This document shows, piece by piece, positions 1 to 64,000 of a DNA stretch of 64,000 nt. Source of the stretch: Eledone cirrhosa (Eukaryota). The DNA lies in contig OZ024740.1 in assembly GCA_964016885.1 (NCBI GenBank), forward strand, positions 40,610,001 through 40,674,000, given 5' to 3'. Under the pieces are notes generated by a model. The model worked only from the letters and a program-made list of their open reading frames with translations. It was not told the origin of the DNA and made no database searches. A program made the position numbers and the translations under genes. Numbering within the stretch: the stretch's first letter is position 1; every line of letters starts with the position of its first letter.

Positions 1-2012
1 ACAATTTCAATGCTTCTATCTTCAATCCATTGGATCTTGAAAAACTGCCATTATTATTGCCTAAATATTTTGGGTAAAACAAAGCATGTTTTCCTAAGCA
101 CTGCATCTTATATATCAACTGATAAGTAAAACTTGCTACTTACAGAGTAATATTCACCTTAGTTTTGTATGCTGGAATTAAAGTGTTTACAAAACAAGCC
201 AAAATTGATGATGTGCAACACATGACAACTACTAATTTGTCTTGTTAATTATATATATTACCATACCAACATTCTCATTACAGTGATATTATCAAAATCT
301 TGAAACATAAGAAAATGCTATATACTAAATTGAAATTTCATTTCATTGTCTGAGTAAAATATTCAATTTACAGAAAATTAACCTCAGAAGTTAAGAATAA
401 AAAATTAAAAGATTTTATTATCTTACTGATAGTTGTATTTTCCTTTAATGTCGATCACATCTGCCAATAAATGAAACACAGAAACACACACACAAACTCA
501 TTTTTAACACAAAGTTAAGCTAGGAAACACTTGTGAGAAATATATTCAAATCTAAAGAATTATGGTTTTTATGTAGAAATTAGAATACACTTACATTAAT
601 TTTTCCAACTAGTCCAATACCTTAAATGAATCAGTTGTAGAGACAAAAAAAAATATCCATAACCTTTACAGTTATGTATTGACAATATATTCTGTATTTA
701 CTAAACGATTACAAAACTATGGTTTAAATATTCCTTAAACTATCAATTTAACATTTCAAAAGACCAACAGAAAATAGAAATGAAGATGTCTTATCTGATG
801 GAAATATTCTACTTTGCCCTTTTCATGTCAGCATTATATCTGCCAAGGATAAAAAATTACACAAACACACACACATATGCAGTCAAAAAGGCTACATCAA
901 TTTTAATGCACAGAAAAGCAATTTCATGTTATATTAAAATTGTTTATCATTTTACATTCCATGTTCAAGTTATACTGACATTCACTAAAGTTGGAAAACA
1001 GTTTCATACCAGCACAATTTCAATCTTTCTGCCTTGAATCCACATCATTTCTCTAAACACTTTCCATTTTCAGTACCTAAACCTTTTCTGTGAAACAAAT
1101 AGAGCATGTTTTCCGAAACACTACAAACTAGTTGAAAGGAAAGAATTCTTTCTTACACTACAATATTCAAATATATTATTTCAACAACAAACCTACATGT
1201 ATAATATAATACATATCAAGAGTCATTCTATACAGATAATATCTATACTACAATGAGACACAAAATGTTTATGTTATAATTACAGAAGCATGTTATTTTA
1301 AGATGAAAATGTTTAATCTGAAATTAATTTACATCAATGAAAAATAGAAATTCACAATCACAGAATCAAAATTTATCATACATATTAATCATGCAAGAAA
1401 TGTGAAGTAAAAAAAAAATTAATTCACAAAAACAAATATTTAGCTTATCTTTGTTGGCTTTCATGTATTTTGTGTTATATTGTTGATCACATCTGTCAAG
1501 AAACAAAATAGAGAGAAACACACACACACACACACACACACATACATATATATATTTTAAACATTCTTATAATGAATGTGAATTATATCTAAAATGTTAA
1601 GAATTATAACTTTCAAGTAGAAAACTGAAAAACACTTACAGGAAACTTTCAAACTACTCCAATTCCTTAAATGAGAATAATTTAGGAGAAAAACAATCTT
1701 ATAACCTACATACGTAGAAAAGAATTAGGAAATTTGTTTTTTTCACATATCTATCAAGGACATTATATAAAATATTTACTTTAACACACCAAAAGACCAA
1801 TAGTTAATAGAGAGGAAGGAAAAACATCTTAGCTTAGTGAACGGTTCTATCTGATCTCCTGTATGTCATCTTTACATCTGCTAATGATAGAAACTTACAT
1901 ACATAGCCAGAAAATAATAATATACTTAGAAGTCAATAATTTCACTGTTATATTGATATTATATATTATTTGGCATTCACACATACTAATAGAAAAGAAT
2001 TGATCATACCGC
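1..2012. repeat. Representative unit, a diverged dimer of two ~1 kb sub-units
   Basis: Homologous blocks lie ~1.0 kb apart: agcatgttttcc 83-94 vs 1103-1114; gatcacatctg ~453-463 vs ~1485-1495; acacttaca...ccttaaatga ~587-629 vs ~1632-1674; aaaagaccaa ~758 vs ~1791; tcatacc(a)gcacaatttcaat ~1004 vs ~2004. Confidence 0.9.
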
Positions 2013-2072
2013 ACAATTTCAATGCTTCTATCTTCAATCCATTGGATCTTGAAAAACTGCCATTATTATTGC
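144..2072 (-). other. Putative chain of micro-exons (about 12 per unit) of a non-coding or decayed spliced transcript
   Basis: Minus-strand acceptor|segment|donor sets: 2010-2072 (tttag|..|gtatga), 1833-1877 (tagcag|..|ctaaga), 1640-1665 (tttaag|..|gtaagt), 1449-1492 (ttgacag|..|ataagc), 1284-1317 (tttcag|..|gtaatt), 1157-1192 (gtag|..|gtaaga), 1010-1076 (tttag|..|gtatga), 795-839 (ttggcag|..|ataaga), 595-620 (tttaag|..|gtaagt), 427-460 (ttggcag|..|gtaaga), 282-324 (tttag|..|gtaatg, weak), 144-171 (ttccag|..|gtaagt). Confidence 0.55.
1519..1554. repeat. (CA)n/(TA)n microsatellite, length-variable in every unit
   Basis: cacacaca...catacatatatata; copy-number differences account for most period changes (2002, 2006, 2010, 2012, 2014). 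Confidence 0.95.
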
Positions 2073-5000
2073 CTAAATATTTTGGGTAAAACAAAGCATG
2101 TTTTCCTAAGCACTGCATCTTATATATCAACTGATAAGTAAAACTTGCTACTTACAGAGTAATATTCACCTTAGTTTTGTATGCTGGAATTAAAGTGTTT
2201 ACAAAACAAGCCAAAATTGATGATGTGCAACACATGACAACTACTAATTTGTCTTGTTAATTATATATATTACCATACCAACATTCTCATTACAGTGATA
2301 TTATCAAAATCTTGAAACATAAGAAAATGCTATATACTAAATTGAAATTTCATTTCATTGTCTGAGTAAAATATTCAATTTACAGAAAATTAACCTCAGA
2401 AGTTAAGAATAAAAAATTAAAAGATTTTATTATCTTACTGATAGTTGTATTTTCCTTTAATGTCGATCACATCTGCCAATAAATGAAACACAGAAACACA
2501 CACACAAACTCATTTTTAACACAAAGTTAAGCTAGGAAACACTTGTGAGAAATATATTCAAATCTAAAGAATTATGGTTTTTATGTAGAAATTAGAATAC
2601 ACTTACATTAATTTTTCCAACTAGTCCAATACCTTAAATGAATCAGTTGTAGAGACAAAAAAAAATATCCATAACCTTTACAGTTATGTATTGACAATAT
2701 ATTCTGTATTTACTAAACGATTACAAAACTATGGTTTAAATATTCCTTAAACTATCAATTTAACATTACAAAAGACCAACAGAAAATAGAAATGAAGATG
2801 TCTTATCTGATGGAAATATTCTACTTTGCCCTTTTCATGTCAGCATTATATCTGCCAAGGATAAAAAATTACACAAACACACACACATATGCAGTCAAAA
2901 AGGCTACATCAATTTTAATGCACAGAAAAGCAATTTCATGTTATATTAAAATTGTTTATCATTTTACATTCCATGTTCAAGTTATACTGACATTCACTAA
3001 AGTTGGAAAACAGTTTCATACCAGCACAATTTCAATCTTTCTGCCTTGAATCCACATCATTTCTCTAAACACTTTCCATTTTCAGTACCTAAACCTTTTC
3101 TGTGAAACAAATAGAGCATGTTTTCCGAAACACTACAAACTAGTTGAAAGGAAAGAAATCTTTCTTACACTACAATATTCAAATATATTATTTCAACAAC
3201 AAACCTACATGTATAATATAATACATATCAAGAGTCATTCTATACAGATAATATCTATACTACAATGAGACACAAAATGTTTATGTTATAATTACAGAAG
3301 CATGTTATTTTAAGATGAAAATGTTTAATCTGAAATTAATTTACATCAATGAAAAATAGAAATTCACAATCACAGAATCAAAATTTATCATACATATTAA
3401 TCATGCAAGAAATGTGAAGTAAAAAAAAAATTAATTCACAAAAACAAATATTTAGCTTATCTTTGTTGGCTTTCATGTATTTTGTGTTATATTGTTGATC
3501 ACATCTGTCAAGAAACAAAATAGAGAGAAACAGACACACACACACACACACACATACATATATATATTTTAAACATTCTTATAATGAATGTGAATTATAT
3601 CTAAAATGTTAAGAATTATAACTTTCAAGTAGAAAACTGAAAAACACTTACAGTAAACTTTCAAACTACTCCAATTCCTTAAATGAGAATAATTTAGGAG
3701 AAAAACAATCTTATAACCTACATACGTAGAAAAGAATTAGGAAATTTGTTTTTTTCACATATCGATCAAGGACATTATATAAAATATTTACTTTAACACA
3801 CCAAAAGACCAATAGTTAATAGAGAGGAAGGAAAAACATCTTAGCTTAGTGAACGGTTCTATCTGATCTCCTGTATGTCATCTTTACATCTGCTAATGAT
3901 AGAAACTTACATACATAGCCAGAAAATAATAATATACTTAGAAGTCAATAATTTCACTGTTATATTGATATTATATATTATTTGGCATTCACACATACTA
4001 ATAGAAAAGAATTGATCATACCGCACAATTTCAATGCTTCTATCTTCAATCCATTGGATCTTGAAAAACTGCCATTATTATTGCCTAAATATTTTGGGTA
4101 AAACAAAGCATGTTTTCCTAAGCACTGCATCTTATATATCAACTGATAAGTAAAACTTGCTACTTACAGAGTAATATTCACCTTAGTTTTGTATGCTGGA
4201 ATTAAAGTGTTTACAAAACAAGCCAAAATTGATGATGTGCAACACATGACAACTACTAATTTGTCTTGTTAATTATATATATTACCATACCAACATTCTC
4301 ATTACAGTGATATTATCAAAATCTTGAAACATAAGAAAATGCTATATACTAAATTGAAATTTCATTTCATTGTCTGAGTAAAATATTCAATTTACAGAAA
4401 ATTAACCTCAGAAGTTAAGAATAAAAAATTAAAAGATTTTATTATCTTACTGATAGTTGTATTTTCCTTTAATGTCGATCACATCTGCCAATAAATGAAA
4501 CACAGAAACACACACACAAACTCATTTTTAACACAAAGTTAAGCTAGGAAACACTTGTGAGAAATATATTCAAATCTAAAGAATTATGGTTTTTATGTAG
4601 AAATTAGAATACACTTACATTAATTTTTCCAACTAGTCCAATACCTTAAATGAATCAGTTGTAGAGACAAAAAAAAATATCCATAACCTTTACAGTTATG
4701 TATTGACAATATATTCTGTATTTACTAAACGATTACAAAACTATGGTTTAAATATTCCTTAAACTATCAATTTAACATTTCAAAAGACCAACAGAAAATA
4801 GAAATGAAGATGTCTTATCTGATGGAAATATTCTACTTTGCCCTTTTCATGTCAGCATTATATCTGCCAAGGATAAAAAATTACACAAACACACACACAT
4901 ATGCAGTCAAAAAGGCTACATCAATTTTAATGCACAGAAAAGCAATTTCATGTTATATTAAAATTGTTTATCATTTTACATTCCATGTTCAAGTTATACT

Positions 5001-8000
5001 GACATTCACTAAAGTTGGAAAACAGTTTCATACCAGCACAATTTCAATCTTTCTGCCTTGAATCCACATCATTTCTCTAAACACTTTCCATTTTCAGTAC
5101 CTAAACCTTTTCTGTGAAACAAATAGAGCATGTTTTCCGAAACACTACAAACTAGTTGAAAGGAAAGAATTCTTTCTTACACTACAATATTCAAATATAT
5201 TATTTCAACAACAAACCTACATGTATAATATAATACATATCAAGAGTCATTCTATACAGATAATATCTATACTACAATGAGACACAAAATGTTTATGTTA
5301 TAATTACAGAAGCATGTTATTTTAAGATGAAAATGTTTAATCTGAAATTAATTTACATCAATGAAAAATAGAAATTCACAATCACAGAATCAAAATTTAT
5401 CATACATATTAATCATGCAAGAAATGTGAAGTAAAAAAAAAATTAATTCACAAAAACAAATATTTAGCTTATCTTTGTTGGCTTTCATGTATTTTGTGTT
5501 ATATTGTTGATCACATCTGTCAAGAAACAAAATAGAGAGAAACACACACACACACACACACACATACATATATATATTTTAAACATTCTTATAATGAATG
5601 TGAATTATATCTAAAATGTTAAGAATTATAACTTTCAAGTAGAAAACTGAAAAACACTTACAGGAAACTTTCAAACTACTCCAATTCCTTAAATGAGAAT
5701 AATTTAGGAGAAAAACAATCTTATAACCTACATACGTAGAAAAGAATTAGGAAATTTGTTTTTTTCACATATCTATCAAGGACATTATATAAAATATTTA
5801 CTTTAACACACCAAAAGACCAATAGTTAATAGAGAGGAAGGAAAAACATCTTAGCTTAGTGAACGGTTCTATCTGATCTCCTGTATGTCATCTTTACATC
5901 TGCTAATGATAGAAACTTACATACATAGCCAGAAAATAATAATATACTTAGAAGTCAATAATTTCACTGTTATATTGATATTATATATTATTTGGCATTC
6001 ACACATACTAATAGAAAAGAATTGATCATACCGCACAATTTCAATGCTTCTATCTTCAATCCATTGGATCTTGAAAAACTGCCATTATTATTGCCTAAAT
6101 ATTTTGGGTAAAACAAAGCATGTTTTCCTAAGCACTGCATCTTATATATCAACTGATAAGTAAAACTTGCTACTTACAGAGTAATATTCACCTTAGTTTT
6201 GTATGCTGGAATTAAAGTGTTTACAAAACAAGCCAAAATTGATGATGTGCAACACATGACAACTACTAATTTGTCTTGTTAATTATATATATTACCATAC
6301 CAACATTCTCATTACAGTGATATTATCAAAATCTTGAAACATAAGAAAATGCTATATACTAAATTGAAATTTCATTTCATTGTCTGAGTAAAATATTCAA
6401 TTTACAGAAAATTAACCTCAGAAGTTAAGAATAAAAAATTAAAAGATTTTATTATCTTACTGATAGTTGTATTTTCCTTTAATGTCGATCACATCTGCCA
6501 ATAAATGAAACACAGAAACACACACACAAACTCATTTTTAACACAAAGTTAAGCTAGGAAACACTTGTGAGAAATATATTCAAATCTAAAGAATTATGGT
6601 TTTTATGTAGAAATTAGAATACACTTACATTAATTTTTCCAACTAGTCCAATACCTTAAATGAATCAGTTGTAGAGACAAAAAAAAATATCCATAACCTT
6701 TACAGTTATGTATTGACAATATATTCTGTATTTACTAAACGATTACAAAACTATGGTTTAAATATTCCTTAAACTATCAATTTAACATTTCAAAAGACCA
6801 ACAGAAAATAGAAATGAAGATGTCTTATCTGATGGAAATATTCTACTTTGCCCTTTTCATGTCAGCATTATATCTGCCAAGGATAAAAAATTACACAAAC
6901 ACACACACATATGCAGTCAAAAAGGCTACATCAATTTTAATGCACAGAAAAGCAATTTCATGTTATATCAAAATTGTTTATCATTTTACATTCCATGTTC
7001 AAGTTATACTGACATTCACTAAAGTTGGAAAACAGTTTCATACCAGCACAATTTCAATCTTTCTGCCTTGAATTCACATCATTTCTCTAAACACTTTCCA
7101 TTTTCAGTACCTAAACCTTTTCTGTGAAACAAATAGAGCAGGTTTTCCGAAACACTACAAACTAGTTGAAAGGAAAGAATTCTTTCTTACACTACAATAT
7201 TAAAATATATTATTTCAACAACAAACCTACATGTATAATATAATACATATCAAGAGTCATTCTATACAGATAATATCTATACTACAATGAGACACAAAAT
7301 GTTTATGTTATAATTACAGAAGCATGTTATTTTAAGAAGAAAATGTTTAATCTGAAATTAATTTACATCAATGAAAAATAGAAATTCACAATCACAGAAT
7401 CAAAATTTATCATACATATTAATCATGCAAGAAATGTGAAGTAAAAAAAAAATTAATTCACAAAAACAAATATTTAGCTTATCTTTGTTGGCTTTCATGT
7501 ATTTTGTGTTATATTGTTGATCACATCTGTCAAGAAACAAAATAGAGAGAAACAGACACACACACATACATATATATATTTTAAACATTCTTATAATGAA
7601 TGTGAATTATATCTAAAATGTTAAGAATTATAACTTTCAAGTAGAAAACTGAAAAACACTTACAGTAAACTTTCAAACTACTCCAATTCCTTAAATGAGA
7701 ATAATTTAGGAGAAAAACAATCTTATAACCTACATACGTAGAAAAGAATTAGGAAATTTGTTTTTTTCACATATCGATCAAGGACATTATATAAAATATT
7801 TACTTTAACACACCAAAAGACCAATAGTTAATAGAGAGGAAGGAAAAACATCTTAGCTTAGTGAACGGTTCTATCTGATCTCCTGTATGTCATCTTTACA
7901 TCTGCTAATGATAGAAACTTACATACATAGCCAGAAAATAATAATATACTTAGAAGTCAATAATTTCACTGTTATATTGATATTATATATTATTTGGCAT

Positions 8001-11000
8001 TCACACATACTAATAGAAAAGAATTGATCATACCGCACAATTTCAATGCTTCTATCTTCAATCCATTGGATCTTGAAAAACTGCCATTATTATTGCCTAA
8101 ATATTTTGGGTAAAACAAAGCATGTTTTCCTAAGCACTGCATCTTATATATCAACTGATAAGTAAAACTTGCTACTTACAGAGTAATATTCACCTTAGTT
8201 TTGTATGCTGGAATTAAAGTGTTTACAAAACAAGCCAAAATTGATGATGTGCAACACATGACAACTACTAATTTGTCTTGTTAATTATATATATTACCAT
8301 ACCAACATTCTCATTACAGTGATATTATCAAAATCTTGAAACATAAGAAAATGCTATATACTAAATTGAAATTTCATTTCATTGTCTGAGTAAAATATTC
8401 AATTTACAGAAAATTAACCTCAGAAGTTAAGAATAAAAAATTAAAAGATTTTATTATCTTACTGATAGTTGTATTTTCCTTTAATGTCGATCACATCTGC
8501 CAATAAATGAAACACAGAAACACACACACAAACTCATTTTTAACACAAAGTTAAGCTAGGAAACACTTGTGAGAAATATATTCAAATCTAAAGAATTATG
8601 GTTTTTATGTAGAAATTAGAATACACTTACATTAATTTTTCCAACTAGTCCAATACCTTAAATGAATCAGTTGTAGAGACAAAAAAAAATATCCATAACC
8701 TTTACAGTTATGTATTGACAATATATTCTGTATTTACTAAACGATTACAAAACTATGGTTTAAATATTCCTTAAACTATCAATTTAACATTTCAAAAGAC
8801 CAACAGAAAATAGAAATGAAGATGTCTTATCTGATGGAAATATTCTACTTTGCCCTTTTCATGTCAGCATTATATCTGCCAAGGATAAAAAATTACACAA
8901 ACACACACACATATGCAGTCAAAAAGGCTACATCAATTTTAATGCACAGAAAAGCAATTTCATGTTATATCAAAATTGTTTATCATTTTACATTCCATGT
9001 TCAAGTTATACTGACATTCACTAAAGTTGGAAAACAGTTTCATACCAGCACAATTTCAATCTTTCTGCCTTGAATTCACATCATTTCTCTAAACACTTTC
9101 CATTTTCAGTACCTAAACCTTTTCTGTGAAACAAATAGAGCAGGTTTTCCGAAACACTACAAACTAGTTGAAAGGAAAGAATTCTTTCTTACACTACAAT
9201 ATTAAAATATATTATTTCAACAACAAACCTACATGTATAATATAATACATATCAAGAGTCATTCTATACAGATAATATCTATACTACAATGAGACACAAA
9301 ATGTTTATGTTATAATTACAGAAGCATGTTATTTTAAGAAGAAAATGTTTAATCTGAAATTAATTTACATCAATGAAAAATAGAAATTCACAATCACAGA
9401 ATCAAAATTTATCATACATATTAATCATGCAAGAAATGTGAAGTAAAAAAAAAATTAATTCACAAAAACAAATATTTAGCTTATCTTTGTTGGCTTTCAT
9501 GTATTTTGTGTTATATTGTTGATCACATCTGTCAAGAAACAAAATAGAGAGAAACAGACACACACACATACATATATATATTTTAAACATTCTTATAATG
9601 AATGTGAATTATATCTAAAATGTTAAGAATTATAACTTTCAAGTAGAAAACTGAAAAACACTTACAGTAAACTTTCAAACTACTCCAATTCCTTAAATGA
9701 GAATAATTTAGGAGAAAAACAATCTTATAACCTACATACGTAGAAAAGAATTAGGAAATTTGTTTTTTTCACATATCGATCAAGGACATTATATAAAATA
9801 TTTACTTTAACACACCAAAAGACCAATAGTTAATAGAGAGGAAGGAAAAACATCTTAGCTTAGTGAACGGTTCTATCTGATCTCCTGTATGTCATCTTTA
9901 CATCTGCTAATGATAGAAACTTACATACATAGCCAGAAAATAATAATATACTTAGAAGTCAATAATTTCACTGTTATATTGATATTATATATTATTTGGC
10001 ATTCACACATACTAATAGAAAAGAATTGATCATACCGCACAATTTCAATGCTTCTATCTTCAATCCATTGGATCTTGAAAAACTGCCATTATTATTGCCT
10101 AAATATTTTGGGTAAAACAAAGCATGTTTTCCTAAGCACTGCATCTTATATATCAACTGATAAGTAAAACTTGCTACTTACAGAGTAATATTCACCTTAG
10201 TTTTGTATGCTGGAATTAAAGTGTTTACAAAACAAGCCAAAATTGATGATGTGCAACACATGACAACTACTAATTTGTCTTGTTAATTATATATATTACC
10301 ATACCAACATTCTCATTACAGTGATATTATCAAAATCTTGAAACATAAGAAAATGCTATATACTAAATTGAAATTTCATTTCATTGTCTGAGTAAAATAT
10401 TCAATTTACAGAAAATTAACCTCAGAAGTTAAGAATAAAAAATTAAAAGATTTTATTATCTTACTGATAGTTGTATTTTCCTTTAATGTCGATCACATCT
10501 GCCAATAAATGAAACACAGAAACACACACACAAACTCATTTTTAACACAAAGTTAAGCTAGGAAACACTTGTGAGAAATATATTCAAATCTAAAGAATTA
10601 TGGTTTTTATGTAGAAATTAGAATACACTTACATTAATTTTTCCAACTAGTCCAATACCTTAAATGAATCAGTTGTAGAGACAAAAAAAAATATCCATAA
10701 CCTTTACAGTTATGTATTGACAATATATTCTGTATTTACTAAACGATTACAAAACTATGGTTTAAATATTCCTTAAACTATCAATTTAACATTACAAAAG
10801 ACCAACAGAAAATAGAAATGAAGATGTCTTATCTGATGGAAATATTCTACTTTGCCCTTTTCATGTCAGCATTATATCTGCCAAGGATAAAAAATTACAC
10901 AAACACACACACATATGCAGTCAAAAAGGCTACATCAATTTTAATGCACAGAAAAGCAATTTCATGTTATATTAAAATTGTTTATCATTTTACATTCCAT

Positions 11001-14000
11001 GTTCAAGTTATACTGACATTCACTAAAGTTGGAAAACAGTTTCATACCAGCACAATTTCAATCTTTCTGCCTTGAATCCACATCATTTCTCTAAACACTT
11101 TCCATTTTCAGTACCTAAACCTTTTCTGTGAAACAAATAGAGCATGTTTTCCGAAACACTACAAACTAGTTGAAAGGAAAGAAATCTTTCTTACACTACA
11201 ATATTCAAATATATTATTTCAACAACAAACCTACATGTATAATATAATACATATCAAGAGTCATTCTATACAGATAATATCTATACTACAATGAGACACA
11301 AAATGTTTATGTTATAATTACAGAAGCATGTTATTTTAAGATGAAAATGTTTAATCTGAAATTAATTTACATCAATGAAAAATAGAAATTCACAATCACA
11401 GAATCAAAATTTATCATACATATTAATCATGCAAGAAATGTGAAGTAAAAAAAAAATTAATTCACAAAAACAAATATTTAGCTTATCTTTGTTGGCTTTC
11501 ATGTATTTTGTGTTATATTGTTGATCACATCTGTCAAGAAACAAAATAGAGAGAAACAGACACACACACACACACACACATACATATATATATTTTAAAC
11601 ATTCTTATAATGAATGTGAATTATATCTAAAATGTTAAGAATTATAACTTTCAAGTAGAAAACTGAAAAACACTTACAGTAAACTTTCAAACTACTCCAA
11701 TTCCTTAAATGAGAATAATTTAGGAGAAAAACAATCTTATAACCTACATACGTAGAAAAGAATTAGGAAATTTGTTTTTTTCACATATCGATCAAGGACA
11801 TTATATAAAATATTTACTTTAACACACCAAAAGACCAATAGTTAATAGAGAGGAAGGAAAAACATCTTAGCTTAGTGAACGGTTCTATCTGATCTCCTGT
11901 ATGTCATCTTTACATCTGCTAATGATAGAAACTTACATACATAGCCAGAAAATAATAATATACTTAGAAGTCAATAATTTCACTGTTATATTGATATTAT
12001 ATATTATTTGGCATTCACACATACTAATAGAAAAGAATTGATCATACCGCACAATTTCAATGCTTCTATCTTCAATCCATTGGATCTTGAAAAACTGCCA
12101 TTATTATTGCCTAAATATTTTGGGTAAAACAAAGCATGTTTTCCTAAGCACTGCATCTTATATATCAACTGATAAGTAAAACTTGCTACTTACAGAGTAA
12201 TATTCACCTTAGTTTTGTATGCTGGAATTAAAGTGTTTACAAAACAAGCCAAAATTGATGATGTGCAACACATGACAACTACTAATTTGTCTTGTTAATT
12301 ATATATATTACCATACCAACATTCTCATTACAGTGATATTATCAAAATCTTGAAACATAAGAAAATGCTATATACTAAATTGAAATTTCATTTCATTGTC
12401 TGAGTAAAATATTCAATTTACAGAAAATTAACCTCAGAAGTTAAGAATAAAAAATTAAAAGATTTTATTATCTTACTGATAGTTGTATTTTCCTTTAATG
12501 TCGATCACATCTGCCAATAAATGAAACACAGAAACACACACACAAACTCATTTTTAACACAAAGTTAAGCTAGGAAACACTTGTGAGAAATATATTCAAA
12601 TCTAAAGAATTATGGTTTTTATGTAGAAATTAGAATACACTTACATTAATTTTTCCAACTAGTCCAATACCTTAAATGAATCAGTTGTAGAGACAAAAAA
12701 AAATATCCATAACCTTTACAGTTATGTATTGACAATATATTCTGTATTTACTAAACGATTACAAAACTATGGTTTAAATATTCCTTAAACTATCAATTTA
12801 ACATTTCAAAAGACCAACAGAAAATAGAAATGAAGATGTCTTATCTGATGGAAATATTCTACTTTGCCCTTTTCATGTCAGCATTATATCTGCCAAGGAT
12901 AAAAAATTACACAAACACACACACATATGCAGTCAAAAAGGCTACATCAATTTTAATGCACAGAAAAGCAATTTCATGTTATATTAAAATTGTTTATCAT
13001 TTTACATTCCATGTTCAAGTTATACTGACATTCACTAAAGTTGGAAAACAGTTTCATACCAGCACAATTTCAATCTTTCTGCCTTGAATCCACATCATTT
13101 CTCTAAACACTTTCCATTTTCAGTACCTAAACCTTTTCTGTGAAACAAATAGAGCATGTTTTCCGAAACACTACAAACTAGTTGAAAGGAAAGAAATCTT
13201 TCTTACACTACAATATTCAAATATATTATTTCAACAACAAACCTACATGTATAATATAATACATATCAAGAGTCATTCTATACAGATAATATCTATACTA
13301 CAATGAGACACAAAATGTTTATGTTATAATTACAGAAGCATGTTATTTTAAGATGAAAATGTTTAATCTGAAATTAATTTACATCAATGAAAAATAGAAA
13401 TTCACAATCACAGAATCAAAATTTATCATACATATTAATCATGCAAGAAATGTGAAGTAAAAAAAAAATTAATTCACAAAAACAAATATTTAGCTTATCT
13501 TTGTTGGCTTTCATGTATTTTGTGTTATATTGTTGATCACATCTGTCAAGAAACAAAATAGAGAGAAACAGACACACACACACACACACACATACATATA
13601 TATATTTTAAACATTCTTATAATGAATGTGAATTATATCTAAAATGTTAAGAATTATAACTTTCAAGTAGAAAACTGAAAAACACTTACAGTAAACTTTC
13701 AAACTACTCCAATTCCTTAAATGAGAATAATTTAGGAGAAAAACAATCTTATAACCTACATACGTAGAAAAGAATTAGGAAATTTGTTTTTTTCACATAT
13801 CGATCAAGGACATTATATAAAATATTTACTTTAACACACCAAAAGACCAATAGTTAATAGAGAGGAAGGAAAAACATCTTAGCTTAGTGAACGGTTCTAT
13901 CTGATCTCCTGTATGTCATCTTTACATCTGCTAATGATAGAAACTTACATACATAGCCAGAAAATAATAATATACTTAGAAGTCAATAATTTCACTGTTA

Positions 14001-17000
14001 TATTGATATTATATATTATTTGGCATTCACACATACTAATAGAAAAGAATTGATCATACCGCACAATTTCAATGCTTCTATCTTCAATCCATTGGATCTT
14101 GAAAAACTGCCATTATTATTGCCTAAATATTTTGGGTAAAACAAAGCATGTTTTCCTAAGCACTGCATCTTATATATCAACTGATAAGTAAAACTTGCTA
14201 CTTACAGAGTAATATTCACCTTAGTTTTGTATGCTGGAATTAAAGTGTTTACAAAACAAGCCAAAATTGATGATGTGCAACACATGACAACTACTAATTT
14301 GTCTTGTTAATTATATATATTACCATACCAACATTCTCATTACAGTGATATTATCAAAATCTTGAAACATAAGAAAATGCTATATACTAAATTGAAATTT
14401 CATTTCATTGTCTGAGTAAAATATTCAATTTACAGAAAATTAACCTCAGAAGTTAAGAATAAAAAATTAAAAGATTTTATTATCTTACTGATAGTTGTAT
14501 TTTCCTTTAATGTCGATCACATCTGCCAATAAATGAAACACAGAAACACACACACAAACTCATTTTTAACACAAAGTTAAGCTAGGAAACACTTGTGAGA
14601 AATATATTCAAATCTAAAGAATTATGGTTTTTATGTAGAAATTAGAATACACTTACATTAATTTTTCCAACTAGTCCAATACCTTAAATGAATCAGTTGT
14701 AGAGACAAAAAAAAATATCCATAACCTTTACAGTTATGTATTGACAATATATTCTGTATTTACTAAACGATTACAAAACTATGGTTTAAATATTCCTTAA
14801 ACTATCAATTTAACATTTCAAAAGACCAACAGAAAATAGAAATGAAGATGTCTTATCTGATGGAAATATTCTACTTTGCCCTTTTCATGTCAGCATTATA
14901 TCTGCCAAGGATAAAAAATTACACAAACACACACACATATGCAGTCAAAAAGGCTACATCAATTTTAATGCACAGAAAAGCAATTTCATGTTATATTAAA
15001 ATTGTTTATCATTTTACATTCCATGTTCAAGTTATACTGACATTCACTAAAGTTGGAAAACAGTTTCATACCAGCACAATTTCAATCTTTCTGCCTTGAA
15101 TCCACATCATTTCTCTAAACACTTTCCATTTTCAGTACCTAAACCTTTTCTGTGAAACAAATAGAGCATGTTTTCCGAAACACTACAAACTAGTTGAAAG
15201 GAAAGAAATCTTTCTTACACTACAATATTCAAATATATTATTTCAACAACAAACCTACATGTATAATATAATACATATCAAGAGTCATTCTATACAGATA
15301 ATATCTATACTACAATGAGACACAAAATGTTTATGTTATAATTACAGAAGCATGTTATTTTAAGATGAAAATGTTTAATCTGAAATTAATTTACATCAAT
15401 GAAAAATAGAAATTCACAATCACAGAATCAAAATTTATCATACATATTAATCATGCAAGAAATGTGAAGTAAAAAAAAAATTAATTCACAAAAACAAATA
15501 TTTAGCTTATCTTTGTTGGCTTTCATGTATTTTGTGTTATATTGTTGATCACATCTGTCAAGAAACAAAATAGAGAGAAACAGACACACACACACACACA
15601 CACATACATATATATATTTTAAACATTCTTATAATGAATGTGAATTATATCTAAAATGTTAAGAATTATAACTTTCAAGTAGAAAACTGAAAAACACTTA
15701 CAGTAAACTTTCAAACTACTCCAATTCCTTAAATGAGAATAATTTAGGAGAAAAACAATCTTATAACCTACATACGTAGAAAAGAATTAGGAAATTTGTT
15801 TTTTTCACATATCGATCAAGGACATTATATAAAATATTTACTTTAACACACCAAAAGACCAATAGTTAATAGAGAGGAAGGAAAAACATCTTAGCTTAGT
15901 GAACGGTTCTATCTGATCTCCTGTATGTCATCTTTACATCTGCTAATGATAGAAACTTACATACATAGCCAGAAAATAATAATATACTTAGAAGTCAATA
16001 ATTTCACTGTTATATTGATATTATATATTATTTGGCATTCACACATACTAATAGAAAAGAATTGATCATACCGCACAATTTCAATGCTTCTATCTTCAAT
16101 CCATTGGATCTTGAAAAACTGCCATTATTATTGCCTAAATATTTTGGGTAAAACAAAGCATGTTTTCCTAAGCACTGCATCTTATATATCAACTGATAAG
16201 TAAAACTTGCTACTTACAGAGTAATATTCACCTTAGTTTTGTATGCTGGAATTAAAGTGTTTACAAAACAAGCCAAAATTGATGATGTGCAACACATGAC
16301 AACTACTAATTTGTCTTGTTAATTATATATATTACCATACCAACATTCTCATTACAGTGATATTATCAAAATCTTGAAACATAAGAAAATGCTATATACT
16401 AAATTGAAATTTCATTTCATTGTCTGAGTAAAATATTCAATTTACAGAAAATTAACCTCAGAAGTTAAGAATAAAAAATTAAAAGATTTTATTATCTTAC
16501 TGATAGTTGTATTTTCCTTTAATGTCGATCACATCTGCCAATAAATGAAACACAGAAACACACACACAAACTCATTTTTAACACAAAGTTAAGCTAGGAA
16601 ACACTTGTGAGAAATATATTCAAATCTAAAGAATTATGGTTTTTATGTAGAAATTAGAATACACTTACATTAATTTTTCCAACTAGTCCAATACCTTAAA
16701 TGAATCAGTTGTAGAGACAAAAAAAAATATCCATAACCTTTACAGTTATGTATTGACAATATATTCTGTATTTACTAAACGATTACAAAACTATGGTTTA
16801 AATATTCCTTAAACTATCAATTTAACATTACAAAAGACCAACAGAAAATAGAAATGAAGATGTCTTATCTGATGGAAATATTCTACTTTGCCCTTTTCAT
16901 GTCAGCATTATATCTGCCAAGGATAAAAAATTACACAAACACACACACATATGCAGTCAAAAAGGCTACATCAATTTTAATGCACAGAAAAGCAATTTCA

Positions 17001-20000
17001 TGTTATATTAAAATTGTTTATCATTTTACATTCCATGTTCAAGTTATACTGACATTCACTAAAGTTGGAAAACAGTTTCATACCAGCACAATTTCAATCT
17101 TTCTGCCTTGAATCCACATCATTTCTCTAAACACTTTCCATTTTCAGTACCTAAACCTTTTCTGTGAAACAAATAGAGCATGTTTTCCGAAACACTACAA
17201 ACTAGTTGAAAGGAAAGAAATCTTTCTTACACTACAATATTCAAATATATTATTTCAACAACAAACCTACATGTATAATATAATACATATCAAGAGTCAT
17301 TCTATACAGATAATATCTATACTACAATGAGACACAAAATGTTTATGTTATAATTACAGAAGCATGTTATTTTAAGATGAAAATGTTTAATCTGAAATTA
17401 ATTTACATCAATGAAAAATAGAAATTCACAATCACAGAATCAAAATTTATCATACATATTAATCATGCAAGAAATGTGAAGTAAAAAAAAAATTAATTCA
17501 CAAAAACAAATATTTAGCTTATCTTTGTTGGCTTTCATGTATTTTGTGTTATATTGTTGATCACATCTGTCAAGAAACAAAATAGAGAGAAACAGACACA
17601 CACACACACACACACACATACATATATATATTTTAAACATTCTTATAATGAATGTGAATTATATCTAAAATGTTAAGAATTATAACTTTCAAGTAGAAAA
17701 CTGAAAAACACTTACAGTAAACTTTCAAACTACTCCAATTCCTTAAATGAGAATAATTTAGGAGAAAAACAATCTTATAACCTACATACGTAGAAAAGAA
17801 TTAGGAAATTTGTTTTTTTCACATATCGATCAAGGACATTATATAAAATATTTACTTTAACACACCAAAAGACCAATAGTTAATAGAGAGGAAGGAAAAA
17901 CATCTTAGCTTAGTGAACGGTTCTATCTCATCTCCTGTATGTCATCTTTACATCTGCTAATGATAGAAACTTACATACATAGCCAGAAAATAATAATATA
18001 CTTAGAAGTCAATAATTTCACTGTTATATTGATATTATATATTATTTGGCATTCACACATACTAATAGAAAAGAATTGATCATACCGCACAATTTCAATG
18101 CTTCTATCTTCAATCCATTGGATCTTGAAAAACTGCCATTATTATTGCCTAAATATTTTGGGTAAAACAAAGCATGTTTTCCTAAGCACTGCATCTTATA
18201 TATCAACTGATAAGTAAAACTTGCTACTTACAGAGTAATATTCACCTTAGTTTTGTATGCTGGAATTAAAGTGTTTACAAAACAAGCCAAAATTGATGAT
18301 GTGCAACACATGACAACTACTAATTTGTCTTGTTAATTATATATATTACCATACCAACATTCTCATTACAGTGATATTATCAAAATCTTGAAACATAAGA
18401 AAATGCTATATACTAAATTGAAATTTCATTTCATTGTCTGAGTAAAATATTCAATTTACAGAAAATTAACCTCAGAAGTTAAGAATAAAAAATTAAAAGA
18501 TTTTATTATCTTACTGATAGTTGTATTTTCCTTTAATGTCGATCACATCTGCCAATAAATGAAACACAGAAACACACACACAAACTCATTTTTAACACAA
18601 AGTTAAGCTAGGAAACACTTGTGAGAAATATATTCAAATCTAAAGAATTATGGTTTTTATGTAGAAATTAGAATACACTTACATTAATTTTTCCAACTAG
18701 TCCAATACCTTAAATGAATCAGTTGTAGAGACAAAAAAAAATATCCATAACCTTTACAGTTATGTATTGACAATATATTCTGTATTTACTAAACGATTAC
18801 AAAACTATGGTTTAAATATTCCTTAAACTATCAATTTAACATTTCAAAAGACCAACAGAAAATAGAAATGAAGATGTCTTATCTGATGGAAATATTCTAC
18901 TTTGCCCTTTTCATGTCAGCATTATATCTGCCAAGGATAAAAAATTACACAAACACACACACATATGCAGTCAAAAAGGCTACATCAATTTTAATGCACA
19001 GAAAAGCAATTTCATGTTATATTAAAATTGTTTATCATTTTACATTCCATGTTCAAGTTATACTGACATTCACTAAAGTTGGAAAACAGTTTCATACCAG
19101 CACAATTTCAATCTTTCTGCCTTGAATCCACATCATTTCTCTAAACACTTTCCATTTTCAGTACCTAAACCTTTTCTGTGAAACAAATAGAGCATGTTTT
19201 CCGAAACACTACAAACTAGTTGAAAGGAAAGAAATCTTTCTTACACTACAATATTCAAATATATTATTTCAACAACAAACCTACATGTATAATATAATAC
19301 ATATCAAGAGTCATTCTATACAGATAATATCTATACTACAATGAGACACAAAATGTTTATGTTATAATTACAGAAGCATGTTATTTTAAGATGAAAATGT
19401 TTAATCTGAAATTAATTTACATCAATGAAAAATAGAAATTCACAATCACAGAATCAAAATTTATCATACATATTAATCATGCAAGAAATGTGAAGTAAAA
19501 AAAAAATTAATTCACAAAAACAAATATTTAGCTTATCTTTGTTGGCTTTCATGTATTTTGTGTTATATTGTTGATCACATCTGTCAAGAAACAAAATAGA
19601 GAGAAACAGACACACACACACACACACACATACATATATATATTTTAAACATTCTTATAATGAATGTGAATTATATCTAAAATGTTAAGAATTATAACTT
19701 TCAAGTAGAAAACTGAAAAACACTTACAGTAAACTTTCAAACTACTCCAATTCCTTAAATGAGAATAATTTAGGAGAAAAACAATCTTATAACCTACATA
19801 CGTAGAAAAGAATTAGGAAATTTGTTTTTTTCACATATCGATCAAGGACATTATATAAAATATTTACTTTAACACACCAAAAGACCAATAGTTAATAGAG
19901 AGGAAGGAAAAACATCTTAGCTTAGTGAACGGTTCTATCTGATCTCCTGTATGTCATCTTTACATCTGCTAATGATAGAAACTTACATACATAGCCAGAA

Positions 20001-23000
20001 AATAATAATATACTTAGAAGTCAATAATTTCACTGTTATATTGATATTATATATTATTTGGCATTCACACATACTAATAGAAAAGAATTGATCATACCGC
20101 ACAATTTCAATGCTTCTATCTTCAATCCATTGGATCTTGAAAAACTGCCATTATTATTGCCTAAATATTTTGGGTAAAACAAAGCATGTTTTCCTAAGCA
20201 CTGCATCTTATATATCAACTGATAAGTAAAACTTGCTACTTACAGAGTAATATTCACCTTAGTTTTGTATGCTGGAATTAAAGTGTTTACAAAACAAGCC
20301 AAAATTGATGATGTGCAACACATGACAACTACTAATTTGTCTTGTTAATTATATATATTACCATACCAACATTCTCATTACAGTGATATTATCAAAATCT
20401 TGAAACATAAGAAAATGCTATATACTAAATTGAAATTTCATTTCATTGTCTGAGTAAAATATTCAATTTACAGAAAATTAACCTCAGAAGTTAAGAATAA
20501 AAAATTAAAAGATTTTATTATCTTACTGATAGTTGTATTTTCCTTTAATGTCGATCACATCTGCCAATAAATGAAACACAGAAACACACACACAAACTCA
20601 TTTTTAACACAAAGTTAAGCTAGGAAACACTTGTGAGAAATATATTCAAATCTAAAGAATTATGGTTTTTATGTAGAAATTAGAATACACTTACATTAAT
20701 TTTTCCAACTAGTCCAATACCTTAAATGAATCAGTTGTAGAGACAAAAAAAAATATCCATAACCTTTACAGTTATGTATTGACAATATATTCTGTATTTA
20801 CTAAACGATTACAAAACTATGGTTTAAATATTCCTTAAACTATCAATTTAACATTACAAAAGACCAACAGAAAATAGAAATGAAGATGTCTTATCTGATG
20901 GAAATATTCTACTTTGCCCTTTTCATGTCAGCATTATATCTGCCAAGGATAAAAAATTACACAAACACACACACATATGCAGTCAAAAAGGCTACATCAA
21001 TTTTAATGCACAGAAAAGCAATTTCATGTTATATTAAAATTGTTTATCATTTTACATTCCATGTTCAAGTTATACTGACATTCACTAAAGTTGGAAAACA
21101 GTTTCATACCAGCACAATTTCAATCTTTCTGCCTTGAATCCACATCATTTCTCTAAACACTTTCCATTTTCAGTACCTAAACCTTTTCTGTGAAACAAAT
21201 AGAGCATGTTTTCCGAAACACTACAAACTAGTTGAAAGGAAAGAATTCTTTCTTACACTACAATATTAAAATATATTATTTCAACAACAAACCTACATGT
21301 ATAATATAATACATATCAAGAGTCATTCTATACAGATAATATCTATACTACAATGAGACACAAAATGTTTATGTTATAATTACAGAAGCATGTTATTTTA
21401 AGAAGAAAATGTTTAATCTGAAATTAATTTACATCAATGAAAAATAGAAATTCACAATCACAGAATCAAAATTTATCATACATATTAATCATGCAAGAAA
21501 TGTGAAGTAAAAAAAAAATTAATTCACAAAAACAAATATTTAGCTTATCTTTGTTGGCTTTCATGTATTTTGTGTTATATTGTTGATCACATCTGTCAAG
21601 AAACAAAATAGAGAGAAACAGACACACACACACACACACACATACATATATATATTTTAAACATTCTTATAATGAATGTGAATTATATCTAAAATGTTAA
21701 GAATTATAACTTTCAAGTAGAAAACTGAAAAACACTTACAGTAAACTTTCAAACTACTCCAATTCCTTAAATGAGAATAATTTAGGAGAAAAACAATCTT
21801 ATAACCTACATACGTAGAAAAGAATTAGGAAATTTGTTTTTTTCACATATCGATCAAGGACATTATATAAAATATTTACTTTAACACACCAAAAGACCAA
21901 TAGTTAATAGAGAGGAAGGAAAAACATCTTAGCTTAGTGAACGGTTCTATCTGATCTCCTGTATGTCATCTTTACATCTGCTAATGATAGAAACTTACAT
22001 ACATAGCCAGAAAATAATAATATACTTAGAAGTCAATAATTTCACTGTTATATTGATATTATATATTATTTGGCATTCACACATACTAATAGAAAAGAAT
22101 TGATCATACCGCACAATTTCAATGCTTCTATCTTCAATCCATTGGATCTTGAAAAACTGCCATTATTATTGCCTAAATATTTTGGGTAAAACAAAGCATG
22201 TTTTCCTAAGCACTGCATCTTATATATCAACTGATAAGTAAAACTTGCTACTTACAGAGTAATATTCACCTTAGTTTTGTATGCTGGAATTAAAGTGTTT
22301 ACAAAACAAGCCAAAATTGATGATGTGCAACACATGACAACTACTAATTTGTCTTGTTAATTATATATATTACCATACCAACATTCTCATTACAGTGATA
22401 TTATCAAAATCTTGAAACATAAGAAAATGCTATATACTAAATTGAAATTTCATTTCATTGTCTGAGTAAAATATTCAATTTACAGAAAATTAACCTCAGA
22501 AGTTAAGAATAAAAAATTAAAAGATTTTATTATCTTACTGATAGTTGTATTTTCCTTTAATGTCGATCACATCTGCCAATAAATGAAACACAGAAACACA
22601 CACACAAACTCATTTTTAACACAAAGTTAAGCTAGGAAACACTTGTGAGAAATATATTCAAATCTAAAGAATTATGGTTTTTATGTAGAAATTAGAATAC
22701 ACTTACATTAATTTTTCCAACTAGTCCAATACCTTAAATGAATCAGTTGTAGAGACAAAAAAAAATATCCATAACCTTTACAGTTATGTATTGACAATAT
22801 ATTCTGTATTTACTAAACGATTACAAAACTATGGTTTAAATATTCCTTAAACTATCAATTTAACATTTCAAAAGACCAACAGAAAATAGAAATGAAGATG
22901 TCTTATCTGATGGAAATATTCTACTTTGCCCTTTTCATGTCAGCATTATATCTGCCAAGGATAAAAAATTACACAAACACACACACATATGCAGTCAAAA

Positions 23001-26000
23001 AGGCTACATCAATTTTAATGCACAGAAAAGCAATTTCATGTTATATTAAAATTGTTTATCATTTTACATTCCATGTTCAAGTTATACTGACATTCACTAA
23101 AGTTGGAAAACAGTTTCATACCAGCACAATTTCAATCTTTCTGCCTTGAATCCACATCATTTCTCTAAACACTTTCCATTTTCAGTACCTAAACCTTTTC
23201 TGTGAAACAAATAGAGCATGTTTTCCGAAACACTACAAACTAGTTGAAAGGAAAGAAATCTTTCTTACACTACAATATTCAAATATATTATTTCAACAAC
23301 AAACCTACATGTATAATATAATACATATCAAGAGTCATTCTATACAGATAATATCTATACTACAATGAGACACAAAATGTTTATGTTATAATTACAGAAG
23401 CATGTTATTTTAAGATGAAAATGTTTAATCTGAAATTAATTTACATCAATGAAAAATAGAAATTCACAATCACAGAATCAAAATTTATCATACATATTAA
23501 TCATGCAAGAAATGTGAAGTAAAAAAAAAATTAATTCACAAAAACAAATATTTAGCTTATCTTTGTTGGCTTTCATGTATTTTGTGTTATATTGTTGATC
23601 ACATCTGTCAAGAAACAAAATAGAGAGAAACACACACACACACACACACACACATACATATATATATTTTAAACATTCTTATAATGAATGTGAATTATAT
23701 CTAAAATGTTAAGAATTATAACTTTCAAGTAGAAAACTGAAAAACACTTACAGGAAACTTTCAAACTACTCCAATTCCTTAAATGAGAATAATTTAGGAG
23801 AAAAACAATCTTATAACCTACATACGTAGAAAAGAATTAGGAAATTTGTTTTTTTCACATATCTATCAAGGACATTATATAAAATATTTACTTTAACACA
23901 CCAAAAGACCAATAGTTAATAGAGAGGAAGGAAAAACATCTTAGCTTAGTGAACGGTTCTATCTGATCTCCTGTATGTCATCTTTACATCTGCTAATGAT
24001 AGAAACTTACATACATAGCCAGAAAATAATAATATACTTAGAAGTCAATAATTTCACTGTTATATTGATATTATATATTATTTGGCATTCACACATACTA
24101 ATAGAAAAGAATTGATCATACCGCACAATTTCAATGCTTCTATCTTCAATCCATTGGATCTTGAAAAACTGCCATTATTATTGCCTAAATATTTTGGGTA
24201 AAACAAAGCATGTTTTCCTAAGCACTGCATCTTATATATCAACTGATAAGTAAAACTTGCTACTTACAGAGTAATATTCACCTTAGTTTTGTATGCTGGA
24301 ATTAAAGTGTTTACAAAACAAGCCAAAATTGATGATGTGCAACACATGACAACTACTAATTTGTCTTGTTAATTATATATATTACCATACCAACATTCTC
24401 ATTACAGTGATATTATCAAAATCTTGAAACATAAGAAAATGCTATATACTAAATTGAAATTTCATTTCATTGTCTGAGTAAAATATTCAATTTACAGAAA
24501 ATTAACCTCAGAAGTTAAGAATAAAAAATTAAAAGATTTTATTATCTTACTGATAGTTGTATTTTCCTTTAATGTCGATCACATCTGCCAATAAATGAAA
24601 CACAGAAACACACACACAAACTCATTTTTAACACAAAGTTAAGCTAGGAAACACTTGTGAGAAATATATTCAAATCTAAAGAATTATGGTTTTTATGTAG
24701 AAATTAGAATACACTTACATTAATTTTTCCAACTAGTCCAATACCTTAAATGAATCAGTTGTAGAGACAAAAAAAAATATCCATAACCTTTACAGTTATG
24801 TATTGACAATATATTCTGTATTTACTAAACGATTACAAAACTATGGTTTAAATATTCCTTAAACTATCAATTTAACATTTCAAAAGACCAACAGAAAATA
24901 GAAATGAAGATGTCTTATCTGATGGAAATATTCTACTTTGCCCTTTTCATGTCAGCATTATATCTGCCAAGGATAAAAAATTACACAAACACACACACAT
25001 ATGCAGTCAAAAAGGCTACATCAATTTTAATGCACAGAAAAGCAATTTCATGTTATATTAAAATTGTTTATCATTTTACATTCCATGTTCAAGTTATACT
25101 GACATTCACTAAAGTTGGAAAACAGTTTCATACCAGCACAATTTCAATCTTTCTGCCTTGAATCCACATCATTTCTCTAAACACTTTCCATTTTCAGTAC
25201 CTAAACCTTTTCTGTGAAACAAATAGAGCATGTTTTCCGAAACACTACAAACTAGTTGAAAGGAAAGAATTCTTTCTTACACTACAATATTCAAATATAT
25301 TATTTCAACAACAAACCTACATGTATAATATAATACATATCAAGAGTCATTCTATACAGATAATATCTATACTACAATGAGACACAAAATGTTTATGTTA
25401 TAATTACAGAAGCATGTTATTTTAAGATGAAAATGTTTAATCTGAAATTAATTTACATCAATGAAAAATAGAAATTCACAATCACAGAATCAAAATTTAT
25501 CATACATATTAATCATGCAAGAAATGTGAAGTAAAAAAAAAATTAATTCACCAAAACAAATATTTAGCTTATCTTTGTTGGCTTTCATGTATTTTGTGTT
25601 ATATTGTTGATCACATCTGTCAAGAAACAAAATAGAGAGAAACACACACACACACACACACACATACATATATATATTTTAAACATTCTTATAATGAATG
25701 TGAATTATATCTAAAATGTTAAGAATTATAACTTTCAAGTAGAAAACTGAAAAACACTTACAGGAAACTTTCAAACTACTCCAATTCCTTAAATGAGAAT
25801 AATTTAGGAGAAAAACAATCTTATAACCTACATACGTAGAAAAGAATTAGGAAATTTGTTTTTTTCACATATCTATCAAGGACATTATATAAAATATTTA
25901 CTTTAACACACCAAAAGACCAATAGTTAATAGAGAGGAAGGAAAAACATCTTAGCTTAGTGAACGGTTCTATCTGATCTCCTGTATGTCATCTTTACATC

Positions 26001-29000
26001 TGCTAATGATAGAAACTTACATACATAGCCAGAAAATAATAATATACTTAGAAGTCAATAATTTCACTGTTATATTGATATTATATATTATTTGGCATTC
26101 ACACATACTAATAGAAAAGAATTGATCATACCGCACAATTTCAATGCTTCTATCTTCAATCCATTGGATCTTGAAAAACTGCCATTATTATTGCCTAAAT
26201 ATTTTGGGTAAAACAAAGCATGTTTTCCTAAGCACTGCATCTTATATATCAACTGATAAGTAAAACTTGCTACTTACAGAGTAATATTCACCTTAGTTTT
26301 GTATGCTGGAATTAAAGTGTTTACAAAACAAGCCAAAATTGATGATGTGCAACACATGACAACTACTAATTTGTCTTGTTAATTATATATATTACCATAC
26401 CAACATTCTCATTACAGTGATATTATCAAAATCTTGAAACATAAGAAAATGCTATATACTAAATTGAAATTTCATTTCATTGTCTGAGTAAAATATTCAA
26501 TTTACAGAAAATTAACCTCAGAAGTTAAGAATAAAAAATTAAAAGATTTTATTATCTTACTGATAGTTGTATTTTCCTTTAATGTCGATCACATCTGCCA
26601 ATAAATGAAACACAGAAACACACACACAAACTCATTTTTAACACAAAGTTAAGCTAGGAAACACTTGTGAGAAATATATTCAAATCTAAAGAATTATGGT
26701 TTTTATGTAGAAATTAGAATACACTTACATTAATTTTTCCAACTAGTCCAATACCTTAAATGAATCAGTTGTAGAGACAAAAAAAAATATCCATAACCTT
26801 TACAGTTATGTATTGACAATATATTCTGTATTTACTAAACGATTACAAAACTATGGTTTAAATATTCCTTAAACTATCAATTTAACATTTCAAAAGACCA
26901 ACAGAAAATAGAAATGAAGATGTCTTATCTGATGGAAATATTCTACTTTGCCCTTTTCATGTCAGCATTATATCTGCCAAGGATAAAAAATTACACAAAC
27001 ACACACACATATGCAGTCAAAAAGGCTACATCAATTTTAATGCACAGAAAAGCAATTTCATGTTATATTAAAATTGTTTATCATTTTACATTCCATGTTC
27101 AAGTTATACTGACATTCACTAAAGTTGGAAAACAGTTTCATACCAGCACAATTTCAATCTTTCTGCCTTGAATTCACATCATTTCTCTAAACACTTTCCA
27201 TTTTCAGTACCTAAACCTTTTCTGTGAAACAAATAGAGCAGGTTTTCCGAAACACTACAAACTAGTTGAAAGGAAAGAATTCTTTCTTACACTACAATAT
27301 TAAAATATATTATTTCAACAACAAACCTACATGTATAATATAATACATATCAAGAGTCATTCTATACAGATAATATCTATACTACAATGAGACACAAAAT
27401 GTTTATGTTATAATTACAGAAGCATGTTATTTTAAGAAGAAAATGTTTAATCTGAAATTAATTTACATCAATGAAAAATAGAAATTCACAATCACAGAAT
27501 CAAAATTTATCATACGTATTAATCATGCAAGAAATGTGAAGTAAAAAAAAAATTAATTCACAAAAACAAATATTTAGCTTATCTTTGTTGGCTTTCATGT
27601 ATTTTGTGTTATATTGTTGATCACATCTGTCAAGAAACAAAATAGAGAGAAACACACACACACACACACATACATATATATATTTTAAACATTCTTATAA
27701 TGAATGTGAATTATATCTAAAATGTTAAGAATTATAACTTTCAAGTAGAAAACTGAAAAACACTTACAGGAAACTTTCAAACTACTCCAATTCCTTAAAT
27801 GAGAATAATTTAGGAGAAAAACAATCTTATAACCTACATACGTAGAAAAGAATTAGGAAATTTGTTTTTTTCACATATCTATCAAGGACATTATATAAAA
27901 TATTTACTTTAACACACCAAAAGACCAATAGTTAATAGAGAGGAAGGAAAAACATCTTAGCTTAGTGAACGGTTCTATCTGATCTCCTGTATGTCATCTT
28001 TACATCTGCTAATGATAGAAACTTACATACATAGCCAGAAAATAATAATATACTTAGAAGTCAATAATTTCACTGTTATATTGATATTATATATTATTTG
28101 GCATTCACACATACTAATAGAAAAGAATTGATCATACCGCACAATTTCAATGCTTCTATCTTCAATCCATTGGATCTTGAAAAACTGCCATTATTATTGC
28201 CTAAATATTTTGGGTAAAACAAAGCATGTTTTCCTAAGCACTGCATCTTATATATCAACTGATAAGTAAAACTTGCTACTTACAGAGTAATATTCACCTT
28301 AGTTTTGTATGCTGGAATTAAAGTGTTTACAAAACAAGCCAAAATTGATGATGTGCAACACATGACAACTACTAATTTGTCTTGTTAATTATATATATTA
28401 CCATACCAACATTCTCATTACAGTGATATTATCAAAATCTTGAAACATAAGAAAATGCTATATACTAAATTGAAATTTCATTTCATTGTCTGAGTAAAAT
28501 ATTCAATTTACAGAAAATTAACCTCAGAAGTTAAGAATAAAAAATTAAAAGATTTTATTATCTTACTGATAGTTGTATTTTCCTTTAATGTCGATCACAT
28601 CTGCCAATAAATGAAACACAGAAACACACACACAAACTCATTTTTAACACAAAGTTAAGCTAGGAAACACTTGTGAGAAATATATTCAAATCTAAAGAAT
28701 TATGGTTTTTATGTAGAAATTAGAATACACTTACATTAATTTTTCCAACTAGTCCAATACCTTAAATGAATCAGTTGTAGAGACAAAAAAAAATATCCAT
28801 AACCTTTACAGTTATGTATTGACAATATATTCTGTATTTACTAAACGATTACAAAACTATGGTTTAAATATTCCTTAAACTATCAATTTAACATTTCAAA
28901 AGACCAACAGAAAATAGAAATGAAGATGTCTTATCTGATGGAAATATTCTACTTTGCCCTTTTCATGTCAGCATTATATCTGCCAAGGATAAAAAATTAC

Positions 29001-32000
29001 ACAAACACACACACATATGCAGTCAAAAAGGCTACATCAATTTTAATGCACAGAAAAGCAATTTCATGTTATATTAAAATTGTTTATCATTTTACATTCC
29101 ATGTTCAAGTTATACTGACATTCACTAAAGTTGGAAAACAGTTTCATACCAGCACAATTTCAATCTTTCTGCCTTGAATCCACATCATTTCTCTAAACAC
29201 TTTCCATTTTCAGTACCTAAACCTTTTCTGTGAAACAAATAGAGCATGTTTTCCGAAACACTACAAACTAGTTGAAAGGAAAGAATTCTTTCTTACACTA
29301 CAATATTCAAATATATTATTTCAACAACAAACCTACATGTATAATATAATACATATCAAGAGTCATTCTATACAGATAATATCTATACTACAATGAGACA
29401 CAAAATGTTTATGTTATAATTACAGAAGCATGTTATTTTAAGATGAAAATGTTTAATCTGAAATTAATTTACATCAATGAAAAATAGAAATTCACAATCA
29501 CAGAATCAAAATTTATCATACATATTAATCATGCAAGAAATGTGAAGTAAAAAAAAAATTAATTCACAAAAACAAATATTTAGCTTATCTTTGTTGGCTT
29601 TCATGTATTTTGTGTTATATTGTTGATCACATCTGTCAAGAAACAAAATAGAGAGAAACACACACACACACACACACACACATACATATATATATTTTAA
29701 ACATTCTTATAATGAATGTGAATTATATCTAAAATGTTAAGAATTATAACTTTCAAGTAGAAAACTGAAAAACACTTACAGGAAACTTTCAAACTACTCC
29801 AATTCCTTAAATGAGAATAATTTAGGAGAAAAACAATCTTATAACCTACATACGTAGAAAAGAATTAGGAAATTTGTTTTTTTCACATATCTATCAAGGA
29901 CATTATATAAAATATTTACTTTAACACACCAAAAGACCAATAGTTAATAGAGAGGAAGGAAAAACATCTTAGCTTAGTGAACGGTTCTATCTGATCTCCT
30001 GTATGTCATCTTTACATCTGCTAATGATAGAAACTTACATACATAGCCAGAAAATAATAATATACTTAGAAGTCAATAATTTCACTGTTATATTGATATT
30101 ATATATTATTTGGCATTCACACATACTAATAGAAAAGAATTGATCATACCGCACAATTTCAATGCTTCTATCTTCAATCCATTGGATCTTGAAAAACTGC
30201 CATTATTATTGCCTAAATATTTTGGGTAAAACAAAGCATGTTTTCCTAAGCACTGCATCTTATATATCAACTGATAAGTAAAACTTGCTACTTACAGAGT
30301 AATATTCACCTTAGTTTTGTATGCTGGAATTAAAGTGTTTACAAAACAAGCCAAAATTGATGATGTGCAACACATGACAACTACTAATTTGTCTTGTTAA
30401 TTATATATATTACCATACCAACATTCTCATTACAGTGATATTATCAAAATCTTGAAACATAAGAAAATGCTATATACTAAATTGAAATTTCATTTCATTG
30501 TCTGAGTAAAATATTCAATTTACAGAAAATTAACCTCAGAAGTTAAGAATAAAAAATTAAAAGATTTTATTATCTTACTGATAGTTGTATTTTCCTTTAA
30601 TGTCGATCACATCTGCCAATAAATGAAACACAGAAACACACACACAAACTCATTTTTAACACAAAGTTAAGCTAGGAAACACTTGTGAGAAATATATTCA
30701 AATCTAAAGAATTATGGTTTTTATGTAGAAATTAGAATACACTTACATTAATTTTTCCAACTAGTCCAATACCTTAAATGAATCAGTTGTAGAGACAAAA
30801 AAAAATATCCATAACCTTCACAGTTATGTATTGACAATATATTCTGTATTTACTAAACGATTACAAAACTATGGTTTAAATATTCCTTAAACTATCAATT
30901 TAACATTTCAAAAGACCAACAGAAAATAGAAATGAAGATGTCTTATCTGATGGAAATATTCTACTTTGCCCTTTTCATGTCAGCATTATATCTGCCAAGG
31001 ATAGAAAATTACACAAACACACACACATATGCAGTCAAAAAGGCTACATCAATTTTAATGCACAGAAAAGCAATTTCATGTTATATTAAAATTGTTTATC
31101 ATTTTACATTCCATGTTCAAGTTATACTGACATTCACTAAAGTTGGAAAACAGTTTCATACCAGCACAATTTCAATCTTTCTGCCTTGAATCCACATCAT
31201 TTCTCTAAACACTTTCCATTTTCAGTACCTAAACCTTTTCTGTGAAACAAATAGAGCATGTTTTCCGAAACACTACAAACTAGTTGAAAGGAAAGAAATC
31301 TTTCTTACACTACAATATTCAAATATATTATTTCAACAACAAACCTACATGTATAATATAATACATATCAAGAGTCATTCTATACAGATAATATCTATAC
31401 TACAATGAGACACAAAATGTTTATGTTATAATTACAGAAGCATGTTATTTTAAGATGAAAATGTTTAATCTGAAATTAATTTACATCAATGAAAAATAGA
31501 AATTCACAATCACAGAATCAAAATTTATCATACATATTAATCATGCAAGAAATGTGAAGTAAAAAAAAAATTAATTCACAAAAACAAATATTTAGCTTAT
31601 CTTTGTTGGCTTTCATGTATTTTGTGTTATATTGTTGATCACATCTGTCAAGAAACAAAATAGAGAGAAACACACACACACACACATACATATATATATT
31701 TTAAACATTCTTATAATGAATGTGAATTATATCTAAAATGTTAAGAATTATAACTTTCAAGTAGAAAACTGAAAAACACTTACAGGAAACTTTCAAACTA
31801 CTCCAATTCCTTAAATGAGAATAATTTAGGAGAAAAACAATCTTATAACCTACATACGTAAAGAATTAGGAAATTTGTTTTTTTCACATATCTATCAAGG
31901 ACATTATATAAAATATTTACACACCAAAAGACCAATAGTTAATAGAGAGGAAGGAAAAACATCTTAGCTTAGTGAACGGTTCTATCTGATCTCCTGTATG

Positions 32001-35000
32001 TCATCTTTACATCTGCTAATGATAGAAACTTACATACATAGCCAGAAAATAAATATATACTTAGAAGTCAATAATTTCACTGTTATATTGATATTATATA
32101 TTATTTGGCATTCACACATACTAATAGAAAAGAATTGATCATACCGCACAATTTCAATGCTTCTATCTTCAATCCATTGGATCTTGAAAAACTGCCATTA
32201 TTATTGCCTAAATATTTTGGGTAAAACAAAGCATGTTTTCCTAAGCACTGCATCTTATATATCAACTGATAAGTAAAACTTGCTACTTACAGAGTAATAT
32301 TCACCTTAGTTTTGTATGCTGGAATTAAAGTGTTTACAAAACAAGCCAAAATTGATGATGTGCAACACATGACAACTACTAATTTGTCTTGTTAATTATA
32401 TATATTACCATACCAACATTCTCATTACAGTGATATTATCAAAATCTTGAAACATAAGAAAATGCTATATACTAAATTGAAATTTCATTTCATTGTCTGA
32501 GTAAAATATTCAATTTACAGAAAATTAACCTCAGAAGTTAAGAATAAAAAATTAAAAGATTTTATTATCTTACTGATAGTTGTATTTTCCTTTAATGTCG
32601 ATCACATCTGCCAATAAATGAAACACAGAAACACACACACAAACTCATTTTTAACACAAAGTTAAGCTAGGAAACACTTGTGAGAAATATATTCAAATCT
32701 AAAGAATTATGGTTTTTATGTAGAAATTAGAATACACTTACATTAATTTTTCCAACTAGTCCAATACCTTAAATGAATCAGTTGTAGAGACAAAAAAAAA
32801 TATCCATAATCTTTACAGTTATGTATTGACAATATATTCAGTATTTACTAAACGATTACAAAACTATGGTTTAAATATTCCTTAAACTATCAATTTAACA
32901 TTTCAAAAGACCAACAGAAAATAGAAATGAAGATGTCTTATCTGATGGAAATATTCTACTTTGCCCTTTTCATGTCAGCATTATATCTGCCAAGGATAAA
33001 AAATTACACAAACACACACACATATGCAGTCAAAAAGGCTACATCAATTTTAATGCACAGAAAAGCAATTTCATGTTATATTAAAATTGTTTATCATTTT
33101 ACATTCCATGTTCAAGTTATACTGACATTCACTAAAGTTGGAAAACAGTTTCATACCAGCACAATTTCAATCTTTCTGCCTTGAATCCACATCATTTCTC
33201 TAAACACTTTCCATTTTCAGTACCTAAACCTTTTCTGTGAAACAAATAGAGCATGTTTTCCGAAACACTACAAACTAGTTGAAAGGAAAGAATTCTTTCT
33301 TACACTACAATATTCAAATATATTATTTCAATAACAAACCTACATGTATAATATAATACATATCAAGAGTCATTCTATACAGATAATATCTATACTACAA
33401 AGAGACACAAAATGTTTATGTTATAATTACAGAAGCATGTTATTTTAAGATGAAAATGTTTAATCTGAAACTAATTTACATCAATGAAAAATAGAAATTC
33501 ACAATCACAGAATCAAAATTTATCATACATATTAATCATGCAAGAAATGTGAAGTAAAAAAAAAATTAATTCACTAAAACAAATATTTAGCTTATCTTTG
33601 TTGGCTTTCATGTATTTTGTGTTATATTGTTGATCACATCTGTCAAGAAACAAAATAGAGAGAAACACACACACACACACATACATATATATATTTTAAA
33701 CATTCTTATAATGAATGTGAATTATATCTAAAATGTTAAGAATTATAACTTTCAAGTAGAAAACTGAAAAACACTTACAGGAAACTTTCAAACTACTCCA
33801 ATTCCTTAAATGAGAATAATTTAGGAGAAAAACAATCTTATAACCTACATACGTAGAAAAGAATTAGGAAATTTGTTTTTTTCACATATCTATCAAGGAC
33901 ATTATATAAAATATTTACTTTAACACACCAAAAGACCAATAGTTAATAGAGAGGAAGGAAAAACATCTTAGCTTAGTGAACGGTTCTATCTGATCTCCTG
34001 TATGTCATCTTTACATCTGCTAATGATAGAAACTTACATACATAGCCAGAAAATAATAATATACTTAGAAGTCAATAATTTCACTGTTATATTGATATTA
34101 TATATTATTTGGCATTCTGTATGTATTAGTTATTCACACATACTAATAGAAAAGAATTGATCATACCGCACAATTTCAATGCTTCTATCTTCAATCCATT
34201 GGATCTTGAAAAACTGCCATTATTATTGCCTAAATATTTTGGGTAAAACAAAGCATGTTTTCCTAAGCACTGCATCTTATATATCAACTGATAAGTAAAA
34301 CTTGCTACTTACAGAGTAATATTCACCTTAGTTTTGTATGCTGGAATTAAAGTGTTTACAAAACAAGCCAAAATTGATGATGTGCAACACATGACAACTA
34401 CTAATTTGTCTTGTTAATTATATATATTACCATACCAACATTCTCATTACAGTGATATTATCAAAATCTTGAAACATAAGAAAATGCTATATACTAAATT
34501 GAAATTTCATTTCATTGTGTGAGTAAAATATTCAATTTACAGAAAATTAACCTCAGAAGTTAAGAATAAAAAATTAAAAGATTTTATTATCTTACTGATA
34601 GTTGTATTTTCCTTTAATGTCGATCACATCTGCCAATAAATGAAACACAGAAACACACACACAAACTCATTTTTAACACAAAGTTAAGCTAGGAAACACT
34701 TGTGAGAAATATATTCAAATCTAAAGAATTATGGTTTTTATGTAGAAATTAGAATACACTTACATTAATTTTTCCAACTAGTCCAATACCTTAAATGAAT
34801 CAGTTGTAGAGACAAAAAAAAATATCCATAATCTTTACAGTTATGTATTGACAATATATTCAGTATTTACTAAACGATTACAAAACTATGGTTTAAATAT
34901 TCCTTAAACTATCAATTTAACATTTCAAAAGACCAACAGAAAATAGAAATGAAGATGTCTTATCTGATGGAAATATTCTACTTTGCCCTTTTCATGTCAG

Positions 35001-38000
35001 CATTATATCTGCCAAGGATAAAAAATTACACAAACACACACACATATGCAGTCAAAAAGGCTACATCAATTTTAATGCACAGAAAAGCAATTTCATGTTA
35101 TATTAAAATTGTTTATCATTTTACATTCCATGTTCAAGTTATACTGACATTCACTAAAGTTGGAAAACAGTTTCATACCAGCACAATTTCAATCTTTCTG
35201 CCTTGAATCCACATCATTTCTCTAAACACTTTCCATTTTCAGTACCTAAACCTTTTCTGTGAAACAAATAGAGCATGTTTTCCGAAACACTACAAACTAG
35301 TTGAAAGGAAAGAATTCTTTCTTACACTACAATATTCAAATATATTATTTCAATAACAAACCTACATGTATAATATAATACATATCAAGAGTCATTCTAT
35401 ACAGATAATATCTATACTACAAAGAGACACAAAATGTTTATGTTATAATTACAGAAGCATGTTATTTTAAGATGAAAATGTTTAATCTGAAACTAATTTA
35501 CATCAATGAAAAATAGAAATTCACAATCACAGAATCAAAATTTATCATACATATTAATCATGCAAGAAATGTGAAGTAAAAAAAAAATTAATTCACTAAA
35601 ACAAATATTTAGCTTATCTTTGTTGGCTTTCATGTATTTTGTGTTATATTGTTGATCACATCTGTCAAGAATCAAAATAGAGAGAAACACACACACACAC
35701 ACATACATATATATATTTTAAACATTCTTATAATGAATGTGAATTATATCTAAAATGTTAAGAATTATAACTTTCAAGTAGAAAACTGAAAAACACTTAC
35801 AGGAAACTTTCAAACTACTCCAATTCCTTAAATGAGAATAATTTAGGAGAAAAACAATCTTATAACCTACATACGTAGAAAAGAATTAGGAAATTTGTTT
35901 TTTTCACATATCTATCAAGGACATTATATAAAATATTTACTTTAACACACCAAAAGACCAATAGTTAATAGAGAGGAAGGAAAAACATCTTAGCTTAGTG
36001 AACGGTTCTATCTGATCTCCTGTATGTCATCTTTACATCTGCTAATGATAGAAACTTACATACATAGCCAGAAAATAATAATATACTTAGAAGTCAATAA
36101 TTTCACTGTTATATTGATATTATATATTATTTGGCATTCTGTATGTATTAGTTATTCACACATACTAATAGAAAAGAATTGATCATACCGCACAATTTCA
36201 ATGCTTCTATCTTCAATCCATTGGATCTTGAAAAACTGCCATTATTATTGCCTAAATATTTTGGGTAAAACAAAGCATGTTTTCCTAAGCACTGCATCTT
36301 ATATATCAACTGATAAGTAAAACTTGCTACTTACAGAGTAATATTCACCTTAGTTTTGTATGCTGGAATTAAAGTGTTTACAAAACAAGCCAAAATTGAT
36401 GATGTGCAACACATGACAACTACTAATTTGTCTTGTTAATTATATATATTACCATACCAACATTCTCATTACAGTGATATTATCAAAATCTTGAAACATA
36501 AGAAAATGCTATATACTAAATTGAAATTTCATTTCATTGTGTGAGTAAAATATTCAATTTACAGAAAATTAACCTCAGAAGTTAAGAATAAAAAATTAAA
36601 AGATTTTATTATCTTACTGATAGTTGTATTTTCCTTTAATGTCGATCACATCTGCCAATAAATGAAACACAGAAACACACACACAAACTCATTTTTAACA
36701 CAAAGTTAAGCTAGGAAACACTTGTGAGAAATATATTCAAATCTAAAGAATTATGGTTTTTATGTAGAAATTAGAATACACTTACATTAATTTTTCCAAC
36801 TAGTCCAATACCTTAAATGAATCAGTTGTAGAGACAAAAAAAAATATCCATAACCTTTACAGTTATGTATTGACAATATATTCTGTATTTACTAAACGAT
36901 TACAAAACTATGGTTTAAATATTCCTTAAACTATCAATTTAACATTACAAAAGACCAACAGAAAATAGAAATGAAGATGTCTTATCTGATGGAAATATTC
37001 TACTTTGCCCTTTTCATGTCAGCATTATATCTGCCAAGGATAAAAAATTACACAAACACACACACATATGCAGTCAAAAAGGCTACATCAATTGTAATGC
37101 ACAGAAAAGCAATTTCATGTTATATTAAAATTGTTTATCATATTACATTCCATGTTCAAGTTATACTGACATTCACTAAAGTTGGAAAACAGTTTCATAC
37201 CTGCACAATTTCAATCTTTCTGCCTTGAATCCACATCATTTCTCTAAACACTTTCCATTTTCAGTACCTAAACCTTTTCTGTGAAACAAATAGAGCATGT
37301 TTTCCGAAACACTACAAACTAGTTGAAAGGAAAGAATTCTTTCTTACACTACAATATTCAAATATATTATTTCAACAACAAACCTACATGTATAATATAA
37401 TACATATCAAGAGTCATTCTATACAGATAATATCTATACTACAATGAGACACAAAATGTTTATGTTATAATTACAGAAGCATGTTATTTTAAGATGAAAA
37501 TGTTTAATCTGAAACTAATTTACATCAATGAAAAATAGAAATTCACAATCACAGAATCAAAATTTATCATACATATTAATCATGCAAGAAATGTGAAGTA
37601 AAAAAAAAATTAATTCACTAAAACAAATATTTAGCTTATCTTTGTTGGCTTTCATGTATTTTGTGTTATATTGTTGATCACATCTGTCAAGAAACAAAAT
37701 AGAGAGAAACACACACACACACACACACATACATATATATATTTTAAACATTCTTATAATGAATGTGAATTATATCTAAAATGTTAAGAATTATAACTTT
37801 CAAGTAGAAAACTGAAAAACACTTACAGGAAACTTTCAAACTACTCCAATTCCTTAAATGAGAATAATTTAGGAGAAAAACAATCTTATAACCTACATAC
37901 GTAGAAAAGAATTAGGAAATTTGTTTTTTTCACATATCTATCAAGGACATTATATAAAATATTTACTTTAACACACCAAAAGACCAATAGTTAATAGAGA

Positions 38001-40947
38001 AGAAGGAAAAACATCTTAGCTTAGTGAACGGTTCTATCTGATCTCCTGTATGTCATCTTTACATCTGCTAATGATAGAAACTTACATACATAGCCAGAAA
38101 ATAATAATATACTTAGAAGTCAATAATTTCACTGTTATATTGATATTATATATTATTTGGCATTCTGTATGTATTAGTTATTCACACATACTAATAGAAA
38201 AGAATTGATCATACCGCACAATTTCAATGCTTCTATCTTCAATCCATTGGATCTTGAAAAACTGCCATTATTATTGCCTAAATATTTTGGGTAAAACAAA
38301 GCATGTTTTCCTAAGCACTGCATCTTATATATCAACTGATAAGTAAAACTTGCTACTTACAGAGTAATATTCACCTTAGTTTTGTATGCTGGAATTAAAG
38401 TGTTTACAAAACAAGCCAAAATTGATGATGTGCAACACATGACAACTACTAATTTGTCTTGTTAATTATATATATTACCATACCAACATTCTCATTACAG
38501 TGATATTATCAAAATCTTGAAACATAAGAAAATGCTATATACTAAATTGAAATTTCATTTCATTGTGTGAGTAAAATATTCAATTTACAGAAAATTAACC
38601 TCAGAAGTTAAGAATAAAAAATTAAAAGATTTTATTATCTTACTGATAGTTGTATTTTCCTTTAATGTCGATCACATCTGCCAATAAATGAAACACAGAA
38701 ACACACACACAAACTCATTTTTAACACAAAGTTAAGCTAGGAAACACTTGTGAGAAATATATTCAAATCTAAAGAATTATGGTTTTTATGTAGAAATTAG
38801 AATACACTTACATTAATTTTTCCAACTAGTCCAATACCTTAAATGAATCAGTTGTAGAGACAAAAAAAAATATCCATAACCTTTACAGTTATGTATTGAC
38901 AATATATTCTGTATTTACTAAACGATTACAAAACTATGGTTTAAATATTCCTTAAACTATCAATTTAACATTACAAAAGACCAACAGAAAATAGAAATGA
39001 AGATGTCTTATCTGATGGAAATATTCTACTTTGCCCTTTTCATGTCAGCATTATATCTGCCAAGGATAAAAAATTACACAAACACACACACATATGCAGT
39101 CAAAAAGGCTACATCAATTGTAATGCACAGAAAAGCAATTTCATGTTATATTAAAATTGTTTATCATATTACATTCCATGTTCAAGTTATACTGACATTC
39201 ACTAAAGTTGGAAAACAGTTTCATACCTGCACAATTTCAATCTTTCTGCCTTGAATCCACATCATTTCTCTAAACACTTTCCATTTTCAGTACCTAAACC
39301 TTTTCTGTGAAACAAATAGAGCATGTTTTCCGAAACACTACAAACTAGTTGAAAGGAAAGAATTCTTTCTTACACTACAATATTCAAATATATTATTTCA
39401 ACAACAAACCTACATGTATAATATAATACATATCAAGAGTCATTCTATACAGATAATATCTATACTACAATGAGACACAAAATGTTTATGTTATAATTAC
39501 AGAAGCATGTTATTTTAAGATGAAAATGTTTAATCTGAAACTAATTTACATCAATGAAAAATAGAAATTCACAATCACAGAATCAAAATTTATCATACAT
39601 ATTAATCATGCAAGAAATGTGAAGTAAAAAAAAAATTAATTCACTAAAACAAATATTTAGCTTATCTTTGTTGGCTTTCATGTATTTTGTGTTATATTGT
39701 TGATCACATCTGTCAAGAAACAAAATAGAGAGAAACACACACACACACACACACACACATACATATATATATTTTAAACATTCTTATAATGAATGTGAAT
39801 TATATCTAAAATGTTAAGAATTATAACTTTCAAGTAGAAAACTGAAAAACACTTACAGGAAACTTTCAAACTACTCCAATTCCTTAAATGAGAATAATTT
39901 AGGAGAAAAACAATCTTATAACCTACATACGTAGAAAAGAATTAGGAAATTTGTTTTTTTCACATATCTATCAAGGACATTATATAAAATATTTACTTTA
40001 ACACACCAAAAGACCAATAGTTAATAGAGAAGAAGGAAAAACATCTTAGCTTAGTGAACGGTTCTATCTGATCTCCTGTATGTCATCTTTACATCTGCTA
40101 ATGATAGAAACTTACATACATAGCCAGAAAATAATAATATACTTAGAAGTCAATAATTTCACTGTTATATTGATATTATATATTATTTGGCATTCTGTAT
40201 GTATTAGTTATTCACACATACTAATAGAAAAGAATTGATCATACCGCACAATTTCAATGCTTCTATCTTCAATCCATTGGATCTTGAAAAACTGCCATTA
40301 TTATTGCCTAAATATTTTGGGTAAAACAAAGCATGTTTTCCTAAGCACTGCATCTTATATATCAACTGATAAGTAAAACTTGCTACTTACAGAGTAATAT
40401 TCACCTTAGTTTTGTATGCTGGAATTAAAGTGTTTACAAAACAAGCCAAAATTGATGATGTGCAACACATGACAACTACTAATTTGTCTTGTTAATTATA
40501 TATATTACCATACCAACATTCTCATTACAGTGATATTATCAAAATCTTGAAACATAAGAAAATGCTATATACTAAATTGAAATTTCATTTCATTGTGTGA
40601 GTAAAATATTCAATTTACAGAAAATTAACCTCAGAAGTTAAGAATAAAAAATTAAAAGATTTTATTATCTTACTGATAGTTGTATTTTCCTTTAATGTCG
40701 ATCACATCTGCCAATAAATGAAACACAGAAACACACACACAAACTCATTTTTAACACAAAGTTAAGCTAGGAAACACTTGTGAGAAATATATTCAAATCT
40801 AAAGAATTATGGTTTTTATGTAGAAATTAGAATACACTTACATTAATTTTTCCAACTAGTCCAATACCTTAAATGAATCAGTTGTAGAGACAAAAAAAAA
40901 TATCCATAACCTTTACAGTTATGTATTGACAATATATTCTGTATTTA

Positions 40948-41289
40948 TGGAGGCACATGGCTTAGTGGTTAGAGCATTGGCCTTGCAATCGAAAGGTTGT
41001 GAGTTCAATTCTCAGACCGGGTGATGTGTTGTTTCCTTGAGCAAGACACTTTATTTCACATTGCTCCAGTTTACTCAGCTGTAGAAATGAGATGATAGGG
41101 ACTGGGGTCCCTATCATTCCACTGCAAAGTGGTCGTGGAGGTGCCACGGCAAAAAGCACCCAGCACTCACTGTAAATGAGGTTGGTGATAGGAAGGGCAT
41201 CCAGCTGTAGAAATCAAGCCAGAATCAGTTTCCGTCCCACCCTTGCAAGCAGAGAAAAGTGGACGTTAATTGAAATGATGATGATGATG
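40948..41289 (+). mobile_element. tRNA-derived CORE-type SINE (342 bp), (ATG)n tail, ~5-bp TSD ATTTA
   Basis: Absent from empty units (ctgtatttactaaac). Pol III A box TGGCTTAGTGG at 40958-40968 and B box GAGTTCAATTC at 41001-41011. CORE-like segment CCTTGAGCAAGACACTT, 3' GGACGTTAA followed by ATGATGATG, flanked by ATTTA on both sides. Confidence 0.92.
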
Positions 41290-43402
41290 ATTTACTAAAC
41301 GATTACAAAACTATGGTTTAAATATTCCTTAAACTATCAATTTAACATTACAAAAGACCAACAGAAAATAGAAATGAAGATGTCTTATCTGATGGAAATA
41401 TTCTACTTTGCCCTTTTCATGTCAGCATTATATCTGCCAAGGATAAAAAATTACACAAACACACACACATATGCAGTCAAAAAGGCTACATCAATTGTAA
41501 TGCACAGAAAAGCAATTTCATGTTATATTAAAATTGTTTATCATTTTACATTCCATGTTCAAGTTATACTGACATTCACTAAAGTTGGAAAACAGTTTCA
41601 TACCAGCACAATTTCAATCTTTCTGCCTTGAATCCACATCATTTCTCTAAACACTTTCCATTTTCAGTACCTAAACCTTTTCTGTGAAACAAATAGAGCA
41701 TGTTTTCCGAAACACTACAAACTAGTTGAAAGGAAAGAATTCTTTCTTACACTACAATATTCAAATATATTATTTCAATAACAAACCTACATGTATAATA
41801 TAATACATATCAAGAGTCATTCTATACAGATAATATCTATACTACAAAGAGACACAAAATGTTTATGTTATAATTACAGAAGCATGTTATTTTAAGATGA
41901 AAATGTTTAATCTGAAACTAATTTACATCAATGAAAAATAGAAATTCACAATCACAGAATCAAAATTTATCATACATATTAATCATGCAAGAAATGTGAA
42001 GTAAAAAAAAAATTAATTCACTAAAACAAATATTTAGCTTATCTTTGTTGGCTTTCATGTATTTTGTGTTATATTGTTGATCACATCTGTCAAGAAACAC
42101 AATAGAGAGAAACACACACACACACACATACATATATATATTTTAAACATTCTTATAATGAATGTGAATTATATCTAAAATGTTAAGAATTATAACTTTC
42201 AAGTAGAAAACTGAAAAACACTTACAGGAAACTTTCAAACTACTCCAATTCCTTAAATGAGAATAATTTAGGAGAAAAACAATCTTATAACCTACATACG
42301 TAGAAAAGAATTAGGAAATTTGTTTTTTTCACATATCTATCAAGGACATTATATAAAATATTTACTTTAACACACCAAAAGACCAATAGTTAATAGAGAG
42401 GAAGGAAAAACATCTTAGCTTAGTGAACGGTTCTATCTGATCTCCTGTATGTCATCTTTACATCTGCTAATGATAGAAACTTACATACATAGCCAGAAAA
42501 TAATAATATACTTAGAAGTCAATAATTTCACTGTTATATTGATATTATATATTATTTGGAATTCTGTATGTATTAGTTATTCACACATACTAATAGAAAA
42601 GAATTGATCATACCGCACAATTTCAATGCTTCTATCTTCAATCCATTGGATCTTGAAAAACTGCCATTATTATTGCCTAAATATTTTGGGTAAAACAAAG
42701 CATGTTTTCCTAAGCACTGCATCTTATATATCAACTGATAAGTAAAACTTGCTACTTACAGAGTAATATTCACCTTAGTTTTGTATGCTGGAATTAAAGT
42801 GTTTACAAAACAAGCCAAAATTGATGATGTGCAACACATGACAACTACTAATTTGTCTTGTTAATTATATATATTACCATACCAACATTCTCATTACAGT
42901 GATATTATCAAAATCTTGAAACATAAGAAAATGCTATATACTAAATTGAAATTTCATTTCATTGTCTGAGTAAAATATTCAATTTACAGAAAATTAACCT
43001 CAGAAGTTAAGAATAAAAAATTAAAAGATTTTATTATCTTACTGATAGTTGTATTTTCCTTTAATGTCGATCACATCTGCCAATAAATGAAACACAGAAA
43101 CACACACACAAACTCATTTTTAACACAAAGTTAAGCTAGGAAACACTTGTGAGAAATATATTCAAATCTAAAGAATTATGGTTTTTATGTAGAAATTAGA
43201 ATACACTTACATTAATTTTTCCAACTAGTCCAATACCTTAAATGAATCAGTTGTAGAGACAAAAAAAAATATCCATAATCTTTACAGTTATGTATTGACA
43301 ATATATTCAGTATTTACTAAACGATTACAAAACTATGGTTTAAATATTCCTTAAACTATCAATTTAACATTTCAAAAGACCAACAGAAAATAGAAATGAA
43401 GA

Positions 43403-43655
43403 TAATAATAATAATAATAATAATGAAATTATTGTGTACAGTGCTCAGGTGCACTACAACTCATCAAAGGTGCATGTATAGTACATAGAATAATGTACAA
43501 ATGTCAGGAAAATAAACAGTGTATGAGTCATGATATAATAACAATAACAATAATGAAATATTGTGCACAGTGCCCAGGTGCACCACAACCCATCAAAAAA
43601 GTGCATGTACAGTACATAGGGCAATGCACAAACATCAGTAAAATGAACAGTGCAC
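43403..43655 (-). repeat. ~130-bp tandem duplication of the LINE 3' terminus
   Basis: taatgaaattattgtgtacagtgctcaggtgcac at 43421 vs taatgaaatattgtgcacagtgcccaggtgcac at 43551, each next to an (AAT)n-like tract. Confidence 0.9.
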
Positions 43656-43685
43656 ACATGTGTGCATGTGTATGGAAGGGGCACA

Positions 43686-46185
43686 TCAGGTGTAGTTTTG
43701 GCGTATTTCGGGAAGCATGAGTGTCTTAAAGGATGCAGTGTCTCGGCAGCTAACAATTGACGCAGGCAGTTTGTTCCATGTTTCAGCAACTCTGAGCGTG
43801 AAAAAATGTCTGCGAAAGTCATGGGAGCTGTGCTGTTTTCTTATCTTGTAGGCATGTCCACGTGTGTTAGACACATGGAGATCAAAGAGGCGCTCAGGGT
43901 TGCAGTTGGCGAGATGGTTAAAAACTTTGTGGGTATTCACCAAGTCCACTGCCAGACGTCGGAGCTTCAATGAATCCATGCCCAGGGAAGCAAGGCGTTC
44001 AGAGTATGGTAGGTGTCTGATGGAGGGTATGCGCTTGGTTGCACGTCTCTGAACAGTTTCCAGGAGGTCAATGTTCCGAGCAAGATAGGGGTTCCAGACT
44101 GATGATGCGAATTCCAAGTGTGGTCGCACCATAGCTGTATACAGTTTTAAATAGATGGCTGGAGAGCGGCTAACAAAGGTCTTGCTGAGTGATGCCAAGA
44201 CACCCTCGGCCTTCTTGACAATCTTAGAGACATGCTTTGTCCAATGCAAATCGTTGCTGACAGTAATGCCTAGGTCACGTTCACAAGAGGACTTTTTGAT
44301 GTCAGTGTTGTGGAGGGAGTATGTGGACGCTGGATTTTTCCTTCCAAAATGCATGGTGGTACACTTGTCCACAGCCAGCTTCAGTTGCCAGTCTGTGATC
44401 CATTGCTGCATTGTGTCCAGGTCTGATTGTAGGAAAGAGTTGTAAATTTCAGGATCAGTCCTTTTGATTTCAAGGTACAGCTTGATGTCATCTGCATATT
44501 TTAGTACCGTGGCATTCTGTAAGTTGGCATCTATGTCATTAATATATGCCACAAACAAAAGAGGACCAAGAACAGATCCCTGTGGTACACCAGATGACAT
44601 CTCATATGGTGAAGAATGCTGTCCTAGAACCGTGACTACTTCCCTTCGGCTGAGAATGAAGGATTTCAGCCAGTCGAAAAGATCATCCCTCACACCCATT
44701 GCAGAGAGTTTTGCCATAAGTCTTTTGTGTGGCACAGAATTAAAAGCCTTAGCAAAGTCAAGGTAAACAACATCCACCCATGAGCCGCTGTCAGTGATCC
44801 GGGTGATGTCCTCAAGGAACTCGATAAGCTGATCACAGCAGCTGGAGTTAGGGATAAATCCAAACTGTGATGGCCGGATGAGGCTGTGAGAGCTCCAGAA
44901 GTTCCAAAGTGTTTCTCTGACACAGGATTCCATCAGTTTGGCCATACAGCTAGTAAGACTGACTGGACGATAGTTGACAGGTGACATGCGGTTGCCCTTT
45001 TTGAACAGGGGAATGACACTGGCAGTTTTCCACTGCTCCGGAGTAGCACCATTGCTGAGACAGTATTGAAAGAAAAAAGAAAGCTGGCGCAAAAGGAAAT
45101 CCCCGCCACGTTTGAGAAGCAGGTATGTCACACCATCAAGACCAGGGGAGGCATAGTTGCGCTTATTCTTAAGGTGACGTCGCAACATTGCAGGTGTAAA
45201 TTCCATAGTTGTTATGGAATTTGATGTTAGAGATGGTGGAGATGGTACATTCTGGTTTTCAACAGTAAAAATACTTGCATAGCACTCAGCAATGAGTTCT
45301 GCGCATTCCTTGGGATCGTCAGTGATCTGGCTTGTGTGGGGATTGCGAAGAGGACCAACTGGAGAGTGAGGTCTCTGCTTTGAATGAACATATTTCCAGA
45401 ACACCTTACTGTCAGGATTGGTTGCGATGCACTGTTCAAATTCAAGCACTGCCTTCTTTGTCACTTGCTTGAGATGGTTAGAAGATTTATTCCGCTTTTT
45501 TCTGTTGGCATCTGATCTATGCAGTTTATATTCCCGTTCAGCGTTCCGACGTTCTTTCCTGGCAAGTCGGACTGCTGAAGTTTCCCAGATTGCACTTTTG
45601 GGGTGGTTATTTTTCCGCTTCCGTGGCACTGATGCTGCACACGCTATCCATATTGAGTCCAGGATGCTCTGGAGTATAGAGTTCACATCTCCAGAGTTAT
45701 ACATCTCATGCCAGTTTGGGCGCTGTAGCTCAGTGCAGTACAAGTTCCAATCCGCCCTCTTCCAATCAAAGCAAGCAGATTGGAGATGGCTCTGGTTTTT
45801 GTTGCTGCCCTCAAGTGCCAGATTGGCAATGATCATAGCATGATCAGAGTCGCCTAGAGGTTCCTCAGTAGTACAACTGATAACCACTTCAGGAATAGTG
45901 GTGAAGATCAGGTCCAAAGTGTTGTCACCTCTTGTTGGAGAGGTGACTACTTGTGACCAATTTGAGTCCAGCACTAGTTCAAGGAAATCGTTTGCACCAT
46001 GTGGCCAACGAAAGGTTTCCCAATCGATCTCAGGATGATTGAAGTCACCTGCAATAAACACATAAGTGGCTGTTTTCTTGGCAGCAACTCTGAGGATATC
46101 GCAAAGCTGTGTGTCCTGATGGTAGTTTGGGGGGCGATAAACAACACCAAGCAGAAGTGTTGACATGGTCATACGTATGTCACAG
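43686..46185 (-). CDS. LINE ORF2, main part (rest of APE plus reverse transcriptase)
   Basis: 828-aa ORF with YRPP, GDFNHPEIDW, LDLIF and SDH (APE) and NYRPVSLTS, QFGF, LDFAKAF, GVPQGSVLGPLLF and YADD (RT). Confidence 0.95.
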
Positions 46186-46518
46186 AAAAAAAAATTCTTC
46201 CTGTGATTCGTTCAAATCAACGCAAGGAATTACCGAAAAGTTTGAACGAACGTAGACCATCACACCACCACCACGGCGGTTAATGCGGTCCTTGCGGAAA
46301 AGGTTGTACCCAGTAATGGTGAAAACCCCATCACAGAGTAAGGAATGTGCCCATGTTTCCGTGACTGTGATGAAGTCAGGGTCGATGCTTCTGACGTAGG
46401 ATTCGAACAGATGTATCTTGTTGCATAAACTGCGAGCATTTAAGGACAACAATTTGTACCCTGCTCGCAGTCTATGATGGTGTGTAGAGGGTGGCAGGTT
46501 GTTCTGGTTTAGTTTCCC
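46186..46518 (-). CDS. LINE ORF2, N-terminal part (APE endonuclease motifs I-II), no ATG ahead of motif I
   Basis: LSLNARSL..K, ITVTETW and RKDR..RRGGGV motifs. The frame is open back into the ORF1 end (-1 frame) and shifts at the T9 run 46186-46194. Confidence 0.85.
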
Positions 46519-47909
46519 AGAGTTGTAGCAGTTTTTACATTGCCAGTTATTGTGGGTAGATCACACTCAGACCAGCTGGTATCTCTCTTCCACGTTTCAC
46601 CCGCCTTGACAAACCTCCAGATCTGCCCATCATCACGCAGACTGAAACTTTCATCTTGTGCTGAGTTCCGATTCAAGGAGGCTGCAGCACGTAGTTTTGG
46701 ACGTACATGGGGTGGTAGGCCTGGGCGTGTTCGGAAGGTAATCCGATTTTCACGCCCAGCTTTAGCAGAGGCCAGATGATATGAGGTTGCCTCTGCGGGG
46801 TCCGAGAAAGACAGCCTGATGAGTCTGGGTTTTGGACCAGGTCGACCAAGGCGGAGGGCACCCTTTGGGGGAACACAGCCTAGGTCTTTGGCCGAGCTGG
46901 CAGCAAATGCCTGAAGATCGGCCTTGTCCTCTGGTACCCCAATGGCAATCACTTCATGGGTAGCAGATTCCGCAGTCTTTTCAGTCTTTCCAGCAAGAGG
47001 TACAGGGAGATTCTTTAGCAAGGCATTCCGATAAGACCCCTCATTGTGGGGTCCTACCCAAATGCTTGCCTCTATTCCTGCAACTTCCCTTCTCAGAGCA
47101 GAAATCATTAGTTGCAGTTCCGCAAAATCTGTACTGGTCGGTTGTTGTTGTTGTTGTTGTTGCTGCTGCTGCTGTCGTTGTTGGTGATGATGTTCCTCCA
47201 CGGGAATGGCAGGGGAGGACACAGTCGCAGGTTGTTGCTGTTGTTGTTGTTGTTGGTGATGATGATGTTCCTCCACGGGAATGGCAGGGGAGGACACAGT
47301 CGCAGGTTGTTGCTGTTGTTGTTGTTGGTGATGATGATGTTCCTCCACGGGAATGGTAGGGGAAGACACAGTCACCAGTTGTTGGTGTCGAGATGTACTG
47401 GGAGTGGAAGACATGGGTTGTTGTTGTTTCTGATGTTCTCCCACAGGAATAACAGTAGAAGCCAGTGTCATAGGTTTTTGCCGTTGTTCAGTAACAGTGG
47501 TAGAGGAAGACACAGTCATTGGTTTTTGTTGTTGTTGTTGTTTTTCAATAACATTAATAACATTCGTGGAGGCAGGCACACAGGCCAGACACTGAAATGA
47601 CCAGGATTTTAGCTGGACCATCTCCCATATTCCATCCATCATAGCATTATGGTGTCTCTTTTTTTGGCCTGGGATCCTCCGGAAGCCTGTGGCGCATTGA
47701 AGGCAGACAGAGATGCGACAGGTTCCACATTCGACCCAGCGATTACGGAACGAGTTTTCGGGTTCCGCACAGATATGGCAGATGTGATTTTCTGGGCAAT
47801 GTTCTATCTTGGGACATCGGCCGGTTTTGTCGCATATTTCATCGATGGATATCACCATGGCAATTTTGTTATTTCTACCCATCCGTAGAAAAACACAGAA
47901 TGTAAACAA
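46509..47909 (-). CDS. LINE ORF1p: PHD-like zinc finger, His/Gln-rich repeats, coiled coil, RRM-like domain
   Basis: 466 aa. Cys motifs CHIC...CGTC...CLQC...CLAC; heptad stretch FAELQLMISALRREVAGIE; VIAIGVPE...LRLGR...PRLIRLSF motif typical of LINE ORF1 RRM-like domains. The true start may be a later ATG. Confidence 0.85.
   Translation of the reverse strand: MFTFCVFLRMGRNNKIAMVISIDEICDKTGRCPKIEHCPENHICHICAEPENSFRNRWVECGTCRISVCLQCATGFRRIPGQKKRHHNAMMDGIWEMVQLKSWSFQCLACVPASTNVINVIEKQQQQQKPMTVSSSTTVTEQRQKPMTLASTVIPVGEHQKQQQPMSSTPSTSRHQQLVTVSSPTIPVEEHHHHQQQQQQQPATVSSPAIPVEEHHHHQQQQQQQQPATVSSPAIPVEEHHHQQRQQQQQQQQQQQPTSTDFAELQLMISALRREVAGIEASIWVGPHNEGSYRNALLKNLPVPLAGKTEKTAESATHEVIAIGVPEDKADLQAFAASSAKDLGCVPPKGALRLGRPGPKPRLIRLSFSDPAEATSYHLASAKAGRENRITFRTRPGLPPHVRPKLRAAASLNRNSAQDESFSLRDDGQIWRFVKAGETWKRDTSWSECDLPTITGNVKTATTLGN
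47140..47375 (-). repeat. Coding minisatellite in ORF1 (~60-63 bp units, TVSSPAIPVEEHHHHQQQQ) with CAA/CAG runs
   Basis: ttcctccacgggaatgg recurs at ~47193, ~47268 and ~47340 separated by (GTT)n runs; more degenerate copies extend to ~47545. Confidence 0.9.
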
Positions 47910-48678
47910 TATAGGTTTAGCACACTTGATTACGATAGAAATAAAATGTCTGTTTTTTTGTGTATTTTGTTTCCGTTTTCCTAAATGTTGTGTGTGTACA
48001 GAAGAGTCTGAATTACATTACATGTAAACAAATAAATATGCTGCGTAAGTTAAATGAAACGTACTGTAGAAGGCAGTTGTTTATTAACAGCGAAATAAGG
48101 TTTTTTTTTTGTTTTTTTTTCCCCTGATACTGCTTCTTTATAGTAAACTTTCAGTAATATTTTTTTTTCCAAATTATTAACTTTCAGCTGCTAGTATATA
48201 TATATATAATTAAAAGGTGTATGTGGGTTAGAAGCGAGGTCAATGTTAAGAAATATTTTACCAATGTAAATTGGTAAAATTGGCCGGTATATTGTCTCAC
48301 ACGAAATAGTGTGGTTTCTTTTCACGTGTGTGTATATGCATATGGTATGTATCTGTATATAAATCTGTGTGTATATTGTTGTTTATATGTTTTGTGGAGT
48401 ACTTACTGCGATCCTTAAGGGACGTAGTGATTTGTTTTGTTTTTTTTTTCTTTTTTCCCCGTCCATGTCCACACGTGGTTTGTTGGCGAAAATCAAGTCA
48501 AATTATATATACTTCGTTAAGATAATTCTATCTTGAAACTGGTACTAGTTGTCAGGGAACAGTGAAAGTAATTGTGATAATGAATATTGTAATCCATCTG
48601 ACATGTGTTTAAAGGGCAGTTTTTGGTGAAAATATTATATTTTGTTCGGTCAAGACGTGGTCAAGCGACCTTCCTTGT

Positions 48679-48687
48679 CGCCATGTT
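48679..48687 (-). promoter_or_regulatory. YY1-like motif AACATGGCG at the LINE 5' end (possible internal promoter element)
   Basis: Matches AANATGGCG within a few nt of the 5' junction, a placement similar to the YY1 site of mammalian L1. Confidence 0.4.
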
Positions 48688-50630
48688 AACTTGAAGAGTT
48701 ATCTGATGGAAATATTCTACTTTGCCCTTTTCATGTCAGCATTATATCTGCCAAGGATAAAAAATTACACAAACACACACACATATGCAGTCAAAAAGGC
48801 TACATCAATTTTAATGCACAGAAAAGCAATTTCATGTTATATTAAAATTGTTTATCATTTTACATTCCATGTTCAAGTTATACTGACATTCACTAAAGTT
48901 GGAAAACAGTTTCATACCAGCACAATTTCAATCTTTCTGCCTTGAATCCACATCATTTCTCTAAACACTTTCCATTTTCAGTACCTAAACCTTTTCTGTG
49001 AAACAAATAGAGCATGTTTTCCGAAACACTACAAACTAGTTGAAAGGAAAGAATTCTTTCTTACACTACAATATTCAAATATATTATTTCAATAACAAAC
49101 CTACATGTATAATATAATACATATCAAGAGTCATTCTATACAGATAATATCTATACTACAAAGAGACACAAAATGTTTATGTTATAATTACAGAAGCATG
49201 TTATTTTAAGATGAAAATGTTTAATCTGAAACTAATTTACATCAATGAAAAATAGAAATTCACAATCACAGAATCAAAATTTATCATACATATTAATCAT
49301 GCAAGAAATGTGAAGTAAAAAAAAAATTAATTCACTAAAACAAATATTTAGCTTATCTTTGTTGGCTTTCATGTATTTTGTGTTATATTGTTGATCACAT
49401 CTGTCAAGAAACAAAATAGAGAGAAACACACACACACACACATACATATATATATTTTAAACATTCTTATAATGAATGTGAATTATATCTAAAATGTTAA
49501 GAATTATAACTTTCAAGTAGAAAACTGAAAAACACTTACAGGAAACTTTCAAACTACTCCAATTCCTTAAATGAGAATAATTTAGGAGAAAAACAATCTT
49601 ATAACCTACATACGTAGAAAAGAATTAGGAAATTTGTTTTTTTCACATATCTATCAAGGACATTATATAAAATATTTACTTTAACACACCAAAAGACCAA
49701 TAGTTAATAGAGAGGAAGGAAAAACATCTTAGCTTAGTGAACGGTTCTATCTGATCTCCTGTATGTCATCTTTACATCTGCTAATGATAGAAACTTACAT
49801 ACATAGCCAGAAAATAATAATATACTTAGAAGTCAATAATTTCACTGTTATATTGATATTATATATTATTTGGCATTCTGTATGTATTAGTTATTCACAC
49901 ATACTAATAGAAAAGAATTGATCATACCGCACAATTTCAATGCTTCTATCTTCAATCCATTGGATCTTGAAAAACTGCCATTATTATTGCCTAAATATTT
50001 TGGGTAAAACAAAGCATGTTTTCCTAAGCACTGCATCTTATATATCAACTGATAAGTAAAACTTGCTACTTACAGAGTAATATTCACCTTAGTTTTGTAT
50101 GCTGGAATTAAAGTGTTTACAAAACAAGCCAAAATTGATGATGTGCAACACATGACAACTACTAATTTGTCTTGTTAATTATATATATTACCATACCAAC
50201 ATTCTCATTACAGTGATATTATCAAAATCTTGAAACATAAGAAAATGCTATATACTAAATTGAAATTTCATTTCATTGTCTGAGTAAAATATTCAATTTA
50301 CAGAAAATTAACCTCAGAAGTTAAGAATAAAAAATTAAAAGATTTTATTATCTTACTGATAGTTGTATTTTCCTTTAATGTCGATCACATCTGCCAATAA
50401 ATGAAACACAGAAACACACACACAAACTCATTTTTAACACAAAGTTAAGCTAGGAAACACTTGTGAGAAATATATTCAAATCTAAAGAATTATGGTTTTT
50501 ATGTAGAAATTAGAATACACTTACATTAATTTTTCCAACTAGTCCAATACCTTAAATGAATCAGTTGTAGAGACAAAAAAAAATATCCATAACCTTTACA
50601 GTTATGTATTGACAATATATTCTGTATTTA

Positions 50631-50972
50631 TGGAGGCACATGGCTTAGTGGTTAGAGCATTGGCCTTGCAATCGAAAGGTTGTGAGTTCAATTCTCAGAC
50701 CGGGTGATGTGTTGTTTCCTTGAGCAAGACACTTTATTTCACATTGCTCCAGTTTACTCAGCTGTAGAAATGAGATGATAGGGACTGGGGTCCCTATCAT
50801 TCCACTGCAAAGTGGTCGTGGAGGTGCCACGGCAAAAAGCACCCAGCACTCACTGTAAATGAGGTTGGTGATAGGAAGGGCATCCAGCTGTAGAAATCAA
50901 GCCAGAATCAGTTTCCGTCCCACCCTTGCAAGCAGAGAAAAGTGGACGTTAATTGAAATGATGATGATGATG
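50631..50972 (+). mobile_element. Same SINE, same insertion site (copied with the array unit)
   Basis: Same sequence and flanks as 40948-41289. Confidence 0.92.
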
Positions 50973-53900
50973 ATTTACTAAACGATTACAAAACTATGGT
51001 TTAAATATTCCTTAAACTATCAATTTAACATTACAAAAGACCAACAGAAAATAGAAATGAAGATGTCTTATCTGATGGAAATATTCTACTTTGCCCTTTT
51101 CATGTCAGCATTATATCTGCCAAGGATAAAAAATTACACAAACACACACACATATGCAGTCAAAAAGGCTACATCAATTGTAATGCACAGAAAAGCAATT
51201 TCATGTTATATTAAAATTGTTTATCATTTTACATTCCATGTTCAAGTTATACTGACATTCACTAAAGTTGGAAAACAGTTTCATACCAGCACAATTTCAA
51301 TCTTTCTGCCTTGAATCCACATCATTTCTCTAAACACTTTCCATTTTCAGTACCTAAACCTTTTCTGTGAAACAAATAGAGCATGTTTTCCGAAACACTA
51401 CAAACTAGTTGAAAGGAAAGAATTCTTTCTTACACTACAATATTCAAATATATTATTTCAATAACAAACCTACATGTATAATATAATACATATCAAGAGT
51501 CATTCTATACAGATAATATCTATACTACAAAGAGACACAAAATGTTTATGTTATAATTACAGAAGCATGTTATTTTAAGATGAAAATGTTTAATCTGAAA
51601 CTAATTTACATCAATGAAAAATAGAAATTCACAATCACAGAATCAAAATTTATCATACATATTAATCATGCAAGAAATGTGAAGTAAAAAAAAAATTAAT
51701 TCACTAAAACAAATATTTAGCTTATCTTTGTTGGCTTTCATGTATTTTGTGTTATATTGTTGATCACATCTGTCAAGAAACACAATAGAGAGAAACACAC
51801 ACACACACACATACATATATATATTTTAAACATTCTTATAATGAATGTGAATTATATCTAAAATGTTAAGAATTATAACTTTCAAGTAGAAAACTGAAAA
51901 ACACTTACAGGAAACTTTCAAACTACTCCAATTCCTTAAATGAGAATAATTTAGGAGAAAAACAATCTTATAACCTACATACGTAGAAAAGAATTAGGAA
52001 ATTTGTTTTTTTCACATATCTATCAAGGACATTATATAAAATATTTACTTTAACACACCAAAAGACCAATAGTTAATAGAGAGGAAGGAAAAACATCTTA
52101 GCTTAGTGAACGGTTCTATCTGATCTCCTGTATGTCATCTTTACATCTGCTAATGATAGAAACTTACATACATAGCCAGAAAATAATAATATACTTAGAA
52201 GTCAATAATTTCACTGTTATATTGATATTATATATTATTTGGAATTCTGTATGTATTAGTTATTCACACATACTAATAGAAAAGAATTGATCATACCGCA
52301 CAATTTCAATGCTTCTATCTTCAATCCATTGGATCTTGAAAAACTGCCATTATTATTGCCTAAATATTTTGGGTAAAACAAAGCATGTTTTCCTAAGCAC
52401 TGCATCTTATATATCAACTGATAAGTAAAACTTGCTACTTACAGAGTAATATTCACCTTAGTTTTGTATGCTGGAATTAAAGTGTTTACAAAACAAGCCA
52501 AAATTGATGATGTGCAACACATGACAACTACTAATTTGTCTTGTTAATTATATATATTACCATACCAACATTCTCATTACAGTGATATTATCAAAATCTT
52601 GAAACATAAGAAAATGCTATATACTAAATTGAAATTTCATTTCATTGTGTGAGTAAAATATTCAATTTACAGAAAATTAACCTCAGAAGTTAAGAATAAA
52701 AAATTAAAAGATTTTATTATCTTACTGATAGTTGTATTTTCCTTTAATGTCGATCACATCTGCCAATAAATGAAACACAGAAACACACACACAAACTCAT
52801 TTTTAACACAAAGTTAAGCTAGGAAACACTTGTGAGAAATATATTCAAATCTAAAGAATTATGGTTTTTATGTAGAAATTAGAATACACTTACATTAATG
52901 TTTCCAACTAGTCCAATACCTTAAATGAATCAGTTGTAGAGACAAAAAAAAATATCCATAACCTTTACAGTTATGTATTGACAATATATTCTGTATTTAC
53001 TAAACGATTACAAAACTATGGTTTAAATATTCCTTAAACTATCAATTTAACATTACAAAAGACCAACAGAAAATAGAAATGAAGATGTCTTATCTGATGG
53101 AAATATTCTACTTTGCCCTTTTCATGTCAGCATTATATCTGCCAAGGATAAAAAATTACACAAACACACACACATATGCAGTCAAAAAGGCTACATCAAT
53201 TGTAATGCACAGAAAAGCAATTTCATGTTATATTAAAATTGTTTATCATATTACATTCCATGTTCAAGTTATACTGACATTCACTAAAGTTGGAAAACAG
53301 TTTCATACCTGCACAATTTCAATCTTTCTGCCTTGAATCCACATCATTTCTCTAAACACTTTCCATTTTCAGTACCTAAACCTTTTCTGTGAAACAAATA
53401 GAGCATGTTTTCCGAAACACTACAAACTAGTTGAAAGGAAAGAATTCTTTCTTACACTACAATATTCAAATATATTATTTCAACAACAAACCTACATGTA
53501 TAATATAATACATATCAAGAGTCATTCTATACAGATAATATCTATACTACAATGAGACACAAAATGTTTATGTTATAATTACAGAAGCATGTTATTTTAA
53601 GATGAAAATGTTTAATCTGAAACTAATTTACATCAATGAAAAATAGAAATTCACAATCACAGAATCAAAATTTATCATACATATTAATCATGCAAGAAAT
53701 GTGAAGTAAAAAAAAAATTAATTCACTAAAACAAATATTTAGCTTATCTTTGTTGGCTTTCATGTATTTTGTGTTATATTGTTGATCACATCTGTCAAGA
53801 AACAAAATAGAGAGAAACACACACACACACACACACATACATATATATATTTTAAACATTCTTATAATGAATGTGAATTATATCTAAAATGTTAAGAATT

Positions 53901-55025
53901 ATAACTTTCAAGTAGAAAACTGAAAAACACTTACAGGAAACTTTCAAACTACTCCAATTCCTTAAATGAGAATAATTTAGGAGAAAAACAATCTTATAAC
54001 CTACATACGTAGAAAAGAATTAGGAAATTTGTTTTTTTCACATATCTATCAAGGACATTATATAAAATATTTACTTTAACACACCAAAAGACCAATAGTT
54101 AATAGAGAAGAAGGAAAAACATCTTAGCTTAGTGAACGGTTCTATCTGATCTCCTGTATGTCATCTTTACATCTGCTAATGATAGAAACTTACATACATA
54201 GCCAGAAAATAATAATATACTTAGAAGTCAATAATTTCACTGTTATATTGATATTATATATTATTTGGCATTCTGTATGTATTAGTTATTCACACATACT
54301 AATAGAAAAGAATTGATCATACCGCACAATTTCAATGCTTCTATCTTCAATCCATTGGATCTTGAAAAACTGCCATTATTATTGCCTAAATATTTTGGGT
54401 AAAACAAAGCATGTTTTCCTAAGCACTGCATCTTATATATCAACTGATAAGTAAAACTTGCTACTTACAGAGTAATATTCACCTTAGTTTTGTATGCTGG
54501 AATTAAAGTGTTTACAAAACAAGCCAAAATTGATGATGTGCAACACATGACAACTACTAATTTGTCTTGTTAATTATATATATTACCATACCAACATTCT
54601 CATTACAGTGATATTATCAAAATCTTGAAACATAAGAAAATGCTATATACTAAATTGAAATTTCATTTCATTGTGTGAGTAAAATATTCAATTTACAGAA
54701 AATTAACCTCAGAAGTTAAGAATAAAAAATTAAAAGATTTTATTATCTTACTGATAGTTGTATTTTCCTTTAATGTCGATCACATCTGCCAATAAATGAA
54801 ACACAGAAACACACACACAAACTCATTTTTAACACAAAGTTAAGCTAGGAAACACTTGTGAGAAATATATTCAAATCTAAAGAATTATGGTTTTTATGTA
54901 GAAATTAGAATACACTTACATTAATTTTTCCAACTAGTCCAATACCTTAAATGAATCAGTTGTAGAGACAAAAAAAAATATCCATAACCTTTACAGTTAT
55001 GTATTGACAATATATTCTGTATTTA

Positions 55026-55367
55026 TGGAGGCACATGGCTTAGTGGTTAGAGCATTGGCCTTGCAATCGAAAGGTTGTGAGTTCAATTCTCAGACCGGGT
55101 GATGTGTTGTTTCCTTGAGCAAGACACTTTATTTCACATTGCTCCAGTTTACTCAGCTGTAGAAATGAGATGATAGGGACTGGGGTCCCTATCATTCCAC
55201 TGCAAAGTGGTCGTGGAGGTGCCACGGCAAAAAGCACCCAGCACTCACTGTAAATGAGGTTGGTGATAGGAAGGGCATCCAGCTGTAGAAATCAAGCCAG
55301 AATCAGTTTCCGTCCCACCCTTGCAAGCAGAGAAAAGTGGACGTTAATTGAAATGATGATGATGATG
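55026..55367 (+). mobile_element. Same SINE, same insertion site
   Basis: Same sequence and flanks as 40948-41289. Confidence 0.92.
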
Positions 55368-58300
55368 ATTTACTAAACGATTACAAAACTATGGTTTAAA
55401 TATTCCTTAAACTATCAATTTAACATTACAAAAGACCAACAGAAAATAGAAATGAAGATGTCTTATCTGATGGAAATATTCTACTTTGCCCTTTTCATGT
55501 CAGCATTATATCTGCCAAGGATAAAAAATTACACAAACACACACATATGCAGTCAAAAAGGCTACATCAATTGTAATGCACAGAAAAGCAATTTCATGTT
55601 ATATTAAAATTGTTTATCATTTTACATTCCATGTTCAAGTTATACTGACATTCACTAAAGTTGGAAAACAGTTTCATACCAGCACAATTTCAATCTTTCT
55701 GCCTTGAATCCACATCATTTCTCTAAACACTTTCCATTTTCAGTACCTAAACCTTTTCTGTGAAACAAATAGAGCATGTTTTCCGAAACACTACAAACTA
55801 GTTGAAAGGAAAGAATTCTTTCTTACACTACAATATTCAAATATATTATTTCAATAACAAACCTACATGTATAATATAATACATATCAAGAGTCATTCTA
55901 TACAGATAATATCTATACTACAAAGAGACACAAAATGTTTATGTTATAATTACAGAAGCATGTTATTTTAAGATGAAAATGTTTAATCTGAAACTAATTT
56001 ACATCAATGAAAAATAGAAATTCACAATCACAGAATCAAAATTTATCATACATATTAATCATGCAAGAAATGTGAAGTAAAAAAAAAATTAATTCACTAA
56101 AACAAATATTTAGCTTATCTTTGTTGGCTTTCATGTATTTTGTGTTATATTGTTGATCACATCTGTCAAGAAACACAATAGAGAGAAACACACACACACA
56201 CACATACATATATATATTTTAAACATTCTTATAATGAATGTGAATTATATCTAAAATGTTAAGAATTATAACTTTCAAGTAGAAAACTGAAAAACACTTA
56301 CAGGAAACTTTCAAACTACTCCAATTCCTTAAATGAGAATAATTTAGGAGAAAAACAATCTTATAACCTACATACGTAGAAAAGAATTAGGAAATTTGTT
56401 TTTTTCACATATCTATCAAGGACATTATATAAAATATTTACTTTAACACACCAAAAGACCAATAGTTAATAGAGAGGAAGGAAAAACATCTTAGCTTAGT
56501 GAACGGTTCTATCTGATCTCCTGTATGTCATCTTTACATCTGCTAATGATAGAAACTTACATACATAGCCAGAAAATAATAATATACTTAGAAGTCAATA
56601 ATTTCACTGTTATATTGATATTATATATTATTTGGCATTCACACATACTAATAGAAAAGAATTGATCATACCGCACAATTTCAATGCTTCTATCTTCAAT
56701 CCATTGGATCTTGAAAAACTGCCATTATTATTGCCTAAATATTTTGGGTAAAACAAAGCATGTTTTCCTAAGCACTGCATCTTATATATCAACTGATAAG
56801 TAAAACTTGCTACTTACAGAGTAATATTCACCTTAGTTTTGTATGCTGGAATTAAAGTGTTTACAAAACAAGCCAAAATTGATGATGTGCAACACATGAC
56901 AACTACTAATTTGTCTTGTTAATTATATATATTACCATACCAACATTCTCATTACAGTGATATTATCAAAATCTTGAAACATAAGAAAATGCTATATACT
57001 AAATTGAAATTTCATTTCATTGTGTGAGTAAAATATTCAATTTACAGAAAATTAACCTCAGAAGTTAAGAATAAAAAATTAAAAGATTTTATTATCTTAC
57101 TGATAGTTGTATTTTCCTTTAATGTCGATCACATCTGCCAATAAATGAAACACAGAAACACACACACAAACTCATTTTTAACACAAAGTTAAGCTAGGAA
57201 ACACTTGTGAGAAATATATTCAAATCTAAAGAATTATGGTTTTTATGTAGAAATTAGAATACACTTACATTAATTTTTCCAACTAGTCCAATACCTTAAA
57301 TGAATCAGTTGTAGAGACAAAAAAAAATATCCATAATCTTTACAGTTATGTATTGACAATATATTCAGTATTTACTAAACGATTACAAAACTATGGTTTA
57401 AATATTCCTTAAACTATCAATTTAACATTTCAAAAGACCAACAGAAAATAGAAATGAAGATGTCTTATCTGATGGAAATATTCTACTTTGCCCTTTTCAT
57501 GTCAGCATTATATCTGCCAAGGATAAAAAATTACACAAACACACACACATATGCAGTCAAAAAGGCTACATCAATTTTAATGCACAGAAAAGCAATTTCA
57601 TGTTATATTAAAATTGTTTATCATTTTACATTCCATGTTCAAGTTATACTGACATTCACTAAAGTTGGAAAACAGTTTCATACCAGCACAATTTCAATCT
57701 TTCTGCCTTGAATCCACATCATTTCTCTAAACACTTTCCATTTTCAGTACCTAAACCTTTTCTGTGAAACAAATAGAGCATGTTTTCCGAAACACTACAA
57801 ACTAGTTGAAAGGAAAGAATTCTTTCTTACACTACAATATTCAAATATATTATTTCAATAACAAACCTACATGTATAATATAATACATATCAAGAGTCAT
57901 TCTATACAGATAATATCTATACTACAAAGAGACACAAAATGTTTATGTTATAATTACAGAAGCATGTTATTTTAAGATGAAAATGTTTAATCTGAAACTA
58001 ATTTACATCAATGAAAAATAGAAATTCACAATCACAGAATCAAAATTTATCATACATATTAATCATGCAAGAAATGTGAAGTAAAAAAAAAATTAATTCA
58101 CTAAAACAAATATTTAGCTTATCTTTGTTGGCTTTCATGTATTTTGTGTTATATTGTTGATCACATCTGTCAAGAAACAAAATAGAGAGAAACACACACA
58201 CACACACATACATATATATATTTTAAACATTCTTATAATGAATGTGAATTATATCTAAAATGTTAAGAATTATAACTTTCAAGTAGAAAACTGAAAAACA

Positions 58301-59396
58301 CTTACAGGAAACTTTCAAACTACTCCAATTCCTTAAATGAGAATAATTTAGGAGAAAAACAATCTTATAACCTACATACGTAGAAAAGAATTAGGAAATT
58401 TGTTTTTTTCACATATCTATCAAGGACATTATATAAAATATTTACTTTAACACACCAAAAGACCAATAGTTAATAGAGAGGAAGGAAAAACATCTTAGCT
58501 TAGTGAACGGTTCTATCTGATCTCCTGTATGTCATCTTTACATCTGCTAATGATAGAAACTTACATACATAGCCAGAAAATAATAATATACTTAGAAGTC
58601 AATAATTTCACTGTTATATTGATATTATATATTATTTGGCATTCTGTATGTATTAGTTATTCACACATACTAATAGAAAAGAATTGATCATACCGCACAA
58701 TTTCAATGCTTCTATCTTCAATCCATTGGATCTTGAAAAACTGCCATTATTATTGCCTAAATATTTTGGGTAAAACAAAGCATGTTTTCCTAAGCACTGC
58801 ATCTTATATATCAACTGATAAGTAAAACTTGCTACTTACAGAGTAATATTCACCTTAGTTTTGTATGCTGGAATTAAAGTGTTTACAAAACAAGCCAAAA
58901 TTGATGATGTGCAACACATGACAACTACTAATTTGTCTTGTTAATTATATATATTACCATACCAACATTCTCATTACAGTGATATTATCAAAATCTTGAA
59001 ACATAAGAAAATGCTATATACTAAATTGAAATTTCATTTCATTGTCTGAGTAAAATATTCAATTTACAGAAAATTAACCTCAGAAGTTAAGAATAAAAAA
59101 TTAAAAGATTTTATTATCTTACTGATAGTTGTATTTTCCTTTAATGTCGATCACATCTGCCAATAAATGAAACACAGAAACACACACACAAACTCATTTT
59201 TAACACAAAGTTAAGCTAGGAAACACTTGTGAGAAATATATTCAAATCTAAAGAATTATGGTTTTTATGTAGAAATTAGAATACACTTACATTAATTTTT
59301 CCAACTAGTCCAATACCTTAAATGAATCAGTTGTAGAGACAAAAAAAAATATCCATAACCTTTACAGTTATGTATTGACAATATATTCTGTATTTA

Positions 59397-59738
59397 TGGA
59401 GGCACATGGCTTAGTGGTTAGAGCATTGGCCTTGCAATCGAAAGGTTGTGAGTTCAATTCTCAGACCGGGTGATGTGTTGTTTCCTTGAGCAAGACACTT
59501 TATTTCACATTGCTCCAGTTTACTCAGCTGTAGAAATGAGATGATAGGGACTGGGGTCCCTATCATTCCACTGCAAAGTGGTCGTGGAGGTGCCACGGCA
59601 AAAAGCACCCAGCACTCACTGTAAATGAGGTTGGTGATAGGAAGGGCATCCAGCTGTAGAAATCAAGCCAGAATCAGTTTCCGTCCCACCCTTGCAAGCA
59701 GAGAAAAGTGGACGTTAATTGAAATGATGATGATGATG
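59397..59738 (+). mobile_element. Same SINE, same insertion site
   Basis: Same sequence and flanks as 40948-41289. Confidence 0.92.
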
Positions 59739-62700
59739 ATTTACTAAACGATTACAAAACTATGGTTTAAATATTCCTTAAACTATCAATTTAACATTAC
59801 AAAAGACCAACAGAAAATAGAAATGAAGATGTCTTATCTGATGGAAATATTCTACTTTGCCCTTTTCATGTCAGCATTATATCTGCCAAGGATAAAAAAT
59901 TACACAAACACACACACATATGCAGTCAAAAAGGCTACATCAATTGTAATGCACAGAAAAGCAATTTCATGTTATATTAAAATTGTTTATCATTTTACAT
60001 TCCATGTTCAAGTTATACTGACATTCACTAAAGTTGGAAAACAGTTTCATACCAGCACAATTTCAATCTTTCTGCCTTGAATCCACATCATTTCTCTAAA
60101 CACTTTCCATTTTCAGTACCTAAACCTTTTCTGTGAAACAAATAGAGCATGTTTTCCGAAACACTACAAACTAGTTGAAAGGAAAGAATTCTTTCTTACA
60201 CTACAATATTCAAATATATTATTTCAATAACAAACCTACATGTATAATATAATACATATCAAGAGTCATTCTATACAGATAATATCTATACTACAAAGAG
60301 ACACAAAATGTTTATGTTATAATTACAGAAGCATGTTATTTTAAGATGAAAATGTTTAATCTGAAACTAATTTACATCAATGAAAAATAGAAATTCACAA
60401 TCACAGAATCAAAATTTATCATACATATTAATCATGCAAGAAATGTGAAGTAAAAAAAAAATTAATTCACTAAAACAAATATTTAGCTTATCTTTGTTGG
60501 CTTTCATGTATTTTGTGTTATATTGTTGATCACATCTGTCAAGAAACACAATAGAGAGAAACACACACACACACACATACATATATATATTTTAAACATT
60601 CTTATAATGAATGTGAATTATATCTAAAATGTTAAGAATTATAACTTTCAAGTAGAAAACTGAAAAACACTTACAGGAAACTTTCAAACTACTCCAATTC
60701 CTTAAATGAGAATAATTTAGGAGAAAAACAATCTTATAACCTACATACGTAGAAAAGAATTAGGAAATTTGTTTTTTTCACATATCTATCAAGGACATTA
60801 TATAAAATATTTACTTTAACACACCAAAAGACCAATAGTTAATAGAGAGGAAGGAAAAACATCTTAGCTTAGTGAACGGTTCTATCTGATCTCCTGTATG
60901 TCATCTTTACATCTGCTAATGATAGAAACTTACATACATAGCCAGAAAATAATAATATACTTAGAAGTCAATAATTTCACTGTTATATTGATATTATATA
61001 TTATTTGGAATTCTGTATGTATTAGTTATTCACACATACTAATAGAAAAGAATTGATCATACCGCACAATTTCAATGCTTCTATCTTCAATCCATTGGAT
61101 CTTGAAAAACTGCCATTATTATTGCCTAAATATTTTGGGTAAAACAAAGCATGTTTTCCTAAGCACTGCATCTTATATATCAACTGATAAGTAAAACTTG
61201 CTACTTACAGAGTAATATTCACCTTAGTTTTGTATGCTGGAATTAAAGTGTTTACAAAACAAGCCAAAATTGATGATGTGCAACACATGACAACTACTAA
61301 TTTGTCTTGTTAATTATATATATTACCATACCAACATTCTCATTACAGTGATATTATCAAAATCTTGAAACATAAGAAAATGCTATATACTAAATTGAAA
61401 TTTCATTTCATTGTGTGAGTAAAATATTCAATTTACAGAAAATTAACCTCAGAAGTTAAGAATAAAAAATTAAAAGATTTTATTATCTTACTGATAGTTG
61501 TATTTTCCTTTAATGTCGATCACATCTGCCAATAAATGAAACACAGAAACACACACACAAACTCATTTTTAACACAAAGTTAAGCTAGGAAACACTTGTG
61601 AGAAATATATTCAAATCTAAAGAATTATGGTTTTTATGTAGAAATTAGAATACACTTACATTAATTTTTCCAACTAGTCCAATACCTTAAATGAATCAGT
61701 TGTAGAGACAAAAAAAAATATCCATAACCTTTACAGTTATGTATTGACAATATATTCTGTATTTACTAAACGATTACAAAACTATGGTTTAAATATTCCT
61801 TAAACTATCAATTTAACATTACAAAAGACCAACAGAAAATAGAAATGAAGATGTCTTATCTGATGGAAATATTCTACTTTGCCCTTTTCATGTCAGCATT
61901 ATATCTGCCAAGGATAAAAAATTACACAAACACACACACATATGCAGTCAAAAAGGCTACATCAATTGTAATGCACAGAAAAGCAATTTCATGTTATATT
62001 AAAATTGTTTATCATTTTACATTCCATGTTCAAGTTATACTGACATTCACTAAAGTTGGAAAACAGTTTCATACCAGCACAATTTCAATCTTTCTGCCTT
62101 GAATCCACATCATTTCTCTAAACACTTTCCATTTTCAGTACCTAAACCTTTTCTGTGAAACAAATAGAGCATGTTTTCCGAAACACTACAAACTAGTTGA
62201 AAGGAAAGAATTCTTTCTTACACTACAATATTCAAATATATTATTTCAACAACAAACCTACATGTATAATATAATACATATCAAGAGTCATTCTATACAG
62301 ATAATATCTATACTACAATGAGACACAAAATGTTTATGTTATAATTACAGAAGCATGTTATTTTAAGATGAAAATGTTTAATCTGAAACTAATTTACATC
62401 AATGAAAAATAGAAATTCACAATCACAGAATCAAAATTTATCATACATATTAATCATGCAAGAAATGTGAAGTAAAAAAAAAATTAATTCACTAAAACAA
62501 ATATTTAGCTTATCTTTGTTGGCTTTCATGTATTTTGTGTTATATTGTTGATCACATCTGTCAAGAAACAAAATAGAGAGAAACACACACACACACACAT
62601 ACATATATATATTTTAAACATTCTTATAATGAATGTGAATTATATCTAAAATGTTAAGAATTATAACTTTCAAGTAGAAAACTGAAAAACACTTACAGGA

Positions 62701-63787
62701 AACTTTCAAACTACTCCAATTCCTTAAATGAGAATAATTTAGGAGAAAAACAATCTTATAACCTACATACGTAGAAAAGAATTAGGAAATTTGTTTTTTT
62801 CACATATCTATCAAGGACATTATATAAAATATTTACTTTAACACACCAAAAGACCAATAGTTAATAGAGAAGAAGGAAAAACATCTTAGCTTAGTGAACG
62901 GTTCTATCTGATCTCCTGTATGTCATCTTTACATCTGCTAATGATAGAAACTTACATACATAGCCAGAAAATAATAATATACTTAGAAGTCAATAATTTC
63001 ACTGTTATATTGATATTATATATTATTTGGCATTCTGTATGTATTAGTTATTCACACATACTAATAGAAAAGAATTGATCATACCGCACAATTTCAATGC
63101 TTCTATCTTCAATCCATTGGATCTTGAAAAACTGCCATTATTATTGCCTAAATATTTTGGGTAAAACAAAGCATGTTTTCCTAAGCACTGCATCTTATAT
63201 ATCAACTGATAAGTAAAACTTGCTACTTACAGAGTAATATTCACCTTAGTTTTGTATGCTGGAATTAAAGTGTTTACAAAACAAGCCAAAATTGATGATG
63301 TGCAACACATGACAACTACTAATTTGTCTTGTTAATTATATATATTACCATACCAACATTCTCATTACAGTGATATTATCAAAATCTTGAAACATAAGAA
63401 AATGCTATATACTAAATTGAAATTTCATTTCATTGTCTGAGTAAAATATTCAATTTACAGAAAATTAACCTCAGAAGTTAAGAATAAAAAATTAAAAGAT
63501 TTTATTATCTTACTGATAGTTGTATTTTCCTTTAATGTCGATCACATCTGCCAATAAATGAAACACAGAAACACACACACAAACTCATTTTTAACACAAA
63601 GTTAAGCTAGGAAACACTTGTGAGAAATATATTCAAATCTAAAGAATTATGGTTTTTATGTAGAAATTAGAATACACTTACATTAATTTTTCCAACTAGT
63701 CCAATACCTTAAATGAATCAGTTGTAGAGACAAAAAAAAATATCCATAACCTTTACAGTTATGTATTGACAATATATTCTGTATTTA

Positions 63788-64000
63788 TGGAGGCACATGG
63801 CTTAGTGGTTAGAGCATTGGCCTTGCAATCGAAAGGTTGTGAGTTCAATTCTCAGACCGGGTGATGTGTTGTTTCCTTGAGCAAGACACTTTATTTCACA
63901 TTGCTCCAGTTTACTCAGCTGTAGAAATGAGATGATAGGGACTGGGGTCCCTATCATTCCACTGCAAAGTGGTCGTGGAGGTGCCACGGCAAAAAGCACC
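63788..64000 (+). mobile_element. Same SINE, cut off by the window end
   Basis: Same 5' portion and left flank. Confidence 0.92.

Follow-up and report, generated by a model that had tools for sequence, protein, structure and literature searches.

Macrosatellites such as DXZ4 and D4Z4 consist of kilobase units present in dozens of copies at one locus, and are GC- and CpG-rich. Short coding exons in tandem units, with the frame kept, are known from the EBV EBNA-LP W repeats and from Schistosoma SmPoMuc, and the primate C19MC miRNA cluster contains repeated short non-coding exons with intronic hairpins. The rat Bsr array is grouped with the SNORD115 and SNORD116 host arrays. The SNORD115/SNORD116 arrays in the SNHG14 (U-UBE3A-AS) host transcript are described, in the accessible text of the two reports, as tandem non-coding exon/intron units within one long transcript (PMC3845636, PMC12429941). 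Splice-centred constraint is typical of human lincRNAs, in which splice signals are conserved and exon cores are not, according to the available part of PMC4245815. Among octopods, the Z-linked lncRNAs Zmast and Zfest are 14-18 kb long, and the description of Zmast as one or two large exons, in the available text of bioRxiv 10.1101/2024.12.09.627507, sets it apart from a micro-exon array.

The tandem array described here is located in the genome of the octopod Eledone cirrhosa (GCA_964016885.1, contig OZ024740.1). It has the kilobase units, single locus and dozens of copies of DXZ4 and D4Z4, but its unit is 27% GC, CpG-poor and exon-intron patterned. It differs from the EBNA-LP W repeats and SmPoMuc in being without a reading frame, and from C19MC in having one modest hairpin per unit, which is not kept in the paralogues. 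The homogenised body and diverged edge are like those of the SNORD115/SNORD116 arrays as the accessible text of PMC3845636 and PMC12429941 presents them, whereas those arrays have roughly one box C/D snoRNA in each intron and here none was found in the minus-strand introns of a unit with 8-10 exon-like segments. Unlike multi-exon lincRNAs, the exon-intron block is amplified about 66-fold in near-identical form, and the transcript is putative only. No cephalopod array of this kind was found in the literature, judged mostly from titles and abstract openings.

The window, meaning the whole 64,000-nt stretch that was analysed (positions 40,610,001 to 40,674,000 of the contig), lies wholly inside one tandem array of ~141 kb (141,000 bases) with ~66 units of ~2.0 kb, 28-29 of which fall within the window. 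Unit lengths range from 1,992 to 2,030 bp and are mostly 2,012 bp, and the units are 97.5-100% identical to the reference unit. An exact-pattern search of the 3.0-Gb genome gave 67 matches, every one at the array locus, and DNA searches in which only the best candidates were scored found no second array locus. With kilobase-scale head-to-tail units, a long array and a single locus, the array is, by structure, a macrosatellite. The unit-to-unit joint was present in contigs of all four public runs, which represent at most two samples from one study, possibly the source of the assembly; one run (X4) resembles low-coverage DNA, with most single-copy bins lacking depth. Contig depth on the unit was ~35-45x that of the single-copy flank (L001:5030-8830), under the 66 assembled copies, a shortfall that collapsed variants or a second, shorter allele might explain. 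When all four runs were compared with one unit plus flank, the 15 strongest joints included no splice joint, a result that carries no information on expression.

The unit's four quarters are all related to one another (0-2 of 200 shuffles, or 0-13 of 200 once TG runs are excluded), although a common exon-intron texture could raise these scores, and a CAGAT acceptor is invariant across all four. This relatedness and the invariant CAGAT suggest a 0.5-kb two-exon ancestor. Diverged half-units occur at the high-coordinate edge only, which is the 5' side of the minus strand (Table 1). Both transposon insertions, SINE-like and LINE, lie within predicted introns. One SINE insertion is common to six units, reaching up to 68,500, and the SINE-bearing units produce, toward the high-coordinate end, a higher-order alternation of 4.4 kb, which helps to order the amplification steps. 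The LINE looks young and has the orientation of the predicted transcript; its upstream frame is 502 aa long, and its RT frame is split near 46,200.

Table 1 Features of the array unit, the array and its surroundings (window positions unless otherwise given; a slash marks the exon-intron boundary)
Feature	Position	Strand	Remarks
Tandem array	extended window coordinates -69,937 to 71,045 (contig ~40,540,063-40,681,045)		66 anchor copies
Repeat unit	61..2072	-	half A 2072-1077 and half B 1076-61; four related quarters
A1, exon-like, 63 nt	2010..2072	-	donor G/GTATGA
A2 segment, 45 nt	1833..1877	-	CAG acceptor, purine-rich, without GT donor
A3, exon-like, 26 nt	1640..1665	-	donor GTAAGT; both flanks invariant in 4/4 aligned copies
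A4, exon-like, 44 nt revised to 65 nt	1428..1492	-	weak donor GTGAAT
A6, exon-like, 36 nt	1157..1192	-	donor GTAAGA, weak acceptor
B1, exon-like, 78 nt from stronger acceptor 1087 (67 nt from 1076)	1010..1087	-	donor G/GTATGA
B2 segment, 45 nt	795..839	-	CAG acceptor, purine-rich, without GT donor
B3, exon-like, 26 nt	595..620	-	donor GTAAGT
B4, exon-like, 34 nt	427..460	-	donor GTAAGA
B6, exon-like, 28 nt	144..171	-	donor GTAAGT
Intronic hairpin	203..270	-	27 pairs, -16.4 kcal/mol (plus strand -8.7), z -2.1, 9/200 shuffles
SINE-like insertion, ~342 bp, tRNA-like head	40948..41289	+	in predicted intron
Endonuclease-RT LINE, 5.3 kb	43404..48698	-	in one unit, few bases past end of segment B2
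Diverged single-copy half-units (edge copies)	71,952-74,700, outside window		73-88% identical
Unique CpG island, candidate promoter	82,000-86,000, outside window		8-12 kb upstream of array on minus strand; no coding match

The initial annotation had placed twelve short segments on the minus strand of each unit, and all are present at the lengths given, each directly after an AG and separated by 80-174 nt (given as 80-175 nt). The T and G skew of the minus strand is real, and the 67-nt segment and both 45-nt segments have stops in all three frames, as had been reported. Its description of the splice signals holds for a part of the segments. Donors of the type GTAAGT, GTAAGA, GTATGA or GTAAT had been seen after most segments; GT follows nine of the twelve, while the other three run into CTAAGA (1877-1833), ATAAGA (839-795) and ATAAGC (1492-1449), and two further donors look weak. 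The T-rich tract said to precede each segment is evident at five of the twelve, with 11-13 pyrimidines among the 17 positions from -20 to -4, and the remaining seven have only 7-10, near the background of ~8.7. Twelve segments in each of 28-29 units do exceed the 300 claimed for the window, but twelve is too many, and at eight per unit the number is ~230. Ten segments per unit were retained as exon-like, eight of them with both GT and AG. Members of the fifth pair (1317-1284 and 324-282) are pyrimidine-rich (purine fractions 0.41 and 0.40), and in both diverged copies of half A the GT donor of the half-A member (1317-1284) is lost. The extended A4 donor has its GT kept, as GTAAAT, in two diverged edge copies. 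Because real donors of the neighbouring genes are varied (GTAAAT, GTATGT, GTTTGT, GTAGGG), those of the array are within the natural range.

In the reading that we favour, held at slightly less than even confidence and drawn from sequence, the array is the amplified interior of a minus-strand multi-exon non-coding gene that is possibly still read and spliced. A two-exon module of ~0.5 kb would have doubled to 1 kb and then to 2 kb, and unequal crossing-over would have multiplied the 2-kb unit ~66-fold. RNA polymerase II would initiate 8-12 kb upstream, in the CpG island, and pass the edge copies into the array. Each unit would contribute ~8-10 short exons, spliced at junctions predicted to the nucleotide, and the resulting non-coding RNA would have ~440 nt per unit, or up to ~29 kb without skipping. 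The exon-intron ancestry on the minus strand has moderate support from strand-biased motifs, purine content and splice positions, though not at twelve exons per unit, and the lncRNA proposed in the initial annotation gains a candidate promoter outside the window; the two segments per unit that are without a GT donor are evidence against the favoured reading.

Divergence at splice positions is about half that of the remaining positions. In four edge-copy alignments 4 of 78 splice positions were mismatched, against 227 of 2,002 others (p 0.054), and between half A and half B the mismatches were 3 of 28 against 190 of 683 (p 0.03), the choice of splice positions in both tests being partly guided by the alignments themselves. 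A choice-free threshold test counted five conserved strong sites, where the null mean was 1.5 (20 of 1,000), and one on the plus strand. Exon and intron divergence was equal (10.8% vs 11.5%; 26% vs 28%). As in the multi-exon lincRNAs of PMC4245815, so far as its available text describes them, splice signals rather than exon sequence seem to be kept, and for this reason the act of splicing probably outweighs its product.

It is also conceivable, though fairly unlikely, that the exon-intron descent is real and that the gene is defunct or stops short of the array, which would then spread as an ordinary silent macrosatellite. Such a relic would account for the broken donors fixed in all units and for the splice sites lost in the edge copies, of which two lack the A4 acceptor (missing also from one array unit) and one has the 26-nt exon deleted. 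With half A kept constant and half B evolved neutrally, site survival was no more than neutral (matched in 320 of 1,000 simulations), so the sites are enriched without demonstrated selection, as a relic would have it. Upstream of the array, the unique 8.7 kb that separate it from the CpG island show no donor strand bias (GTAAG 6 minus, 9 plus), in keeping with such a relic. A silent array fits poorly with the slower divergence of splice positions that persists in the young edge-copy comparisons, and with the intact-looking CpG island upstream.

At 81-86 kb the CpG observed/expected ratio is 0.79, compared with 0.17 both in the unit and in the unique sequence between 76.5 and 81 kb. Across 484 kb, represented by 38 unique AT-rich bins, the local median is 0.33 and 11 bins are at or below 0.25, so low CpG is the local default; nine bins reach 0.6 and make up five islands. 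Three of these lie 5' of coding exons, namely those of RNF185, of RPL38 with a methyltransferase, and of a CS-domain gene, and two, the one at 82-86 kb and another at 192 kb, are without a coding match. The 82-86 kb island resembles the three nearby islands located 5' of coding genes. CpG declines from the island toward the array, which fits a minus-strand gene body. The low local default, the second unassigned island and the methylation of octopus satellites count against the favoured reading. In octopus, methylation is concentrated in gene bodies and satellites are exceptional in being relatively methylated, according to the accessible text of PMC9476566.

Several further elements were observed around the array. 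Inside the island, five or six short CCAG...CTGG stem repeats with ~40-bp spacing, each after a pyrimidine run and AG, lie at L002:9430-9600 on the minus strand, and TGACGTCA occurs at L003 ~895-905, in the most CpG-rich part; we take the latter to be CRE-like. A candidate unique upstream exon is a 61-nt segment at L002:6267-6327 on the minus strand, with acceptor and donor scores of 9.2 and 10.7, and a candidate terminal exon at L017:3189-3100, also minus, has a long pyrimidine tract and AG, with AATAAA ~75 nt on, in CpG-poor unique DNA 17 kb past the array. A second array, of 60 kb (90,421-150,406 in the extended window), starts 4 kb beyond the CpG island and consists of ~1,469 copies of a 41-bp GC-rich satellite with a CpG observed/expected ratio of 0.08 and, on the plus strand, long open frames of low complexity. 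Synteny anchors are an RNF185-like gene on one side of the array and the methyltransferase and RPL38 genes on the other. The RNF185-like gene (L025:536-694 and ~window -186,000) has a first coding intron of 46 kb, and its first exon is 79% identical to the RNF185-like of Argonauta hians. RNF185 has its own CpG-rich start and does not need the array as a leader.

That the splice motifs arose by chance in an AT-rich, TG-rich satellite and were made to look regular by duplication is quite unlikely. The initial annotation had proposed comparing motif density with shuffled sequence and with the plus strand, and the result is divided: GTAAG and YAG are in excess on the minus strand, and matrix-strong donors are not. 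Each unit has six GTAAG on the minus strand and none on the plus strand (expected 2.3; at least six in 6 of 300 shuffles) and ten pyrimidine-rich YAG against 3.9 expected (2 of 300 shuffles). In single halves the GTAAG count was not significant (26 and 32 of 300 shuffles), and the edge copies had eight on the minus strand and none on the plus (0 of 300 shuffles). With weight matrices that are generic rather than fitted to this genome, acceptors were in excess (3 of 200 shuffles), whereas strong donors under the first matrix showed no excess (90 of 200), as chance would predict. The best exon chain of the unit was equalled in 7 of 200 shuffles, and that of half B, at 138 of 200, is unremarkable. 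Since the halves are paralogues, the motif counts are not independent, and the ~4-5 independent sites beneath them speak for chance, as do the several claimed acceptors at background pyrimidine content. Overall, the splice tests are moderate (p about 0.02-0.05) and mutually dependent, with one null not beaten.

Chance accounts less readily for donors confined to the minus strand, for the invariant flanks of the 26-nt exon and the CAGAT of the four quarters, or for the purine steps found at five of the six distinct GTAAG sites. The ten exon-like segments, which were hand-picked, have a purine content of 60%, compared with 45% for the intron cores, a contrast reached in none of 1,952 label rotations. 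A purine step after score-picked acceptors was seen in half B (p 0.01) and in the edge copies (p 0.002), not in half A (p 0.58), and not clearly in the whole unit (p 0.10).

A host for intron-encoded small RNAs of the SNORD115/116 type, carrying the 270-203 hairpin or an unrecognised snoRNA, is very doubtful. A tandem layout in which short introns separate short non-coding exons matches this class as outlined in the accessible text of PMC3845636, and the 27-pair hairpin folds better on the minus than on the plus strand (Table 1), but the payload was not borne out. Rfam searches gave nothing relevant (microsatellite-driven miRNA matches, SINE tRNA heads and other sub-threshold matches), ARAGORN predicted no genes across 11 loci, and no box C/D pair lies within a minus-strand intron of the unit, the sole minus-strand pair crossing an acceptor. 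A crude box H/ACA scan of the introns yielded weak candidates only, without covariation, and the conserved block before segment 1 was considered as an H/ACA element and rejected for lack of covariation. The hairpin is not kept in the paralogues, where the site is unstructured, deleted or replaced (z -0.04, 0.64 and -1.1). At the fourth paralogous site, in one edge copy, a different near-perfect palindrome (L001:9840-9910, minus; -30.8 kcal/mol, z -9.3) replaces the 3' arm, a change that resembles a template switch. Conservation of the introns does not exceed that of the exons, and consensus folds across the paralogues are weak. Six short hairpin motifs had no match in 24,410 characters of the supplementary text of Zolotarov 2022 (PMC9699675), a part of the source that may not include miRNA sequences.

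The decayed exon cassette of a repeat-protein gene, the second origin offered in the initial annotation, is highly improbable: although four segments begin CAG/AT in the manner of phase-1 exons and three have lengths divisible by 3, not one of the 7,270 combinations of at least four exons was open over three units (best stop-free run 71 aa), exon paralogues differ by 1-, 2- and 14-nt gaps, exons diverge as much as introns, and an upstream 52-aa open stretch is without a homologue (nine candidates, longer proteins only, none at E<=1; best Atlas score 0.80; no Pfam match). Together the ten segments make 444 nt per unit, in which no stop-free run exceeds 38 aa. Of 1,382 ORFs in the flanks, 308 passed filtering and 148 of these were scanned for a host coding gene; within 60 kb of the array only transposon-type families were matched, in a scan that short coding exons could escape.

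By analogy, the gene of the favoured reading could be carried a step further, to an improbable form: an octopod gene whose spliced non-coding RNA would join >500 near-identical micro-exons over up to ~29 kb, with an exon number that follows array copy number, and which might act as a multivalent repeat scaffold like the Xist or Rsx repeats, but splice-assembled. If the array is silent, it is still a clear case of a macrosatellite from a gene interior, of modest interest. If it is spliced, its RNA would be non-coding and yet rank with the most exon-rich transcripts known, and the array would document a satellite arising within a gene, its splice signals preserved over three rounds of duplication.
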